Source: Prorocentrum cordatum (Eukaryota). From it: 64,000 nt of DNA. Below are positions 1-64,000 of this stretch, in pieces. The stretch is from positions 186,001-250,000 of the forward strand of contig CAUYUJ010000148.1 of the NCBI GenBank assembly GCA_963575745.1, given 5' to 3'. The position numbers were made by a program, and so were the translations under genes. The notes beneath the pieces are model-generated. The model ran no database searches. It saw only the letters and a program-made list of their open reading frames with translations, and was not told the origin of the DNA. How positions within the stretch are numbered: position 1 is the first letter of the stretch; each line of letters begins with the position of its first letter.

Positions 1-330
1 CATCGTCGACGTCGTCGTCGGCCTCATGCTCAACGATATCACCACTGTATGCATTATCAACATTAGCAACATCATCAATAGCAACATCACCATCGGCATC
101 ACCATCAACATCACTACCACCATCACACACCATCACCATCACCATCGCCATCACCATCATCAACATCAACATCATCATAACAATCACCGTGACCATATCA
201 TCACCATCGTCGCCACCGTCTTCGAACAATCACCATCAACCATCATCATCAACATCGTCATTATCAACACCATCAACATCATCATCATCATCAACATCAT
301 CATCGAAATCACCTGTCATCCTCATGTTCT
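1..330. repeat. Degenerate (CAT/CAC/CAA)n microsatellite tract
   Basis: Runs of catcat/caccat/caacat; this explains the poly-His/Ile/Ser ORFs at 26-389. Confidence 0.95.
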
Positions 331-3300
331 TCATCACGGCTCTCCCAAGCCTGGAGAGACAACGTGTCACATGTGATGGCCTCCCGTGAACCTCGAACAG
401 TCGCTACCCAGAACACTGGGCTGGCACGGTGGCGGGGCGTTTCGCAGGCAGATGGATAGACACAATTCCAAAGATACCAAGATGTTCCAATAGTTTGGGC
501 TGTTAGAATCCCCCCTATCTCTTGTCCTATAGTTTTCACTGAAATCGCCGATGAGTCGTGCCTGTACCTGTTTTTCCCTCCTGAGGGGTCTCCTCCCTCG
601 CGCGGCCCCCGTGCGCGCGCCGCCAGAGCGAAGCCTGGCCAGAGAATCTCAAGGCGAACCAACCACCGCGTTCGAGATACGCCAAAATAAAAGAGATGCC
701 AAGCACCACGTGGAACACGGATGCCTATAATCACCGCGCTACCAGAAGGAATGCATCATAAGGAACGAAGGGGCTGTTTTTCTGGCAACGGCTGACCCAT
801 GCCAAAAAACAGGCTTCACGACAGAACTCTTTGGAACGGCGCGAAACACCGAGGCCCTCCTGAGCCCAAAGCGGTCCGTATTTCAGCCTCTTGCCTGTAT
901 GCCAGCTCGTGCGTCTACGGGCCGACAATGTGGCATGCCACTTTTACGTTTATCTACACATTAGCGATTCGACGGGGTGAGATTCACTGCGGCACATGCG
1001 GGAACAATGAGGCACCTAATGAGGATAAGGCTGCATCTCCTATGAACAACGAACTCGCGTGCATGACACAACACATGCGACGCACAACATGACACAATGG
1101 GACATTTGTCGTGTAGCAGCGTGGTCCAATCTGGAATGATGCCTTACAGGACGAAGCCGCAGGACTGGGAAGAGCAGTGGAAGAACAATGGACAGGACGA
1201 GGATTAGAGGACGAGGAGGGGAGGATGGGGAGGACGTGGAGTGGGATCGCGTGCCCCAAACTTCCGTTCATTCTACCTCACCCCCACAAGGTCCACGCAA
1301 TCACATGAACGTCCTCCCTCTACCTCCCTCTGGTGGCGGTGGGAAACACGAGTGGCCCACGCGGCGGCCGCGCGCGCTCGGGGCGTGGAGGCGTTTGGCG
1401 GCTGCGTGGCGCGCGCACGCGTGGGCGAGAGAAAGGGGGAGCGCTGCCTCGAACTTTGTGGATGCCATGGCAGTGGACACCATAACAGTCCTATGATTGA
1501 GTTAAAAGTGTGGTTAACATGTGTGAACAATGACCTGGAAATGTTTCAAACATGTGCTGTTTACATGTATAGAACACGTCTAAAGCATATGGACTTCATT
1601 TGGCATCATGACTCCTCTCCACTGATCGTCGTCCAGAACTCGAGCTCGACTTCGGTCTGCGGGCCTCGGCGTCGCCCTCCTCGGGGCGGCACGGTGCACC
1701 AGCGGGGCACCGGGAGTCCGCTGGCAGCGCAGCCCCACCACCGTCCCGCTGGGGAAGCGATCGTGCACGTTCGTGCTTCAACAAAGTTGACAGAAGGGGG
1801 AGGGGGAGGGGTAGGAGGAGGAGGAAGAGGAGGAGGAGGAGGAGGATGAGGAAGATGAAGCCTTCTCTGATCGTTTGTTGCGAGAGCTATTTGGAGGAGG
1901 GGGTGTCTGTAGGGCAATACTGCCATCACTATCCAGGAAGAGGGGGACAAGGAGGAGGAAGAGGGGGAGGAGAACGAGGAGGGGGATGGAGACGAGGTAG
2001 AAAGGTGAAGGCGCTTAGGGGATGAGTTCAGTCCTGGCCTCAACAGAGCTGGGCTGGCAGGCTATGTATCCCTGCAATATGATATGTATGCAGGGCCGCC
2101 GACATTCTCGTGACACCCTCGGCCTGCCTAGCGGGCGCCCCCCTCGACCGTAGGCGGGGAAGAGCCACGCAGCAGGGAGCGAGGTTCCTGTCATCGTAAC
2201 CAGATGGGGGGGGCCACGCTGGGGCCTTCGGTTGGCCCGAACGGGCTCCCAGGGGGAGGGGCGCAAGAGAGAGGGAGGCGCGGTGCAGACGTTGCTGCGG
2301 CGGGTGGCCATAGAGGCCGATATCACTGGCTCGTCGTCAGAGCGTCCGAACGGCCTAAGAAGCCCCGAAGATCGCCCCAAGACGGGCCCCATGCCCCCAA
2401 GACGAACCCAAAAGGCCCCCTAGACGGTCCTAACACATACAAACTTTCGGAATTCGAGCCGGCTAATATCCACCCACCAAAGATGGCCCCCCACCGGAGT
2501 CTGGTTTGACAATCTCACAGGGTCTCCGCGAGCACCCCCGAGTCAGCAAGCAGGATTGACCGAAGGCCGCTATACCTCGTCGGCGCATGAGCTGCTACAG
2601 GCTAGTCAAATAGTGTTCGGCAGATCCGTACACATACGAGCATTATCAGCCAACTGCCCAGTAAATTCTGGTGCCTTCTTCGACGTGGCGCCGACGATGC
2701 TTGATGCGCTATGTCTTCGCATCTGCTCTAGGATGTGCTGGTACGGGGAAAACTGCCGAGGGTAACCACAGAAGGCCGTTACAAGACGGCCTCCAATGGG
2801 TTTAATACGTTCTCCCGAGGATCCTAAGCTTAGTGTATCTTGGAAGCGACAAAGAGATTGTTTGTCAATTGTCGTGTTACCACTTCCTTCCGGATTCGGG
2901 GACCAATTGTTTTTCCAGGTCCGTCGCCGTTGTTGGTTCGGTTCTGGCTCGGGCTTCAATCCCTGAGTCGTTTTTGTTTGTTCGTTTCGGCGAACCATCG
3001 CTTTCACCTTGTCAATATCAAAATCAAGATCTTTGGAAACTGCAGCCAAATCCTGCAATGAGGTTTCCAAGAACCACTGAGACCCAAGACGGCCCCAAGA
3101 GAGCCCGCTGGCCCAAGACAACTCCATACAATCCGAACCCAACACCAAAAGAACCTAAGACGGCTACAAGCGGGCCTTTTTGCCCGTCCATCGACAGGCG
3201 GCCCCCTGAGACTATCCAAGACGGCCGCAAAAAAACCATCAGGCTCCCGAGAAGGGAACGGCCAACAACTGGCCAAGCTCATGGCGTGCCCAACTTACGT

Positions 3301-4592
3301 CTGAAATTCGGTGCCGACATCCGCTCTTTTGCGCCCAGCGCCGACGTGCAAAAAACGACGGCCCACCAGAAGCCACCAAAGCCGGGGAGCCCTCGTCTTT
3401 GCCACAGACGCCGGGCTCAGAGTCTGCCTCTGCCACTCTACCTTACGTTCGGACCTGCGTATCTGAGATCTTTCCCGACAGCATCGGAGTTGTAGGATAC
3501 GCCGAACGATGCTACATATGCGCTTTGTTGTTCGACAAGCGGTCGAGATCTGAAATCCCAGACACAGACTGGATAATCATTCAACGATATGCCGAGCCAC
3601 TTGTCATCGGCTTGGCCCCGCAGAAACCGAGCGTCGCCGTCGCCACGGATGAATGCCGCTGTCCTCAGGTAGTACAGGAAGCGCCTCTGGAGCTCGAGAT
3701 GAGATTGCCGGTGAACCTCGCCGTGCCAACACAAAATTGAGAAAATAACGACAAACACTAACACTGCATATGAAAGGCGAACGGGAATCGAACGGAACCG
3801 CTGATGCTGAGACTGACAAGGTTCCGTATCAATAAACTCCGACCAAGCAATCACGAGCACCCAGCGGAACCTGCGCCAACCTGGCGATGCTGGGCCGAAT
3901 CGGAAAGGCACCAGTACGCTGAAGATATGCACCCTGTTGAAAACAACATGAAAGGAAAGAGAGGTCTGGATCCTCAGAAGGTAGAGCCGCGCACGTGCCT
4001 TCAACAAGAATTCTCAAGCATGCAAATCCAAGAATGCCTTGACCTGGGCGTCTCAACCGTTGGGCGCGCGGACAGACAACATCATCTTGCATTGTTTCGA
4101 AGTTTGTCGTGTGTGGTCATGGCGTGCGATGCGCTACACAATTGATTACGCATCGTCTTTGCCAAACAGAGTGTGCTCGGTGCGTGCACATTACTGGTTT
4201 ACGTCACTGATGTATGTAGACAGTTGGTGTTCGCAATGCATGCTCATGATGCCTTTTATAGAGATTGCGCCCACGCAGCGCCCGAGCAAAGGGGGGTCGC
4301 CCCTTAGCTACCCCCCTCTCGTTGGACCTCCCCTGCCAGAAACCCCTCCCGCTTACCATTTTGTCCGCTCCTCGAGAGCTTGCCCCTCTTCTCCCCTCGT
4401 TCGCACTCTGGAAGCGACCCCCCCTCCCCACCACTGAACCTCCCCTGCTCGAAGTCCCCCCCATTTCCCCCTCGTTTCCCTACCCTCCTTGGTTGGGTAT
4501 TCGTTCTGAATTAAAGCACTGCGGTCGCCAATACTCCTCCCGCCTCTCGCCTCTCGCTTTCCTCTTGTCTCCTCTTGTCTTGCGCGTACCTC

Positions 4593-5532
<940 letters not shown>

Positions 5533-6109
5533 CACCAATTCCACTGGCGGGCACATGTACGCCCACGGAGAATTGTCCGCCCGTTCAGGCTTGCCCGCCT
5601 GTCTAAGCCAGCCGCCCCCCGCAAAGAGAAATAATCCCCCCAAAGGGGTGTGATCGACGACAAAACGGGCGGGTATCGAGGGTATGGGGAACTCGTTTTG
5701 AATGGCACGCGGGCAAGTAAGAGCGACCAGTGTTAGACTGATTGGTGTTGTTATTGTTGTTGTTTCTGACCTCCTGTGTTGCCCCCCCTCCGAAGCACAT
5801 CGCGTTTTGCAATTAAAGTTTTGCTTTCGGGGCTCGCACCCAGTTTATCACAATGGAAATTGATGGGGTCACCGTGGCCACCCATGGGGGGCATCCCGTG
5901 CCATCTTGCTGGCTCTTGCGAATCGACGCTAAATGCCGCTAGTTGCGCGCTAACAAGTTGACGCTAAACCGACTCTGAATCTCACCCGCCCTTTGGGCGC
6001 AGGTGGGCTAGCACGTTTCCAGTTCCAACCTTTTTCTTCTCCCTGTTCGGGGGATTTACCCCCCCACCCCTTCCTGGGTCTGGACGCGCCCCCCGCGATG
6101 TGTAAGAGC

Positions 6110-6560
6110 GTCCTGTCTGGCCCAAGATAATTCCAAGAGGGCGTTCGGTAGCCCAAAGGTGGCCTCCAAGATCGCCCAAGATACCTCAAAATCGGTCAAG
6201 ACAGCCTCCGACACGCGTACAAGAGGTTTCAAGACGGCCCCGAGACGGTTTCAAGTGTCCTCCGATCCCTCCAAGGACCCCCCCCCAAAGGCCAAAATCC
6301 GTTAAATATCTAAGGGGGATCAATGTGTTTGGGCCTTCTCGCTTGTTCGCCTCTTATGGGCCCTTGAGGCCTCAAGATGGCCCTAAGACGGACTGAGGTA
6401 GCCCCAAGAGGCACCCAAGAGGAGCGCCCAAGAGCGCCCCAGGAGCGGGCCAGTACGGCCCCAAGACAGCATTGTTGAACCTCCGAGTGGGCGACGGGAA
6501 CTATACCCCCCCGTGGCGCCAAATGGCGCCCCAGAGGGCCCCATGATGGCGCTCAAATGG
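6110..6560 (+). repeat. Degenerate GGCCCCAAGA-type dispersed satellite block
   Basis: Repeated CCAAGA/GGCCC units. Similar blocks lie at about 2340-2500, 3070-3260, 10130-10330, 11075-11600, 13590-14085 and 49960-50320 (+), and 43060-43320, 44880-46130 and 48480-49260 (-). Confidence 0.8.
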
Positions 6561-9500
6561 CATTACGAGTTTTCGAAGAATCCCTCACCACGACATATCC
6601 CCACCGCCTGACTTTTCGTCCGCCTTGTCATCGTCCGGTCCTTCCTTGCTTCTTTCCTGCTGCCTCCCTGCTCCTATTCATCCTCCTCGCGCCGCGTTCC
6701 TCATGCTCCTCCTCCTCCTCCTCCTCCTCCTCCTCCTCCTCCTCCTCCTCCTCCTCCCCGTCCCCCTTACATGGTTGTCCTCCTCTTCCTCCTCCTCCTC
6801 CTCCTCCCCCTCCGCATACCCCCAATATGGTCCTGGGCATCACTAGCACCAGCTGCACCAGCAGTAGCACCAACATCAACACTAGCAGCAGCGGCACCAG
6901 AAACACAAACCACAACGACAACACCAACGATACAATCAGCTACAGCACCACCGACACCCTTCGCTACAAGAGATCTCCCAACTTAATGGTGCTGCCAATT
7001 TCAAAACGCACGCGAGTTGAATCTACAAACCAGTGCAAGAGCTATGATCAAGGATGCCCATCGAAATACATCTCCACTCTGCGCAACACTGGCGTCGGAT
7101 CGTAGATACAGCAACCTCGGCCAGACACGCTCTCCATAGGGAACACCATGGCGCATACTGCACTGATTTCTTCCCTGAACTTCATTGCGCGAAGCTATTT
7201 GTGGTCCTTGTTTTCTGGCCCCAGGGAACTGCCCACCCAGTTTGGACGCTTCCAAAACGGCTGTGCGACCGCGTGCTTGCAGGCGTCCCTGATGAACCAA
7301 GTCACCTGGTAATCGTTTCTGGATCGGCTGGTGGGGATACTTTTTTTGGTCGTGGGCAGACGCGTAAAGCTGTCGCCGAGAGTCACGGGCCAGCCTAATT
7401 AGCTACTGAGCGAGCTGGTGGGGATACGCGAAGCGTGAATAATTACCGCTGTCTCAACGACTACCAGGCGCTAGCACACGCGAATGCACTCGAACGACGG
7501 AGCTACAAGGAATATGTATACATACATATATATATATATAATTCCCATGAGTTGCTACCGAACTGGTGCATGCTGCGGATTGCGACTGCTCGCTACTGCT
7601 CGGATCTGCGCAATGCAACCTGCTTCAACGTACTGCTGCTAACCGCCGTGTGCCGATTGGTTCTGCCAACCTCTTTGGGCCTCTTCGAATATTTCGGGGC
7701 TTCTTGTGTGTGTGTGTGTGTTCGAATCTGTCAAAGCCTCGGAAAGTACCGCTAGCAGAGAGAATACTCACACTGAGTGAGAACTGCATTGCCTGTGCCC
7801 CAAATTGGGAAATATGATACTTGCAATGTTGTCCAACTCCTATCTCCCCTCCTCTCCTCTTCCGTCTCCTCTCTCCTTCCCCCATCCACGAACTTGCACT
7901 GCATTTGCTCCGCTGCGCTAATTCGCGCGCAATCGTCTCTGCCTACGCACTGATGGCGTACAGCTGTTCGTTCGGAAGCCTGTGCAGTCTTGTGGCCGTG
8001 TGCGCCGCTGGAGCTCGCTGATATACTTCAGGGTCCCTCTTTGGGGCCTCTGGGGCCGCCTTGAAGCCTCTCGGGGGTCTGCTGGAGCTATTGTGCTGTC
8101 CGTGGAGGTCTTGGGATGATCTCCCCACATGTTATGTAACGGACACTCAAACTCAGACAGCGTTTGACTAGCGCGCCTCCCAGTGGGCTGCTACAAGGCC
8201 CAAGTAGACGCAAACAGTGAACGCTGCGCACGCTGCCAAAAGCTACTGCGGTATCGGCTTCATGGCCGCTGCGCTTGCGAAACCTTGTACACACAGCATG
8301 TGGCATGCGTCGTACCGACCACACATGTAAGACAGCAGCCCAGAATTGGAGCCTGCAGCGGCGTCCTTGAAGGCAGACACGGCGAACATCACCGACGATC
8401 TCCTCGAGCAACTGTTGATACGATGTGTACGCACTGGCACCGGTCGGGCCTGCACAGCTGCCGCTCACGTCAGCAGAATCACGAGCACTGCTTTGCCAGG
8501 TGAGCTCGCTCCCGCCATGCTTCGCGCTGCCAAGACACTTCGCCTGGCGAAGGGCCTTCTCCCGTGCAGCTGTGTGCGGAGTAGGCGCGCAGAAGCGCAC
8601 TGAGCTCCCTGAGGGGCACGGCCCGCGCGAAGTTCGTGCCGACACGGGCCGTGCGCCGAGAGTAAATTTTGTTCTCAGCCGAAGAGGCGCGCCTCAGGAC
8701 ACATCAGCCGAAGAGGCGCAGACAGTTCTCACAACGGAGGAGCAGCGGAAGTCGCCAGCCGATCTTGCACGTCACACGTGGTTGGCCCTGCCAAAAACCC
8801 GCTGGCGAAGAAGACTGAAACTGGAGCTGGCAGGGGAACCCTGGCTCCCCAGGCCACCCGCTAGTCGAACGACGAACTGGCGGAAGGCTCGAGGGTCAAC
8901 GTCTGGCGGGGACCAGCCCCTTGATCCGCCATGGGACGGAAGGCCAGACACCCCGCTCCCGCTCAGGTCGCTACTGGGAGCGCACTGGGCGCGAGCCTGG
9001 CGCTGCTTCCGCTGGCCACGCCGCTTGGCAACGCTCTTGCTTTAGACTGGTGAGCTGATGAGCAGGCGGTACACGGAAATGGTCGCGATGGCGCCCAACA
9101 AATGCATCCACTCTGGGACCATGGGTGGAGTCTTTAAGACGCGATCCGCGTGAGGCGCTCGCCGGACTGGGCGGGGCGCCGCCATGCGAGTCCCCCAGCT
9201 AGGGCCACGGGTGGAGCGCTCTGTCCGCCACGATCCGCGTATGAGCGCGGTGGCGTCATGCGAGTTCACCCGCTGGCGCCACGGGTGGAAATCCCAGTGC
9301 GCCACGAGCCCAATATGGGTCACAATCCGCGTGAGGAGTGCGCCGAAATGGTAACGGTGGCACCATTGAGTTCCCACGGTGGGGCCATGCATGGAACTCC
9401 CAAGGGACAAGGGACCACGATCCGTGTGAAGGAAGGGCGTGCCGACGCGTGCGTGGTGGCGTCACGCGACACCGCTTGAGTCATAGGTGGCTAATGTGGC

Positions 9501-11074
9501 GCGAAGCATGCGAAGGGCGCGTGGGAATCGGCATACGGACAGAGAGCTTAGGCAGGGAGACGAGGAAAAGGACGGAGCGGGACGAAAGAGGAGACGCGAG
9601 CGGAGCTGCCGATTCAAAATAAGGACCCAACAACGATACATGGAATAAGAGGACATTGCAGTCTCCGACAGGGCACTCTCGAATAACCACCGTCCATACG
9701 ACACATCAGATGCATGACTCAACTCGCACACAACAAAAACAAATGGGACAACTGGCGATAGACGTGATGTGAATAATCTACAACCCCTGTCATATAGCGG
9801 GGGGAGCACGCGCCAGGAGAAGAAGCACAAAGGCGCAATGCATCGAATCTGGCTGCACCGGTACGGAGCCGGAACCGGACCCGATCGGCCGCGCCAGAAC
9901 TCACAACGCAACCCATGCTGGCGGATCGGCCGCATCGAACCCTCGCAGCGCCGGGGTCGAACCGGAGTGATCCCAGGGGCCCCTGCTGGAGCCGTCCTGG
10001 AAGCACCTCTGGCCGTCTTGGAGGCCCTGAGCCTGCCCCAGAAGCCCTAGCTCTTGAGCACATACGCGCTTGCTGTGTGGCCGTCGCAGTCTCTGCTTCT
10101 CGGTCTCACGAAGAGTCCAAGGCAGACAAAAAGGGGGGGGGGCCCCAAGATGGCTCATGACGGCCCCCCCGCGGCACGCAAGAGGGACCGCAAGATGGCC
10201 AGGAGGCCCCAAGGAGGGCCCATCCAGTGGAGTCCGAACTGACATGTGGAGCCGCCCGACCCAAGGTGACCACGAGACCGCAGGCAGGCCCCCGAGAGGC
10301 GCCACGGAGGCGCCGAGGAGGAGAGGGAGGAGGAGGAGAAGGAAGAAGAGGAGAGGCCCCCAGGAGGGTCCCCAGAGGCTCCCGAGTGGCCTCTCGGATG
10401 CGCTCCGCAGACGCTTCCGAAGAGATCACGAAGAGGCCTCTCAGAGGCCTCGTGTCCTCGACCCAAGCACTGCGGCAAGATGGGCCGCCCCCATTTCCGG
10501 GCGTTGGCAGAACTGGGTTCAGAGGGGCCTGATTTAGTGATGTGCAATGAGGGACGCCCCCCCGCCCCGTTCCACTAACCGGAACTGCCGTCACCCGAAA
10601 AGAGACCAGCTACGGCAGACCTGGTTTAATGATTCTGACAAATTTAGGGGCTCCAGGGCCCTACTACGAACTGGGTCCCCTTACCCGGGGTCCCGGCTAT
10701 ACCCGACATTTGAAGGATTGCAGTGGAGGCCAGTCCACAAGAGACCTTCCACAAGAAACCCAAGCCTGAGACACCAGCGCGTCGCTTGCTTTTTGGTGTG
10801 GGAGCGTCACGCCTCCCGCAGCAGAACCGTCGAAGCCCAAGAGCCCCAGGGCACCCTGGAGGCAGGCGGGGTGTGTCTTGGCCTGGGCCTCCACTGCACA
10901 GAAAGGTGCCCCGCTTGGCAGCTCACAGTGGCGGAACCCTTCCGAAAGGCCCCCATCGGGGTCTTGGCCGATCCCGGCACTGGATCCGGCACGGCCAGGA
11001 TCTGCACAGGGCGCGCCGCCGAAGCGGGCGTTCTGCCCGAGGCGTCCGCACAAGATGAAACTCGTGGCATCAAA

Positions 11075-11600
11075 GGCTGCCAGGATGGCCCCAGGATGGT
11101 CTCCAAGACGGCCCCCCCAAGACGCCTCCAGGGCGGCCCAAGAGAGCCCCAAGACGGCCGCAGATGCTCTCCACACGGCCCCAGAAGATGCCGAGACGCC
11201 CCAAGAGGGCTTCAAGAGGACCTCCAGAAGGCCCAAGTCGTTGATGTCCCTGAGGTGTTTCAATGATGCTAGCTTTCTCGCCGTTTCGAACTCCCGACGC
11301 CCCACGATGGCGACACGGGTCCCCAAGATCGGCCCAAGAATGCCCAAGCGGCCCGCAAGATGTCCCAAGCGGGCCCCAAGACGCCAAGAGGCAACCAAGA
11401 CGGCCCCACATACCTCCAAGACTGGCCAAAAGCGCACAAAGAGGGACCCACGACTGCCCAGAGAGGCACCGAAGACGACCTCCGAAAGCGAGGTCCCTTC
11501 GAGGCCCCCAGAGGCGCCCAAGAAGCCCCGAAGATGCCACTCAAAACCCCCCAAAGGGTTTTCAAGAAACCCCCAGGAAGCCCCAAAACGGCCTCAACAT
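11075..11600 (+). repeat. GGCCCCAAGA-type satellite block
   Basis: Dense CCAAGA/CCAGGA repeats of about 10-11 nt. Confidence 0.85.
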
Positions 11601-13589
11601 GCCTCTGCTTCCTTTTCCTCCGTCTCGTCCTGCTTCAACTAAATCTCCTCCTCCATTCTCTTTCTCTTCCGAATGCTCCTCAATTGGTTCCACAACAGCT
11701 GGTGGAACACACGGTCCAATAGCTTGGCCAGGCTTTGGCCAAGCGTTTGGCCGCATTGGCGTTTCCAAAAGGCAGGGGCTGGTGGTGGTTCGCCGTATGT
11801 GCCTTCGATACTGACAACGACCATCAAACTGCAGGGGAAGAAGACACGACCATCCAACATGACGGAGACCCGAAGAAGAGGAATCGAAACAAAACAAGAG
11901 CCGGCATGTCCTTCGTACCATATCCCACTTCTCCTGGCAGGCTCGCAGCACAGGCAAACCCAACTGTCTCCAAGGCCGCCCACGGCAACAACGCAACGAA
12001 CGACCGACCGAACCTGCAGCGGAACCGAAATCGACCGAAACTGGCAAGCCGCAAGCATCCTAAACGGGCGCAGCGTCAACGGCACAACAAACGAAGAACC
12101 GAACCGAATCGGCCGAATGCAACCGACTGCGGCGCAACCGATCCGACCGAACCACGGGCACTCTTAAGTCTCCCTTCGCACGCCACCCGCTGCACTCGCG
12201 GTCGACACGTGTTGGCGACAGCAGATGTCCGGCGTCTGGGCGCGCGGCGTGTGGCATCTCGCCCTGATCAACATGTGCTTGGCAGGAGCTGGCAACATCG
12301 GACCGGGGAATCTGATCGAATCAGCATGTGCGTCGGAGCGGGCTGCAACAGCATGGAACCGACATCGAATCGGATCGGCCGCGTCAGGATGCAAAACAAA
12401 AGCATGCTAACATCGGGCCGCATCGGATCGTCCGAGCATCGGCATCGAACCGGAGCGACCCAGCCGAAACCGATGTATCGAATCGGATCGGTCGGGTCGT
12501 AGTTGACCCTGGCTTGGCGGTGAGCAAATGGGCGTAGGGGGAGTGGGGTTGCCTTCTTAGATTGCAAACATAAAAAACACCATAAACAGAAACTGTTGGC
12601 GCTCCGCGAGAATCCAAGAAATCCGCGCGGAGCGTCGAACATTTTTATGTATGGTGTTTTTCTTCTTCGAGGTCGAGCGAGGGGGTGGCCCTCTTCTTCG
12701 AAGACATATTGAGTTTAACCGATCCCCATCCCCAGCGGCGCAGCCTGGGCCCCACTGGCCGATTTACCCCCCTAGATGGGGACATAGGTCGTTCCCTTTC
12801 GGGCTTCGAGGTGTGTATCCCCAACTGGGGGGTAATTTGGTTGGGGTCTCGAATGGGATGAGGATGGGAATGGGGATCGGTTAGACTATACTGACAGATG
12901 GGTTCTTAGAACCACTCCGCCCAAGCTTACTCCGCTGGCCACCGCCGCGCCCCCCGCATCGCTGAGCGCCGCGCTGCCGGCGGACGGACATCCGGCCTCC
13001 TCCAGGCGGTAACGTGTCAGTACAGAGCGTCCGTAAAACGTTGCCGACAGGCGTTATGCGCAATTCTGGGGGGCAGCAGCACGGTAGGATGACGAATAAA
13101 CCAAAATCATCAGATAATCCAGCAGGTAGTTTTCTGCCGCTGGATGAGATTTCGGAGCGAGCGATCAAATAATCTCGATGCCGACGGCGACGCCATGGAG
13201 CAGGCCTGGAACCCAGTGTCTTCACGATCTTCCAAGAAATCCTCCAGGAGACCAAATTTGGCTCGCTCGTCGGGTCGAGGTGAATCAAGCCTGGTCGTAA
13301 TCGAGGTCGTAATCGAAGTCGAAGAAATCGGGGGCGGCCAAGAGGGGGGCGTCCAAGAGGGGGGGGCGCAAATGATGGCCGGCGGCATGTGCGCGGCCCA
13401 AAGGAGGGACGTAAAGAAATAAGAAGAGGCACCGTGAAATCTGAGATATATCATGGCGTCCCCGAACAAAAAAAAACCATCCATTCGATCCTTCCCCAAC
13501 GGGGGGGGGTCCCAAGTCAGAATACGGTCCCCCCCCCCCTCCCCTCTCCGGGTCGCCTTCGAGCAGGTTCGGCCGTCTTTCGCCAATTC

Positions 13590-14085
13590 TGAAGTCCGAG
13601 ATAATCCAAGAAAGGCCTCAAATCGCCACAGAGCGCTTCAGGACTGCCCAAGATGCCCTAAAGACGGCCCCCGGACAAAAACTCAACTGCCACAAGAGGG
13701 CTCCAAAAATGCCCGAAAGAGAGCTCCAAGACGCAATCATCATGATGGGATTATTGGTCTTTGGTGCGTCCGATGGCCCAAGAAGGCCCAAGCGGTCCCC
13801 GAGATCGCCCCAAGACGGTCCAGGGGACCACTAAGAAGGCCACCAAAGGGCGCGAGAAAGCCTCAAGAGATCCCCAAGATGGCCCCAGGACGCCCTCAAG
13901 AGGGGCTCGAGAAGGGGATCAGTTCTTGACACTCCGAGCCCTCCGCCCCTATATCACCTCCGAGCCAGCCAAGAGGGCCCCAAGAGATCCCCCCAAGAGG
14001 CCCAAAAGAGGCCCAAAAAAGGCTGCAGTATCGCCTCCAATGAGAAAGCCCCCGCGTGGCCTCCCAAGAGACCCACAACCCAGGC
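13590..14085 (+). repeat. GGCCCCAAGA-type satellite block
   Basis: Same degenerate unit; it ends about 50 bp before the spliced leader. Confidence 0.85.
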
Positions 14086-14133
14086 GCGGTGGCGCACGGG
14101 GCATGGGGCCACTAAATTTATTCCTCCTGGATC

Positions 14134-14155
14134 TCCGTAGCCATTTTGGCTCAAG
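14134..14155 (+). other. Perfect genomic copy of the dinoflagellate spliced leader (DinoSL), followed by a 7-nt SL remnant GCTCAAG (14156-14162)
   Basis: TCCGTAGCCATTTTGGCTCAAG is a 22/22 match to DCCGTAGCCATTTTGGCTCAAG. It is not followed by the GT donor of an SL RNA gene. Confidence 0.97.
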
Positions 14156-15409
14156 GCTCAAGCATCGCCCGCTCGAATCGATCTGTCCGCGGAGAGCTTT
14201 GGCGGACAGATCGCCCGCTCTCGCCGAGACCTTGAAGATGCCACTCGGCCTTTGCTAACGAAAATCGGCAAGATCGGCGACGAGCTCGATGAAGCACACA
14301 TTCGTACGGTCAACGAGGAGAACACGATGAACCAGCACATCGAAAAGTCCGAACAACAATAGGCATCTCTGGCACCTAATACCCAGAGGTCTCAGTCAAC
14401 AGCTACGCAAGAATACAAATGCAAACGCTTAACAATGTAAGGGTAAACGTGCTATTAGCGCGGGCACCAACAACATTATCAAATTCGACTCCATCGAAAC
14501 GGCATGCACATACATCCGAGAACAAATATCCTCAATGCAAAGCCAACTCACGAACCATATGTACGCAAAAGGGAAGCGTTAAGACATATCATTTGTGGAG
14601 GTTGACCGCGTGTTCGACCGAGAACGGCGGTTGCTCATTTACGCAACGGTGGCCTCAAACGTGAGAGTAAGCTTGTCTGGGCAGCTTAAGACAGAGAACC
14701 AGCTGACCGTGCTGCCCGTAACTATTGTTTTGGGGTGATATTTTGACTCAAAGACGAATTGCAGATTACATACACGATCCGAGTCTCAGAAGAAGCGACA
14801 TATACATAGAAACTGATGGGCAATTGGCTTCAAAGGTATACGCGCATGACATGGCAACTGAAACGGTTAGGGTACTTGGAAGTCTGGATGCGATCAGCAA
14901 AACCACCAGAAACTTGCAGAGTTGTAAACACAATGCGATAGAATATTTCATTGATCAGCTCAGGGCACAAACGGCGGAGCAAAAGAAAAACTCCAAAGGC
15001 AAAACTTGAAAATAGGATGCACGGCAGGCACTGGCTGCACCTACCACATGGATTTATCCGTCCAATGCCGGACCCGACGCGAGAGCCTCAGACATTCCAG
15101 GTGGTACCCTAGCTTCTGTTTGACTCAAGATTGGCACTCACGAGGTGGACGCGGAGCCAGACGTTGACAACGCACCCAGTGATGCCACTTTTCTGGCTAT
15201 TCGGCCAAAACTTGCCGATCTGACTTCTGACCTTCCTTGTTTCGACCGACCAGGCGAAGGCAAACTTCCCGCGACCAATCATGGCAATGGCCACGCACCC
15301 GGGCAGAGCACAGATACCTACGCCCCGCAAAGATACCAACGCCCGAATTGCTTAACCACCTCCTGCTCCATCAACTTCTACAAGCAGTCCTTCTCCACGA
15401 GCGGGAGCA

Positions 15410-18209
15410 TCGATTTCTATTACATATGGAACGTGTAACGTTAGAGTGTGCAGATAGCAACACAGCTGGACTCATACAATACATGACCAACTATGGCATT
15501 GACGTGCTGTGCATGCAAGAGACTCGGAAACCTTGCGCAGAAGTAAATTTGAAAGACGACCTAAATACTTGATCAGGAGCAGACTGTGCTGAAAACATTT
15601 GGGCTGGTGCTGCGTTCATTTTTACGCCACGAATGAGAAGATGCATCAAATCTTCCAAACAAATATGCGACAGGATTCGTGTATCAAATTACGAGTGCAA
15701 GCGCAGACGTTCGGCATGCTGGGGCTAGATGCGCCTCATGACCAACGACCGCCAGAAGAGTGCATTGACTTTTTCAACGCGCTGGATGACGAATGCAAAT
15801 TACGGCAAACTGGTAGGTATTAGGCAACTTGAGTGCACGCGTTGGCCGAACGCGTCCTGGCGAAGATGATGTGGCAGGACTGCATGGCTGGGGGCGGGAA
15901 GCCGTGCGCCAAGTGGAAAGATCAAACAGAGATATACTCTTGGACCTCTACTTTGGCAATATATTGATCATTGCCGACACGTTAATGCAACAAGATCTGA
16001 AAGAAAAAAATGACTTTCAGAGAGGTCGGGATCACCAATCAGGCTCCGATAAACATGCTTTCGCATAACGTCTTAGACTTCTTCTTATGCACGGCGGGAG
16101 CGCTAGACGTTATCCAGTCTCTTCGGAATTAGCGTGGTGCAGCGTTGGCTACCGACCATTCCCTCGTCACCTGCACTATGGCATTGGAGATGCATGCGGA
16201 CACGCGGCATCGCCGCCCTGAGACGGACGCGGCTGCATTGGATGACGAGGAAGTCCGTGGACATTTTACGGACGTATGTCTGCCGAACGTCGAGCCCGGA
16301 AAAAAAACATGTGCACGACATGTGGGACAATGCAAAATACGCAATGGAATGCACAAAAAGAACGCTTCCGCTCCGGGAAAATACAACACGACAGACTTGA
16401 CCTTCAAAGAAAACGTAAACTTTGATACAACAGAAGAGCCAGGCAAGATCACGGAATCATCCGAAAATCAGCAAACATCGACAAAACGGAGTGTGTGGAG
16501 AAACATGTCTAAGAAAAAGATTGGGCATCCTTAGAAAAATATTCCGGTCGAATCCGCACAGAGCCTGTTGATAGCGAAAAGCACGCGGACACGATGGCCA
16601 AGCATTTGGAAGAAGGACCATGGAAAGTACAGCCGGCGGCAGTGTTGGATCGAGCACCACTGGGAGTCGCCCTGCCCATCGCCGACGCCGATTTTGCAGA
16701 CAAAAATGTTGGATCCGCAATCTCAAAAAAAGCGGGGGGGAACGCATCCGGGCCAGACGACATACCAGCGGAGTTCTGGATAGCCTTAGCCCAAGACCCT
16801 AAATATTTTGCTTCATTGGTCAACGCGTGTTGGAAGGAAAAACATATGCCAACGGGATGGAGATATGTTGGTGTGACTACGATCTACAGGGCGACAATTA
16901 CCGCCTGCTCTGTGTGATTTACAAGTTATTGCCAGCGCTATTGCTGGGGAGACTACAAGACGCTGGGGCCCAGAGCAAACTAAAAACGACAGTCTGGTTT
17001 CAGGAGACGGAGGAGCACCATCGGTGCAACTCGTGCTGTGCGAAGACATATCGACATATCAGAGGCAGAACGAGGAGGTCCAGGCGAAAAAACTTGCCCT
17101 GGGCTGGAAGAAAGCATTCGACTCCATCAAGGTGGCCGCTCTTTTGGACGCACTGCATATTTTGGTGTACTTCCACGCATGCTTACTCTCATTGCTAATA
17201 TTTGCGAGAATCGACATTCTTGCATTACAGACGGGCGACAGAAATCTAGCATTAGAAACCCACTCACGGGAATTGCACAGGGTTGCCCTCTATCGCCGTT
17301 CCTCTTTGTCAGGATGATGAGATTGGTCATCAAGGATGCAGAAGACAAACAGGACGAGTAATCGTTCAAAGCAGTTGCTGCTGGAGATTTGTCTGCTCTG
17401 TTGCACGCCGACGACACCCTCCTGATTGGGCGACGCGCTGGTCAATCTCAAGTACTGCTAGATGCAATCGCCCAGGCAGGAGAATAAGTGGGGATGGAGA
17501 TTCATTGGGGTAAGTTTCAACTGGTTCAAATAGGCTGCGACGCCCAAATGCTGGCCCCAAATGGTAGTGTGACTCCAACTACCGAACAAATGGAATACCT
17601 GGGGGCAACGATCCACAGCTCCGGCATCATGAAGCAAGAGCTGGTTGAACGATTGGGGGCAGCTTGGGGTGAATCTCGAAGATGCACTCGGGCTTGGAAT
17701 CATACGTCCATCAGTACAGAGCGAAAGCTGAACGTACTCGGGGCGCTGACTAGGACTGAGCTTCTGTGTTCGTTGAACTCTGCCTGGCTAAAGACAACCT
17801 GAAAAGCCACAGACGACTTTTGGATGGGTTCCAGGCGTGATGCCTTCTTCATGTTCTGACCCTTCCCCATTCTAATATCCCAAGAGTGTCCAACAAGAGT
17901 GTGCTACAACAGGCGGGAGCGAAGCCCTGCAGTGCTCAACTACTTCAGCATCAACTCATATGGCTCTGGAAACTTGGCCGCACAAGCGACGCAGAAGTGC
18001 TCCGAAAACTAACCTTACAACAATGCAGCGTGATACCGATCACTGATACTCTTGTGCGGAAGCGTGGGCGCCCCAGGCACGAGTGGGCGAAGTGCCTGCA
18101 CCAGAAGATGAGAAGCTGTTTCGAATCTTATTCGGCTCTCTCCCAGTGCGGGGCAGACAAAGGACAATGGTGCCGCTTTGTGACGAAGTTCGTTGACGAG
18201 CACGAGTGA
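15410..18209 (+). pseudogene. LINE pol relic: AP endonuclease + reverse transcriptase, with many stops and frameshifts
   Basis: EEP motifs YIWNV (~15420), IDVLCMQETR (~15500) and ATDHSLV (~16150). RT motifs ASGPDDIPAEFW, WKKAFDSI, GIAQGCPLSPFLF (~17270), LHADDTLL (17401; YADD changed to HADD) and MEYLGATI. C-terminal RKRGRPRHEW. Confidence 0.93.
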
Positions 18210-20220
18210 TCCTGGATTTCGCTCGTACCTACGCAGTTGCTCCTCCTCTCATCCCTCCTCCTCCGCCTCTGCACGGGGCTTTTTTTGCTTCACAACCCTG
18301 CTGCGCATTACAGTCGTGGGGCGTGCCGTTCTCGTGCGTCGCAGTCGTGATGTGGTTTTCTGCTCTCGCTTCCGACGCCCGACGCGGTGCCAGTGGTGCA
18401 TTCGTCTGCCACGCGCCTTGGTGGAGACAATGGCCACTAGCAGCAGTACAGTGCAATGCGTTGCTTCGCCCACGCGCCATTGAGCGTATGGCTTCTTGAC
18501 CGCCAACACGCCCTCAGGAGATCCCAATAGACTCTTAAATGCTCCTGAAAGCCTCCAAGAAACCGATGCCTTCCTGGGGGTCCCCTCCTGATCTCCCATG
18601 CAGTCGGAGGAACCGGCCGCAAGGCCTTCTCCAATACTCTCGATGAAACGACGACGGCAACGAGCAGGTCTGGAACCCAATGTTCGGGGGCAACTCATGG
18701 GAACCTCCCATGCCATCTTGCTGGCTCTTGCGAATGGGCGCTAACCGACGCTAATCGACGCTAAATCGACACTCGTCAACGCCAAATCGGCGCTCTCTCT
18801 TCGATTACCAATCGCTAGCGCACGCAAATGCACTCTTAACGAAATTATGAGGACATACTACCATCCCGTGATTTGCTACCAAACCTATTGATAATCGTCT
18901 AGGGCGTCGCTGCGTGACAGGCACCCCCGGGCATTACCCAATCGAAGTTTCACATTGCCACGGCGTGCTAACCCACCCAGCAACTCCCCCGATCGGTCCA
19001 CCTCCCTCGTCGCCCTCCTTCGCCTGGCTCCGCAGCTTCTTCCCGCACTCTCCCTCCAGACATCTGGCGCTTTTCCGGGGCGGCCAACAGGCGACGTGGC
19101 CGTCCACGACAGCAGTGGACAACTGAGGTGCATAAAGAATCGCTTAAACAAAAAAACATAAAATGCTGCTCATCTGCTGGCCTCCTGCTCCTCCTTTTCC
19201 TCCTTCTCCTCCTCCTCCTCCTCCTCCTCCCTGCTGCTTAGCCCAAGCCCTTGTACCTCTGATGGTATACGGAGGACTGTTGGCGATGATATTGTTGCAG
19301 CGAATCCTGGAAAGAGCCACGAGCACCTCTGCCGACCAGCCCACGCGTCCCTCTGGATGCTCGGCCTTCTTGATTGCTTGCTTGTGACATCTTCTCACCT
19401 CCTCTTCCTTGTCCTCCTACTCCACAATGGATAACATGATCCTCCTCCTTCTCCTCCTCCTTCTCATCCTCTCAACTCGTCCTGCTTGCCTGGTCTTCCT
19501 CCTTCCCATCATCCTCCGACCTTCTCCTCCTCTTCTTAGTGGAAAACAAGTAAGTAAGCATCAATCTGGACTTCTCGGCGCCACTTCCCCAGGGCAACTG
19601 TTCATCCCGAATCGTTATGCCCCGAAGCCAGGCACGGTCGTCCAGAGCAAAACACGGCGACAAACCGGCCATCTGGATGTTCAGGGCCCCGTAAGCCCGG
19701 AAACGCTAGACCAGGACATCCAACACCCCTCGAAACCAATTTGTTCTCAGACGCCACCACAGAACAAAAAAGGTGCACTTCAACAATCCAGGAACCAGCG
19801 TGGGCAAGGCACAAGAAGCCTGCCCCTCCCCCCCCTGGACCCAGACACAGACCCGAATCCTGCCTGCAGCGCAGCAACAAAAACATGCACTGGACGACCA
19901 AACCTGACTCTGCAGAACGGGTGTCGTTTCCCTAACTTGCCACTGTCCTGCTAAGTCCGTGATGTGGTCCCCGGGGGCATGATATGCTTTCGAGGCGCCA
20001 TCTTCGGCGCCTGCCACTACTCCCACTCGGTCCTTCTCCTGCTCCTGCTCCCCCTCTTGGCCGAGGCGACGAGGGGCCCAGGCCCCTGGTGGCCATCAGG
20101 AAAACATAACAAAGGCACGCATTCCTTTGGCATCGGGCCCTGGACGGCCCTGGGGCGCTCCCCCCGAGACCAGCTCCTCTCGAGCCGTTGCTTGAGGGCC
20201 CTGGGGCCCAAGCAGGATGA

Positions 20221-20950
20221 GCGCACACAAAAGTGTCGAACCTCCACTCTCCTCCTCGACCATCGATCCTCGATTCTCGAACCTCCTCTTCGAGCCTCGT
20301 CCTCATCCTCCTCCTCCTCGATCCTCGAGCCCCAGAAACCGAAAACGGAAGACCAAGAATCTCAGGACCCATGTCCTGCAGGACTGAAGAGCGACGGGGG
20401 ACCAGGAAGGAGCTAGAGGAAGCCCCGCCATCGGGCGTGCGGTAACGGGGGGTAACCTGAATAAGGGGTTCTGAGGGGGGCCCTGAACTGGCCCTTGAGG
20501 GCCCTTCTCTTCACCACCTATGTAAATTACTCTCCCATTACCACCCGCCCGAATGTTTCCAGCTGTTTCCGACATCCCGGGTAGGCTACCGACGTCCCTG
20601 GCTGATCCTGCGAGGCCATGGCCTTGAAAAGGCCCAGGCCGATGCCCGCAGGAGCGTTCAGTTTCGCTCCTGTCCGTTCCTGGGCCCACGTTCCAGGACC
20701 CCCAGTAGCACCCGCTGGACCCCCGAGGTCTCCTCAAGAGGCCTCTGGTCTCCAGAGGCCTCCTGAGGCTTCTGCAAGTCTGCCGAGGCCCAAGAGGGGA
20801 CGAGAGCACACAAAAACGTCGAACCTCCATGCTCCTCCTCGATCCTCGATCCTCATCCTCCTCCTCGATCCTCCCCTTCGAGCCTCCTCCTCCTCCTCCG
20901 CCTCGATCCTTGAGCCTCGGGCCTCAAGCCTCAAGCCTCGATCCTCCTCC
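20221..20950 (+). repeat. Local direct repeat of a TCGATCC/CCT-rich unit
   Basis: GCACACAAAA..GTCGAACCTCCA..CTCCTCCTCGA occurs at about 20223 and 20805, each followed by (TCGATCC)/(CCT) runs. Confidence 0.75.
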
Positions 20951-23900
20951 TCTGCACAGCTCCGAGGCTGGAGCGATGGGCAGGGGGCAGGGGTCTCCGT
21001 GCCGGCGCGCTGCTGCCTCAGGGACGTCCTGGCCTGCTCGTCGCCTGCGGGGTCGCCGGAGGGAAGGGCTCTGGGCGCCCTGGGCCTCCTCGCCGGCAGG
21101 GGATGCGTCAACCCCTATCCCAGGCGTCGTGGGGCTTCCGAAAATTTCGGAAGCCCACAATTGCTGGTCCATTTCGGACCCACATGGACAAGCAACTGTG
21201 GGCCCAAACCCTGGGATATACGATGGGAGGCGTCCATCCTCGATAGGGGTGCGTCTGGATAGCCCCTTATGGGGGAGAAAAGATCGCCTGCGACTCTCCT
21301 GGAAACCCACAGTGAACGTACGCGCCCACCCACGTGCATGAACACGGCCCCGTGGTCCGCGAGACCAGCCGCGTGATACGAAGGTTCGCGTAATGAATAC
21401 TCTCGGAAACAACGTGTATTGATGTACGCGTACATCATTGTTTCGCTCCTCTCGGGTGCTGCCCCCCCTCTGCGCGTGGCCTGGCCAAATGTGCCCCCCA
21501 AGATGTGCAAGGAGAAGCCCGGCCTCCAGGGGGCCTCTCGCGAGGCCCAGAGGGCCAGAGGGGCTCCAGCACGGAACGACGAAAAGCTGGGGGGCACCCT
21601 GGCCAGCGACGCCATTAGCAACCCCCGATCCTCGGCAGCGGAAAACAACAGTGTGGACACGACGTCCAGTTGCCCAAGTGTTTTGATAATAATGCTACGG
21701 CTATGAACCTAAACACAAGACAGGAATACGCCTCACGTCCACTACACGGGGGAACCACAACATCTCGTCAAACGAATTCTTCCCTCAGTCTCACACTCGT
21801 CGAACACTCGGCCCGAGATCATCACACTTCTCAGGCAGGCCGCGCGGGCCCGCGCTCTGACGCCCGCCCCCACCGGCCGGCAAGCTGAGGGTGAGAACGG
21901 CACCGACGGTCAGGGAACCGTGGCAGAGGAAGACGCCCCAGGGCCTCCCTCTCTCCCTCACTCCCTCCCTCCCCCTCCCCCCCTCCTCTCCCTCGCTCCG
22001 TCCTCCCTCCCCCCTCCCTCCCTTCCTTCGTCCTCCCTGACGTTGGGCAGACATCGAAAACAGGCCTTTTGCGTTCCCCGAGGGAATGGACGCGCAAACT
22101 TGTGCGGACGCAAGAGATGCTCTCCTCCCTCCCTCCCTCCCTCCCTCCCTCCCTCCCCCTTCCTCCCTCCCTCCTGCTCCTCCTCCTCCTCCTCCTCCTC
22201 CTCCTTCTTCTCCTCCTCCTTCTCCACCTCCTCCTTCTCCTCCTCCTTCTCCACCTCCTCCTCCTCCTCATCCTCCTCCTCCTCCTCCTCCTCCTCCCTT
22301 CGCGCCGCGCGTGGCCGGGCGCGCTGCAGGTTGGACGCCAGCGCAACGCCTCAGCGCTCAGCGTCGACTCCATAGGAGCGACCACGGCCGCTCAGTGATG
22401 CTCACTCCCAAGGGTGAGGTCAGGTAGGGGCGCTTGGGGGCCACGTGTCTCCTGCTGCTGACTCGACTAGGCCGCTGCAGGAGGAATATGGATTCGGGGA
22501 ACCCGCCAGTTTGGTCTTGGTTCGGGCATATACTCCCGAGGGCGGATTTGGACGGAAAATAGAGCATACCCAAAATATGCAACAAAACAGCTATCAAAAA
22601 TACTTAACAAATTGTCCACTTACAATTTTTCCTATTTTTGAACATTCTTCCTGTAGAGGGACACGCCAAACTTCAGATTAGTCAGGAGCTGCCTGAAGGC
22701 GCGCCGCGCAAGGAGCTTAGGCGGCTGCTGCGTCAGCGGGGGTGACCAGAAATACGATACGTAAACGAGAGGGGGAGGGAGGGGGGGGGGAGGGCGCCAG
22801 CTGTGCGTGCGCCCCTCGCCCCCAGGGGTGCGGGGGAGGAGGAGGAGGGTGAGGAGGAGGAGGAGGAGGAGGAGGAGGAGGAGGAGGAGGGGGACCACTG
22901 CAAAGCAGGAGGAGGAGGAGGAGGAGGAGGACGAGGAGGACGAGAATGACCGCTGCAAAGCCAAGACGCCGCATCAACAGTGTTGCAACCACCCTTCCTC
23001 CAAACTCCCTTTTCATAGGTCCCTGCAAGAATTCATTTTCGGTGTGGGAAGCGCCCCATTGGAAGACAACCGTCTGAGAGTCCATTCCTGGGACATCAAC
23101 GCAGACAATCAACGTTACTGCTGCGTCCTGACAATCTTTAATCGTGCCAAAACCTAATTCCTGGGACTTCAACTCCTGTCCCTCCCCTTTTTGCTCTCCC
23201 CGGGGGGGCGAGACCCACCACCACCAACAACACCAGGGAGTGCGGAGTTTGCGGATGCACGCGATGCCTGTGTACTGGATGCCCAGCGCAGGCGCTCAAG
23301 AGAATAATTCTCAACCACCATTCAAGACGAACACAAGATGAAGAACAGATGTATGATAACAAATCGAGAATCCATGAGAGCCGGCGAATCTGGATCATGT
23401 ATCAGGCGTGCCAGAACGCTCTGAGAGCGCTCCGGAACAGTCTGGAGCATTGTGCCATCATTCTAGGCCTGCCTGAACCCACGGCCCCATCTGCCCCCCC
23501 TTTCCAGGTGAGGGTGCAACAAAATCCTTCGGGAGACCAGGGCTGTCCTACCCACCCGCCCAGGTCATTGCGCCGCACCTGCCAGTACTGGCAGTCTGCC
23601 CTGTTGCAGGCAAGAGCGCAACACTGTTGTCTCACCTGCGACGCCCAGTAGTCGCGCAGTGACTATCAACGAGGCGTTTAGGTCTCCGGAGGTCCCTGAA
23701 GGTCCCTGGATCCCCTGAGGTCCCTGGCGGCCCTCCAGAGAGTTCCAGACGAAACATCAACGTTCAAACGCCTCGAGCTGCCCCTGCTTCCCCTGCCTCT
23801 CCCGTCCTCTGCCTCCTGCTCCTCCTCCACCTTCGCTGCTGCTCCTCCTCCTCCTCCTCCTCCTCCCCCTCCTCCTGTCCTCCTCCTCCTCGTCCTCCTC

Positions 23901-24251
23901 ATCCTCCTCCTCGTCCTATCGAACAGCGTAATTAGGCGGCACCGACCGTAAGGCCTTCACCGATAGCGCTCAAACCCCCCCTCCCGTGTGTTCTTCTTTT
24001 CCTTCGCTCCTCATCCTCCCTCCTCCATGCTGTGCATGCAGTGTTGAATTTATTTTCCCCGCCCACGCGCTGGACGGCGCATGGCTTTGAGCGGGTGAGA
24101 TCAAAAACCTCGAGCCTCGAGGATTTCCTTTGGGCTCGAGCCACTTTCGCAGTGGGACTCATCCGAGAGCGGCCAGATCCACAGCCACCTGGGAGGCTCG
24201 CCTGCCCCGTGGCGCGGGGGAGGGCAGGGCGGGGGACGAGGTCGGCGGTGG

Positions 24252-24530
24252 GCAAACCTCCCCTTTAGTAAACCTCCCCTTCGTAAAAACAGCCTAGGGA
24301 CCGACACCGACGGACCTGGACCCGCAAAATAACAGCCGCGACGCCCTCTCGGCGTCGTGTCGACTGGCGGCGACCCCGCCGCCGGCGCTCAACGTTGAAC
24401 GCCGCCGGCGACCAGGAATCGGTCGATGTTGAACGATCTGACGATCCGGAAACAGCCGATCGTGAAAGGTTGAGAACAATCCCCTCTGTGTCAGGGTCCA
24501 ACGCCAGGGTCGACACGACACGAACCTGCT
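24252..24530. repeat. Dispersed repeat, copy 1
   Basis: The segment at about 24350-24525 (AATCGGTCGATGTTGAACGATCTGACG...GGGTCGACACGAC) is present inverted at about 61545-61712. Its start (ACCTCCCCTTTAGTAAA...AAAATAAC.GCCGCG.CGCCCTCTCG) recurs at about 63204-63298. Confidence 0.8.
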
Positions 24531-27189
24531 TGCCCGAAGAACAAGAGGAATGGAAACTAAGAGGGGATGATGAGTGAGGGGAGGAGGGAAAGGAGGAGAA
24601 AGAGGAAGAGGAAGAGGAGGAGGAGGAGGAGGAAGAGGAGGAGGAGGAGGAGGAGGAGGAGGAAGAGGAGGAGGAGGGGACATGCGAGGGGCAACATATG
24701 GGAGAAGGAGGCGGACGAGGAGGGGATGAGAAGGGGAACGAGGAGGGCGAGGGGGACGAGGAGGAAGAGAGCAGAGAGGGAGAGGGATGGATGATACAGA
24801 CAAGGAGGGGGAGGAGAAGGAGGAGGGCAAGGATGGAAGGAGGAGAGCGGGAGGAGGAAGATGCGGTGGAATGGAGGAGGCGCAGGCGAAAGGGGAGCAG
24901 ACGCACGAGGTGGGATGAGGAGGCAAAAACATGTTTCTCCTCCTCATCCTCATCCTCATTCAGTGCCTCGCTGCGGCCTTCGTGCTTCGGTGCCGTCGGG
25001 AAGAAGGGAGGGACGACGAGACGAAGGGGTCCGGGTGCTCGACGCCTCCCTCCCTGGGCGGACCTCCACGGTCGTCCGCCTCAATCTTGCCCGCTCTCCC
25101 GTCTTCCCTGGCGGGGTGTTCTCGAGGAGGCGGCGCGCGCGGGGGGGGGGAGCCTTCGGGGAGGGCGGGCGGGCTTCTGAGAAGGCGGCGGGTGGCTTCT
25201 CGGGAGCCCGACCGGCTCCTCAAAGTCCCTCCAGGCTCGTGTTGTCCCCCATCGCGCTGGAGGACCTGAACCAACAAAGAATGTCGAGCACCCAGGAAGT
25301 ATCGAAACAGTGTCGAACGAATATCGCTTCCCAGAGCCCGACACGTGAAAACCCTCCAGTTTCGGAACAGTCTTGGTGCTCGAAATTCTTTCTGATGGTT
25401 CAGGCTAAAGTAGGTTGGAACATCATAACCCCAGGCCTTTCCTCGAAGGCCACTGCCTGCTGAGAGGCCCCCCCGCCTTCCTTGAAGGCCGCCCCCCTCG
25501 CGCCCGCCCCACTGCGCGCGGCGCCAGGTTCTCACCATGTGCGCGTCTTCCTCCTCTGCATCCCCCCTCTCCGTTGTTAAAATGGCAATAGCACAATAGC
25601 ACCCTGGGTGATCTCTCGCGAAGCATGCTTGCTCAGAGGGTGCCTGTGCCAAGAGACACGCGGGCTGAATAGCCTTGCCCACTCTGGTTCCCCGAGGAGT
25701 CCCCGCTGCTGGCGTTGTGCCAGGGAAGATCTTGTAGTCCGCTTTGAAAGACAGAAGCAGTGCTGTACTCCTCGACGATTCTCGCCTGGAGAAACTATGC
25801 TGGCTTTCCTGGGCTCCTTTCCCTCTCTCCAATCGTTCCTTTCCTTCGGGCCCCTCGACCGCTCCTGGGCCCGTGCCTGCTGCTTGTGTGCGTGTGTGGG
25901 CCTGGGCACTCGGACAGAGGCCGATCCTGATTTTGTAACTTCTGCATGCGGGCCACATGTATATCCGTGTCCACTGCAACTTGGAGTTTTGGGTCCCCTT
26001 CCCCAAGACACCTGGGGCGTAGTGGACATGGATGAAAATTTTGCCCCTAGAGGCTATAGATGTTCATACATATTCACTGCGCTTCGGCCTGGTGGTGTCC
26101 CCTCCCAGAAAAATCCATGACGCAGTGAATATGGATGCAAATCTTGCCCGCACTGCACCCCTTCATCCCCATCGGAGGCGTTCTGAGGGAAACGAGTACT
26201 CGACACCAGGGCTTTCCTCGGGACCACCTCGTGCGTCCCGAACGTCGTCATGTGACGGCCCCGGGGCCCCGTGGGGGGCCCCAGCGGCAGGAGACCGGCC
26301 CAGCACACCACGCACCCCTTCCCTTCCGGACCCCCTCGTCCTCCATGCCCGCTTCGAGGCAGGGCTCGCCCGGGGCTCCCCCTGCGCCCACTCGGCGTGC
26401 GAGCCCCTCCGGCCGCCGTGTGGGCTCAAGATCGAGCCTGCCTGGGGGCCGAACGGGCTGGCGGCCGAGCGGACCGGGCCCCGATGGGGGCCTCAGGAGG
26501 GCACCCTCGGGGGACCCGCAGGGGCCGAGGCGTGCCGCGAGCGACGGGGCCCGTGCACGCTCGCGCGGAGGGGGCGCGGGCGCGCAGTGCGGAAGGAGCG
26601 CGGGGAGGCGCCCTTTGGCACCGCAGGATCGTGGCCACCCGCAGCTTCGCCGCCGCCACCGTGAAGGAAAACCGTCAGTCTGCCTGGTCCGTGGGGCGGC
26701 GCCGGCCCCGGCGTCGGATCGGCCGGCGCACCGAGTCGGTCCAGACATCGGATCGCAGGCATCGGAGGAAGTCTGTGGTGGGATCCGAAGGGCAAGCATC
26801 GGCAAGGCCGACGCCAGATCGCTTCGGAAGCAATGAAGCCATTAGTAAGGGCTTCCCGACGTCTTCTGACCGTCGGCTGGCGCTGGATATTCCACGGCCT
26901 GGTTATCTCTGGAGAGTCTTTGATTCGGCAGAACTGTTCGATCGGCTTGCATGGGGATTGATCGATGTATCTACATTTATCCCCACAAGATGATTGGACA
27001 AGAACTGCCAAGCCACAAGAGACTTGTAGGCCAAAGCGCGCCGCCACAGCGATGACGGCAACGCGGCGGCGGCGACAACGAGAGACGGGAAACAAAAGCC
27101 TCTCACAATGCACACAACGGAAACCGACACGCAAATGCATGCATGTGTGTGGCGCTTGTGCTGTGCTCGCGCTCCAAACCTCGTAAACA

Positions 27190-27830
27190 ACGAACGTGCA
27201 AGATGGACGTCAAACTGTCATTCCATAAACAGTATGGATGCACATCAAGCTGTCAAAGCGGCCGACTGCCTCGATAGTGCTCGGTCGAACCCGCATGCGG
27301 CTGAGCCCAGTCGTCTGGATCCTGTGCGCGCCGCTTTTCTCTGGGGGAGGCGGAGCACCACGGCAATGTTTGGATTGGAGCGGGCGCGGCAGAATGGTCC
27401 TGGTGTCGGGCGTCAGTGGTGGGTACCAATGGAGACACAGTCACTGCAGGAACACCAGCGTCTGACTTCAAACAGACTGCTCCCCGAATGACCTGTCGAA
27501 CGGCACCTTGTGAACGTCGCCGGTCTCTGGCAGAGACACAGGAGGGGGGCACGACGTCAACACGCTCGCCGCAGAGTGGAGTACAGAATCGGCGGTCAAC
27601 TCTTAATGGCAATCCGATTGCCAACCATATCCGAAACAGAAAATCTGCTGGCATGAACCTCAATTCAGCCATTCTGAGATTTGACGCTCGACAATCGTGG
27701 TGTGTCAATTCCTCAATACGACACAGAGTCCACAACGCTATTACTGGTCGTCGAACCCATAAGCGTCCAGCAATGACAGGGTATCCGAGGAGCGCAGGTT
27801 TCGCAGAAAGCCCGAGCAAGCTACAAACGC
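27190..27830 (-). pseudogene. Probable C-terminal relic of a CRE-like (restriction-like endonuclease) non-LTR retrotransposon
   Basis: The minus frame reads PALLGYPVIAGRLW...ELRFMPADFLFRIWLAIGLPLRVDRRFCTPLCGERVD...AVTVSPL...EKRRAQDPD, and another frame gives STIEAVGRFD. This resembles the recalled RRLxLPL-CxxCG-D...VSPL...K..YP..ExGGR layout of such elements. Confidence 0.5.
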
Positions 27831-28904
27831 CGCAGACGTGGCAGCGGCTTGCAGCACAGAACGCGCAGCACGTCAACGGCTGCCAGCTGATGATGTCAGA
27901 CCTGACTGCGCCAGCCCCCCCACGCGGCTCCGCGGGCATGCTGCGCGCGGCAACCCGTACGGCCCGCGCGCAAGCGGGCAGACCCGACTAGCTTGCGCGC
28001 CTCGCCGCTGGAGACGTACACCACGCGCCCACCCTCCCACCCCCCTGCTCCACCACGGGGCCCCAGAAGGACGTCCGCGCCACACGCAGACGGATCTGCT
28101 CCCAATTCGCGAGGCCGCCCTCACGACATGAATAATAGCGTGAATCGTCCTATCTTCGTTTCCCCTTCGACCCTCCTCAACCTTCCTTGAGATCCGACGA
28201 CACGGACAAAAATACAACATCGTAAATCAAAAAGACCGAAGCCCTGGACCTCATCTCTCTGACGCAATGTTCGAGCCAGATCAATCGGTGAGGGTCTCCG
28301 GGCCCGATACAAAGCAACATTGCCCGTTGGAAATGACATGCGACGCTGGGATTCCAGGGTTCAATACCGACCGAAACGGTGGACAAGATCCCCTCACGCC
28401 CAGAGGGGGAACCCGCCATATCGACTGTCTCTCGAGGAGTAGCGCTGAAACTGCCGGCCCACCCAAAGATAATAAGGAGCATAACTCCTCCCATTCCAAC
28501 TAATATGCACTTTCGCACTGCCGTTGACCACGACTGTGACAGGCCTGCACGCAAAACCCGCCGTGAAGATCAATCAATGAGAGCCTGGGTCGCTAGACAC
28601 TTAACAGGCGAAACACTTTACAAAATGATGCTTCCGCTATCTGGGACGTCTGTCACAACGAAGCTGGAAAATTTGACACCCATACGGCGCCACGTGGGGG
28701 TGTAAACTTTTCCAGCCGCCACGGGAGAGCCGTCCCCGATGGCAGAACAGGCTCTCTCCATCCCTCCTTTTGTGATGGATCATCGTTTTGAATCACTCCT
28801 CCTCCTCCTCCTCCTTCTCCTCCTCCCGCCTCCCACTCCACTTTCTTCCCTATGCCCTCCGCAACCCTTCCCTTCCTTGCCTCTACTCTTCGCATGTTTA
28901 GTTC

Positions 28905-29520
28905 GGGAAACCCTCACATGTTTCGTGGCCCATCAGGGAGCTCCACCAAAGGCCCAAGTGGGCAAGTCCGCATGCGCCCCCGCCGCCATTTCGGCACCAC
29001 TCACACGATTCGTGACCCCAGAGGCAGCTCAACCAATGGCCCAAGTGGGCATGTTTGCATGACTTCATCCCGTCCATTTCGGCACACCCCTCGCACGTTT
29101 CGTGGCCCCCCTCAGGGAGCTCCACCGAAGGCCCAAGCAGGCATGTCCGCATGCGCCCGCCGCCGCCCATTTCGGCATACCTCTCACACGTTTCGTAACC
29201 CCTCAGGGAACTCCACCAAAGGCCGAAGTGGGCGGGCTCACATGGTGTCCCCGCCGCCCCTCTCGGCACACCCGTCACACGCTTCGTGGCCCCATGGGGA
29301 TCCCCACCTAAGGCCCCAGTGGTCATGTTCACAAGGCGTCCCCGCCGCCCATCTCGGCACACCCCTCACAGTGGGGTCACACGTTTTGTGGCCCAATGGG
29401 GAGCCCCACCGAATGCCCCAACAGGGAGCAGTACCGAAGGCCCCAGTGGGCATGGCCCTCATAGCGCTCATTTCGACACACCCCTCAGACGTTTCGTGCA
29501 CCACAAGGAGCTCCAACCTG
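28905..29520. repeat. ~90-bp tandem minisatellite, ~7 copies
   Basis: Anchor CACACGTTTCGTGGCCCC..GGGAGCTCCACC.AAGGCCC recurs at about 28924, 29011, 29101, 29194, 29285, 29387 and 29495. Confidence 0.9.
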
Positions 29521-30909
29521 CGGACCCAGAAACAGATCCCGCAATCGGCAGTGGAGGGAGGAGGATCAGGGGAGAGGAGAGGATCACCCTCAGCTGGATC
29601 GCGCACAGTAAGGCGCTCCGACCGCCTCTTGGCACCTGGTCGGCCGCCCACAAGCCGCAGACAGAGGAACCAAACCTGCACAAACATGTAAACCTTCGAA
29701 TCTCTGCGCGGACTTCTTGGATCGCTCCTGGGCCACCCTCCCTGGCGCACGGAGCACGCCAAAGGCGGCGCCGGAAGCGCCGCCAGGGGGGGCCAGCGCA
29801 GATCGAAGGTATCCGCGCAGAACTCCGAAAGCTCAAACGTGTGCCGCTTCCTGTCCCTAAATGCCCAGAGCCACATCCCTGTTGACCATCGTTTAACCGA
29901 TCCCCACCCCCACTGGCATGGCATGGTCTCGGCCCCTCTGGCCGATGTACCTACCCCCTGAGTCGGGATGTGGGCTCTTCCCCTCGGGTTTCGAGGGGCA
30001 TATTCTCAAAAAGGGGGGGTGGGATGGTGGGGCTGAGTTATCGTGGCCCAGTGGGGATGGGGATAGGCTAAACGGTACCTTTTTTCCATGAACACGACCA
30101 GAAAATCCGCTGTTCTCCAAGGGGGCTATCATGCTCCCTTCGCGGACAACCATGCGCGGACATTGCAGTCATTGCCGCCTAAAACAAACCTGTAAAACTG
30201 CAAAACGCGGCACGGCAAGCACGCATAGTTACTTCCAGCATTGCTTAAGAGAACAACTTAGACTTGGAGTCGGCCGGGGGGTCTGAACTGGTTGGGCCCC
30301 AGAAAGGTCGGTCGGATGGGGAGGATGAGGCCACGCCCATTCAAAATCGGTCCCCAAACCTGACCTAAAATCCATCTGGCGCAGCTCCTCAACCCGGATT
30401 CGTTTTTGACAACCCTGGGCCCGAAAACGGTCCCAAGAGGCAGAAAAAGGCAGAAAACCCAACCGAACCCAACACCTCGAGCCGCTTCCCACTTCCTGCT
30501 CGCCGAACCAATGCTGGGCCAACTCAGGCCCCCAGCCGGCTCCAAAGTTAGGCAGCAAATGTGATAACGATACTTGCTTTTCGCGGCGCGCTGCATGCGA
30601 ACACAATGCCACATCCTTTCCCCAAATGGGTACGGAATATGGGTACGATGCCCAACAACAAATGTTTCCACAAACCAACAGCGGCGGCTGTTGGACAGAT
30701 GGCCTTTGGCCTTCGACCTAAGATAGACAATGTCCGCAACGACACCGACGGCGACGAGTCCTCTTCAACTGAACAGGACATGCTGTCTGTCTTTGTGACC
30801 GCAATCGGTCTTAGTACCTCCCCTAATGGTTAAATGATTATTTTGCCGCTGCCGCCGTCGCGGAGGAAGTCGAGAAGGGGAGGGGAAGAACGAGGAGGAG
30901 GAGGACAGT

Positions 30910-31590
30910 AATTGCAGCGTCCAGAGCAGAAGTTGGAATGGAACTGCATTGGAACACATTCCAATTATTCCAATACGGATGTGATGTACGACTGCGAACC
31001 CCTGCTGGAAAAGTCATTCGGCCATGCGGGCACATGCAATATGTGGGAGCAAATATTCACGACTGTGGGAACACAAACCGGGAACCCAACAAAGACTGGG
31101 GGCAACTTGGGGGGAAGTTTAAGCATTCGAGGCGCTGAGTACAAGCGGAGGCATGTATCACTAAATTCGGCATGGCTGAGCAAACAAGAACGCATGATAC
31201 TGGATGGATTCCAAGCCCGTTGTCTCAGGCGCACGTTTAACATCCCGCACGCCCACGAATCAAGAGTTTCAAAGAAGACGGTTTTTGATGAAAAGGCTTG
31301 GGGGCCGACATACAACGTCATAATGCTGAAATGAATCATCAAGTGGCTTGGTTTGGCGAGATTGGGCGCTGCCACGACCCAGACGTGCTCAGGGCATTGA
31401 CGCTTCAATCAAGGAGCTCGGAACCAACCGCCGATGTGTGTGTGTGTTCGAGCGCCCGGCCGCCCAAGACATGAGTGGGCGAACAGCTTGTACAATTAAA
31501 CCAAAACGTGCTTCAGCACTGAAACCGACCTCACGCAATGCGTTGCCGACGAGAAAACATGGATCGAACCCATCACCCATGCTCCTTTGA
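30910..31590 (+). mobile_element. 5'-truncated 3' fragment of an RTE-like LINE, related to the 15410-18209 element
   Basis: GMELHWNTFQL...MQYVGANIH, SLNSAWLSKQERMILDGFQARCLRRTFNIPH and PGRPRHEW parallel GMEIHWGKFQL...MEYLGATIH, SLNSAWL, DGFQA and RGRPRHEW of the first LINE. Confidence 0.9.
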
Positions 31591-32254
31591 ACCGTCTTTG
31601 CCATGGCCGGTTCAGTATTCATCAATCGTCGCCCTCATCCTTCATCCTGATCCTCCAGGCGCGCAGTTGGTGCGTCTGGTCTATGAGGACACGCGTTTGG
31701 CGCGTCGCGGCGCAATTTCGGCACGCGTTTTGCGTGTCCCTCATATGTTCGCCGTTCGATTGGCCCACGCGCGTTTGGGGCATGGTTGATTCGTTCGTTC
31801 GTTCGTTCGCCGCCGTCGCGGAAGAAAACGAGAAGAGGAGGAGGAGAAGGAGGCGAAGGACAGGGCGAACCGGGGGACGCATGGCGTTCATTGCCAGCCA
31901 GGAATATTATGGAAGAGGGGGGGGGGTGCAGGAATAAAAAGACCTCCTGAGGTGCACGGTGTCCCCCGGGTCCGTAGGCGACCCGAGGAGGAGGAAGAGC
32001 AGAAGGTGGTGGAGGAGGGAGAGGGGGAGGAGGCAAGCTAGGCGCGCTCGCGTCATATCTGACATCCTACCCCTCCCTCCCATCCCTTACCATGGCGCAG
32101 ATCCCCTCTCGACTCGCTCAGTCGGATGTCGAGCAGGGCAATGATCCCGAAAGGGTACGCGATGCATTGTAGAGCACGGCATGGCATGGCGTAGAAGAGC
32201 ACCGCAAAGCGTAGTATCAATCTAGCATTGCATTGCATGCCGTGGCATGGCACG

Positions 32255-32425
32255 GGAAATGACGCCACCGCTGCAGCGGGAGCACGAGTCGAAACGAGCG
32301 GAAGCGCGGAAATGAGGCCATCGCTGCAGCGGGAGCACGATTCGGAACGAGCGGAAGCACGGAAATGAGGCCAGCGCTGCAGCGGGAGCACGATTCGGAA
32401 CGAGCGGGGCCCGAAAATGAAGGCG
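32255..32425. repeat. 53-bp tandem repeat, ~3 copies
   Basis: CTGCAGCGGGAGCACGA occurs at 32271, 32324 and 32377, an exact 53-bp spacing. Confidence 0.95.
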
Positions 32426-33379
32426 GCGCCTCAGCGAGAGCAGCATTTTGGAAACAAATGCAAGCCAAAACCCAACTCCGGGGAAACCTGCGTTAAAAAA
32501 CAGTACGCGGAGGGGGGTCGGCCAATTTCAAACCGCCATCAGGGGAAGAGGGAGAGTAGTATTCATATTGAATAATTGTAGATGGAGGAGAAGGGTAGGT
32601 GAGGGGCCGCAGCGGCGAGAAAGGGCCTAGACGCCCTGTAGTGGCCAGGCCCTGGCAGCCTCGACATCGAGCTTAGCTCGCCTGCAGTGCTCCGCCCATT
32701 CAGCCGCCAAATCGGGCGAGGCGAACCCATGCAGGCGAGCAATCCGCCTCAGGTCCAGCACGGGGACCACGACCCCGCACTGATGGAAGCTGATAAGGGG
32801 GCCTGGGAGCCGCAGGCCGCAGGGCACCCAGGGCCCGCCAGCGGGCCCCAGCGAGGGCCCGCCCCCAACCGAGGGCCCAACACCACCGCCAGGCCCCCCC
32901 AGCTTCCCCTGGAGCCACAAGATGTCCTCTTCCTCGGGGCCTCTAAAAACAGAAATCCGCGGAGGAGGAAGGAGGGCCGAGGGGTGGAGGTGCCGACAGA
33001 GACGGGACCTCTGGGAGCGAAGCCCAGGGTGCCTCGGGCCCAGCCAGGCCCCCGCAATGCCCTTCCCAGGCGCCACTCGCTGGGCCAGCGAGGCCCCGCA
33101 GGACTTGCAAACAAAAAAGCACGGGTGATCTAGACCTTCCACATCGCATTTCACCACCGAGCGCCCTTGAAACCGCCACGGCCTCCCAGACACCACCCCC
33201 GCATCCACGCCGCCAACGTCGATCGGCTCGGGCTCGGGCTCGGGCGGCGGCGCTTCAGTGCCCCAGGCCTCGCGGTCTCCTATCCGCGCGTGCACGAGAC
33301 CAATCCAACTGGCAGCTATGTCTTCGAAGGCTTCCAGGAAGAGGACTTTCTGGGGGGCACCTTCCAGAGCGGGGCCCCT

Positions 33380-34095
33380 TTTTTGGCCCAGCGGTCATCG
33401 AGACTGTTGCCAAGCTTCGCGCCGCGCATCGAAAAAGGAGGCATCTTGAGGTGCCGACGAGTGCGCCTTGACTTTTCTCACGCTCGCACTTTCTCCGTGC
33501 TTATGCCAACGGCACTCCCAAAAATGCATGTTGGGATTCATGAGGCCCAGCGCTTTCGAGGCGTTCTTGGTGCAACCTACGGCCCCGGCGCAGTCTGCAA
33601 AGACAGTCGGGGGCCCGTCGCTCGCAATGCCAACCGAGAAACGCGACGGCATGCGGAACGCATGATCTCCCGCGCCCCTAGAGGACTGCGTCAAAGACCA
33701 TGCCAAGGGAACGGCGCCATACATTCCACACCTGAACGAGCCATCATCCCTGCAGCTGATGGCAGACCATCCCCGCGCGGCGCAGGCCACCATGCTGGGT
33801 TTTAAAAAAGAGCCACCCACAAAACATCTCCCTCGAAGAGCCATCCGGGCGCGCGCCCCATCAAGCGGATGTGATTCTCCTCGGGGGTATCGCGATCCTG
33901 AAAGACCCCCGACGGCGAAGGCAGAAGGCCTCTGGGAAAATATCCCCCGCGCCCCTCGCCCTCTCCGAGGGCAATGCGAGCCGCCTCGAGCAGCTCTGGC
34001 GGGCAAAACTCCCCCCAGAGAAACTCCGTGCTAGGGCAGTCGAAACAACGGTGCCGATAGGTCCCACAGGCCCCGCATTTCACGCACAACGGGTG
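33380..34095 (-). pseudogene. CCHC-type zinc finger + RNase H domain of the minus-strand LINE
   Basis: CVKCGACGTYRHRCFDC (~34035-34090), then FVGGS (DGS-like), GMYGAVP..QSS, FADC, VRKVKAH and a GNxxD-like motif in another frame. Confidence 0.82.
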
Positions 34096-34849
34096 GGTGG
34101 CAGGCCCTTTCGCGCGAAGTGCTCTGGCACCAGTGGGCCCCGCAATTGACTCATCGGAAAGCATCGACGTGCCTCTTGGCCCACAGCTCTGGGGTTCTCG
34201 CCAAAGCCCACGCCGCAGGCCCCCAGTAGAGCTCAGAAACCCAAGGGCTCCCAATCCTTCTCAGAGCAGTGACATCAGAGGCGGCGCAGGCAGAGGCACG
34301 GACCGCCTGGCAGACAGCACCTGGCCAAACAATCGGTCGATCTCGCGCTGGCGATGATCGAGCAACAGGTTGTACCGAGCTAGCTGGCAGCCAGCCCTGA
34401 CGAGGCTGAGCGCGGCAGCCTGGTCTGGGCCAGTGCGCCTGCTCGATGGCCTGTCGACGCCCAGCAGCTGCACGGCCCCAGCGCGAACCACTCTGAAAAC
34501 TTCTTGCTGGAAGGAGCCCGTCTTGAACTCCGATGGACCGCGCCTTGGCCAACTCCACCGCGCTGACCGCGAACGAGCCCCTGACCACTGCACTCGGCAC
34601 GGTGCGCACCCTGAAGGCCAGGCAGGCGCCAGGGGCCAGCCTGCCCTCGGCTCTGAGCGCGTGCACCCTGAGCCCGCTCAGCTCACCGCATGCGATGCCA
34701 GTGACCGCTGGCCCCCAGCACGCCGCGGCGCACGGTGAGCCACGGATGATGTGGCACGTCTTGGCCCCCGCGGCTTGCAGCAGCCCGATCCTGCCTGCTG
34801 CCCTCTAGGCTCGGGCGAGCCTCTTGTCCTGCTCTGGCACTCACCTCCT

Positions 34850-35660
34850 GCCGCCGTCGTTGCCGTCGCCTCGCAGGCATCTCATGCCCGAGGCTCTGGC
34901 CAGGCCAAGGTCCGACCAGTGGCGGTCCAGCTCCTGAGCCAGCTCCGCACATGTGGCCATCCATCCCGTCTTGCCCCGGTTTATCTCGAGGTGCCTCTGC
35001 TGCGCCCCCTCGAAGAGGTCGCGAGCAGCTCGGGGAAGCTGGCGCCCCACCAAGCGAGCCGCGCCGACTGCCTGGAGGAGGCAGTCGCCCGCCAGGCTCT
35101 GGGCCCGCACCAGGGGGGGCGCCTGCTGGCGACGCTGCGCAGCAGGGTGTAGGCCAGCAGCTCGGCGACACCCGCCGCGCACGAGCAGCCCGCTGCCGCG
35201 GCGCCGTCGCCGTCGCGACCGCCTGATCGTAGAGCTCGTCGTGGCTGATCATCTCGTAGAACTTCGTGAGGTCGATCGCCCGGGTGCTGGACACCGTGCC
35301 TGTCTTCCTCGCGAAGGCTGTCATCATGTTGTGCACGAACCCAGCCTTGTCGCACGAGCGGTCGGAGGTGCCCCAGTGGAAGGACTGGTCGATACTGCAC
35401 TCCCACGCTGCAACAAAAGGCTGGCGCAGCTTATACCATGCCCGAGTCCAGAGGCTGGCCAGGACGATGGGCCGCGCACCTCCAGGCGGGGCCTTCGGCA
35501 GGAAGGCCACCAGCAGCATCCGCAGCGAGCACCTCGTCGGTTTTTTCTCCCAAGCTTCCACAATGTCCAGGAACGCCTATCGGCAATGGCGCGGCAGCCG
35601 CCGAAGCTGCCGCGGGCGCAGGCGGTCTCGCCCAAGGCCTGTGCCCTCCCCATGGGATGC
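34850..35660 (-). pseudogene. Reverse transcriptase domain, frameshifted with an apparent internal deletion
   Basis: GTGLGRD, FLPKAPPGGARPI, IDLTKFYEMISH, AGCSCA (frame change), LAGDCLLQ in place of the YxDD motif, LEINRGKT and RCLRGD. The segment between motifs 3 and 4 is much shorter than usual. Confidence 0.88.
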
Positions 35661-36569
35661 CAGCACGTAGTCCCGCGCGACTATGGTCATGGGCGGGAGG
35701 TCATGCCAGGCGCCCCCTGCACCGCTCGCCCAGAGCCGTGGGTCTGAGCCCCCTTGCATGTCAGGGTGAACCCAGAGGTCCCTCAATTCCTTCATCAGCA
35801 CCTTCATGGCGGCATCGCCTGCCACTGGGAGGCCAGGGTCGCTCTCGTCGTCCTCGCGCGCGATCGCCGTCGACGGGATTAGGCTGCCATCCTTGATGCA
35901 GCGGCGTGCCTTCTGGCCTCCTGACTTGGTGGCCGCTTCCTGTGCTCACTCTCCCCATTCCTTGCTGCGCTTGGCCTTGCCCCTCCTCTGGATGGAGACT
36001 ACGTGGTCGTGGAGGTCGACCAGGAGGGCGCGGTAGTCGTGCAAGTCCAGCTCCTGGAGTGCGCGCGCACTGGCATTCTGGCCCCAGGCAGCGAGCGGCC
36101 CAGACGCCGGCCACTCCGCCTTGTCGAAAACGAACGCGCGCACTCACCGGATCTGGCGCTCAAAGCGAGAGAACCTGACCCAGACGTTGTCCGACTGGTG
36201 CCCACGCAGAAAGGCCGCCTTCCTGCAAGATGCTAGCAGGCCGGCCCACTTGCGGCACTCGGCGCTGGACGTCTCCTTCAGCCCACTCCTGGATCAGGGG
36301 AACAGTCGCCGCCTGCAGGCTTCTGCCTCTGGCCACTCTGCACCTCTTGTGATCTTCCAGCTGGTGAATCCTCCCAAGGTAGTCCTCTGCCATGGCATGC
36401 CAGAACTTAGAGGCTTCCTCAACATCAGTGAGTCCAGCCCTTGAGCACCATGGCCATGCGTCTTCAGCTCGCTCGGGCGGCGCTGCCTGTGCAGGAGGTG
36501 GCAAGGCCAACGGGTGCCGACTGAGGTAGACAGCCCTGGTGACCGTGGCTCTCTGGCGCAGGCCCGTCA

Positions 36570-37230
36570 GTTCGATGGCAGTGGGCGAGCGCGGCGAGAT
36601 CGGGGCGTCACTCAGCACCTTGACCGCGCCGACCCGACTGACAAGAGCCCCTGGCACTATGGCGTAGTCGTACTCGCGCTTGCTGCAAGTTGGACTCCAC
36701 GGACGCACGAGAATTCCTGAGGCCTGCTTGGCCCAGCTGGCCAAGTCGTCGGGCTCGGTGTTCCAGTCCGTCAGGATGACCCACGGCCACTCGAGGCTGC
36801 CGACCCAGGACTGCAGGGCCCCAAGCAGCGCAATGGTGTCGCCCGTGACCCCGATGCTGTCCGCCATGTAGGCCGAGACGAAGAAGATCGGGAAGCCCAG
36901 GCACGTGTTAAGCTTCAATGCTCTCGCCTGATGGGGCCCCAGCACACTGCATTCCTTGGGCTTATCGACGCTGGCCGCCGCCATTGCAGTGAGGACCGCC
37001 ACTCCTCCAGAGCTGTCAAGGGGCCCTAGGCCCGTGCCCTGCGCGAGACCTTTGAAGAACTCAACGCCAGCACGTCTCGCCCAGGTCGCCGCCGACTTCA
37101 GCTTAGCGCCTTGCTTGATACGGTGCTCCTGCAAGCCGACAACATCGAACGTCATCTTCTTGTCCCTGCTCCACTCCGAAAAGGCCTGACCGCTTGCCCA
37201 AAAGTTGATGTTGGCCGAAAACATCAAGAG
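36570..37230 (-). pseudogene. AP/EEP endonuclease domain of the minus-strand LINE
   Basis: Within ORF 36160..37776: FSANIN, VVGLQEH, SGGVAVL, VSAY, WVILTDWN, YDYAIV and ISPRSP (the usual His appears as Arg). Confidence 0.92.
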
Positions 37231-39929
37231 CTTGTCGGGAGCCGTGTCCACATCGATGCACTTCTGACCGCCTGCACTGGGGGCAAGGAAAACTCCTGCA
37301 CCTCGAGCTGCACTGACCCTCGACCCACCGACGGAAGGTCGCCGAACACGAGTATCCAGCCCACCTCGCCGACGCCCAGCTCCGCTGCAGACCTGGGACC
37401 CCGGCTTCCCCGCGCCCTCCTCCGAAGCGGACGCGGTCCTGCCAGGCCTGCCTCTCGCAGTCGACGCCTCCGACGGCGACCTGGCAGGCGCCGCGGCAGC
37501 GGCCCAGCGGGCGGCGCCAGCAGCACGCCTGCCAAGCACGGGGCCGAACTCCTCCTCCGCCTCGGTCATGGAGCGCTCGTGCCGCGCCACCTGCTCCTCC
37601 CACTCCTGCGCGTCGGACTGGGCGCCAGCCTGCGCATGTTGTCGTGGTAGTTGGCTCGCGTGCGCCTCCGTGCGGCCCACGCCTCCTCGCAGAAGTCCTG
37701 CGCCATTCTGAGTCGGACCACGCCCATGTTGTCGATGCCTGCCGGCCGAGCAACCTCGGAGACGAGTGGCGTCCACGTACCGTGCATCAACAGGTCAGCC
37801 ACGTACGACACGCACAAGCGACGCCAGTGCGTTGTATCTCCGGCTTCGTTAAGCACTGAAACGTCCTGGAGCCAGAACGTGGTGTAGGCCCTCAGCCTTC
37901 TCTCGAGCGTCATGCGCGCCGACACAGCGAGGGGAAGGGGAAGAGGAGATGGAGGAGGAGGAGGAGGGGGAGGAGGAGGGCGTAGGAGGAGGAGGAGGAG
38001 GAGGAGGAGGAGGAGTAGGAGGGCGTAGGAGGAGGAGTAGGAGGAGGAGGAGCCGAAGGACGGGTCGCCTAAGCGCTTCGGAGAAACCCTCCGTGCTGAG
38101 GTGACCCATTCTTTCCGTACCCATCTCGATGGTCCCAAATCCTGCGCCCAGGGCCGGCGCGCGCGCGCGGGCTTCAGAGCAAGTCCGCCTCTCGCGCGGC
38201 TTCCTCGGCCCTGCCGCCCGCGGCCTGCCCCCCCCGCTGGCAAGGAGGGCGGGGGAGCGGAGGTCAGAGGAGAAGGTGCCGATACCGCTACCCTTGCCTC
38301 GTTTTCCCCTGCTTGGGCCTCATGGGAGGCCCTCGTCACCACGGCTGGATTCGCCTTGTTTCCTCGGGATGAGGGCGTCCACAGTGGCGGCGAGGGGTCC
38401 GCGGAAGTCCACTTCAGACGCGAACGCAGGGACAGTGAATGACCGTTCGCCCCCCTCACTCTGCTTTTATGTGGGGGGCCCAGGCATACACGGGATGCAC
38501 AGAGAAAGGCTGAACTTCTAGAACGCATGCCCACGTTCTATCATTCGTGTAACTGTTGTGCTAGATAATGTGTAGATGTGCAATGAGAAGTTGCAATCAC
38601 TTAGTGGGGCCTGCGGCGGGGAGGTGGCATAAGTGGCAACACCCTTAAGCGCCACCCTCCACTTCCCGCGCCCAAGCAGCGCGTAACTGGCGGAAGTGGC
38701 GAAGCACCAGCCAGCTGCTCTAAGTCCCCGTCTTCGAACCCAGAGCGGGGGTTCTCCAAGGTGGCCGTCAGGTTCCAGGACTGATCCCTGTACCCCTCTT
38801 GCAACGGAGGTCCTGCCGATCGAACTGCTCGACGCGCGCGTCTCGGTCGACGGATACTGCGAATCGGCATCGTGACGCGCGAGCGCAGCAGCAGCGGGAT
38901 GAGAGAGGACGAGGGGGGTATAAAGGAGGGTAACCGTAATAACTAATACTGGCAAGAGGGTGACAGGGCTGAACCGACTTTTGCTGCTATGATTCTTCGG
39001 CGACGGATGAGGAAGAGGAACGCGTCTCGCGATTGGGTGGGGCACGTTCTCCCACACTGGCCCACCAAAAATGACCACACGCGGACGTCAAAGAAAACAA
39101 GAATATAGAACTGTGGCCGCATCCGCTCCCTCCTTCCCTCCCCCCTTCTCATGCTCATCTGACTCCAATTCCTTGTTCACCTTCTGCTGCTGCTCCTCCT
39201 CCAACACTCTTCTTCCCCACACCCCTCATTCGGGTAGACACCTTAGATATAGACAAAGGGGGAACCGGGAACTGGGAGGGTACAATGCGTTGTATCTCAC
39301 TCCTCCTCCTCTCCGCCAAACTGGTGAGAAAGGAAGCAATCGAGGAGAGGACTTGTGCAAAATCTCTACGTGCAGCACCGGCCCCGCTCGCTCTCCCGTC
39401 TCGCGCCAACCGCTATCCTCTTGCCCCCGTTGCGCGGAGACTGGCGATTGGCCAGGTGGGGGAACGCGCAGAGTGCGAGAGAGGGCGTCTGGCAGAGCTT
39501 GCGCCCACCACAGGCCTCCGCGACATCGATCCAGAGTGGTTTTGTACCAATCTCGCCACCTGCCCCCCACACGGTCAGCACATGCAGCGGGAATGGAGCG
39601 GGCTGGAGTGCTGGGAAGCATCCAGAGCTCGGATCGTAGGAAAAGGCCGCATTCCTGTGAGTGCGCCTTTGCCGTGGCAAGAATGTCATACTAACGCGAG
39701 GTAGTCCGAGGGTCTTGTGTGAGTGCCAGAACCCGAGACTCCAGCGGGTGCCTTCTGAGAGCGCAAAGACGCCTGAGGAGCCTCGGATGACCCGTCGGCA
39801 ACCTGTCCCTTCCCCTCCCTCCCTCCCTCTCTCCCTCCCCGTGCTTCCCCATCCCTTCCCTTCCCAAGCCTCCCCCCTCTTCTCTCCATTCTGTCTCAGA
39901 ACTCAGAAGCAATAAATATGTCAGGCGAG

Positions 39930-40535
39930 AACAGGTCAGATCGAGAGAGAGCGAGAAAGAAAAACAGAAACAAGACAGAGAGACAGAGAGACAGAGAGAG
40001 CGAGAGAGACACAGGGGGAAGAAAGAGAGAAAGAGAGAGAGAGAGAGGGAGAAGGAGCCATACAGAGACAGAAGGAAGAAACACAGGCAGCCGGGCAGAC
40101 AGGGATAAAGGGGGAGAAAAAGAGAGGGAGAGAGAGAGAGAGAGAGAAAAAAAAACAAGAGAGTGAGAGAGAGATAGAGAAGGAGAGGAAGGCAGACAGA
40201 CAGACAGAGAGACAGACAGACAGACAGGCAACCAGAGAAAAGATAGCGAGAGAGAGAAAGAGAACGAGAAATGAGAGCGAGAGAGGGAACAACCGAGAAA
40301 GAGAGAAAGAGAGAGAAGCGCATAACATGTGTATATATTCAGGCAGGCAGAGGGGCAGAGAGAGAAAAGAGAGAACGAGAGACTAAGCGAGCGAGGGTGA
40401 TACACACAACGCTGAGGGGGAGAGAGAGAGAGAGAGAGAGAGAAAACAAAAAAAACGAGAGACAGCAAACAGGGAAAGGGATGGAGAAGGATCATCGGAG
40501 AGGGAGAGCAAGAAAGAGAGCGAATGAGAGAGACG
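39930..40535. repeat. Degenerate (GA)n/(GACA)n purine tract
   Basis: Directly visible. Confidence 0.95.
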
Positions 40536-40629
40536 GGGGGCGAATTAAGCAGTTGTTTTCCATCTTGACGGAGAATGGGTCAGCCGGACGGAGATATCTA
40601 TCGAGCACAACAACTAGAAATTACGAGTT

Positions 40630-40740
40630 CTATATGTGTGCAAATACATATGTATATGTATGTATACACATATACATACATATATATATATATACATGTA
40701 TACATATGTATATTAATACATATGTATATATATATATAGA
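40630..40740. repeat. (TA)n/(TATG)n/(TACA)n microsatellite
   Basis: Directly visible. Confidence 0.95.
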
Positions 40741-40889
40741 TTCGAGCACGCTTCGCGCACGCTCAGGTACTAGCGCAGGCCGGGGGGCCGCTGGATGAAC
40801 TTGAACAACGCTACCATGTTCACGCGCGTGACATAGCCGTACGCATCCTCACCCTGCTCCTGCTTCTAATCCTGACACTCGAACTCCTC

Positions 40890-41492
40890 CCCATCACCTA
40901 CTGATCGCCATCAAGATAATCAACATGACCATACCCATCTTTACTAACAACAACATCATGGGGAACATCCTCGGCCCAATGTTTCTCGCCATGCCGTCAC
41001 GCCAAACTCGCATGGTAGCATCGTCAACATCCTCGTTCTCATCCTCATCAACATCTTCGTCATCACCACCATTGTCATTCTGAACATCAGCGCCATCATC
41101 AATATCCTCATCCTCAGAAGCATCATCATCACCAACCTCACCATCTGCATTATCATGCTCAGCACCAGCATCACCGTCTTCACCATCAGCGTCAACATCA
41201 TGAATACTATCATCCATATCGTCATCGTCACCATCCTAACAATCACCCTCGTCCTCATCATCGCCGTCGCTGTCGTCGCCATCATCAACACCATCAACAA
41301 CACCATGATCATAATCACCATTATTAACTGGATCATCATCTTCATCCACTTTGATCATCATCGCCATCATAGACATCAACAACAACACCGCGACGCTAAT
41401 TGTGCACATCGTCACTGTCATCGTCTTACCCGTCATCATACTCTTCGTAACCATAATGAACATCGAACATCACCGCCGTCATCGTCGTCGTC
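40890..41492. repeat. Degenerate (CAT)n tract
   Basis: Directly visible; followed by the conserved hairpin at 41498. Confidence 0.92.
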
Positions 41493-42654
41493 GGCCCGAT
41501 GTTCCCAGAGAGGCCTCTTGTGGAACATCCGGCCGACTGCGCGCCTCTGGGAGCCTTGTGGAGGCGCTTGGGAGGGGGTGGGGGTGGGGGTGTCGGTCTT
41601 CGTTGGGCCCCCTTCTATCGTCTCGGGAGCCCCTTCGGCCGTCTGGAGGGCGTCTGGGGGCCTCAGAGGCTGGCCCAATTAACAGCGAACAGGCCAGATC
41701 TTCAGAATCTGACGTTTTCCATGAGGGACTGACATATTCAAACGTGCTGTTGGACTCTGCTGTCTTTCTCGAGCTTCGTAGCGCCGCTACGCTTGCTAGC
41801 TCTTTATCGAAGCTTGCGCTCGCTCTGCGGAGTGAACCTCGCCCCAGCGAGGGCCCCTGCCATTGTCTTTCTATGATTTACAAGCGGCTTCAAGCAGAAA
41901 GGTCTGAGCTGCGGCAGTTCCCTTCCATTCTGAACTGAGTGCCGAACGCTGTGCCTCTCCCCCTCTCCCTCGATCCCTGTCGCTACACGCCAGCTGGGCG
42001 GCGAGACCGTGCAATGCCCACAGCTGAAACCGCACTGTGCCATTTATGTCGCCCATCAGGCCACAGCGCTGGCAGCCAGCTCGTGGAGCCCGCAACGTCA
42101 TGGTGAGTGCCCAGAAAGGCGGAGCCAGGAGGGCTGGCTGGCCGGCGGCCACTGGAGGCTGCAGAGACTGCAATCGTAGGGCATCCGGGAGGGGGGCCAG
42201 CCCCAGCACGGTACCAGTCGGCCCCCGCCCCCCCGCCCCCGCCCGGAGGCAGCGCAGGCGACAGGGGAGCACGCGCGGCCGAGAACAGAGAATGAAAAGC
42301 AACAGAAGACTGAACTCTCGGAGATCAGCGCGACGGGCATCGGGCGTTGGACTCCGCGTCGAATTGGGTTTTCCGCCCCGCTCAAGGGGCCCTGGCACCC
42401 TGGGCCCAGTCGAAGATGGGACACTTTTTTACCAGCGCAGACGGAGCCCAATGGCACGACGCGACAGACGAGCGACGGACGACAGACGAACGAAAAAGAG
42501 GCGGCGCAGAAGAAGGGGGGAGGCCGGGAGGGGGGGCGAAAAGCCGAGAGGGGAGGCGCGCGCCAGGCGCGCACCGGGCCCTCAGGGGGGCCCGAGGCCC
42601 CGCGGGGGCGGCCGCGCGCCGCGGCCCCGCGCAGCCGCCGCCGCGGCGGGCCGG

Positions 42655-42999
42655 TTAGCCGCCGCCCAAGCCCAAGCGGGCCGCCTCGTCCGTGGCCACC
42701 CGGGCCACGACCCGCCGGAAAGCGGCGTCGCTGAGTCCGTCCAGCGCCGCCTCCAGTTCGCGGCGGACCCCGCGAAGGCGTCCCTGCGTGGGGACGCCCA
42801 ACCTCCGGGCGACCGCGCGCGCCGCGTCCCAGCCGCCGAGGGCTAGGAACTGCCGGAAGCCGTCCCGCAGCTCCTGCGCGCTCTCGGGCTCCGCCTCGAG
42901 GGAGCCCGGTGCGTCCGCCGCCCCCTCCCGCGGGGAAGCGCTGGCAGCCGGCGCGCCGGTGCCTGCTGTTGCGGCTGTTGCCGTTGCTGACGGTGAAGG
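42655..42999 (-). CDS. Candidate terminal exon or ORF fragment of unknown product (no start codon, so absent from the ORF track)
   Basis: A 115-codon stretch between in-frame stops: ...LEAEPESAQELRDGFRQFLALGGWDAARAVARRLGVPTQGRLRGVRRELEAALDGLSDAAFRRVVARVATDEAARLGLGGG*. It has strong G/C at third positions, a possible CAG|G acceptor near 42962, and a UTR-like GC then pyrimidine stretch downstream. Confidence 0.4.
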   Translation of the reverse strand, partial: PSPSATATAATAGTGAPAASASPREGAADAPGSLEAEPESAQELRDGFRQFLALGGWDAARAVARRLGVPTQGRLRGVRRELEAALDGLSDAAFRRVVARVATDEAARLGLGGG

Positions 43000-43361
43000 T
43001 CAGAGCGTCTTGCGAGCATCGGGAGCTCGGACAGGCGACCCCCCACAAAAAAAGCATCATGTTGGACTCCTGGGATCGTCTTGGGGGCATCATAGAGGCC
43101 TCTGGGTGCTGACTTGGGGCCTCGAATGGCCTTCGCATGCTGTTTTAGGGCACTGTTGGCCCGTCTTGCGCCATCGGAAGCCGCCAGGCTGGCCTCTTCG
43201 AGGTCGTTTGGATCGTGTTTGGATCGCGTTTCCAAGCTCTTGACGACTTTTGGAGCCGTCTTGGTGGCCGCTTGGGCTCCTCTCGAGACTCTCCCGGGCA
43301 AGTTAGGGTTCCTCCACTAGCCTCAGTGGCGGCCGCCAGAATGAGCAGAAGGAGTCCGAAG

Positions 43362-43514
43362 CATCATCCTTGTCATGGTGACGAGCGTCACCAACATCGT
43401 TACCGTCAGCCTTCTCATCAACATCCGCATCCTCAGCATCGTCACCATCACCACCGGCATCATCGGCATCGTCCTCAACATCAGCACTATCACCGTCATG
43501 AACAACATTGACCG

Positions 43515-43600
<86 letters not shown>

Positions 43601-44078
43601 ACAGCATTATCATACTCAGCATCATTCTCATCATCACCATCACCATCACCATCACCATCATCATCATCATCATCATCATCACTCCCACAATCAGCATCGT
43701 CGTCAGCATCGTCGTAGTTGCCATCATCATCAGCAGCAGCAGCGTCATCATCGTCATCATCACCATCATCGTGATCGTCGCCATCAACATCATCATCGTA
43801 ATCATTTCATCGTCACCACAACGATCATCATTATCAGTGTCATCATCATCACAAATCATCATCAACAACACCATCACCATCACCACCACCATCACCGTGA
43901 CCAGCACCATCACCGTGACCATCACCATCACCACAAACACCAGCACCATCACCGTCACCACCACCACCACCGTCATCAGCCCCATCAGGATAAGCATCAA
44001 CATCAGCCTGAACATCATTATCGTCAGACGCATCACAGCCGTGGTCACGAACATCATCATTGGCATCGTCGTCATGTC
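43362..44078. repeat. (CAT)n microsatellite with a perfect core at ~43516-43599
   Basis: Directly visible. Confidence 0.97.
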
Positions 44079-44319
44079 GTCGACCAGCTGTTCCTGAAGA
44101 GGCCTCCAGGAAAATTTGGCCTGCTGCGTGTGAGGAGCTCGGACGGCACGTCGGGAGTGAAGAAGCCCAGCATCAATTCGGATGCGCGCTTCGGGGAGCA
44201 CTGTCGGAATGTAGGGGGTTCCGTTGGGCCCTCGGGAAACTGGTTGAAAATTCCTGCCTGTCTATGAGAATCTCCCTGGATCTCTTGGAGTCCCGCTTCG
44301 AGGCGCTCCGAGGAGTGTC

Positions 44320-44357
44320 GTCATGATCACTATCATTACCATTATCAATATCATCAT

Positions 44358-44420
<63 letters not shown>

Positions 44421-44532
44421 GGTCACCGTCACCGTCACCGTCACCGTCACCGTCACCGTCGTCACCGTCGCTGTCATGATGCCATCATCAGTATCGCGAT
44501 CACGATCACAATCCTTAGCGTCATCGTCAGCG

Positions 44533-44566
<34 letters not shown>

Positions 44567-44812
44567 AATCACAATCATCATCATAATCATCATCCTGACC
44601 ATGAATGGCATCGCCATCGCCTTGATCACTGGCATCCCCACCACCACCAGTAAGGTCAACAGCAGAATCAGCACCTTCAGCATCAACATCAACACCATCA
44701 CCATCATCATAAACAGCAATCTCATCACCGTCATCATAAACACCACCACCATCACCATCTGCATCCACGGCATCAATACTGAGAACCACGTCGCGATGGC
44801 CGTCATCATTAT
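44320..44812. repeat. (CAT)n/(CACCGT)n microsatellite
   Basis: Directly visible. Confidence 0.97.
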
Positions 44813-44879
44813 CGTGGCCTGGTGTTCCCGAAGAGGCCCTGGGAACATCAGGCTGGCTGCGTGTGTGGGGGGTTCGGAA

Positions 44880-46130
44880 GGGCTGTCGGGGATTCACAAT
44901 TTGGGCTTCTTGGTGCCCCCTTGGCAATTCATTTGGATATGTTTCGGGGCATGGTGGGGCCGTCTTGGAGCCATGTTGAATGGTCTGGGTGGCCCCAGTC
45001 GGCCGTCTTGGGCCTCTCTGGGTCTTCTCTGGGGCTCCTCGATGGCCATTTTTGGACCGTCTCGGGAGTGAACAGGCGAGGCCTTCAAAATTACTTTGGC
45101 CCCTGGGGGCCTGTTGGAAACCACTTGGAGGAACCCGGGTGCCGTCTTGGGGCCAACTTGAGGTGCCTGGGGCCGTCTGGAGGATAGCTTGGACCGTCCT
45201 GGTGGGCTCGAGGGCCGTCTCGAAGCCATTTTGAACCGTATCCATCTCGGAGGGTCTTGGGAGACCCAATCAACCGTATTGGGCCGCTAAGTGGCTCCTG
45301 GTGGGCCATTTTTGAACCATCCTGAGGCCTGGGGGCACCCCTTCGGAAGCGAAAGGGGGAAGTCTGGGCAGTCGTTGGCGCCAAAAACGGCAAGCCCGTT
45401 TTGGCAACGATTCCAAAACAATGCCTCTTCAGAATGGAAACGGCAAAAACAAACGGCGACCAGAAGCGGAATAAAAAATCCCGGAACAAAAGCCGGCAAA
45501 CAACCGGGACAAAACCGGCAACAAAAACGGGGTCGGAACCGGCGAGAAAACGGCAAAACGAAACCGGTAACAAAAACGGCCCTGCCGTGTGAAGGAAGGG
45601 TCCCCACTAAGTTTTGGGCAGGCCAGTTGTGTCTCTTGGTGTTTGAATACTTTGCCGCACGAAACCTTTTTAAAGCTTTTTGGGGGCCTTTGGTGGGCAT
45701 CCGCGGGCCGTCTTGGGGCCATCCTGGGCTGCCCAGGGCCGCCTGATAGGCTAGCTGGGACTGTCATATCAGGCTCCACGCCCGCCTCGAAGCCATCTTC
45801 GGTCGCGTCGGAGCAATTTGGAAGGGTCTCGGGGAGGGTCCAGGCCAACTGTATTGGGCCGATATGGTGCCCCTGGTGGGCCATGTTTGAACAACCCTGA
45901 AGCCTGAGAGCCCCTCCGGAAGCGAAAAGGGCAGATCTACGCAAACCTATCGTGTTCGTTGGTGCTTTTATTATTTGTCGTCTGAAACCCTTTTGAAGCT
46001 TCTGGGGGGGTGGTTGGGGGCCGCTATGGGCCGTCTTGGAACCGTCCTGGGCTGCCGGGGGCCGTCTGGAGGCTAGCTGTAACTGTCTTGGCGGGCTCGA
46101 AGGCCGCCTCGAAATCATCTTCGGCCGTGT
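44880..46130 (-). repeat. GGCCCCAAGA-type satellite blocks in reverse orientation, with an internal AAAACCGG-rich segment
   Basis: Recurrent GGGCCGTCTTGG; AAAAC(C)GG repeats at about 45435-45580. Confidence 0.8.
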
Positions 46131-47129
46131 CAGAGCCGTTTGTTTGTGTTTGAATGGCGACCGTAATCCTGATCCCATCGGGCACATCCAACACAACACG
46201 GCGGATAGCAATCGTCCTGAAACGCCGACCTCGCCGAAAGAAAATAGGACGCGGGTGCGAAAGAGACTCCCGCGCAACGCCGTATACCGCCGCAAGCAGA
46301 CGTGCCAAATGGCGGAGGCGTCACAGGTCCGCGCCCGTTCCCTGATGCCGAATGAAGTAGTTCCCTATGGAATCACATCTGGTTGTTGCAACAGACGCGC
46401 GCCTTTTGAACGTTGCCCATGTTTGATGGTTCTGCGTATGTCATTGCAGCATGAACTTTCCATCCGCCGTGGGACCGGCGCCCCCGATCCCACAACGCAC
46501 TCTTATATCCTATCATTCGCCCGCTAAGGCACGCCACGAAAGCGCTCGCTGAGCGCGCCCGGCACAACACCTACCGCAGTCTGTGTCGCCACGGGCGGGC
46601 GAAAACTGGCGGCGCTGACCAGGCGCAACGCCACGCAGCGCCACTGGCAGGCCTACCAATTGGCGGACGCGTCGCAGGTCGGCGCCTTCTCCCCGCTCCC
46701 TGCCGCCGACTGAAAGAGGAGGACCTCCTCGGCCCCAGCGCATGTAGCCCTCACCAGTGGGGGGGTCAACGGGGGAACCAGGAGGGAGAGGCAAAGGCGA
46801 GAAACAAGACATGGAGCGCAAGCCTCGCCCACCCCTTCCCTTCCCCTCCCCACCTGGCAGCGGGCGGCGATAGGCCACGGGGCCACGGTGGCAGAAGTGG
46901 CCACCATGTGCTGGCCGACGCCATCGCGTCTGCCCGCGGCCCGCGAAGGCGCGTAGAAGCGGCGCCTCGGCCAGCGAGCCGCACGGGCGTCGCGCAGGCG
47001 CGCCGCCTCATTCGGCATCCAACGCGCCCAGGGGATGGGAAGAGCGCAGGGGAAGGAGAGGCCGACGGCAGGCGCAGGGAGGAGGAGGGCACACCCAGCA
47101 GACCGATGGCGCCCAGGCGTGGCTCGGGC

Positions 47130-47467
47130 TCGGAAGCGCCTGTCGGGTTTTCGCCGCGCCTCTGCATGTTCTTCGCCAGCCTCTGCTGCTTGTTGCGCTG
47201 ATTCTGGTACCTGGCGCTGCGACGCCCCGCGGATCTCCTGCCTGGGCGGCTTCAGGAAATGATCCTTGAGCCGCGCCTGCCGCTGGCGCGCGTCGACGTC
47301 GTCCGGTAGGCGAAAGAAAGATCGGCCCCTCTCGCGGCAGCAACTCGCCTCACGCATGACACTCGTTCCAACCTTGCCGCTCGTACCCTGCGGCGAAAAA
47401 AATGTAAAACATCGCTCGGCTCAGAAGCGGGCGTGACAAATGGCGGGCCGAATTCACTCACAATATT
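47130..47467 (-). pseudogene. Short SL-headed retro-pseudogene encoding a basic protein, tentatively like mitochondrial ribosomal protein S21
   Basis: It lies immediately 3' of the SL cluster. A frameshifted translation gives FFRLPDDVDARQRQARLKDHFLKPPRQEIR / RRSARYQNQRNKQQRLAKNMQRRGENP. The product identity is a by-eye guess. Confidence 0.4.
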
Positions 47468-47534
47468 TTCCAGCCAAATGGGGTTGAGCTAACGCGGCTT
47501 GGACCAGGATTGCTTGAGCCAAAACGGCGACGGA
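47468..47534 (-). other. Tandem spliced-leader relic cluster: one 22-nt SL plus three 15-nt relics
   Basis: The minus strand reads TCCGTCGCCGTTTTGGCTCAAG (20/22 to DinoSL), then CAATCCTGGTCCAAG, CCGCGTTAGCTCAAC and CCCATTTGGCTGGAA. Each is 10/15 to CCATTTTGGCTCAAG and in exact 15-nt register. Confidence 0.9.
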
Positions 47535-47689
47535 CGCCGCGTCAGAGTCACATTGTCTTTGGGGGTCCAATCCGCCGTCTTAAGCTGCTATGGGGCTCCT
47601 GGTAGGCCATGTTTGAACCACCCTTAGGCCTGATAGTCAAGTCAAATCAACTGCGTGCAACCGACGGCACACAATCATAAAACAGGCCA

Positions 47690-48345
47690 CTATGGCGAAA
47701 CATGCGCATAGTGGTTTCCAATATTTCTGTGGCCTGTGGCCAAGCAGCGCGTTCAGATAATCTGCGCCGCCAAAAAATGCCAGCGCGTGCCTGAAAACGC
47801 CTTTCGCCCAGCTAGTTTTGGTCTGCCTCGGCGTCCTGGGCCCGCTGGCTCTCTCGGCAGAAAAAACAAACTACTGTAATCGACAGTGCCCTGTCTCACT
47901 ATACCACTCCCATCTCGGCAAGCCAATGTCCCCATCCATGCGACCTGCCTCTCCAAAAACATGCAGTTCATGGGCTTAGCGTTGGCCTGTCGCAAGACCG
48001 AAGCCTTTGATGTGGCTGGAAGACGAACAAAATGTTCATGGCTATTGTTAAGCATCTGTTCTGGAACCCGTCGACTTTCCTGGCCTCCGCTGAGGAAGGC
48101 CACAGCGAATGCAGGTTGTAGAGGAGCCTGCTGATGACGCACGCGTCGAAGATCTCCATCTTCCGGACGCGAGACATCCCAGAATGAGACCACACCCGAC
48201 GAAATTGTTCAAATTCAGCTCGCGCGGCACCAAATCGACGATTAAATTCTAAACCTGCCGTCCCGTCCGCCGTGATCGTGTACCCCAGGTAAACATACTG
48301 CCCCTTAGGGTTAATGGCGTCACCAGCTGGCACACTGATGCTGGC
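47690..48345 (-). mobile_element. 3' fragment of an RTE-like LINE
   Basis: YVYLGYTI..EFNRRFGAARAEFEQFRRVWSH..KMEIFDACVISRLLYNL..KVDGFQNRCL and GRRGRPK are homologous to the C-terminal parts at 17590-18090 and 31040-31480. Confidence 0.92.
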
Positions 48346-48479
48346 GCCATCCGTGGAAGATACGAGTCGAACAGCGCCTCAAAATCTAAGCGGGAAGTTT
48401 TCGGAAGGCCTAGAGGTGTCCTTGGTCGTGGAATGACGTTGGCATCCTGAAGGCATTTCAAACCTGCTTTGGGGCTTCT

Positions 48480-49260
48480 CGTTTTTTTTGGTTGTTGGCC
48501 GTCTGCAGGGGCGCCCTTGCTGGTCGTGGGGGCCATCTGGAGACGCCTTGGCGATCTCGAGGGCCGTCACGACCCCGTCTTCGGCCGTCTCGTAGCCGTC
48601 GCTCCGAGACCGTGGTGGGCGCCATGGGGCTCCTCGACGGCCGTTGTCGGACCACTCTGAGGCCTCAGAGGCTCCTCGGAAGCGATTCGGCGAAATCTTG
48701 AATAGCATTGGTATTCTTTTGATTGTTGACCGAATGAAGTCTGCGAGTGGCATCTTGCGAGCCTCTTGTTGGTCTCTTGGGGCCTCTGGCGGCCGTCTTG
48801 GGGCTATATTGAAGCTTCTCGGTAGCCTGGAAGCCATTTGGGGTCGTCTGGGCGGGTTTCAGGGCCGTCTTGGAGCCCTCTGGGGCCGTCTCGGGGCCTC
48901 TGGGGCCACCTGGGGTGCTTTGGGGGGCGTCTCGCTCGCCCGCCTTGGGGCCTCTGAGGCCGTCTTTGGGCGATACTTGGGGCCTCCGGGGACGTCTTGG
49001 AGCGTCGGGAAGCCGACAAGGCGAGCACACCAAGATAGTTCCAAAACCATATGATGTTTGTGGGTTGTGCCTCTTGGGGCCCTCTTGGGAGGCCTCCTGG
49101 GCCGTCTTGGAAGCCTCTTGGGCGGTCCGGAAGCCATCGTGGGCGTCTTCGAATGGAATTTCGGTGATTCTCGGCACTCTTGGGGCGTTTCGGGGTCTCT
49201 CGGGACCCTGGTGGTTCGTTTGTGGTGCTGCATTGGGCCGTCTGGGGGCGTCCCCAGTGG
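48480..49260 (-). repeat. GGCCCCAAGA-type satellite block in reverse orientation
   Basis: Recurrent GGCCGTCTTGG/GCCTCTTGG. Confidence 0.85.
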
Positions 49261-49324
49261 CCCCCAGAACCCCTATGCGCAGTCAAGGTCCCTGGGCTGT
49301 TGGCCCCGACTCCGTCGCGAAGAA

Positions 49325-49830
49325 TGTGTATGTATGTATGCATGCATGCATGCATGCATGCATGTATGTATGTATGCATGCACGCATACATGCATGCATG
49401 TATGTATGGATGCATGCATGTATGCATATATATATAGATATATGCATATACGTATATATGTATACATGCATGTATGTATGCATGTAAACAGCTATGTATG
49501 TGCGTATGTATGCATGTATGTGGTTGTGTATTCATGTATGGCGATCATATTGTATGTGTGTGAATATGTGTATGTATGTGTGGATGCGTTTATGTGTATA
49601 GGTGTATACTTAGACATATACATATATTCACGTGATGTATAAAACATATGTATAGATCGATGTAAATGTGCATATAAATATATGTATGTATATTTAGCTA
49701 CACACATATATATATATATGTATAGATCTAGATGTATCTATATTTATATATACATATATACACAAGTCTGCATATCTCTATAAGTGTGCCTCTCTCTATA
49801 TATATGTGCCTATCTATCTATATATATCTA
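49325..49830. repeat. (TATG)n/(TGCA)n/(TA)n microsatellite
   Basis: Directly visible. Confidence 0.96.
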
Positions 49831-49959
49831 TCCGACGACTCCCTCTGGGGGCGCTAGGCTGCGAAGGTGTGTTGGGTCTGATGTTGGCCTTGTCTCTCGA
49901 GTCCTTTTCCTGCCTCCTGTTTACTGTCTGCTAGGGGGGCCCCGCCGCGCCACCAAACA

Positions 49960-50320
49960 GCCAACGGGGCTCCCAGCAGAACCTAGAACGGCCCTCGCCC
50001 CACGACGGCCCTACAAGCTCCCAGGACGGCCAAAGGGGCCCCGAAGACGGCCTCAAGACGGCCGAAGAGGGCCCCAAGATGCCAAGAGGCGCCCCAGACG
50101 GCCCAAAGAGCCCTAAGACGGTCCCAAGAGAGGCCCAAAGAGGGCGTCCACGAAGCGAAAACTCTACCTTTCCGCCCCGACAGGGCCCAAGAAGGCCCCA
50201 AGAAGGCCCCAAGAGGCCGCAAGAGGCCCGCAAGAGGCCCCCAAGAGGCCCCAAGGAGACCCCCGAGAGACCCAAAATATATCCCAAGAGGCTCCAAAAC
50301 AGCTTCCAAAAACTCCAACA
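49960..50320 (+). repeat. GGCCCCAAGA-type satellite block
   Basis: Near-perfect (AAGAGGCCCGC/AAGAAGGCCCC) units at about 50185-50260. Confidence 0.88.
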
Positions 50321-52165
50321 ATGATCCGCTGACGCTGCCGAGAAGCCTGCCACGAGAGGCACCCACTGCGCTATCCACGCAGCCGCACGCACTAGTAATA
50401 GGGTGGCCGGCGGCAGAGGGCGAAGGCCTTAATGAGCAAAATAACGCCGCTTCCCTGGAGCTGCCCGCGCAACGGGGAGATCCGGAGAAAGGCCAAAATG
50501 CACACCAACGCCATGGAAATTTAGGGACGCATCGGATCGTCGGAATCCCGGAATCGTGTCGGATCGGGCCCGCCAACATCGATATCGAAACGGATCGAAA
50601 TTGACCATGGAGGAGGGACGGGAAGAGGGAGGGGAGGGGAGGGGAGGAGGGGCAGGGGCCCAGACAAACGGAGGATCGAAAACAACAGAAGTTGCGCTGA
50701 TTCTGCGTGTTCGGCCTCTGGGACTGTCAAAGAACGACTCGAACTGAAAGGATGAAAGGAGTCAGTAATTTGGAGAGGGAACGTGAGGGATGAGGAGGAG
50801 GCTAAGGAGGGTGGAGGTGAACAGCATGGTCCAGGGTAAGGAGTGAGGGGAGGAGGAAGGAGAGGGAGGTGGAAGATGGGAGGGACGAAGAAAGGGAGGG
50901 AGTTATGAGGGTGTTCGGAGAACGCGATTAGGACGCCGAAGATGGATTGGATGAGTACAGGAGGCGGAGGCTGTAGGGAAAGTAAGGACACAACATCCTG
51001 CCCAACTTTCCTACCAATGCGTGCGGTTTCGTGCAGAATACCCGTTATCAGCCACATGGTCCCAGGGAGACATACCAAGCCCAAGAATCCATACATCTTC
51101 TTTTACAGTCGCCGTCAACTGCTTCCCCGAAAGTCCACTGCGCATCTCTCACAAAAGCGTCATGGGATCGAGCGAGGCAGCCCACATGGCTTGACATGTG
51201 AATGGCGCACTTACACACGACGAGCAAAGCACCTCTCTGAGCAAGGCACCTCTGGCCAAACCGGGTGCGCCCCCTTCCCCTCCACCCTCGTCTAGCACAA
51301 ACTCAGGAGAGCACCGTACTGGAATCCATGAACCATCGTTGATCTCGCCAGTCAGCTCACCTGCAAACCAGTTGATACATGGGCAACGCTCCCAACCAAT
51401 GCAGCATCACTCAAGGATCAGACTGTCGAATGTCTTGACGGATTGCGCAAGCTACAAATCAACTTGGATTCGACCCCTGATCTCTCGCGCCCGAACTGAC
51501 CGTCAGTGGCCAAATCCCCCCCCCCCCGACGTTCGCAAGAGGTGCCCAGAACTATCCGCCAACACAGGTGACGGTTCGGCATACGCATGCAAGCGCTGAA
51601 AGCCGTCCACGCGGGGCCCGAGAAGATCGAGGTGGAAGATCGCACCGCGTCGCCGATGCATCGGCGAAACCGGGATGGAGGAAGTAGGCTCCAGGTTGCG
51701 CCGCATCGCCCGTACATCGGCGATGCTGCGCAATCCTTGGACGTCATTTCCGCTGGGTCAATCTGTCGAAGCAGAACATGCAGCATAGAGTTACCCATCA
51801 GTCGGAAGAAGAACTGGAGAAACATGAAGTAGGACGGCGTTGAAAATGCATTGGGTATCCGCCCGCCCCCTAAAGCGGACGGAAAAAGGGCAAGCCACTC
51901 AATCGTTGAAGTATGAAGGCGCTTAAAGTATATAGGAATCTGAGAATCCAGAAATACCTACTCAACAACCGATGGGTACACTTTCAGAGGTCCACGCGGA
52001 TTCCTCTGAACGACGCTGGACTCATCTCGCCCAGGCGCGCGGAGCATGCCAGGGGTATAGCCCCCATCCAGGAACCGCTCCCCGACCTCCGAAAGCTTGC
52101 ATTGATTTCGTGCTCTACGACCTCTCTCCCAGCTGATCTCATACTCCTGAAGTAGAGACCTCCTA

Positions 52166-52370
52166 GATGGAATCGGAGTAGATGGTGTCGGAGGTTCTCG
52201 CCGCATCGCAGATAAATCGGCGACGCATCGGAGATGCACCAGCGATGCATCGCCGCCGTGGGCGATGCATCGGCGACATCGACGTGAAAGAGGGCCTCAC
52301 CATCGAGGCGCCTCGGCGATGCACCTGCGATGGGGCGCGATCCTCCGACCCCATCTACTCCGATCCCATC
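52166..52370. mobile_element. MITE-like element / long imperfect hairpin
   Basis: GATGGAATCGGAGTAGATGGTGTCGGAGG (52166) and CCTCCGACCCCATCTACTCCGATCCCATC (52342-52370) are inverted repeats matching at 27/29, and pairing continues inward. Related sequence lies at about 51625-51730. Confidence 0.8.
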
Positions 52371-53099
52371 GAAAAGGCCTAGAACTCCTGAGTGCCGTTC
52401 GGGGACAAGACGTGCAGACACTGTGAGGCGGGGTCCTGGCGAACCACCTGGCGGTCCAGTCGACAGTCGGTGGTTCAGAGATGGGGTCCTAAGCACGAGG
52501 TGCCTCAAACAATATAAATCCACCCTCAGTAGGTGAACGCCACACATATCACCTTTCCCTGTATCATCTTTGCGTCGCAGACGAATCTCCACGAGCTGGC
52601 AGCGCACTTTCGCTGGGCGGCGCGGCGCTGCCACTATCGTGAGGGTGCTCAGGTGACCACGCGCTTCACGCCGATCTGCTCAGCCTGTTGCTGCAACAGC
52701 GCGCGCAGCCGTGGCTGCCGTGGCTCAGGGGCGTCGTGGCCCAGTTATCGGATCTATAGGGCTGCCGTGGCCCAGGGGCGTCGTGGCCGAGCAGCTGGGC
52801 GTTGCCTCGTCTGTTGCGGCTGCGCCGACGGGCCCGCCGGCGCGGGCCCCGCCGGCCCCGCCTGAGGCGCGGCGGCGACCTGCGACGTCACTGCTGCGCG
52901 CCCGACGGGGAGGGCCGGCAAGGGGGAGCTCGTCCCGACCGCCCCTCGCGCGCTTCGCGCGGCCCCGTCTCGCCGCGCGCTCGGGAGCGCCCAGCGCGGA
53001 GATCGCCGCCGGGCGCGAACGCGACAGCGCAAGAGGGAACTGGTCACGAGTGCCCCAGGGCAGTCGTCGCTGGGGCGGAGCGGAGCGCGGCCGGCTCTG

Positions 53100-53975
53100 T
53101 TGGCGAGGCGTCGGGAGATGACCCAGGTCTGCTTCGCGGGGGTCGCTGCCGCGCAGGCGCCGACCTCGCCCATCCAGCAGCTGGACCACGCGGCGGCGGC
53201 CTATTTCCACAACCTGTTTTCCAATGGGGAGGTAGTCGACTGGGCATCGGTTTGGCTGGCCGACCTCCTCTTTTGCGCCCCGCGGGTGGCTCGGCGCTCT
53301 CCACAGCTCCCCCGACCCCGCCGTGCGCTGAATGTGCGCGGCAGGCTGGCGCCGTCGAGGCCCGCCTGCCGCTTTCCTGGACGGTGGTGGCTCTGTTGAT
53401 ATGATCTTGTCTCTCGACCTGGTCCAGTCTGCGCGGCTGGCGCTCTTCAACTTCGCGTTCTACGAATGGCGCCCGTCGGAGCGGGTGAGGCTGCGACGTC
53501 GGGATCTGGTAGCTCCGCTGGGGGGTGGCCCGATTCCCCTGCGGAAGCGGAGAATCGTGCTCGACCAGATCCAGGGGGGCGCGCCCAGCCAGACCGCGGT
53601 TTTCGACGAAAGCCTGTTGCGCGAGAACAAGTTCGCCTTGGTCGGCCGCCTCCTCGAGGAAATCAAGGCTCGCGGCCATCCCGGTGGCCAGAGTGTCGGG
53701 GGCTCGCACGGCCAGCGGCGCGCTCGCTTCCAGCAGGCAGCGAGAGCGCTCCCGCCGCCCGCCCTGCAGCCGATCTCGCCGCGCCAGCTGCGCCGCGGAG
53801 GGCGCCAGCCACGATCCTCGGCGGCGGGCGCGGCGACGCGGGCGCGCGGAAGCGCGGCCGCTGGCAATCGGTCGCCCCCTTCCACAGGCACGCGAAGGTT
53901 GGTCGGCTGAACGAGCAGCTGCAGCGCCTCGACGACCGAGTCCAGGAGGCCGCGGCCGACTGCGCCGACCGATCG
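53100..53975 (+). pseudogene. Tyrosine recombinase (phage-integrase fold, DIRS-type), frameshifted
   Basis: LDHAAAAYFHNLFSNG..LPRPRRAL..RLAP; WRPSERVRLRRRDL (catalytic R, ~53467); PSQTAVFDESL; PRQLRRGG/GASHD (HxxR box region); KRGRWQS..RHAKVGRLNEQL (53853; the expected Tyr appears as His). Confidence 0.85.
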
Positions 53976-54024
53976 TCGTCGCTGACCTTCGTGGCATCCC
54001 AGATCTTCACAATCCTACGGAGGT

Positions 54025-54680
54025 TGGATTTACGTCCGATCATTTTGCCGGGCAGGCCCGTTCATCTGCCGCCTGGACGTCTATTCCCGGTCTCCGACGC
54101 GCCGACGGATCCCCGCATTTGCTGGCATTGTTCGCTTCGGACCGTCTCGCGACCTTCCCAGTCGCACCTTGGCCCGCAATGTTCGCGGCTGGATTCGCCC
54201 CAAAATTCTGAATGCACCGCTGCTTGGAGCGCCGCGCGCCGCTTTCTCGGCAGCAAGCCGGGATGGATAGACGTCTAGACAGTCTCCAGGCGGAGTCCTG
54301 AACCTTCCTGGCCGCGTACTGTCCCAGCCGACGAGGCCAACGAGTTGTCCTCGATCTCAGTGGGCATATTGCGGTTGGCCCGCTCGATGAACATCCCTGT
54401 CGCCATCGAGAATCCCTTTGCCAGATGTCCTTGGCACGTGCCCGCCTGGTCGCAGATTCTTAGCCGCTCCGATATCGATGCAGCTGTTTCGGCTGCGGCG
54501 TGCACGGGCGCACGTGAACCATATTTGTCCCTGTTCATGCGAGAATGTCGCCCCGCTGGCAAATCGCATGTTCGGGCGCCAAGCGACGAGGCTTTACCGG
54601 CGGGCCGCGCGGCTGTATCCGAGCCCACGCTGACGCTCGCGAGCATTGCTTTGCACTTGTTGAACCGCGTCCACGCAAGC
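54025..54680 (+). pseudogene. C5 cytosine DNA methyltransferase-like domain, frameshifted
   Basis: Motifs occur in canonical order over three frames: HFAGQARSS (motif I, 54041); DL...VRGWI..LLGAPRAAFS (motif IV, PC changed to PR at 54232-54237); ANEL; IPVAIENP..PW (motif VI, 54408); C..GKSH; and a late YP motif. Confidence 0.75.
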
Positions 54681-55139
54681 TGCGCCATGGCGTCTGGAGA
54701 GCTTACGCGTCCACGCCGTAAATTAGATTGGGGTGTTTTTCAATGGTGTGAGGGGTGCGCTTGGAGCGTGCGCTCATTCACGTGCTGGGGTCACCCTTGG
54801 GAAAGGCGGTGTTTCGGATGCACCAGTGGAACTTGCCCCTCCCTCCCCCAGCGAGCAGCTTCGCGTGCATGCGCCTTCGTCTCGCCATGACTCTCGGCGA
54901 GATCAGCGCGCAGATTGCGGCGCTGGCGAGTAGAAACCATCTGGCCCGACAAGGGCCAGCGCGAGCATGCGAGCCTCCTTGTTTACTTGCAGCTCGTCTG
55001 TTTCAGCGTGCGAGCGCCGCCTCCTCGAATGCTTCCCGCGGTCTCCAAACGTCTTGCGCCGCCTCTTCCCAGGAGGGGAAATTATGCTAACGGAGTTCCC
55101 CACATAAAGATGTTACGGGGTTCCATTGCTTCTTGTCTG

Positions 55140-56857
55140 CGCTCTGGTGGGGCCTCCCTGGAGGGGTGGGAGGGGCACGAAACCTGATGAATAATATGGT
55201 GTGCGAATACCCTGCCCGCTCTGGTGGGGCCTCCCTGGAGGGGTGGGATGGGAACGAAACCTGATAAATAATATGGTGTACGGATACCCTGCCCGCTCTG
55301 GTGGGGCCTCCCTGGAGGGGTGGGAGGGGCACGACACCTGATACATAACATGGTGTGCGAATACCCTGCCCGCTCTGGTGGGGCCTCCCTGGAGGGGCGG
55401 GAACGGCACGAAACCTAATAATAAAATATGGTGTGCGAATGCCCTGCCCGCTCTGGCGGGGCCTCCCTGGAGTGACGGGAGGGGCACGAAACCTGATAAA
55501 TAATATGGTGTGCGAATGCCCTGCCCGCTCTGGTGGGGCCTCCCTGGAGGGGTGGGAGGGGCATGAAACCTGATAAATCATATGGTGTGCGAATACCCTG
55601 CCCGCTCTGGCGGGGCCTCCCTGGAATGTTGGGAGGGGCGCGAAACCTGATAAATAACATGGTGTGCGGATACCCTGCCCGCTCTGGTGGGGCCTCCCTG
55701 GAGGGGTGGAGGGGCACGAAACCTGATAAATAATATGGTGTGCGAATACCCTGCCCGCTCTGGTGGGGCCTCCCTGGAGGGGTGGGAGGGGCACGAAACC
55801 AGATAAATAACATGGTGTGCGAATACCCTGCTCGCTCAGGCGGGGCCTCCCTGGAGGGGTGGGAGGGGCACGAAACCTGATAAATAACATGGTGTGCGAA
55901 TACCTTGCTTGCTCAGGCTGGGCCTCCCTGGAGGGGTGGGAGAGGCACGAAAACATATAAATAACATGGTGTGCGAATACCCTGCTCGCTCAGGCGGGGC
56001 CTCCCTGGAGGGGTGGGAGGGGCAGAAACCTGATAAATAACATGGTGTGCGAACACCCTTCCCGCTCTGGTGGGGCCTCCCTGGAGGGGTGGGAGGGGCA
56101 CGAAACCTGGTGTGCGAATACCCTGCTCGCTCTGCTGGGTGTGCGAATACCCTGCTCGCTCAGGCGGGGCCTCCCTGGAGGGGTGGGAGGGGCAGGAAAC
56201 CTGATAAATAACATGGTGTGCGAATACCCTGCTCGCTCAGGCGGGGCCTCCCTGGAGAGGTGGGAGGGGCACGAAACCTGATAAATAAATGGTGTGCGAA
56301 TACCCTGAGGCTCACGGATAAATAACATGGTGTGCGAATACCCCCCGCTCAGGAGGGGTGGGAGGGGCACGAAACCTGATAAATAACATGGTGTGCGAAT
56401 ACCCTGCTCGCTCAGGCGGGGCCTCCCTGGAGGGGTGGGAGGGGCACGAAACCTGATAAATAACATGGTGTGCGAATACCCTGCTCGCTCAGGCGGGGCC
56501 TCCCTGGAGGGGTGGGAGGGGCACGAAACCTGATAAATAACATGGTGTGCGAATACCCTGCTCGCTCAGGCGGGGCCTCCCTGGAGGGGTGGGAGGGGCA
56601 CGAAACCTGATAAATAACATGGTGTGCGAATACCCTGCTCGCTCAGGCGGGGCCTCCCTGGAGGGGTGGGAGGGGCACGAAACCTGATAAATAACATGGT
56701 GTGCGAATACCCTGCTCGCTCAGGCGGGGCCTCCCTGGAGGGGTGGGAGGGGCGCGAAACCTGATAAATAACATGGTGTGCGAATACCCTGCTCGCTCAG
56801 GCGGGGCCTCCCTGGAGGGGTGGGAGGGGCACGAAACCTGATAAATAACATGGTGTG
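55140..56857. repeat. 77-bp tandem array, ~22 unit-lengths including 3-4 truncated units
   Basis: The unit is GGTGTGCGAATACCCTGCTCGCTCAGGCGGGGCCTCCCTGGAGGGGTGGGAGGGGCACGAAACCTGATAAATAACAT. Starts at 56390, 56467, 56544, 56621, 56698 and 56775 are exactly 77 apart. Confidence 0.98.
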
Positions 56858-56863
56858 AGGAAA

Positions 56864-56962
56864 GGCATGGTATGGTATGGGATGGTGGATGCATGGTATG
56901 GTATGGTAAGGTATGGTATGGAGTGGCATGGTATTGTTATGGTATGATACAGTATGGGATGG
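56864..56962. repeat. Degenerate (TATGG)n microsatellite
   Basis: Directly visible; it abuts the 77-bp array. Confidence 0.9.
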
Positions 56963-58189
56963 CTGAGGAAGTGGGAGGAGGAGGAGGAGGAGGAGGAGGA
57001 GGAGGAGAGGATGTTCTGGGAAAACAAGAACCCCACTCAGGATGTGGGGAAAAACACGCAGACACAATGAATCGTCAACTCCCGGGAGAAGAAAGAAATC
57101 CCAGAAAATACTATAACATATTGAGAATCGCGGGATATGCGTGCATTCATCTGCGCGTCCCTGGGCCCCTTCCTCTACGAGGACAAAATGTCCCTTCCCT
57201 TCGTTTGCTGCGCGCGTTTCTCTGGGCGCCCGGTGGAGCCGGCGCCTTCCGGGCGCGCAGGTTCGCGCGCGCATGTTCTCGCGTCGCCGTGGCCCTCGGC
57301 GAGGCCAGCGGGCACATTGTGGCCCGCTGGCTTCTGGCAGCGTGGCCCGAACAGGATGCGCACGAGCATGTGTGCACACTTGTAAATACAAATTACACCA
57401 GAGAAACCCAAAAACAATGGACGGTTTGAAATAGGGCCGATAAAAAGATCGATCAAAAGATCGACCGGGAACCCGGGAACCCGGAAACCACCGAAGTCGG
57501 ACCGGAACCAATGACCACGAACCCAAGAAACCAGAACCAGGAACCCGGGAACCCAACCGGACACCAAAATCGGCGGGACATGTTCGCCAAATTTGTCATC
57601 AATATCCGTTATGACCCCTTCAGTGCAGGCACTGATCGGGGAATGTACGTATTTGCGCATGCGCGTACGCGTGGGGTTTTGGAGGCGAGGGATCGAGGTG
57701 CAACGTAGATCTCCAGCCGGAAACTGGGCGTCGGTTCCGGGTTCGCGCCGCAGGCGCGGGCGGGGCAGATTTGTTGACCCGATGTTTTTTCTTCTTTTCA
57801 GGGAGTGGGCCCCCTTGAGCACGCCGAGACAGACCAGCTGCATGCGAACAAGGAAGTATACGCATATACAAACATGTTTCACGCACCTACCTATACTTGC
57901 TAGGTGTGCATGTATATGTGTATGTACAGTCAAAACCTATATTAAGGACGCGTGGTAAGGACGCAAGGCCCTTGGAAACCGAAGCTGGGATATGTTGGGC
58001 GGCAGGCCGCCGCAACCCCAGGGACGCAAGGGCACCCTAACCCGCCCCCGTCCGTCCTTGCCGAATTGGCGTCGGGGCCCAACGCAAGAACAACGCAAGG
58101 ACGCAGGGGTACCCTCAAAATCCGCGCGTCCCTGTGGGCATGGCGCCACACTTGCTCGGTGCGCGAAAGGGCCCCCTGCCTGCTCCGTG

Positions 58190-58650
58190 CCCGTAGGGCC
58201 ACGTCCCCAGGGCCACGCCCGCGCGCAAACCGAGCGACGGGCGAGGACGAGGGCGACGCGCCCAAGGATGGCCAGGGGTATCCTCCTTGGCCCGCGCCCT
58301 CAAGGCAACGTTCGTCCGCGAAGGAAGGCAGCGACCGAGGGCAGCGGCGGCGCGCCGAGGGAGCCCTGCTTGGCCAACGCCCTCAGGGCCACGCCCGCCT
58401 TCAAATTGAGCAACGGGCGAGGACGAGGGCGATTCGCCGAAGGACGGCCAAGGGTACACTGCCTGGTCCGCGTCCTCAAGGCCACTCCTGCCCGCGAAGA
58501 AAAGAAGCGAGCGAAGGCAGCGGCGGCGCGCCCAAGGAAGGCCAAGGGAACCCTGCTTGGCCGACGCCCTCAGGGCCACGCCGGCGCGCAAATTGAACGA
58601 CGGGCGAGGACGAGGGCGACGCGCCGAAGGACGGCCCAGGGTACCCTGGG
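58190..58650. repeat. ~180-bp tandem repeat (~2.5-3 copies) built of two related ~90-bp halves
   Basis: GCGAGGACGAGGGCGA occurs at 58241, 58417 and 58604; CCCTCA(G/A)GGCCAC-like motifs recur about every 90 bp. Confidence 0.85.
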
Positions 58651-61544
58651 AGCCCGCGTCCCCAGAACTGCCCCGCAGAGGAATGGCCCGCCTCGCAGCC
58701 GAGGGACGGCGCCCGCCCCGAGGGTACACTGAGAGGCAGGCCAGTGAGAACTGGCAAGGACGGGCCGCAGAGGCAGAGGCAGGCGGGGACCCGATGGCAC
58801 ACCAGAGAATGGCGCGCGTCCTTACGATGGATGTTTGACTGTGTGTAGAAACGAATGCTGCTTTGCAAAAGGTATTGCACTCCGAACAAACATACTATCT
58901 GATAGTGATAATGCACACGTTGGAACGAAGGGAGACGACGCGTATCCAGCGATGGTGACGCCAAGCACGAACATGCACAATCGAGACACGGGAAGAATGC
59001 ACACCGATGTCGAATAAGGAAACATAATCCGAGCTGGCTAGGTTACGCGATTCTGTGCATGAAAAATTAAGGCCAGACTCCCGTGAAGATACAATGTACG
59101 CACGCGAAGACCATCGGAGGCACACAAAGCTCTCATCAGCTCGATGCCCTCCCGTGCCCACCTTTTCCCCATCGGACGCGGTTGACGAAGAACCGGAATC
59201 TCAAGGAAGATCCTTGTCCTGGGGGCAGCCAGCGCTACAAATTCGGGGGCGCGAAAACATGGATTAGCGATCCATGGATTCGGCGCGCGGTCGCTAGATC
59301 CATGGATCGGGGGTCGGGAAAAGTGCCCTCCCCAAAATGCGGCCGGTGCCTCCCAGGCGGCGGAAATCCGCGATTTGGAAACAGGGCCCGTCGCTAATCG
59401 CAGACCCCCGACGTCATGACTTTTTCATTACGTCGACCCCTGGAGGTCTCAATCCATTCCCCTGGACCAGTCTTTCATCCTGAGTCGTTTTTTGACGGTC
59501 TCGAGGGCCGTTACAGGCCCCCAGAGGCCGAAACTAGCAAAAAACCTCCCGTCATGATTTGTTCAGTACACAAGGGCGTCTGGGATCCACGCCCCCTTGA
59601 TCCATGTTTGCGATCGCCTGGTAAATACAGCGAGATTCGCCACCGCCCGCCCAATACTATGGCCCTCTCCCTCCCTCCCCTCCCCTTGGGGGCCTTCCGT
59701 TGCCAAAAAACGGCCAGAGACGTGTCCATTCCCTCGATCCTCCTCACTCCTCCTCTTCCTCCTCCTCCCACTCATTCTCTTCCTCCTCCTCCTCCTCCTC
59801 CTCCTCCTCCTCCTCCTCCTCCTCCTACCCCTCCTTCTCCTCCCACACCTCCCCCTCTGGGGGATGGCGAGAAGGTTGGCAGAAGAATGTGGGTCCTGAA
59901 AGGATCTGGAACCCAGGGCATTCCTCCGATGACACCCACGCTGCGTCGTTCCGACGAGCCCCGACTCCCGAAAACGGCGAAGAAACTCCAGGACGTCCCT
60001 TCCTACAGGACCCCTTTTTTCACCAGGCGGCGAGCAAACGAAAGAGCCCAGAATCGAATCGATAAGTCGGATCGGCGATCGAAGTGAACTGGATCGGCGG
60101 AAATCGTCAGCCAAGTCGGGAGATGTCGAATCGGCGGAAATCTGAAAGCTAGAAAGGCCTCTTCGATGAGAAATCGAAATCCGAACATCGATCGCAATCG
60201 AATCGAATCGAGTTGGAGGAGTCGAGACGCGCCATCAAGGGGGGGGGGACCCTTCCGAGAAGGCAGGGGGGCTTCTAACAGAAGGGCCCCGAGGCTTCGA
60301 AGTGGGCTTCTTAGAGGCCTCCGGGCCCTCCTGAGGAGACCAACGCCTTCTCAGAACCCCCCCCCCCCTTGAGGGGGAACGGTGGGGATCGGGGGGGGGG
60401 GAGGGGGCCGGCTCGGGGGGGGGGAGGAACCACCGAGCCGACATCGGCAATGCTCTGCGGATGGATCGGGGATCTGTCCCCGACAGCAAGGGCCAGCCCG
60501 CTCCTGGACGGGGTGGGCTCTCGGGCCCCTGTCGGCGATGAACCGGCAAACGGGGGTGGACAATGAATCCCGCCCTGAGCACGGTGCCTCCGAACATGTG
60601 ATGGGCAGGTTTCCCACCACCACTACCATGTGGGAGGGGGAAGAGGAGAAGGAAGAGGAGGAGGAGGAGAGGAGGACCTCCCCTTCCCTCCTTCTCCCCC
60701 GTCCTACACGTGGTAGCGGAGGTGGAAAGTTGGCCACTCAAGCATGACCTCCTCAAAAGGAGCACCCCACTCGCGCCACGCCCTCGCGCGGGCCTCCAGT
60801 CTGCCTGGCGCGGGGACACAGGGGGACGACGGTCCCAGCGCAGCCGCGTTGCCCATCCCCTGTCAGCGCGCGAGAGGAAGGGGGAGGGAGGGGCAGGGGA
60901 GGAGGGGGAGGGGAGGCGAAAGGGAAGACAAATAAGAAGAAGAGGAAGAGGAGGCATAACAATAACGCAATAACAACGATAATAATAACAGAACAATCAT
61001 CATGATAAGTACAAAAGACTCCGCACTCTGCTCGCGCGTGCAGACGTGCAAGAGAGCCCTACCTCGAGGGATCGACGAAAACTTACGTCGAGGTCGGTAG
61101 CGCGCACCGTGCGGGGAAGAGGGGAGGATGGGGAGGCCGAAAAGGGGGGAGGAGGGGTCGGACGAGAGGTCTGGGTAGTGGGGGGGAGGGGGGTAGAGCG
61201 AATCAGCTCTTGCAGGTGATCTCCATGGGGAGCCCGTGCGGTGCGCAATGATGAGCCCGGCGGCGGGGCCGAAGGCAGCTGCATGCAGCATATGTCGTCC
61301 CCCCCCCCTGTTCCCGCCGAGCCCCGACGTCGTGTTTTTGTCATGGCGTGGACCCCCCGCAGGTCTGGGAACCTTCCCAGGGACCTGCTTCTCATCCCGA
61401 GTCGCTGTTCAACGGTCCCGAGGCCTGGCGAGGTCTTCCAAGAGCGCAAATCATGCGGAGCCTCCAGTCGTGAGTGTTTCACGACGCGACGGTGTCGAGG
61501 GAGGGGGAGGGGTGGTCTGAAAGGAATTTCGGGACTGCGAATTC

Positions 61545-61712
61545 GCGTCGTGTCGACCCCGGCGGTTGATCCTGACACCTCGGGGATCAATCAGCCTGGA
61601 ACGATCAGCCGTCTCCGAAACGTCAGATCGTTCAACATCGACCGATTATGGGTCGAAGGGGACGTTCAACCTTGAACGCCAGCAGCGGGGTCGCCCACGC
61701 TCGACACGGCGC
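61545..61712. repeat. Dispersed repeat, inverted copy of ~24350-24525
   Basis: CGTCAGATCGTTCAACATCGACCGATT is the exact reverse complement of AATCGGTCGATGTTGAACGATCTGACG at about 24417. Confidence 0.85.
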
Positions 61713-63587
61713 GAACCTACTGCACTTGTCTGTCACAAGACGAAAGGGCATCGGCGGCTGAAACTGGTGGCAGGTCGCAACTCGCGGCCGCCGTCGGGCA
61801 CGGGGGGAAAACGGGGGCGAGCGAGGAGGGAGGAGGGCAGGAGGATCAGGTACATTCCTACCAACTCGCAATTGCGACCCCTCTAAGTCCAACTGAATCC
61901 CGCGATCCCCTACTATACGTCCCACCGAATCCCACTCGAGCACCAACTAAACTCGACTACATCGAATCGAAGCATAAGTTGGGGAACTATTCGGGTCAAA
62001 CAGAAGTCCTCATACTGGGCCACCTAAGGAAGAGGAAAGGGGGGAAGGAGGGGTCAGGAGAGCGGAAGGCTAGGAGGCAACTCCTGGGACGCCAGAATAA
62101 AATGCCACTGAACCAGATTAGGCCAGAGTAAACCCGGGATTACGCCAGACTCAACGAGGCGGGATGAAATCGGATTAAGCGAGATTAGGCCAGAGTAGGC
62201 CAGTGTTCGACCTGGGGTGTACCAACACCGATTCTGAACTCAATCTCCAAGGAGTTGCATCCTAAGGACGGGGCGGGGATAGGGAAAACGAGAGGGAGAG
62301 AGAGAGAGAGGGAGAGATGCACGGGAGGAGATTGGACTTCAGTCCCCGTGATTTCGGCCACCCTGGTGTCCTTCGTCGCCGACCCACTGCTGCGCGCTCT
62401 CCTTGTCCCCAGCCGCGTAGAGCTCGGAGCTCCCGAGCCGCTTGCTGTTCGCGACCTCCCACCAGGGCTGGCCTTGCCTCCTGCTGCTGGGTCACCGGAG
62501 CTCGCGCACCGCGCATCCTGCGATGCGCGAGTGCGCGATCCTCTTCGCGCCCATGCGCCCCCGCGCCGCCCTCTTGGAGAAGGTCAGTCGCCCTGGCCCA
62601 GACCGCGACGCGCGGAGCGCGATCACCTTCGCGCCCCTGCGGGTGACGTGACTGCTGCTGTTGCTCCACATCTCCTCCTCCCTCTGCTCCTCCTCCGCCA
62701 CATCCTCCTCTTCCTCCATTTTCTGCCTCCTCCGCCTCCTCCCATCTCCGCAGCATCGTCAGACCTGGCCCAATCTCCAGTGGGCCAAGGTTCTTCCGCG
62801 CCACCAATCTCCGCCCCTTCGAGGCAGGGGTGGATGCCGCGAAACCCAAGGATCTGAGGGTGACGGTCATGGGGGTAGATCCGATAGCGGGGCCAAGGGT
62901 GTCCCAGTGGAAATTGGGGTACGTCTATCGATGCGGACCCTCCATCTTCTATGCTCTTTCCTCCCTTCACTCCCACCCCTATCCGCCCTCCCTCCACAGC
63001 CCTGATGCCTCCTCCTTCTTCTTCGTCCCTTCATCCTCGCCGTTCATTCCGCTCAACGTTTCCCGCCAAGCTCCCCCCACACAACTCGCCCTGGCCATCC
63101 ATCCCTCCCCGCACCTCCCCTACAGCCAGGCCTCCTCCTCCTCCTCCTCCTCCTCCTCTTCCTCCTCACCACCACCACAGGAAAGCGGATCGGGGATGGA
63201 CAGACCTCCCTTTAGTAAAACGTGGTTTAGTGAAAACGACCTGAGGCCCAAACCTGGCGGGCGCAAGCCTGGAAAATAACGGCCGCGGCGCCCTCTCGAG
63301 AACCGAAAACGGACAATTCACTAATCGACGTGTCACTGTTGGGGGTTCTGTCCACCCCCGAGAGGAAGCGGAGGAAGGAGAGGGAGGTGGACAAGCAATG
63401 TAGGTGCGTTCGCGCCATATCTGGCATCATACCCCTCCCACTCATCCCATCACAACCGTCCTGAGATGTCGGGTCTTCGTTTTGAAAGGACGGCGCCCCG
63501 CGTCTCTTCCTCCTCCTCCCCTCCTCCCCGTCCTTCTCCTCCCTGCCCTGCTCCAAATATCACTCACCTTTGCCCTCCGGATGTCTC

Positions 63588-64000
63588 TGTTTCGGCACAC
63601 CCCTTACACGTTTCGTGGCCTATAAACAGCAACTCCTCCTCAAACCTCACTGGCGGGGTTCGAATGCGTCCCTCCGCACCATCCTGGCACAGCCCTCGTA
63701 CGTTCCGTGACCCAACTGGGAATTCCTCTGAAGGCCCCACTGGCAAGGCTGGCATGCGTCCCCACGAAGCATTTCGGCACACCCCTTACACGCTTCGTGG
63801 CCCCATGGGGAGCTCCTCCGGACACCCCACTGGCAAGGTTCTCATGCGTCCCCCCGCACGATTTCGGCATACCCCTCGCACGATTCGTGTTTCCTCCGGG
63901 AATCCCCCCATATGCCCCCTTGCCCCCGCACGATTTCGGCATATCCCTCACACACTTCGTGGCCCCATAAGGAGTTCCTCCGAAAGCACCAATGGCAAGG
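63588..64000. repeat. ~90-bp minisatellite of the same family as 28905-29520; runs off the window
   Basis: TTTCGGCA(C/T)ACCCC..CACG.TTCGTGGCCCC recurs at about 63614, 63706, 63796, 63886 and 63958. Confidence 0.88.

Follow-up and report, generated by a model that had tools for sequence, protein, structure and literature searches.

A decayed LINE lying directly behind a complete spliced leader in Prorocentrum cordatum: a possible retrocopy of a trans-spliced RNA

The 64-kb window of Prorocentrum cordatum DNA analysed here (that is, the whole stretch at its full length) contains a complete dinoflagellate spliced leader (DinoSL, hereafter SL) that is followed, on the same strand, by a leader region and the decayed pol gene of a LINE (Table 1). 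The preliminary description of this DNA had read a perfect SL and then GCTCAAG, and both are present: the SL matches the DinoSL at 22 of 22 positions, TCCGTAGCCATTTTGGCTCAAG, the consensus being printed as DCCGTAGCCATTTTGGCTCAAG (PMC7245778, PMC8045281). A search with the 21-mer CCGTAGCCATTTTGGCTCAAG gave two matches with three or fewer mismatches in the window as compared to none in each of 100 shuffles. The second of these is on the minus strand (47533-47513) and has two mismatches, and the SL at 14134-14155 is the only site in the window with none. The GCTCAAG abutting it was scored by TRF as a repeat of period 7 (2.1 copies, 100% matches) and may be a non-canonical "relic" or a plain 7-bp duplication. 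The canonical DinoSL relic, given as the 15-nt CCATTTTGGCTCAAG (PMC12014239) and present in locus L092, is absent after the SL at 14134-14155, where there is just the 7-nt repeat; a canonical relic is required solely for the claim of two retrotransposition cycles. A 177-nt contig of sequencing run X1 spans the SL junction (14052-14228) with no differences, so the junction is not specific to the assembly, with the caveat that X1 is possibly the source sample.

Table 1. Features of the SL-LINE block and the basis on which each was placed.
Feature	Position	Strand	Basis
Complete 22-nt DinoSL	14134..14155	+	Direct reading, 22/22
7-nt repeat of the SL 3' end (GCTCAAG)	14156..14162	+	Direct reading and TRF
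Pre-pol leader (5' UTR and/or decayed ORF1)	14163..15404	+	Composition; without homology in all searches
Perfect 11-bp hairpin, GATCTGTCCGC / GCGGACAGATC, 11-nt loop	14180..14212	+	Direct reading
Decayed LINE pol	15405..18209	+	tblastn and profile mapping
APE	~15405 to 16290	+	Profile of APE-bearing homologues, positions 2-280 on 15474-16291
RT	~16300 to 17830	+	RVT_1 match
pol C-terminal region	17802-18206	+	tblastn/profile mapping
Native stop TGA	18207-18209	+	Homologue C-termini stop at most 2 codons from it
Putative GC-rich 3' UTR	18210..18500	+	3' end probably near 18490-18505

The SL at 14134 does not look like part of an SL RNA gene. The sequence directly 3' of it, GCTCAAGCATCGCC, has no GTAC, no T-run, and no SL-RNA-type intron; in the SL-RNA-gene-like loci L086, L087, L093, and L099, GTAC and a T-run both stand within ~50 nt behind the SL. 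Rfam returned no 5S or other RNA gene, with no match at the gathering threshold in the whole window, and although the hairpin behind the SL appears in the centroid fold, the 127-nt fold is overall unexceptional (z = -1.4). We therefore rejected the reading of this region as an SL RNA gene. At 14134, the SL exon alone is present, without SL-gene features, the loci used for comparison being on the contigs of other organisms.

The earlier claim of an APE+RT pol on the strand of the SL is borne out. The Pfam family RVT_1 matches the frame-1 read-through of 16513-17802 with 50.7 bits (cut-off 29.6), and an HADD motif lies in frame 1. The window's own fragments match Exo_endo_phos weakly (E = 0.009 and 0.045), and the APE was placed by way of homologues: positions 2-950 of a profile of 10 full-length homologues map colinearly onto 15474-18194. 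A phmmer search gave 2407 matches at E≤1e-3 (best 2e-70), and a word-based protein search with an RT fragment gave one weak match. The homologues are 940-1004 aa long, each the product of one ORF, and begin at the APE, with Exo_endo_phos and RVT_1 and often DUF6451; their starts correspond to ~15474, and a WNV-type strand lies upstream of this point, near 15405. The homologue profile matches human L1 ORF2p over positions 6-816, with APE and RT colinear (E = 1e-46), and its match to R2-type proteins is confined to the RT (positions ~440-733). Judged by its sequence, the pol is of the APE type and not the CRE/NeSL type, with no REL endonuclease; by analogy, its architecture may be called RTE-like for a single-ORF APE+RT LINE. 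It is also as heavily decayed as had been described, with ~10 in-frame stops and 5 frame changes along a P0018-guided path (~15 disabling lesions). Because the APE profile can be followed from 15474, the N-terminus of the pol is complete and the copy is full-length, which is what a cDNA extended to the cap would give.

The stretch between the SL and the pol is less easily assigned. It had been called ORF1-like, a label that our searches do not sustain, although decay may hide a reading frame: no ORF exceeds 104 aa (stop-to-stop ORFs in 14141-15438 measure 51-104 aa on the plus and 52-85 aa on the minus strand), and no Pfam family was above its cut-off in 14163-15400. The fragment 14722-15009 had no match in a word-based protein search, and its top scores in the ESM Atlas were 0.80, with recognition below a useful level. 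By blastx and tblastx against the 151 homologues, 80 related loci, and the window, the best results for the leader were E = 0.005-0.02 over very short segments. The leader had also been said to run into the pol without interruption, and this holds for composition but not beyond it. GC content is ~0.50 across 14-18 kb as compared to 0.57-0.64 in the flanks; the SL sits at the drop from 0.57-0.64 to ~0.45-0.50, and the low GC lasts to ~18200. The trinucleotide distance from the leader (14163-15400) to the pol is 0.037, that of pol sub-chunks among themselves is 0.039-0.051, and none of 130 host chunks is nearer to the pol than the leader is. When the leader was divided, no host chunk (of 186) was closer to the pol than 14571-14980, whose GC of 0.47-0.49 is far from that of host coding sequence; 26 of 186 were closer than the SL-proximal 408 nt (14163-14570), and 28 of 188 were closer than 15015-15400.

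Because it lacks homology to the pol homologues and the related loci, and because the homologous proteins begin only at the equivalent of ~15474, the leader could be read as the trace of a composite origin, in which a full-length LINE became attached to an SL-bearing non-LINE RNA that makes up part or all of 14134-15400, and the SL never capped LINE RNA. Such a joint could have arisen by RT template switching at the 5' end of the LINE RNA, leaving a chimeric retrocopy, or from two adjacent independent insertions, and chimeric retrocopies made through template switching by the LINE RT are known in mammals. The first 408 nt past the SL, which are less pol-like, and an A-rich tract at 14983-15012 (18 of 30 A) would fit this explanation. 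However, the pol itself contains similarly A-rich tracts, one at 15984 with 18 of 30 and two with 17 of 30, so the one in the leader is no evidence of a former poly(A) tail; neither an internal TSD nor the signature of a junction was observed, and none of the 186 host chunks comes as near to the pol in composition as 14571-14980. We consider a composite origin unlikely.

The same lack of homology could also reflect 5' transduction, with an acceptor in the host DNA ahead of the source LINE receiving the SL, and the leader, or its 5' part, carried along as flank; the SL would then still arrive via RNA. For a pol of this type, whose homologues have a single ORF starting at the APE, a ~1.25-kb leader is long. 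The composition of the leader is LINE-like and not host-like, which argues against transduction, and if GCTCAAG is a relic, an identical 5' boundary would have served two successive cycles. This explanation seems to us quite improbable.

At the other end of the block, neither poly(A) nor a clear tail is found near 18500, and we therefore only infer where it ends. By run depth, the high-copy repeats of the flank start near 18.4-18.6 kb. The sequence at 18459-18491 weakly resembles 31753-31785 (score 24), which is the 3'-terminal stretch of a TSD-bounded copy at 31 kb, and the stretch 18190-18228 seems to recur on one related X1 contig. The search for a TSD brought up nothing significant: local alignment of 13900-14133 with 18205-18800 reached a score of 23 at best, as compared to a mean of 19.2 for shuffles (SD 2.2, maximum 26), and the 8-mer TCCTGGAT, which occurs at 14125-14132 and at 18210-18217, is within chance expectation for 8-mers. 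The preliminary description had asked whether the 3' flank holds an SL-derived TSD or SL RNA intron sequence. Between 18100 and 19200, where chance alone would give ~2, both strands are free of SL 7-mers, so there is no SL-derived TSD and no leftover SL gene behind the element.

Two more LINE fragments of the same superfamily as the pol, both 5'-truncated, lie in the window. One (30909-31808) lies between the two arms of a TSD, which agree in 47 of 58 columns, and ends, in place of poly(A), in a (TTCG)5 tail; the other extends from 48399 to ~47640 on the minus strand. Neither has an SL at its 5' junction. Truncated copies at non-SL sites fit an SL that is added to the RNA and lost by 5' truncation, and do not fit the SL as a target. 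Self-blastn found no second DNA-level copy of the 14134 LINE family in the window. The SL-like match at 47.5 kb was considered as abutting the 3' end of the 48-kb fragment in a chimeric retrocopy, which we rejected because the two are separated by a host repeat (47555-47636; further copies at 45254-45331 and 45863-45910). Also rejected was a 5' motif at 14235-14247 in the leader that seemed to recur beside the 48-kb copy (48756-48744), a 13-nt match with a score of 26 that shuffles equal or exceed (23 ± 2.4, maximum 37).

Among 80 metagenome loci with a related pol, one (L044) has an SL with one mismatch at 5012-5033, followed by 540 nt of unassigned sequence, a region matching RT profile positions 380-914, and an A-rich tail. 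It is flanked by a TA-rich direct repeat (4990-5010 and 7625-7646), a weak TSD of low complexity, which places the SL inside the apparent duplication. The eight loci among the 80 that include the pol N-terminus and upstream flank (L011, L018, L020-L022, L024, L031, and L032) have no SL, these being just 21-29% identical and perhaps not from dinoflagellates. On the contigs of other organisms, 1.04 Mb around 153 distinct exact-SL contexts contained no LINE pol of the 14134 family. In run X1, one contig has a 22-nt SL match somewhere upstream of, and co-oriented with, a stretch resembling 17114 onward, and two contigs join the upstream repeat (one at 13818, the other at 13734 plus CT) straight to the SL start, so the arrangement of this repeat followed by an SL is recurrent in the genome.

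That recurrence would fit an SL that came first, with the LINE inserting beside it, whether the SL was a retrogene relic, an SL-like pseudo-gene, or an SL RNA gene, and whether the insertion was random or guided by a target preference like that of CRE, SLACS, and NeSL. The X1 contig linked to 17114 could then be a 5'-truncated copy at the same target. The SL at 14134 is followed by GC and a partial SL, which recalls Fugacium, where introns of SL genes are described as beginning with GU or GC and tandem-SL and SL-like genes with partial SLs exist (PMC6616646). Against this order of events, the 3' flank is free of SL fragments, no T-run or GTAC-type intron follows the SL, and the window has neither a second full SL nor a gene for 5S or another RNA. 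Moreover, the pol is of the APE type without a REL endonuclease, neither related copy in the window was inserted at an SL (for one of them the TSD is clear), and the SL of L044 lies inside the flanking duplication. SL-targeted insertion, which had been offered earlier as the alternative, failed every test run on it (APE pol, SL-free 3' flank, no SL-gene intron, relatives not at SLs), and a pre-existing SL of any kind strikes us as a rather remote explanation. The accompanying remark, by which an APE-type element would not usually insert at specific targets, was too strong, as APE-type LINEs aimed at small-RNA genes exist.

Our preferred reading takes everything from 14134 to ~18500 to be one retrocopy, made from an SL-trans-spliced RNA with a full-length LINE in it, and we would put its probability at roughly 0.5. 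That the SL came in with a trans-spliced RNA whose reverse transcription ran through to the 5' end, as first proposed, is the best-supported account of an SL reduced to its exon, an SL-free 3' flank, an APE-type pol, and relatives at non-SL sites; these observations do not amount to proof. A full-length APE+RT LINE with a leader of ~1.25 kb, a pol, and a 3' UTR of ~0.3 kb would have been transcribed, probably within a longer host transcript, and trans-splicing would have given its RNA the 22-nt DinoSL, as it does the ordinary mRNAs of dinoflagellates. Reverse transcription to the capped 5' end, followed by integration, would then have made the SL the first base of the element. The leader would on this account belong to the LINE, and GCTCAAG may reflect a previous cycle. 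An intact SL beside a decayed pol had been thought odd, but it is only mildly so, since by a rough estimate 29 nt would remain unchanged ~5% of the time at ~10% divergence, and it is no longer odd if the copy was already dead and was mobilised in trans. We favour mobilisation in trans, or of a copy already damaged, over movement in cis.

Slamovits and Keeling reportedly described DinoSL-tagged "recycled cDNAs" of dinoflagellates in 2008. DinoSL relics mark retrocopies, and the GO term RNA-dependent DNA replication was reported as enriched among SL-relic "retrogenes" in two Symbiodiniaceae genomes (PMC5585692). The block at 14134 resembles such retrocopies in having a sense-strand genomic DinoSL at the 5' edge of a seemingly inserted stretch, and it differs from them in that its cargo is a full-length LINE and not a host mRNA, and in lacking poly(A), a clear TSD, and the canonical 15-nt relic. 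It fits this known class, with a LINE as cargo; the literature that we searched contained no explicit description of a LINE beginning with a DinoSL.

Non-LTR retrotransposons adjoining spliced-leader sequence are known in the form of CRE1/2, SLACS, and CZAR of trypanosomatids and NeSL-1 of nematodes, which are specific to SL genes, have a restriction-enzyme-like endonuclease, and split the SL exon within SL RNA gene arrays, so that SL sequence is found on both sides. Unlike them, the element at 14134 is of the APE type at its N-terminus, and its SL is whole, is on the 5' side only, and is without SL gene features. As in other single-ORF APE+RT LINEs, the APE and RVT_1 of its homologues are colinear with human L1 ORF2p, and one related copy in the window is tailed by (TTCG)5; unlike them, it has a leader of ~1.25 kb that is outside the coverage of the homologous proteins. 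The proposed function of the SL would be analogous to that of the HDV-like ribozymes that cut the 5' ends of R2 and of L1Tc (Pr77/L1TcRz) from host co-transcripts (PMC3185411, PMC3383444), in that a promoter-less LINE would obtain a defined 5' end from a read-through transcript. The proposed means differs, being host SL trans-splicing, which would supply a cap too. No Rfam ribozyme family was found in the window at the gathering threshold, where a diverged ribozyme could escape detection. A retrotransposon transcript receiving a spliced leader, as proposed here, has a precedent in the LTR retrotransposon Cer1 of C. elegans, whose spliced 2.4-kb subgenomic mRNA is described as acquiring SL1 while its 8-kb genomic RNA does not (PMC3315495); unlike what is proposed for 14134, the SL of Cer1 is not carried into new copies.

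Dinoflagellate genomes are rich in SL-tagged retrocopies, and the retroelement source of these, as well as the expression of retroelements in genomes where few promoters can be recognised, are presented as open questions (PMC6050394, PMC12014239). If the preferred reading is true, LINE RNA shares with host mRNAs the route of trans-splicing and full-length reverse transcription. One dead copy and one metagenomic parallel (L044) are suggestive and not a demonstration; given a whole genome, the share of full-length LINEs starting with an SL could be counted, along with whether the SL lies inside their TSDs. A further step, which we regard as possible but doubtful, is that the lineage has no promoter and must rely on the SL trans-splicing of its host, the SL being a functional part of the element. 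A read-through transcript would then be cut at an acceptor at the 5' boundary of the element and capped with the DinoSL, and the SL would be copied into each daughter as the next acceptor, leaving stutters of the SL end such as GCTCAAG. It has been suggested that the SL might supply a minimal promoter (Song et al. 2017, PMC5585692). If such dependence were true, this LINE lineage would be a strong candidate for the machinery, sought for a long time, by which SL-mRNAs are recycled into the genomes of dinoflagellates.

The block from 14134 to ~18500 opens with a complete dinoflagellate spliced leader (DinoSL; the 22-nt SL that trans-splicing adds to mRNAs), which, as the preliminary description held, agrees at 22 of 22 positions with the consensus as it appears in excerpts of PMC7245778 and PMC8045281. 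The second SL end, GCTCAAG, does follow immediately 3' of it. Because a 177-nt contig from sequencing run X1, possibly the same sample as the assembly, spans 14052-14228 with 0 differences, the junction is not an assembly oddity. In two X1 contigs the upstream repeat runs straight into an SL start. With up to 3 mismatches tolerated, the SL 21-mer (variable first base omitted) has 2 matches in the window and 0 in 100 shuffles. The window is accordingly nuclear DNA of a dinoflagellate. The simplest account, to which we give a probability of roughly one half, is that the block was retrocopied from a single RNA, SL-trans-spliced and containing a full-length LINE: a LINE-bearing RNA would have received the SL by trans-splicing and then been reverse-transcribed as a single retrocopy.

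Features of the spliced leader, the main LINE copy and its relatives in the window
Feature	Position	Strand	Detail
DinoSL, complete	14134-14155	+	TCCGTAGCCATTTTGGCTCAAG, read directly
GCTCAAG	14156-14162	+	read directly
pol stop TGA	18207-18209	+	homologue C-termini
5'-truncated LINE fragment, pol residues ~700-940 (31-kb copy)	30909-31808	+	(TTCG)5 tail
5'-truncated LINE pol fragment (48-kb copy)	48399 to ~47640	-	TTGA-like short-repeat end

The frame-1 read-through of 16513-17802 retrieved 2407 proteins (E<=1e-3; best 2e-70) from a set of 1.84 billion representatives, and its Pfam RVT_1 score, 50.7 bits, exceeds the cut-off of 29.6. All 7 full-length homologues (940-1004 aa, each a single protein) contain RVT_1; an N-terminal Exo_endo_phos was found in 4 and DUF6451 in 3. 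A pol profile built from these seven and three shorter homologues matched human L1 ORF2p across both APE and RT (E ~1e-46), and its match to R2-type proteins was confined to RT. By tblastn and local profile search, profile positions 2-950 cover 15474-18194 (+) in order, bearing out the APE+RT pol reported on the SL strand. Because the profile spans this interval, homologue C-termini fall at most 2 codons from the stop, and an upstream APE strand lies near 15405, the element is an APE-type LINE with pol complete at both ends. The copy is dead and, as first noticed, heavily decayed: the reading path guided by the pol homologue P0018 meets ~10 in-frame stops and changes frame 5 times. Ten stops per ~2.5 kb correspond, by rough estimate, to ~10% divergence, at which the chance of 29 nt remaining unchanged is, again roughly, ~5%; the oddity ascribed to an intact SL beside a decayed pol thus stands as a slight surprise, not more than a mild one, and would vanish if the transcript mobilised in trans came from a copy that was already damaged. 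GCTCAAG could have arisen when a new SL was joined at the TG of an older one (TG is raised as a non-canonical acceptor in an excerpt of PMC12014239, but from another pattern) or equally well through a 7-bp tandem duplication, and we do not count it as evidence for two cycles.

The 1.25 kb between SL and pol had been called ORF1-like, a label that found no support: it holds short ORFs only (longest stop-to-stop 51-104 aa; 52-85 aa on the opposite strand), without a protein or profile match. No Pfam family reached its cut-off in this leader, and no match came from a word-based protein search, the ESM Atlas, blastx/tblastx with 151 homologues, the 80 related loci and the whole window as targets, or, 5' of 15474, the pol profile. 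Composition does link the leader to the LINE. GC is ~0.50 over 14.2-18.2 kb against 0.57-0.64 in the flanks, and the trinucleotide distance of 14163-15400 to pol (0.037; pol sub-chunks against the remaining pol, 0.039-0.051) is smaller than that of any same-size host chunk (n=130; minimum 0.048, median 0.084). The middle, 14571-14980, is strongly pol-like (0 of 186 host chunks nearer in composition), and the two ends, 14163-14570 and 15015-15400, are less so (26 of 186 and 28 of 188 nearer, respectively). We hold a composite origin (SL-bearing non-LINE RNA plus LINE) to be unlikely, and 5' transduction of flank from a source locus quite unlikely. An A-rich tract at 14983 (18/30 A) is no evidence of a poly(A) remnant, because a tract within pol at 15984 is equally A-rich (18/30).

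At the main copy neither a poly(A) nor a significant target-site duplication (TSD) was found; comparison of 13900-14133 with 18205-18800 gave a best local score of 23 (shuffles 19.2 +/- 2.2, maximum 26). The 8-mer TCCTGGAT lies right before the SL (14125-14132) and right after the stop codon (18210-18217), in a flank scan of a kind that yields several such matches by chance. One diverged X1 contig apparently shares 18190-18228, which argues that this stretch is part of the element. From the weak similarity of 18459-18491 to 31753-31785, at the 3' terminus of the 31-kb copy, and from the start of high-copy flank repeats, we infer a 3' end at ~18.49-18.50 kb. The two further fragments, found by tblastn, are of the same superfamily as the main pol, and the 31-kb copy has an unusually long TSD (~58 nt; 30851-30908 and 31809-31863, 47/58 columns identical). 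In both, the 5' junction lacks an SL (0/2); same-superfamily elements therefore use ordinary non-SL insertion sites, the SL being missing where reverse transcription ended early.

The window also holds a dispersed CCAAGA(G/C)G-rich repeat family (13600-14080; copies ~60-70% alike, with paralogues near 2.3, 3.1, 6.4, 11.1-11.6, 43.1, 45.0-45.7, 48.8-49.3 and 50.0-50.3 kb), upstream of 2 of 3 window LINE copies in the same orientation, possibly as a preferred target, and with a very high depth, in the thousands, in X1 and a second run, X2, against ~2-15 for the LINE. The 80% likeness of 18630-18683 to 13165-13219, one on each side of the LINE, and one X2 contig running from 18735 back to 13328 suggest that the LINE lies inside a tandemly repeated host unit. 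The second SL match, with 2 mismatches (47533-47513, -; TCCGTCGCCGTTTTGGCTCAAG; 47534-47513 with the first base), may mark an SL-tagged retrogene: GC-rich sequence with long ORFs comes after it on the - strand. This match lies ~100-250 nt downstream of the 48-kb fragment, with a host repeat (47555-47636) in between.

Scanning two collections for exact SLs returned 153 distinct contexts on other organisms' contigs. Whereas the SL-RNA-gene-like ones (L086, L087, L093 and L099) carry GTAC and a T-run within ~50 nt past the SL, the main-copy SL, ending at 14155, is followed by GCTCAAGCATCGCC and then a GC-rich hairpin. GC after the SL is by itself no bar to a gene-like origin, since Fugacium SL-gene introns begin GU or GC (tandem and partial-SL genes also exist; PMC6616646, in excerpt). 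The window holds one full SL only and gave no Rfam match of any kind. SL targeting as in CRE/SLACS/NeSL, the alternative first offered, fails on two counts: 18100-19200 contains 0 SL 7-mers on both strands, and so no SL-derived 3' flank or TSD, and the main copy differs in endonuclease type, being APE-type. An SL already in place, used as target or met by chance, is quite unlikely. The four gene-like contexts, on contigs filed under bacterial MAGs (exact DinoSL, GTAC..., short stem, T-run), are probably genuine dinoflagellate SL RNA genes, on contaminant contigs within prokaryote MAGs; L092 has an SL with two canonical 15-nt relics.

Among 80 metagenome loci encoding pol relatives, a single one (L044) carries a one-mismatch SL on the pol strand (5012-5033); next come 540 nt in which no pol is recognisable, RT (profile positions 380-914) at 5576-6986 and an A-rich tail. 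A weak, low-complexity, TA-rich direct repeat flanks it (4990-5010 and 7625-7646; score 28, shuffles 18.7 +/- 2.5, maximum 29); should this be a genuine duplication, it encloses the SL. One X1 contig has a 22-nt SL match somewhere upstream of sequence resembling 17114 onward. No SL was found in the eight of the 80 loci that span the pol N-terminus and upstream flank; these are only 21-29% identical and may not be dinoflagellate. The 1.04 Mb surrounding the 153 exact SLs contained no pol of this family; most of those contigs are not dinoflagellate nuclear DNA.

Many giant-virus-MAG contigs (L101-L219, viral_contigs; e.g., L111, L120, L123, L128, L129, L154, L206) carry exact DinoSLs, often several per contig and on both strands, with varied downstream sequences and, upstream of each, one of two conserved AT-rich ~30-nt motifs, which end in aaatataaatttta or attttactaaacca. 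These look like virus-encoded spliced leaders before genes, or misbinned host DNA; our literature search found no paper on them, and a dinoSL on an RNA-virus assembly (Levin et al. 2017) is cited in an excerpt of PMC10235124. Short tandem arrays of three exact SLs at 50-nt spacing, acaaaaagctaggtgcagggtaaaccagc after each, also occur on giant-virus-MAG contigs (L124 5001-5121, L160, L161, L164).

That the SL came via reverse transcription of an SL-capped RNA, common to three of the four readings, is probable. DinoSL relics are established marks of retrocopies, and the enrichment of 'RNA-dependent DNA replication' among SL-relic genes (Song et al. 2017; PMC5585692, in excerpt) implies that published sets already include RT-bearing genes that carry such relics; an explicit description of a LINE starting with a DinoSL was not found by full-text searches of open papers or in the excerpts consulted. 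It is rather unlikely that this lineage relies on trans-splicing for the formation of its own 5' end. If it does, trans-splicing would correspond in function to the HDV-like ribozymes of R2 and L1Tc.

Follow-up and report, generated by a model that had tools for sequence, protein, structure and literature searches.

Retrotransposons equipped with a cytosine methyltransferase of their own represent a rare case of a genomic parasite co-opting the silencing chemistry of its host, and the examples known to date come from Symbiodiniaceae, one charophyte and a small number of algae and euglenids. The preliminary description of the locus analysed here had pointed to the DNA methyltransferase (DNMT) domains reported in DIRS elements of Symbiodiniaceae, and these are on record as SymbioDIRS-Dnmt3 (de Mendoza 2018, PMC5890265). 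According to the architecture and assays set out in that text, the element encodes its DNMT in Pol and its recombinase in a separate open reading frame (ORF), and the DNMT methylates CG de novo in yeast DNA; the same work raised RNA methylation for a LINE-borne DNMT. Canonical DIRS1-like and PAT-like elements are described as comprising GAG, Pol and recombinase, with a Pol made up of reverse transcriptase (RT), RNase H and methyltransferase and with Pol and recombinase ORFs that overlap over long stretches (Piednoel et al. 2011, PMC3266345; Goodwin and Poulter therein). Their methyltransferase is characterised in the sources consulted as a Dam-like N6-adenine enzyme (de Mendoza 2018, PMC5890265; 2026 bioRxiv preprint). 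For Prorocentrum cordatum, a limited literature search on transposable elements and DIRS listed nothing relevant, and the family may nevertheless have been published.

Within the 64,000-nucleotide stretch of DNA that was analysed (the window), positions 53004-54718 of the plus strand hold what we consider, with a probability of about 85%, to be a decayed remnant of a DIRS-type retrotransposon, dead and either 5'-truncated or internally deleted. The host of the element was probably a Prorocentrum-like dinoflagellate. The closest known kind is SymbioDIRS-Dnmt3 of Symbiodiniaceae, likened here by its architecture as described in the text of that work, and the fragment adds a host to this type of element, which is already on record. 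The remnant retains only a tyrosine recombinase (YR) gene and an adjoining cytosine-methyltransferase-like domain, each of them broken. Its features are as follows, frame 0 denoting position mod 3 = 0:

53004..53387, plus strand: N-terminal (core-binding-type) domain of the YR pseudogene, frame 0 (profile 15-140, E 7.8e-19; also found by tblastn with P0002 and P0003)
near 53388-53395, plus strand: frameshift 1 in YR, from frame 0 to frame 1
53395..53802, plus strand: first part of the YR catalytic domain, frame 1 (profile 147-282, E 1.4e-30)
53467-53484, plus strand: WRPSER motif, in the first part of the catalytic domain
53584-53595, plus strand: PSQT, with Gln (53590-53592) at the family's invariant Lys
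53782-53802, plus strand: RQLRRGG, the equivalent of the family's YQLRHGG
near 53803-53813, plus strand: frameshift 2 in YR, return to frame 0
53814..54030, plus strand: YR C-terminal part, frame 0 (profile 287-343 over 53814-53984, E 2e-17; phmmer matches P0001 and P0002); the end near 54030 was placed by comparison with P0002, the profile alignment stopping at 53984
53853-53864, plus strand: RGRW, in the YR C-terminal part
53880-53897, plus strand: FHRHAK, with His (CAC, 53889-53891) at the position of the nucleophile Tyr
54044..54076, plus strand: methyltransferase motif I, FAGQARSSAAW, frame 2 (YR frame +2); a weak profile match alone (E no better than 0.3), colinear with the rest
54085..54261, plus strand: region from motif II to motif IV, frame 1 (profile 14-72, E 4.9e-5; tblastx to L002, L003, L004, L010 and L015)
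54226-54249, plus strand: GAPRAAFS, with Pro-Arg (CGC, 54235-54237) in place of the Pro-Cys of 12/12 intact copies
54276-54278, plus strand: TAG stop, with a frameshift, between the motif IV and motif VI pieces
54330..54479, plus strand: helix and motif VI (IENP, 54405-54416), frame 0 (profile 102-151, E 1.4e-7; tblastx to L002, L003, L006, L010, L011 and L016)
54479..54718, plus strand: C-terminal part of the methyltransferase-like domain, frame 2; weak alone (E 0.3-0.4), colinear, read by eye against the alignment
within 54479..54718, plus strand: CSCFGCGVHGRT, by eye the equivalent of the family's DFCxFGxPWRKxT
54515-54517, plus strand: TGA in-frame stop in the C-terminal part
54662-54682, plus strand: EPRPRKL, by eye the equivalent of the family's (A/Q)(E/Q)PYPxxL
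54719-54721, plus strand: TAA, end of frame 2 in the C-terminal part

The YR pseudogene is full-length and frameshifted. When the 14 proteins of the YR family were compared with the whole window by tblastn, a single locus was returned (53076-54083), with the best match to the intact 324-aa relative P0002 (E 1e-48), and the family profile aligned to three colinear pieces. The recombinase motifs RPSE, QLRRGG and RGRW noticed in the preliminary description are all present, and its placing of the element in a dinoflagellate agrees with the origin of the named family members, the closest named proteins, in Prorocentrum cordatum. An exhaustive phmmer search of the frame-0 read-through of 53838-54890 (X at stops) against 1.84 billion proteins yielded two matches, both to the YR C-terminus, and nothing for the methyltransferase part. 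Neither the YR piece nor the methyltransferase piece found a match in a word-indexed search of longer proteins or, by phmmer at E<=10, among PDB sequences, and the ESM Atlas gave no usable match for the YR piece.

The 14 aligned family members conserve RPSE, SKT, YQLRHGGAS, RGRW and RY.K; by analogy, we take RPSE, SKT, YQLRH, RGRW and RY to be the catalytic Arg, Lys, (His)xxArg, His/Trp and Tyr, respectively. For an AlphaFold model of P0002 (pLDDT 88), Foldseek gave 27 matches at E<=1e-3, those listed being tyrosine recombinases throughout (Cre, Tn1549 Int, Xer, lambda Int). The family as modelled has the two-domain Cre/lambda-integrase fold; the matches to Cre, lambda integrase and Xer extend along the whole of P0002 (Foldseek E 4e-5 to 1e-2), and by motif the family retains the Arg, Lys, Arg, Trp and Tyr of these enzymes. 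It differs from them in a putative Tyr in place of His at the first position of HxxR, and shares only 11-16% identity with Cre/Tre, lambda integrase and Xer. In Pfam, the gathering score of PF00589 was not reached by any family member (weak matches in 3 of 14, best E 0.021), and the window pieces gave none; against PDB sequences the family profile found only a chance Cas5 match (E 1.3). The window YR is a pseudogene of a member of this family and lacks the full catalytic set, the Lys and Tyr kept in Cre, lambda integrase and Xer being replaced by Gln and His and the frame being broken twice.

Damage extends over both parts of the remnant: the recombinase is interrupted by at least two frameshifts and the methyltransferase part by at least three, stop codons occur besides, and the substitutions Lys to Gln and Tyr to His in the former are joined by Cys to Arg in the latter. 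As motif IV reads Pro-Arg, the catalytic Cys is lost. The copy had initially been called dead on account of the Cys to Arg and Tyr to His changes, and both are there. Judged from its sequence, it is incapable of integration or cytosine methylation, i.e. a fossil without function.

The methyltransferase-like domain of the window, frameshifted and about 240 aa long, starts approximately 15-60 bp 3' of the YR end, and motifs I, IV and VI occur in order, close behind the recombinase as originally noted. It had also been noted that neither domain is obvious from any single ORF, and Pfam returned 0 matches at E<=1 on nine stop-to-stop pieces of the region. With a GC of 0.68, long ORFs open in all frames and neither Pfam, the PDB nor either of two large protein searches matching the piece, the motifs could be chance matches in GC-rich, ORF-rich DNA 3' of a real YR pseudogene, a reading that we regard as exceedingly improbable and have rejected: when 3044 ORFs were searched with a profile of the 12 intact copies at related loci, two colinear pieces matched (E 1.4e-7 and 4.9e-5), the next ORF of the window lying at E 0.13 (minus strand, within the YR region) and the best elsewhere in the window at E 2.6. 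Furthermore, tblastx joined the window pieces to the post-recombinase DNA of nine related loci, and both the distance from YR and the frame offset of +2 are those of intact loci, the offset of motif I being the same as in L002, L004, L006, L016 and L017. In the ESM Atlas, the methyltransferase piece led to unnamed clusters at 0.96, the nearest named one lying at 0.86 with PF00145 in 12% of its members, which is a lead only.

In the intact relatives, the residues E5, F7, G9, D31, P66-C67 and N131-P132 are invariant among 12 aligned copies; motif I, Pro-Cys and NP are kept in 12/12, and the Glu of ENP is present in 10/12, with Gly instead in L008 and L009. The order of motifs is that of C5 methyltransferases, with FxGxG (motif I) first, then Pro-Cys (motif IV) and then Glu-Asn-Val/Pro (motif VI). 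Among PDB sequences the profile matched DNMT2 (4h0n) at E 0.022, in an alignment that pairs motifs I and IV of the two; a phmmer search of the intact domain against PDB sequences gave no match at E<=10. An AlphaFold model of the domain (pLDDT 88, pTM 0.86) had 45 Foldseek matches at E<=1e-3, and all those listed were C5 methyltransferases. The same was true of 50 of 50 rows in the VIA structural comparison, with Z 12.3 for DNMT1 (rmsd 3.9, 220 residues aligned), 12.2 for M.HhaI and 11.8 for DNMT3A. An unbiased structural search of 48,161 chains placed C5 methyltransferases or their close kin at all of ranks 1-13, DNMT3B (Z 11.4) being tied with M.HhaI (Z 11.1); generic Rossmann dehydrogenases followed from Z 9.4, so that the margin of the C5 matches is only about 2 Z units. 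Residues 1-237 of the 249 in the model align with the whole catalytic domain of DNMT3A/DNMT3B, M.HhaI and DNMT1 (Z 11.2-12.3, rmsd 3.5-4.3, 190-220 residues), enzymes with which the domain has the motif order I, IV (PC) and VI (ENx) in common. It differs from them in an identity of only 10-16% and in ENP rather than ENV. In the model, a Cys/His-rich insert (pLDDT 68-75) lies at the site expected for a target-recognition region. Modelling thus supports the assignment of the adjoining domain as C5-cytosine-methyltransferase-like, with a predicted catalytic-domain fold. Dam-like N6-adenine methyltransferases were absent from the structural match lists and from the Pfam results.

A different view of the same domain is that it has a methyltransferase-like Rossmann fold without being a DNA cytosine methyltransferase, i.e. 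that it is a Dnmt2-kind RNA m5C enzyme or a non-catalytic nucleic-acid-binding module of Pol. The best profile match and the top Foldseek matches include Dnmt2-type tRNA methyltransferases, a length of about 240 aa leaves no room for a long target-recognition domain, and two copies lack the Glu of motif VI. In addition, Pfam DNA_methylase was never significant: the PF00145 gathering score was not reached, with weak matches in 4 of 12 copies (best E 0.097) and 0 of 3 in a separate scan, and the RNA methylation raised for the LINE-borne DNMT in the text of de Mendoza 2018 (PMC5890265) would fit as well. We nevertheless consider this unlikely, since Pro-Cys, the motif I residues and the Asp of motif II are invariant in 12/12 copies and ENP is found in 10/12, a pattern that argues for catalysis; since DNMT3A/B, whose recognition region is likewise very short, came out at the top of the unbiased structural search; and since the analogous SymbioDIRS-Dnmt3 domains, by the account cited, methylated CG in yeast DNA (PMC5890265). 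A putative C5 cytosine methyltransferase remains the preferred reading of the domain. The preliminary description had proposed HMM and structure searches for both domains; the structural part bore it out, with a Cre/lambda-integrase fold for one and C5 methyltransferase matches for the other, whereas an HMM check alone would have failed, because neither domain reaches the Pfam thresholds even in intact copies.

The relatives of the window copy comprise 19 related metagenome loci. In 13 of them the methyltransferase-like domain directly follows YR, and among the remaining six, five have less than 250 nt downstream and one, L019, shows no domain in about 980 nt beyond its YR match; the domain starts -94 to +47 nt from the end of the YR ORF in 12/12 loci. 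RT/RNase H homology lies immediately upstream of YR in 13/13 loci with at least 500 nt upstream, the other six having less than 100 nt, too short to show Pol. Of 16 ORFs scanned, three matched RVT_1 weakly (E 7e-4 to 2e-3). The relatives combine an RT/RNase H Pol with a tyrosine recombinase, the hallmark of the DIRS order, in which the recombinase takes the place of a DDE integrase. The domain combination expected for a consensus of other copies, i.e. PC, ENP and the catalytic Tyr with RT/RNase H upstream, was thus recovered in the relatives (PC 12/12, ENP 10/12, RY kept, RT/RNase H 13/13) and not in the window copy, which is without RT/RNase H.

In the relatives, the Pol ORF (RT/RNase H) has the methyltransferase as its C-terminal domain, and the whole YR gene is nested, in another frame, in a stop-free Pol bridge of about 430 codons, the methyltransferase frame being YR frame +2. 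YR is directly followed by the methyltransferase domain on the DNA because the complete YR gene is encoded within this bridge. Of the initial claim that a recombinase is directly followed by a C5 methyltransferase, the adjacency therefore stands, but the methyltransferase is not a separate following gene. The methyltransferase frame is open across the entire YR ORF in ten loci (L002-L006, L008-L011 and L016), and in five of these (L006, L008, L009, L011 and L016) the single ORF also has RT/RNase H homology. Across the whole YR ORF, the +2 frame had 0 stops in 9/9 loci tested, whereas synonymous-codon shuffles gave a mean of 2-21 stops in that frame; shuffles with zero stops numbered 0/2000 in seven loci, 16/2000 in L004 and 233/2000 in L002. 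The bridge frame is conserved far less than the YR frame (e.g. 89 vs 331 bits between L006 and L016).

In the window itself, no RT/RNase H remnant was found by tblastn with 33 long ORFs of related loci, no Pol-like ORF by phmmer with 10 Pol ORFs of relatives against 490 window ORFs, and no match to a relaxed RNase H-end motif. As no such remnant is detectable, the retrotransposon origin of the window copy rests on its relatives, and its membership of the DIRS order is by descent. Terminal repeats of the copy were not found, and the listing of a window-wide repeat scan showed neither a repeat family nor an inverted-repeat pair around 53004-54718. The unit of YR and methyltransferase might instead be a Crypton-like DNA transposon that moves without reverse transcription, the window copy being then complete in gene content. 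This would account for the lack of RT/RNase H within at least 13 kb upstream or downstream in the window, and the six loci with less than 100 nt upstream cannot show Pol in any case. It is, however, very improbable: Pol homology stands immediately upstream in all 13 loci in which there is room to see it, and P0005 (P. cordatum) begins, by eye, like the RNase H end of L007 and runs into the recombinase. The methyltransferase frame, moreover, continues open for a long way upstream, and a conserved start codon is lacking around the domain, in keeping with its expression as the tail of Pol.

In the intact relatives of the preferred DIRS-type retrotransposon, a long Pol ORF thus encodes RT and RNase H, then the stop-free bridge and then the methyltransferase-like domain of about 240 aa. 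The recombinase would insert the DNA copy of the element, as in DIRS elements, and the methyltransferase, produced at the end of Pol, may methylate cytosines of the new cDNA, by analogy with the proposal for SymbioDIRS-Dnmt3. As far as the published account of that element goes, both are DIRS-type elements of dinoflagellates with a C5 DNMT alongside RT in the Pol ORF and a separate YR ORF, and both have an RT too divergent for Pfam seeds and a short DNMT with no extra domains. They differ in the host (Prorocentrum-like here, Symbiodiniaceae there) and in that the SymbioDIRS-Dnmt3 domains were named from Pfam (DNA_methylase, Phage_integrase), whereas neither domain is Pfam-significant here; in addition, YR is nested here in the bridge between RNase H and methyltransferase, while two domain orders have been published for SymbioDIRS-Dnmt3. 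With the DIRS1-like and PAT-like elements, as characterised in the sources cited above, the present elements share GAG, Pol and recombinase content, a Pol of RT, RNase H and methyltransferase, and long Pol-recombinase overlaps. In contrast to their Dam-like enzyme, the domain here carries the motifs PC and ENP and its model resembles C5 methyltransferases, and whereas the catalytic part of YR in DIRS1 is described at the non-overlapping 3' end, after Pol, the whole YR precedes the methyltransferase here, inside Pol.

These data suggest that the same design occurs in another dinoflagellate order and in many marine eukaryote contigs. More tentatively, and somewhat against the odds, the relatives could form a lineage of their own among DIRS-type retrotransposons, bearing a C5 methyltransferase, invisible to Pfam and spread through marine protists well beyond Symbiodiniaceae, with YR nested out of frame in a Pol bridge kept stop-free by selection. 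In that case, counts of retroelements with a DNMT that rely on Pfam, and with them the class of 'DIRS lacking DNMT', would understate how often retrotransposons have a cytosine methyltransferase of their own. This form is too divergent for standard domain models, and surveys may therefore have missed such elements. The value of the window fossil is that of a pointer to the family and to its intact copies.

Viral contigs scanned with the methyltransferase alignment gave 13 pattern matches, 0 of which were confirmed. Termini typical of DIRS elements are split direct repeats, or inverted terminal repeats plus an internal complementary region. Among the four loci scanned for termini (L009, L010, L011 and L016), only L010 has a direct repeat, of 124 nt (1-124 and 6106-6229), flanking the coding part. 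The GC of the related contigs ranges from 0.45 to 0.66. Two sequencing runs match the recombinase-methyltransferase stretch of the window with small shares (0.08 and 0.05), no RNA run being among those listed; their contigs, of 57-564 nt, cover parts of it only and include pieces about 82% alike over 53813-53934.

The window has a GC content of 0.68 at 52-54 kb, and all frames of its GC-rich region 52500-55300 contain open ORFs. Searches of Pfam with single ORF pieces of this region gave no family at E<=1, in line with the preliminary description, according to which a tyrosine recombinase and a C5 methyltransferase lie here hidden from any single ORF; the motif strings it quoted were present in the three-frame translation. 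An exhaustive phmmer search of 1.84 billion proteins with the frame-0 read-through of 53838-54890 returned two matches, both covering the C-terminal end of the recombinase. They are P0001, annotated as 'unnamed protein product [Prorocentrum cordatum]' (259 aa), and the intact P0002 (324 aa). With P0002 as query, 14 proteins were collected and aligned (A1), across which RPSE, SKT, YQLRHGGAS, KKRGRW and RY.K.GR are kept. Phage_integrase was weakly matched in 3 of these 14 (best E 0.021), and the family profile found no recombinase among PDB sequences. The AlphaFold model of P0002 (pLDDT 88) matched Cre, Tn1549 integrase, Xer and lambda integrase across its whole length (27 matches at E<=1e-3), every listed match being a tyrosine recombinase.

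Using tblastn with the 14 family proteins, a single recombinase locus was detected in the window, at 53076-54083 (P0002, E 1e-48). The family profile recovered it in three colinear pieces:

53004-53387, + strand, recombinase piece 1, frame 0
53395-53802, + strand, recombinase piece 2, frame 1
53814-53984, + strand, recombinase piece 3, frame 0

The recombinase is therefore full-length with two frameshifts. It has Gln for the invariant Lys of the family (PSQT, 53590-53592), reads RQLRRGG where the family has YQLRHGG, and carries His in place of the nucleophile Tyr (FHRHAK, 53889-53891). This His is shared with P0001 and P0003, both named from P. cordatum; the other 11 members, among them P0005, also from P. 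cordatum, have Tyr in 10 cases and Asp in P0007. Either a non-autonomous subfamily spread after the loss of Tyr, or the change arose repeatedly.

Scanning metagenome contigs with A1 yielded 19 related loci. In tblastx comparisons with window positions 53990-54900, nine of them matched just 3' of the recombinase (E 6e-12 to ~0.03), and the matched loci contain an ORF in another frame, for example ..FLEVFSGSGR..ATPCNSMSRAR..PLR..VVIENPSTSWLW..DFCAFGAPWRKRT..IAEPYP.. A profile of three complete copies found this methyltransferase-like domain in 13/19 loci; five of the remaining six have <250 nt downstream, and in L019 the domain is absent despite ~980 nt of downstream sequence. Twelve copies were aligned (A2). 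E5, F7 and G9 of motif I, D31, P66-C67 and N131-P132 are invariant, and 10 of the 12 keep the ENP Glu. The other two, the nearly identical L008 and L009, read GNP and keep all remaining conserved residues; either their active site is a variant one or they lost activity recently. At A2 columns ~186-215 (L002 residues ~185-215), the position of the target-recognition domain of C5 methyltransferases, there is a short Cys/His-rich stretch (C..C.....CS.....H..L.G; pLDDT lower, 68-75), which may be a small metal-binding insert.

Pfam returned nothing for three intact copies, PF00145 was weakly matched in 4/12 copies (best E 0.097), and the best indication from PDB was DNMT2 (domain profile, E 0.022), whose motifs I and IV line up with those of the domain. 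Judged by sequence alone, the family assignment would be weak. The predicted structure (AlphaFold, pLDDT 88, pTM 0.86) gives stronger support. Foldseek listed 45 matches at E<=1e-3, with a C5 methyltransferase in every listed row, and VIA gave DNMT1 (Z 12.3), M.HhaI (12.2) and DNMT3A (11.8), 50/50 rows being C5 methyltransferases. A search of 48,161 chains independent of Foldseek placed C5 methyltransferases or close kin at ranks 1-13 (DNMT3B, Z 11.4; DNMT3A, 11.2; M.HhaI, 11.1), followed by short-chain dehydrogenases at Z 9.4 and below. Since the model stands only ~2 Z units above generic Rossmann folds, the assignment needs the fold and the conserved motifs jointly.

In the window, the domain adjoins the recombinase, as the preliminary description had it (E values from the 12-copy profile among 3044 ORFs):

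54044-54076, + strand, motif I (FAGQARSSAAW), frame 2
54085-54261, + strand, domain piece, frame 1, E 4.9e-5
54330-54479, + strand, domain piece with IPVAIENP, frame 0, E 1.4e-7
54479-54718, + strand, C-terminal part, frame 2, match weak alone, with an in-frame TGA at 54515-54517

From these pieces, the domain spans its complete length but is interrupted by three or more frameshifts and by two stops. Its motif I lies in the +2 frame relative to the recombinase, the same offset as in the intact loci that were read. Within 54085-54261, LLGAPRAAFSAASR is aligned to the profile segment wlgmPCtsfSraR, so that the catalytic Cys is Arg in this copy (CGC, 54235-54237); together with the Tyr to His change, this bears out the claim that the copy is dead. 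Assuming ancestral codons AAG, TAC and TGC, the changes Lys to Gln (CAG), Tyr to His (CAC) and Cys to Arg are all A/T-to-G/C, and the three inactivating substitutions would fit GC-biased decay in this 0.68-GC stretch.

An upstream RT/RNase H, expected for a DIRS element, was found as Pol homology directly 5' of the recombinase in all 13 relatives with >=500 nt upstream; no RT/RNase H remnant was found in the window, whose copy is therefore a fragment. RVT_1 was weak in 3/16 ORFs scanned; Symbiodinium DIRS RTs also match Pfam seeds poorly (de Mendoza 2018, PMC5890265). The methyltransferase frame is open through the entire recombinase ORF in 10 loci, and in five of these (L006, L008, L009, L011, L016) RT/RNase H homology lies on that same single ORF. 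The +2 frame of the recombinase ORF has 0 stops in 9/9 loci, against means of 2-21 in synonymous-codon shuffles (2000 per locus); zero-stop shuffles numbered 0/2000 in seven loci, 16/2000 in L004 and 233/2000 in L002, the GC-richest locus. By this measure, the stop-free frame is not due to chance. Conservation of this bridge frame is far below that of the recombinase frame, and no conserved ATG precedes the methyltransferase-like domain. The simplest reading is one polyprotein, RT-RNase H-bridge-methyltransferase, with the bridge-coding stretch enclosing the recombinase gene. In L010, a direct repeat of 124 nt (1-124 and 6106-6229, 99% identical) brackets a gag-like/Pol/recombinase/methyltransferase block; its 3' copy begins 65 nt past the Pol stop, and the pair may belong to split direct repeats.

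SymbioDIRS-Dnmt3, the DNMT-carrying DIRS elements of Symbiodiniaceae, are described as having the DNMT within Pol alongside RT and the recombinase on a separate ORF, in two architectures of shuffled order; their DNMT groups with Dnmt3 and performs de novo CG methylation in yeast (de Mendoza 2018, PMC5890265). The present family fits this kind in design, and differs in host and in falling short of Pfam significance. Canonical DIRS1-like elements have a Dam-like adenine methyltransferase (de Mendoza 2018, PMC5890265; 2026 bioRxiv preprint) and a recombinase catalytic part 3' of Pol (Piednoel 2011, PMC3266345). What survives in the window is a dead remnant of a DIRS-type retrotransposon that carried a DNMT, and the preliminary observation was confirmed, along with most of its interpretation. 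The parent family may represent a cryptic lineage and would then deserve a proper survey.

Around the fragment, a peptide-like unit recurs in ORF translations of both strands at ~51500-52450 (..ASPMHRRC.., ..DASP.HRR..), suggesting a short repeat family just 5' of it. LINE-like remnants lie on the - strand at 36163-37794 (weak Exo_endo_phos match, E 0.0018) and 47971-48378 (weak DUF6451 match, E 0.0021), the latter ORF resembling by eye a reverse transcriptase tail. A 77-nt tandem repeat array of ~25 copies (55010-56960) begins ~300 bp past the fragment, and its copies at 56356-56850 are 95-99% alike.
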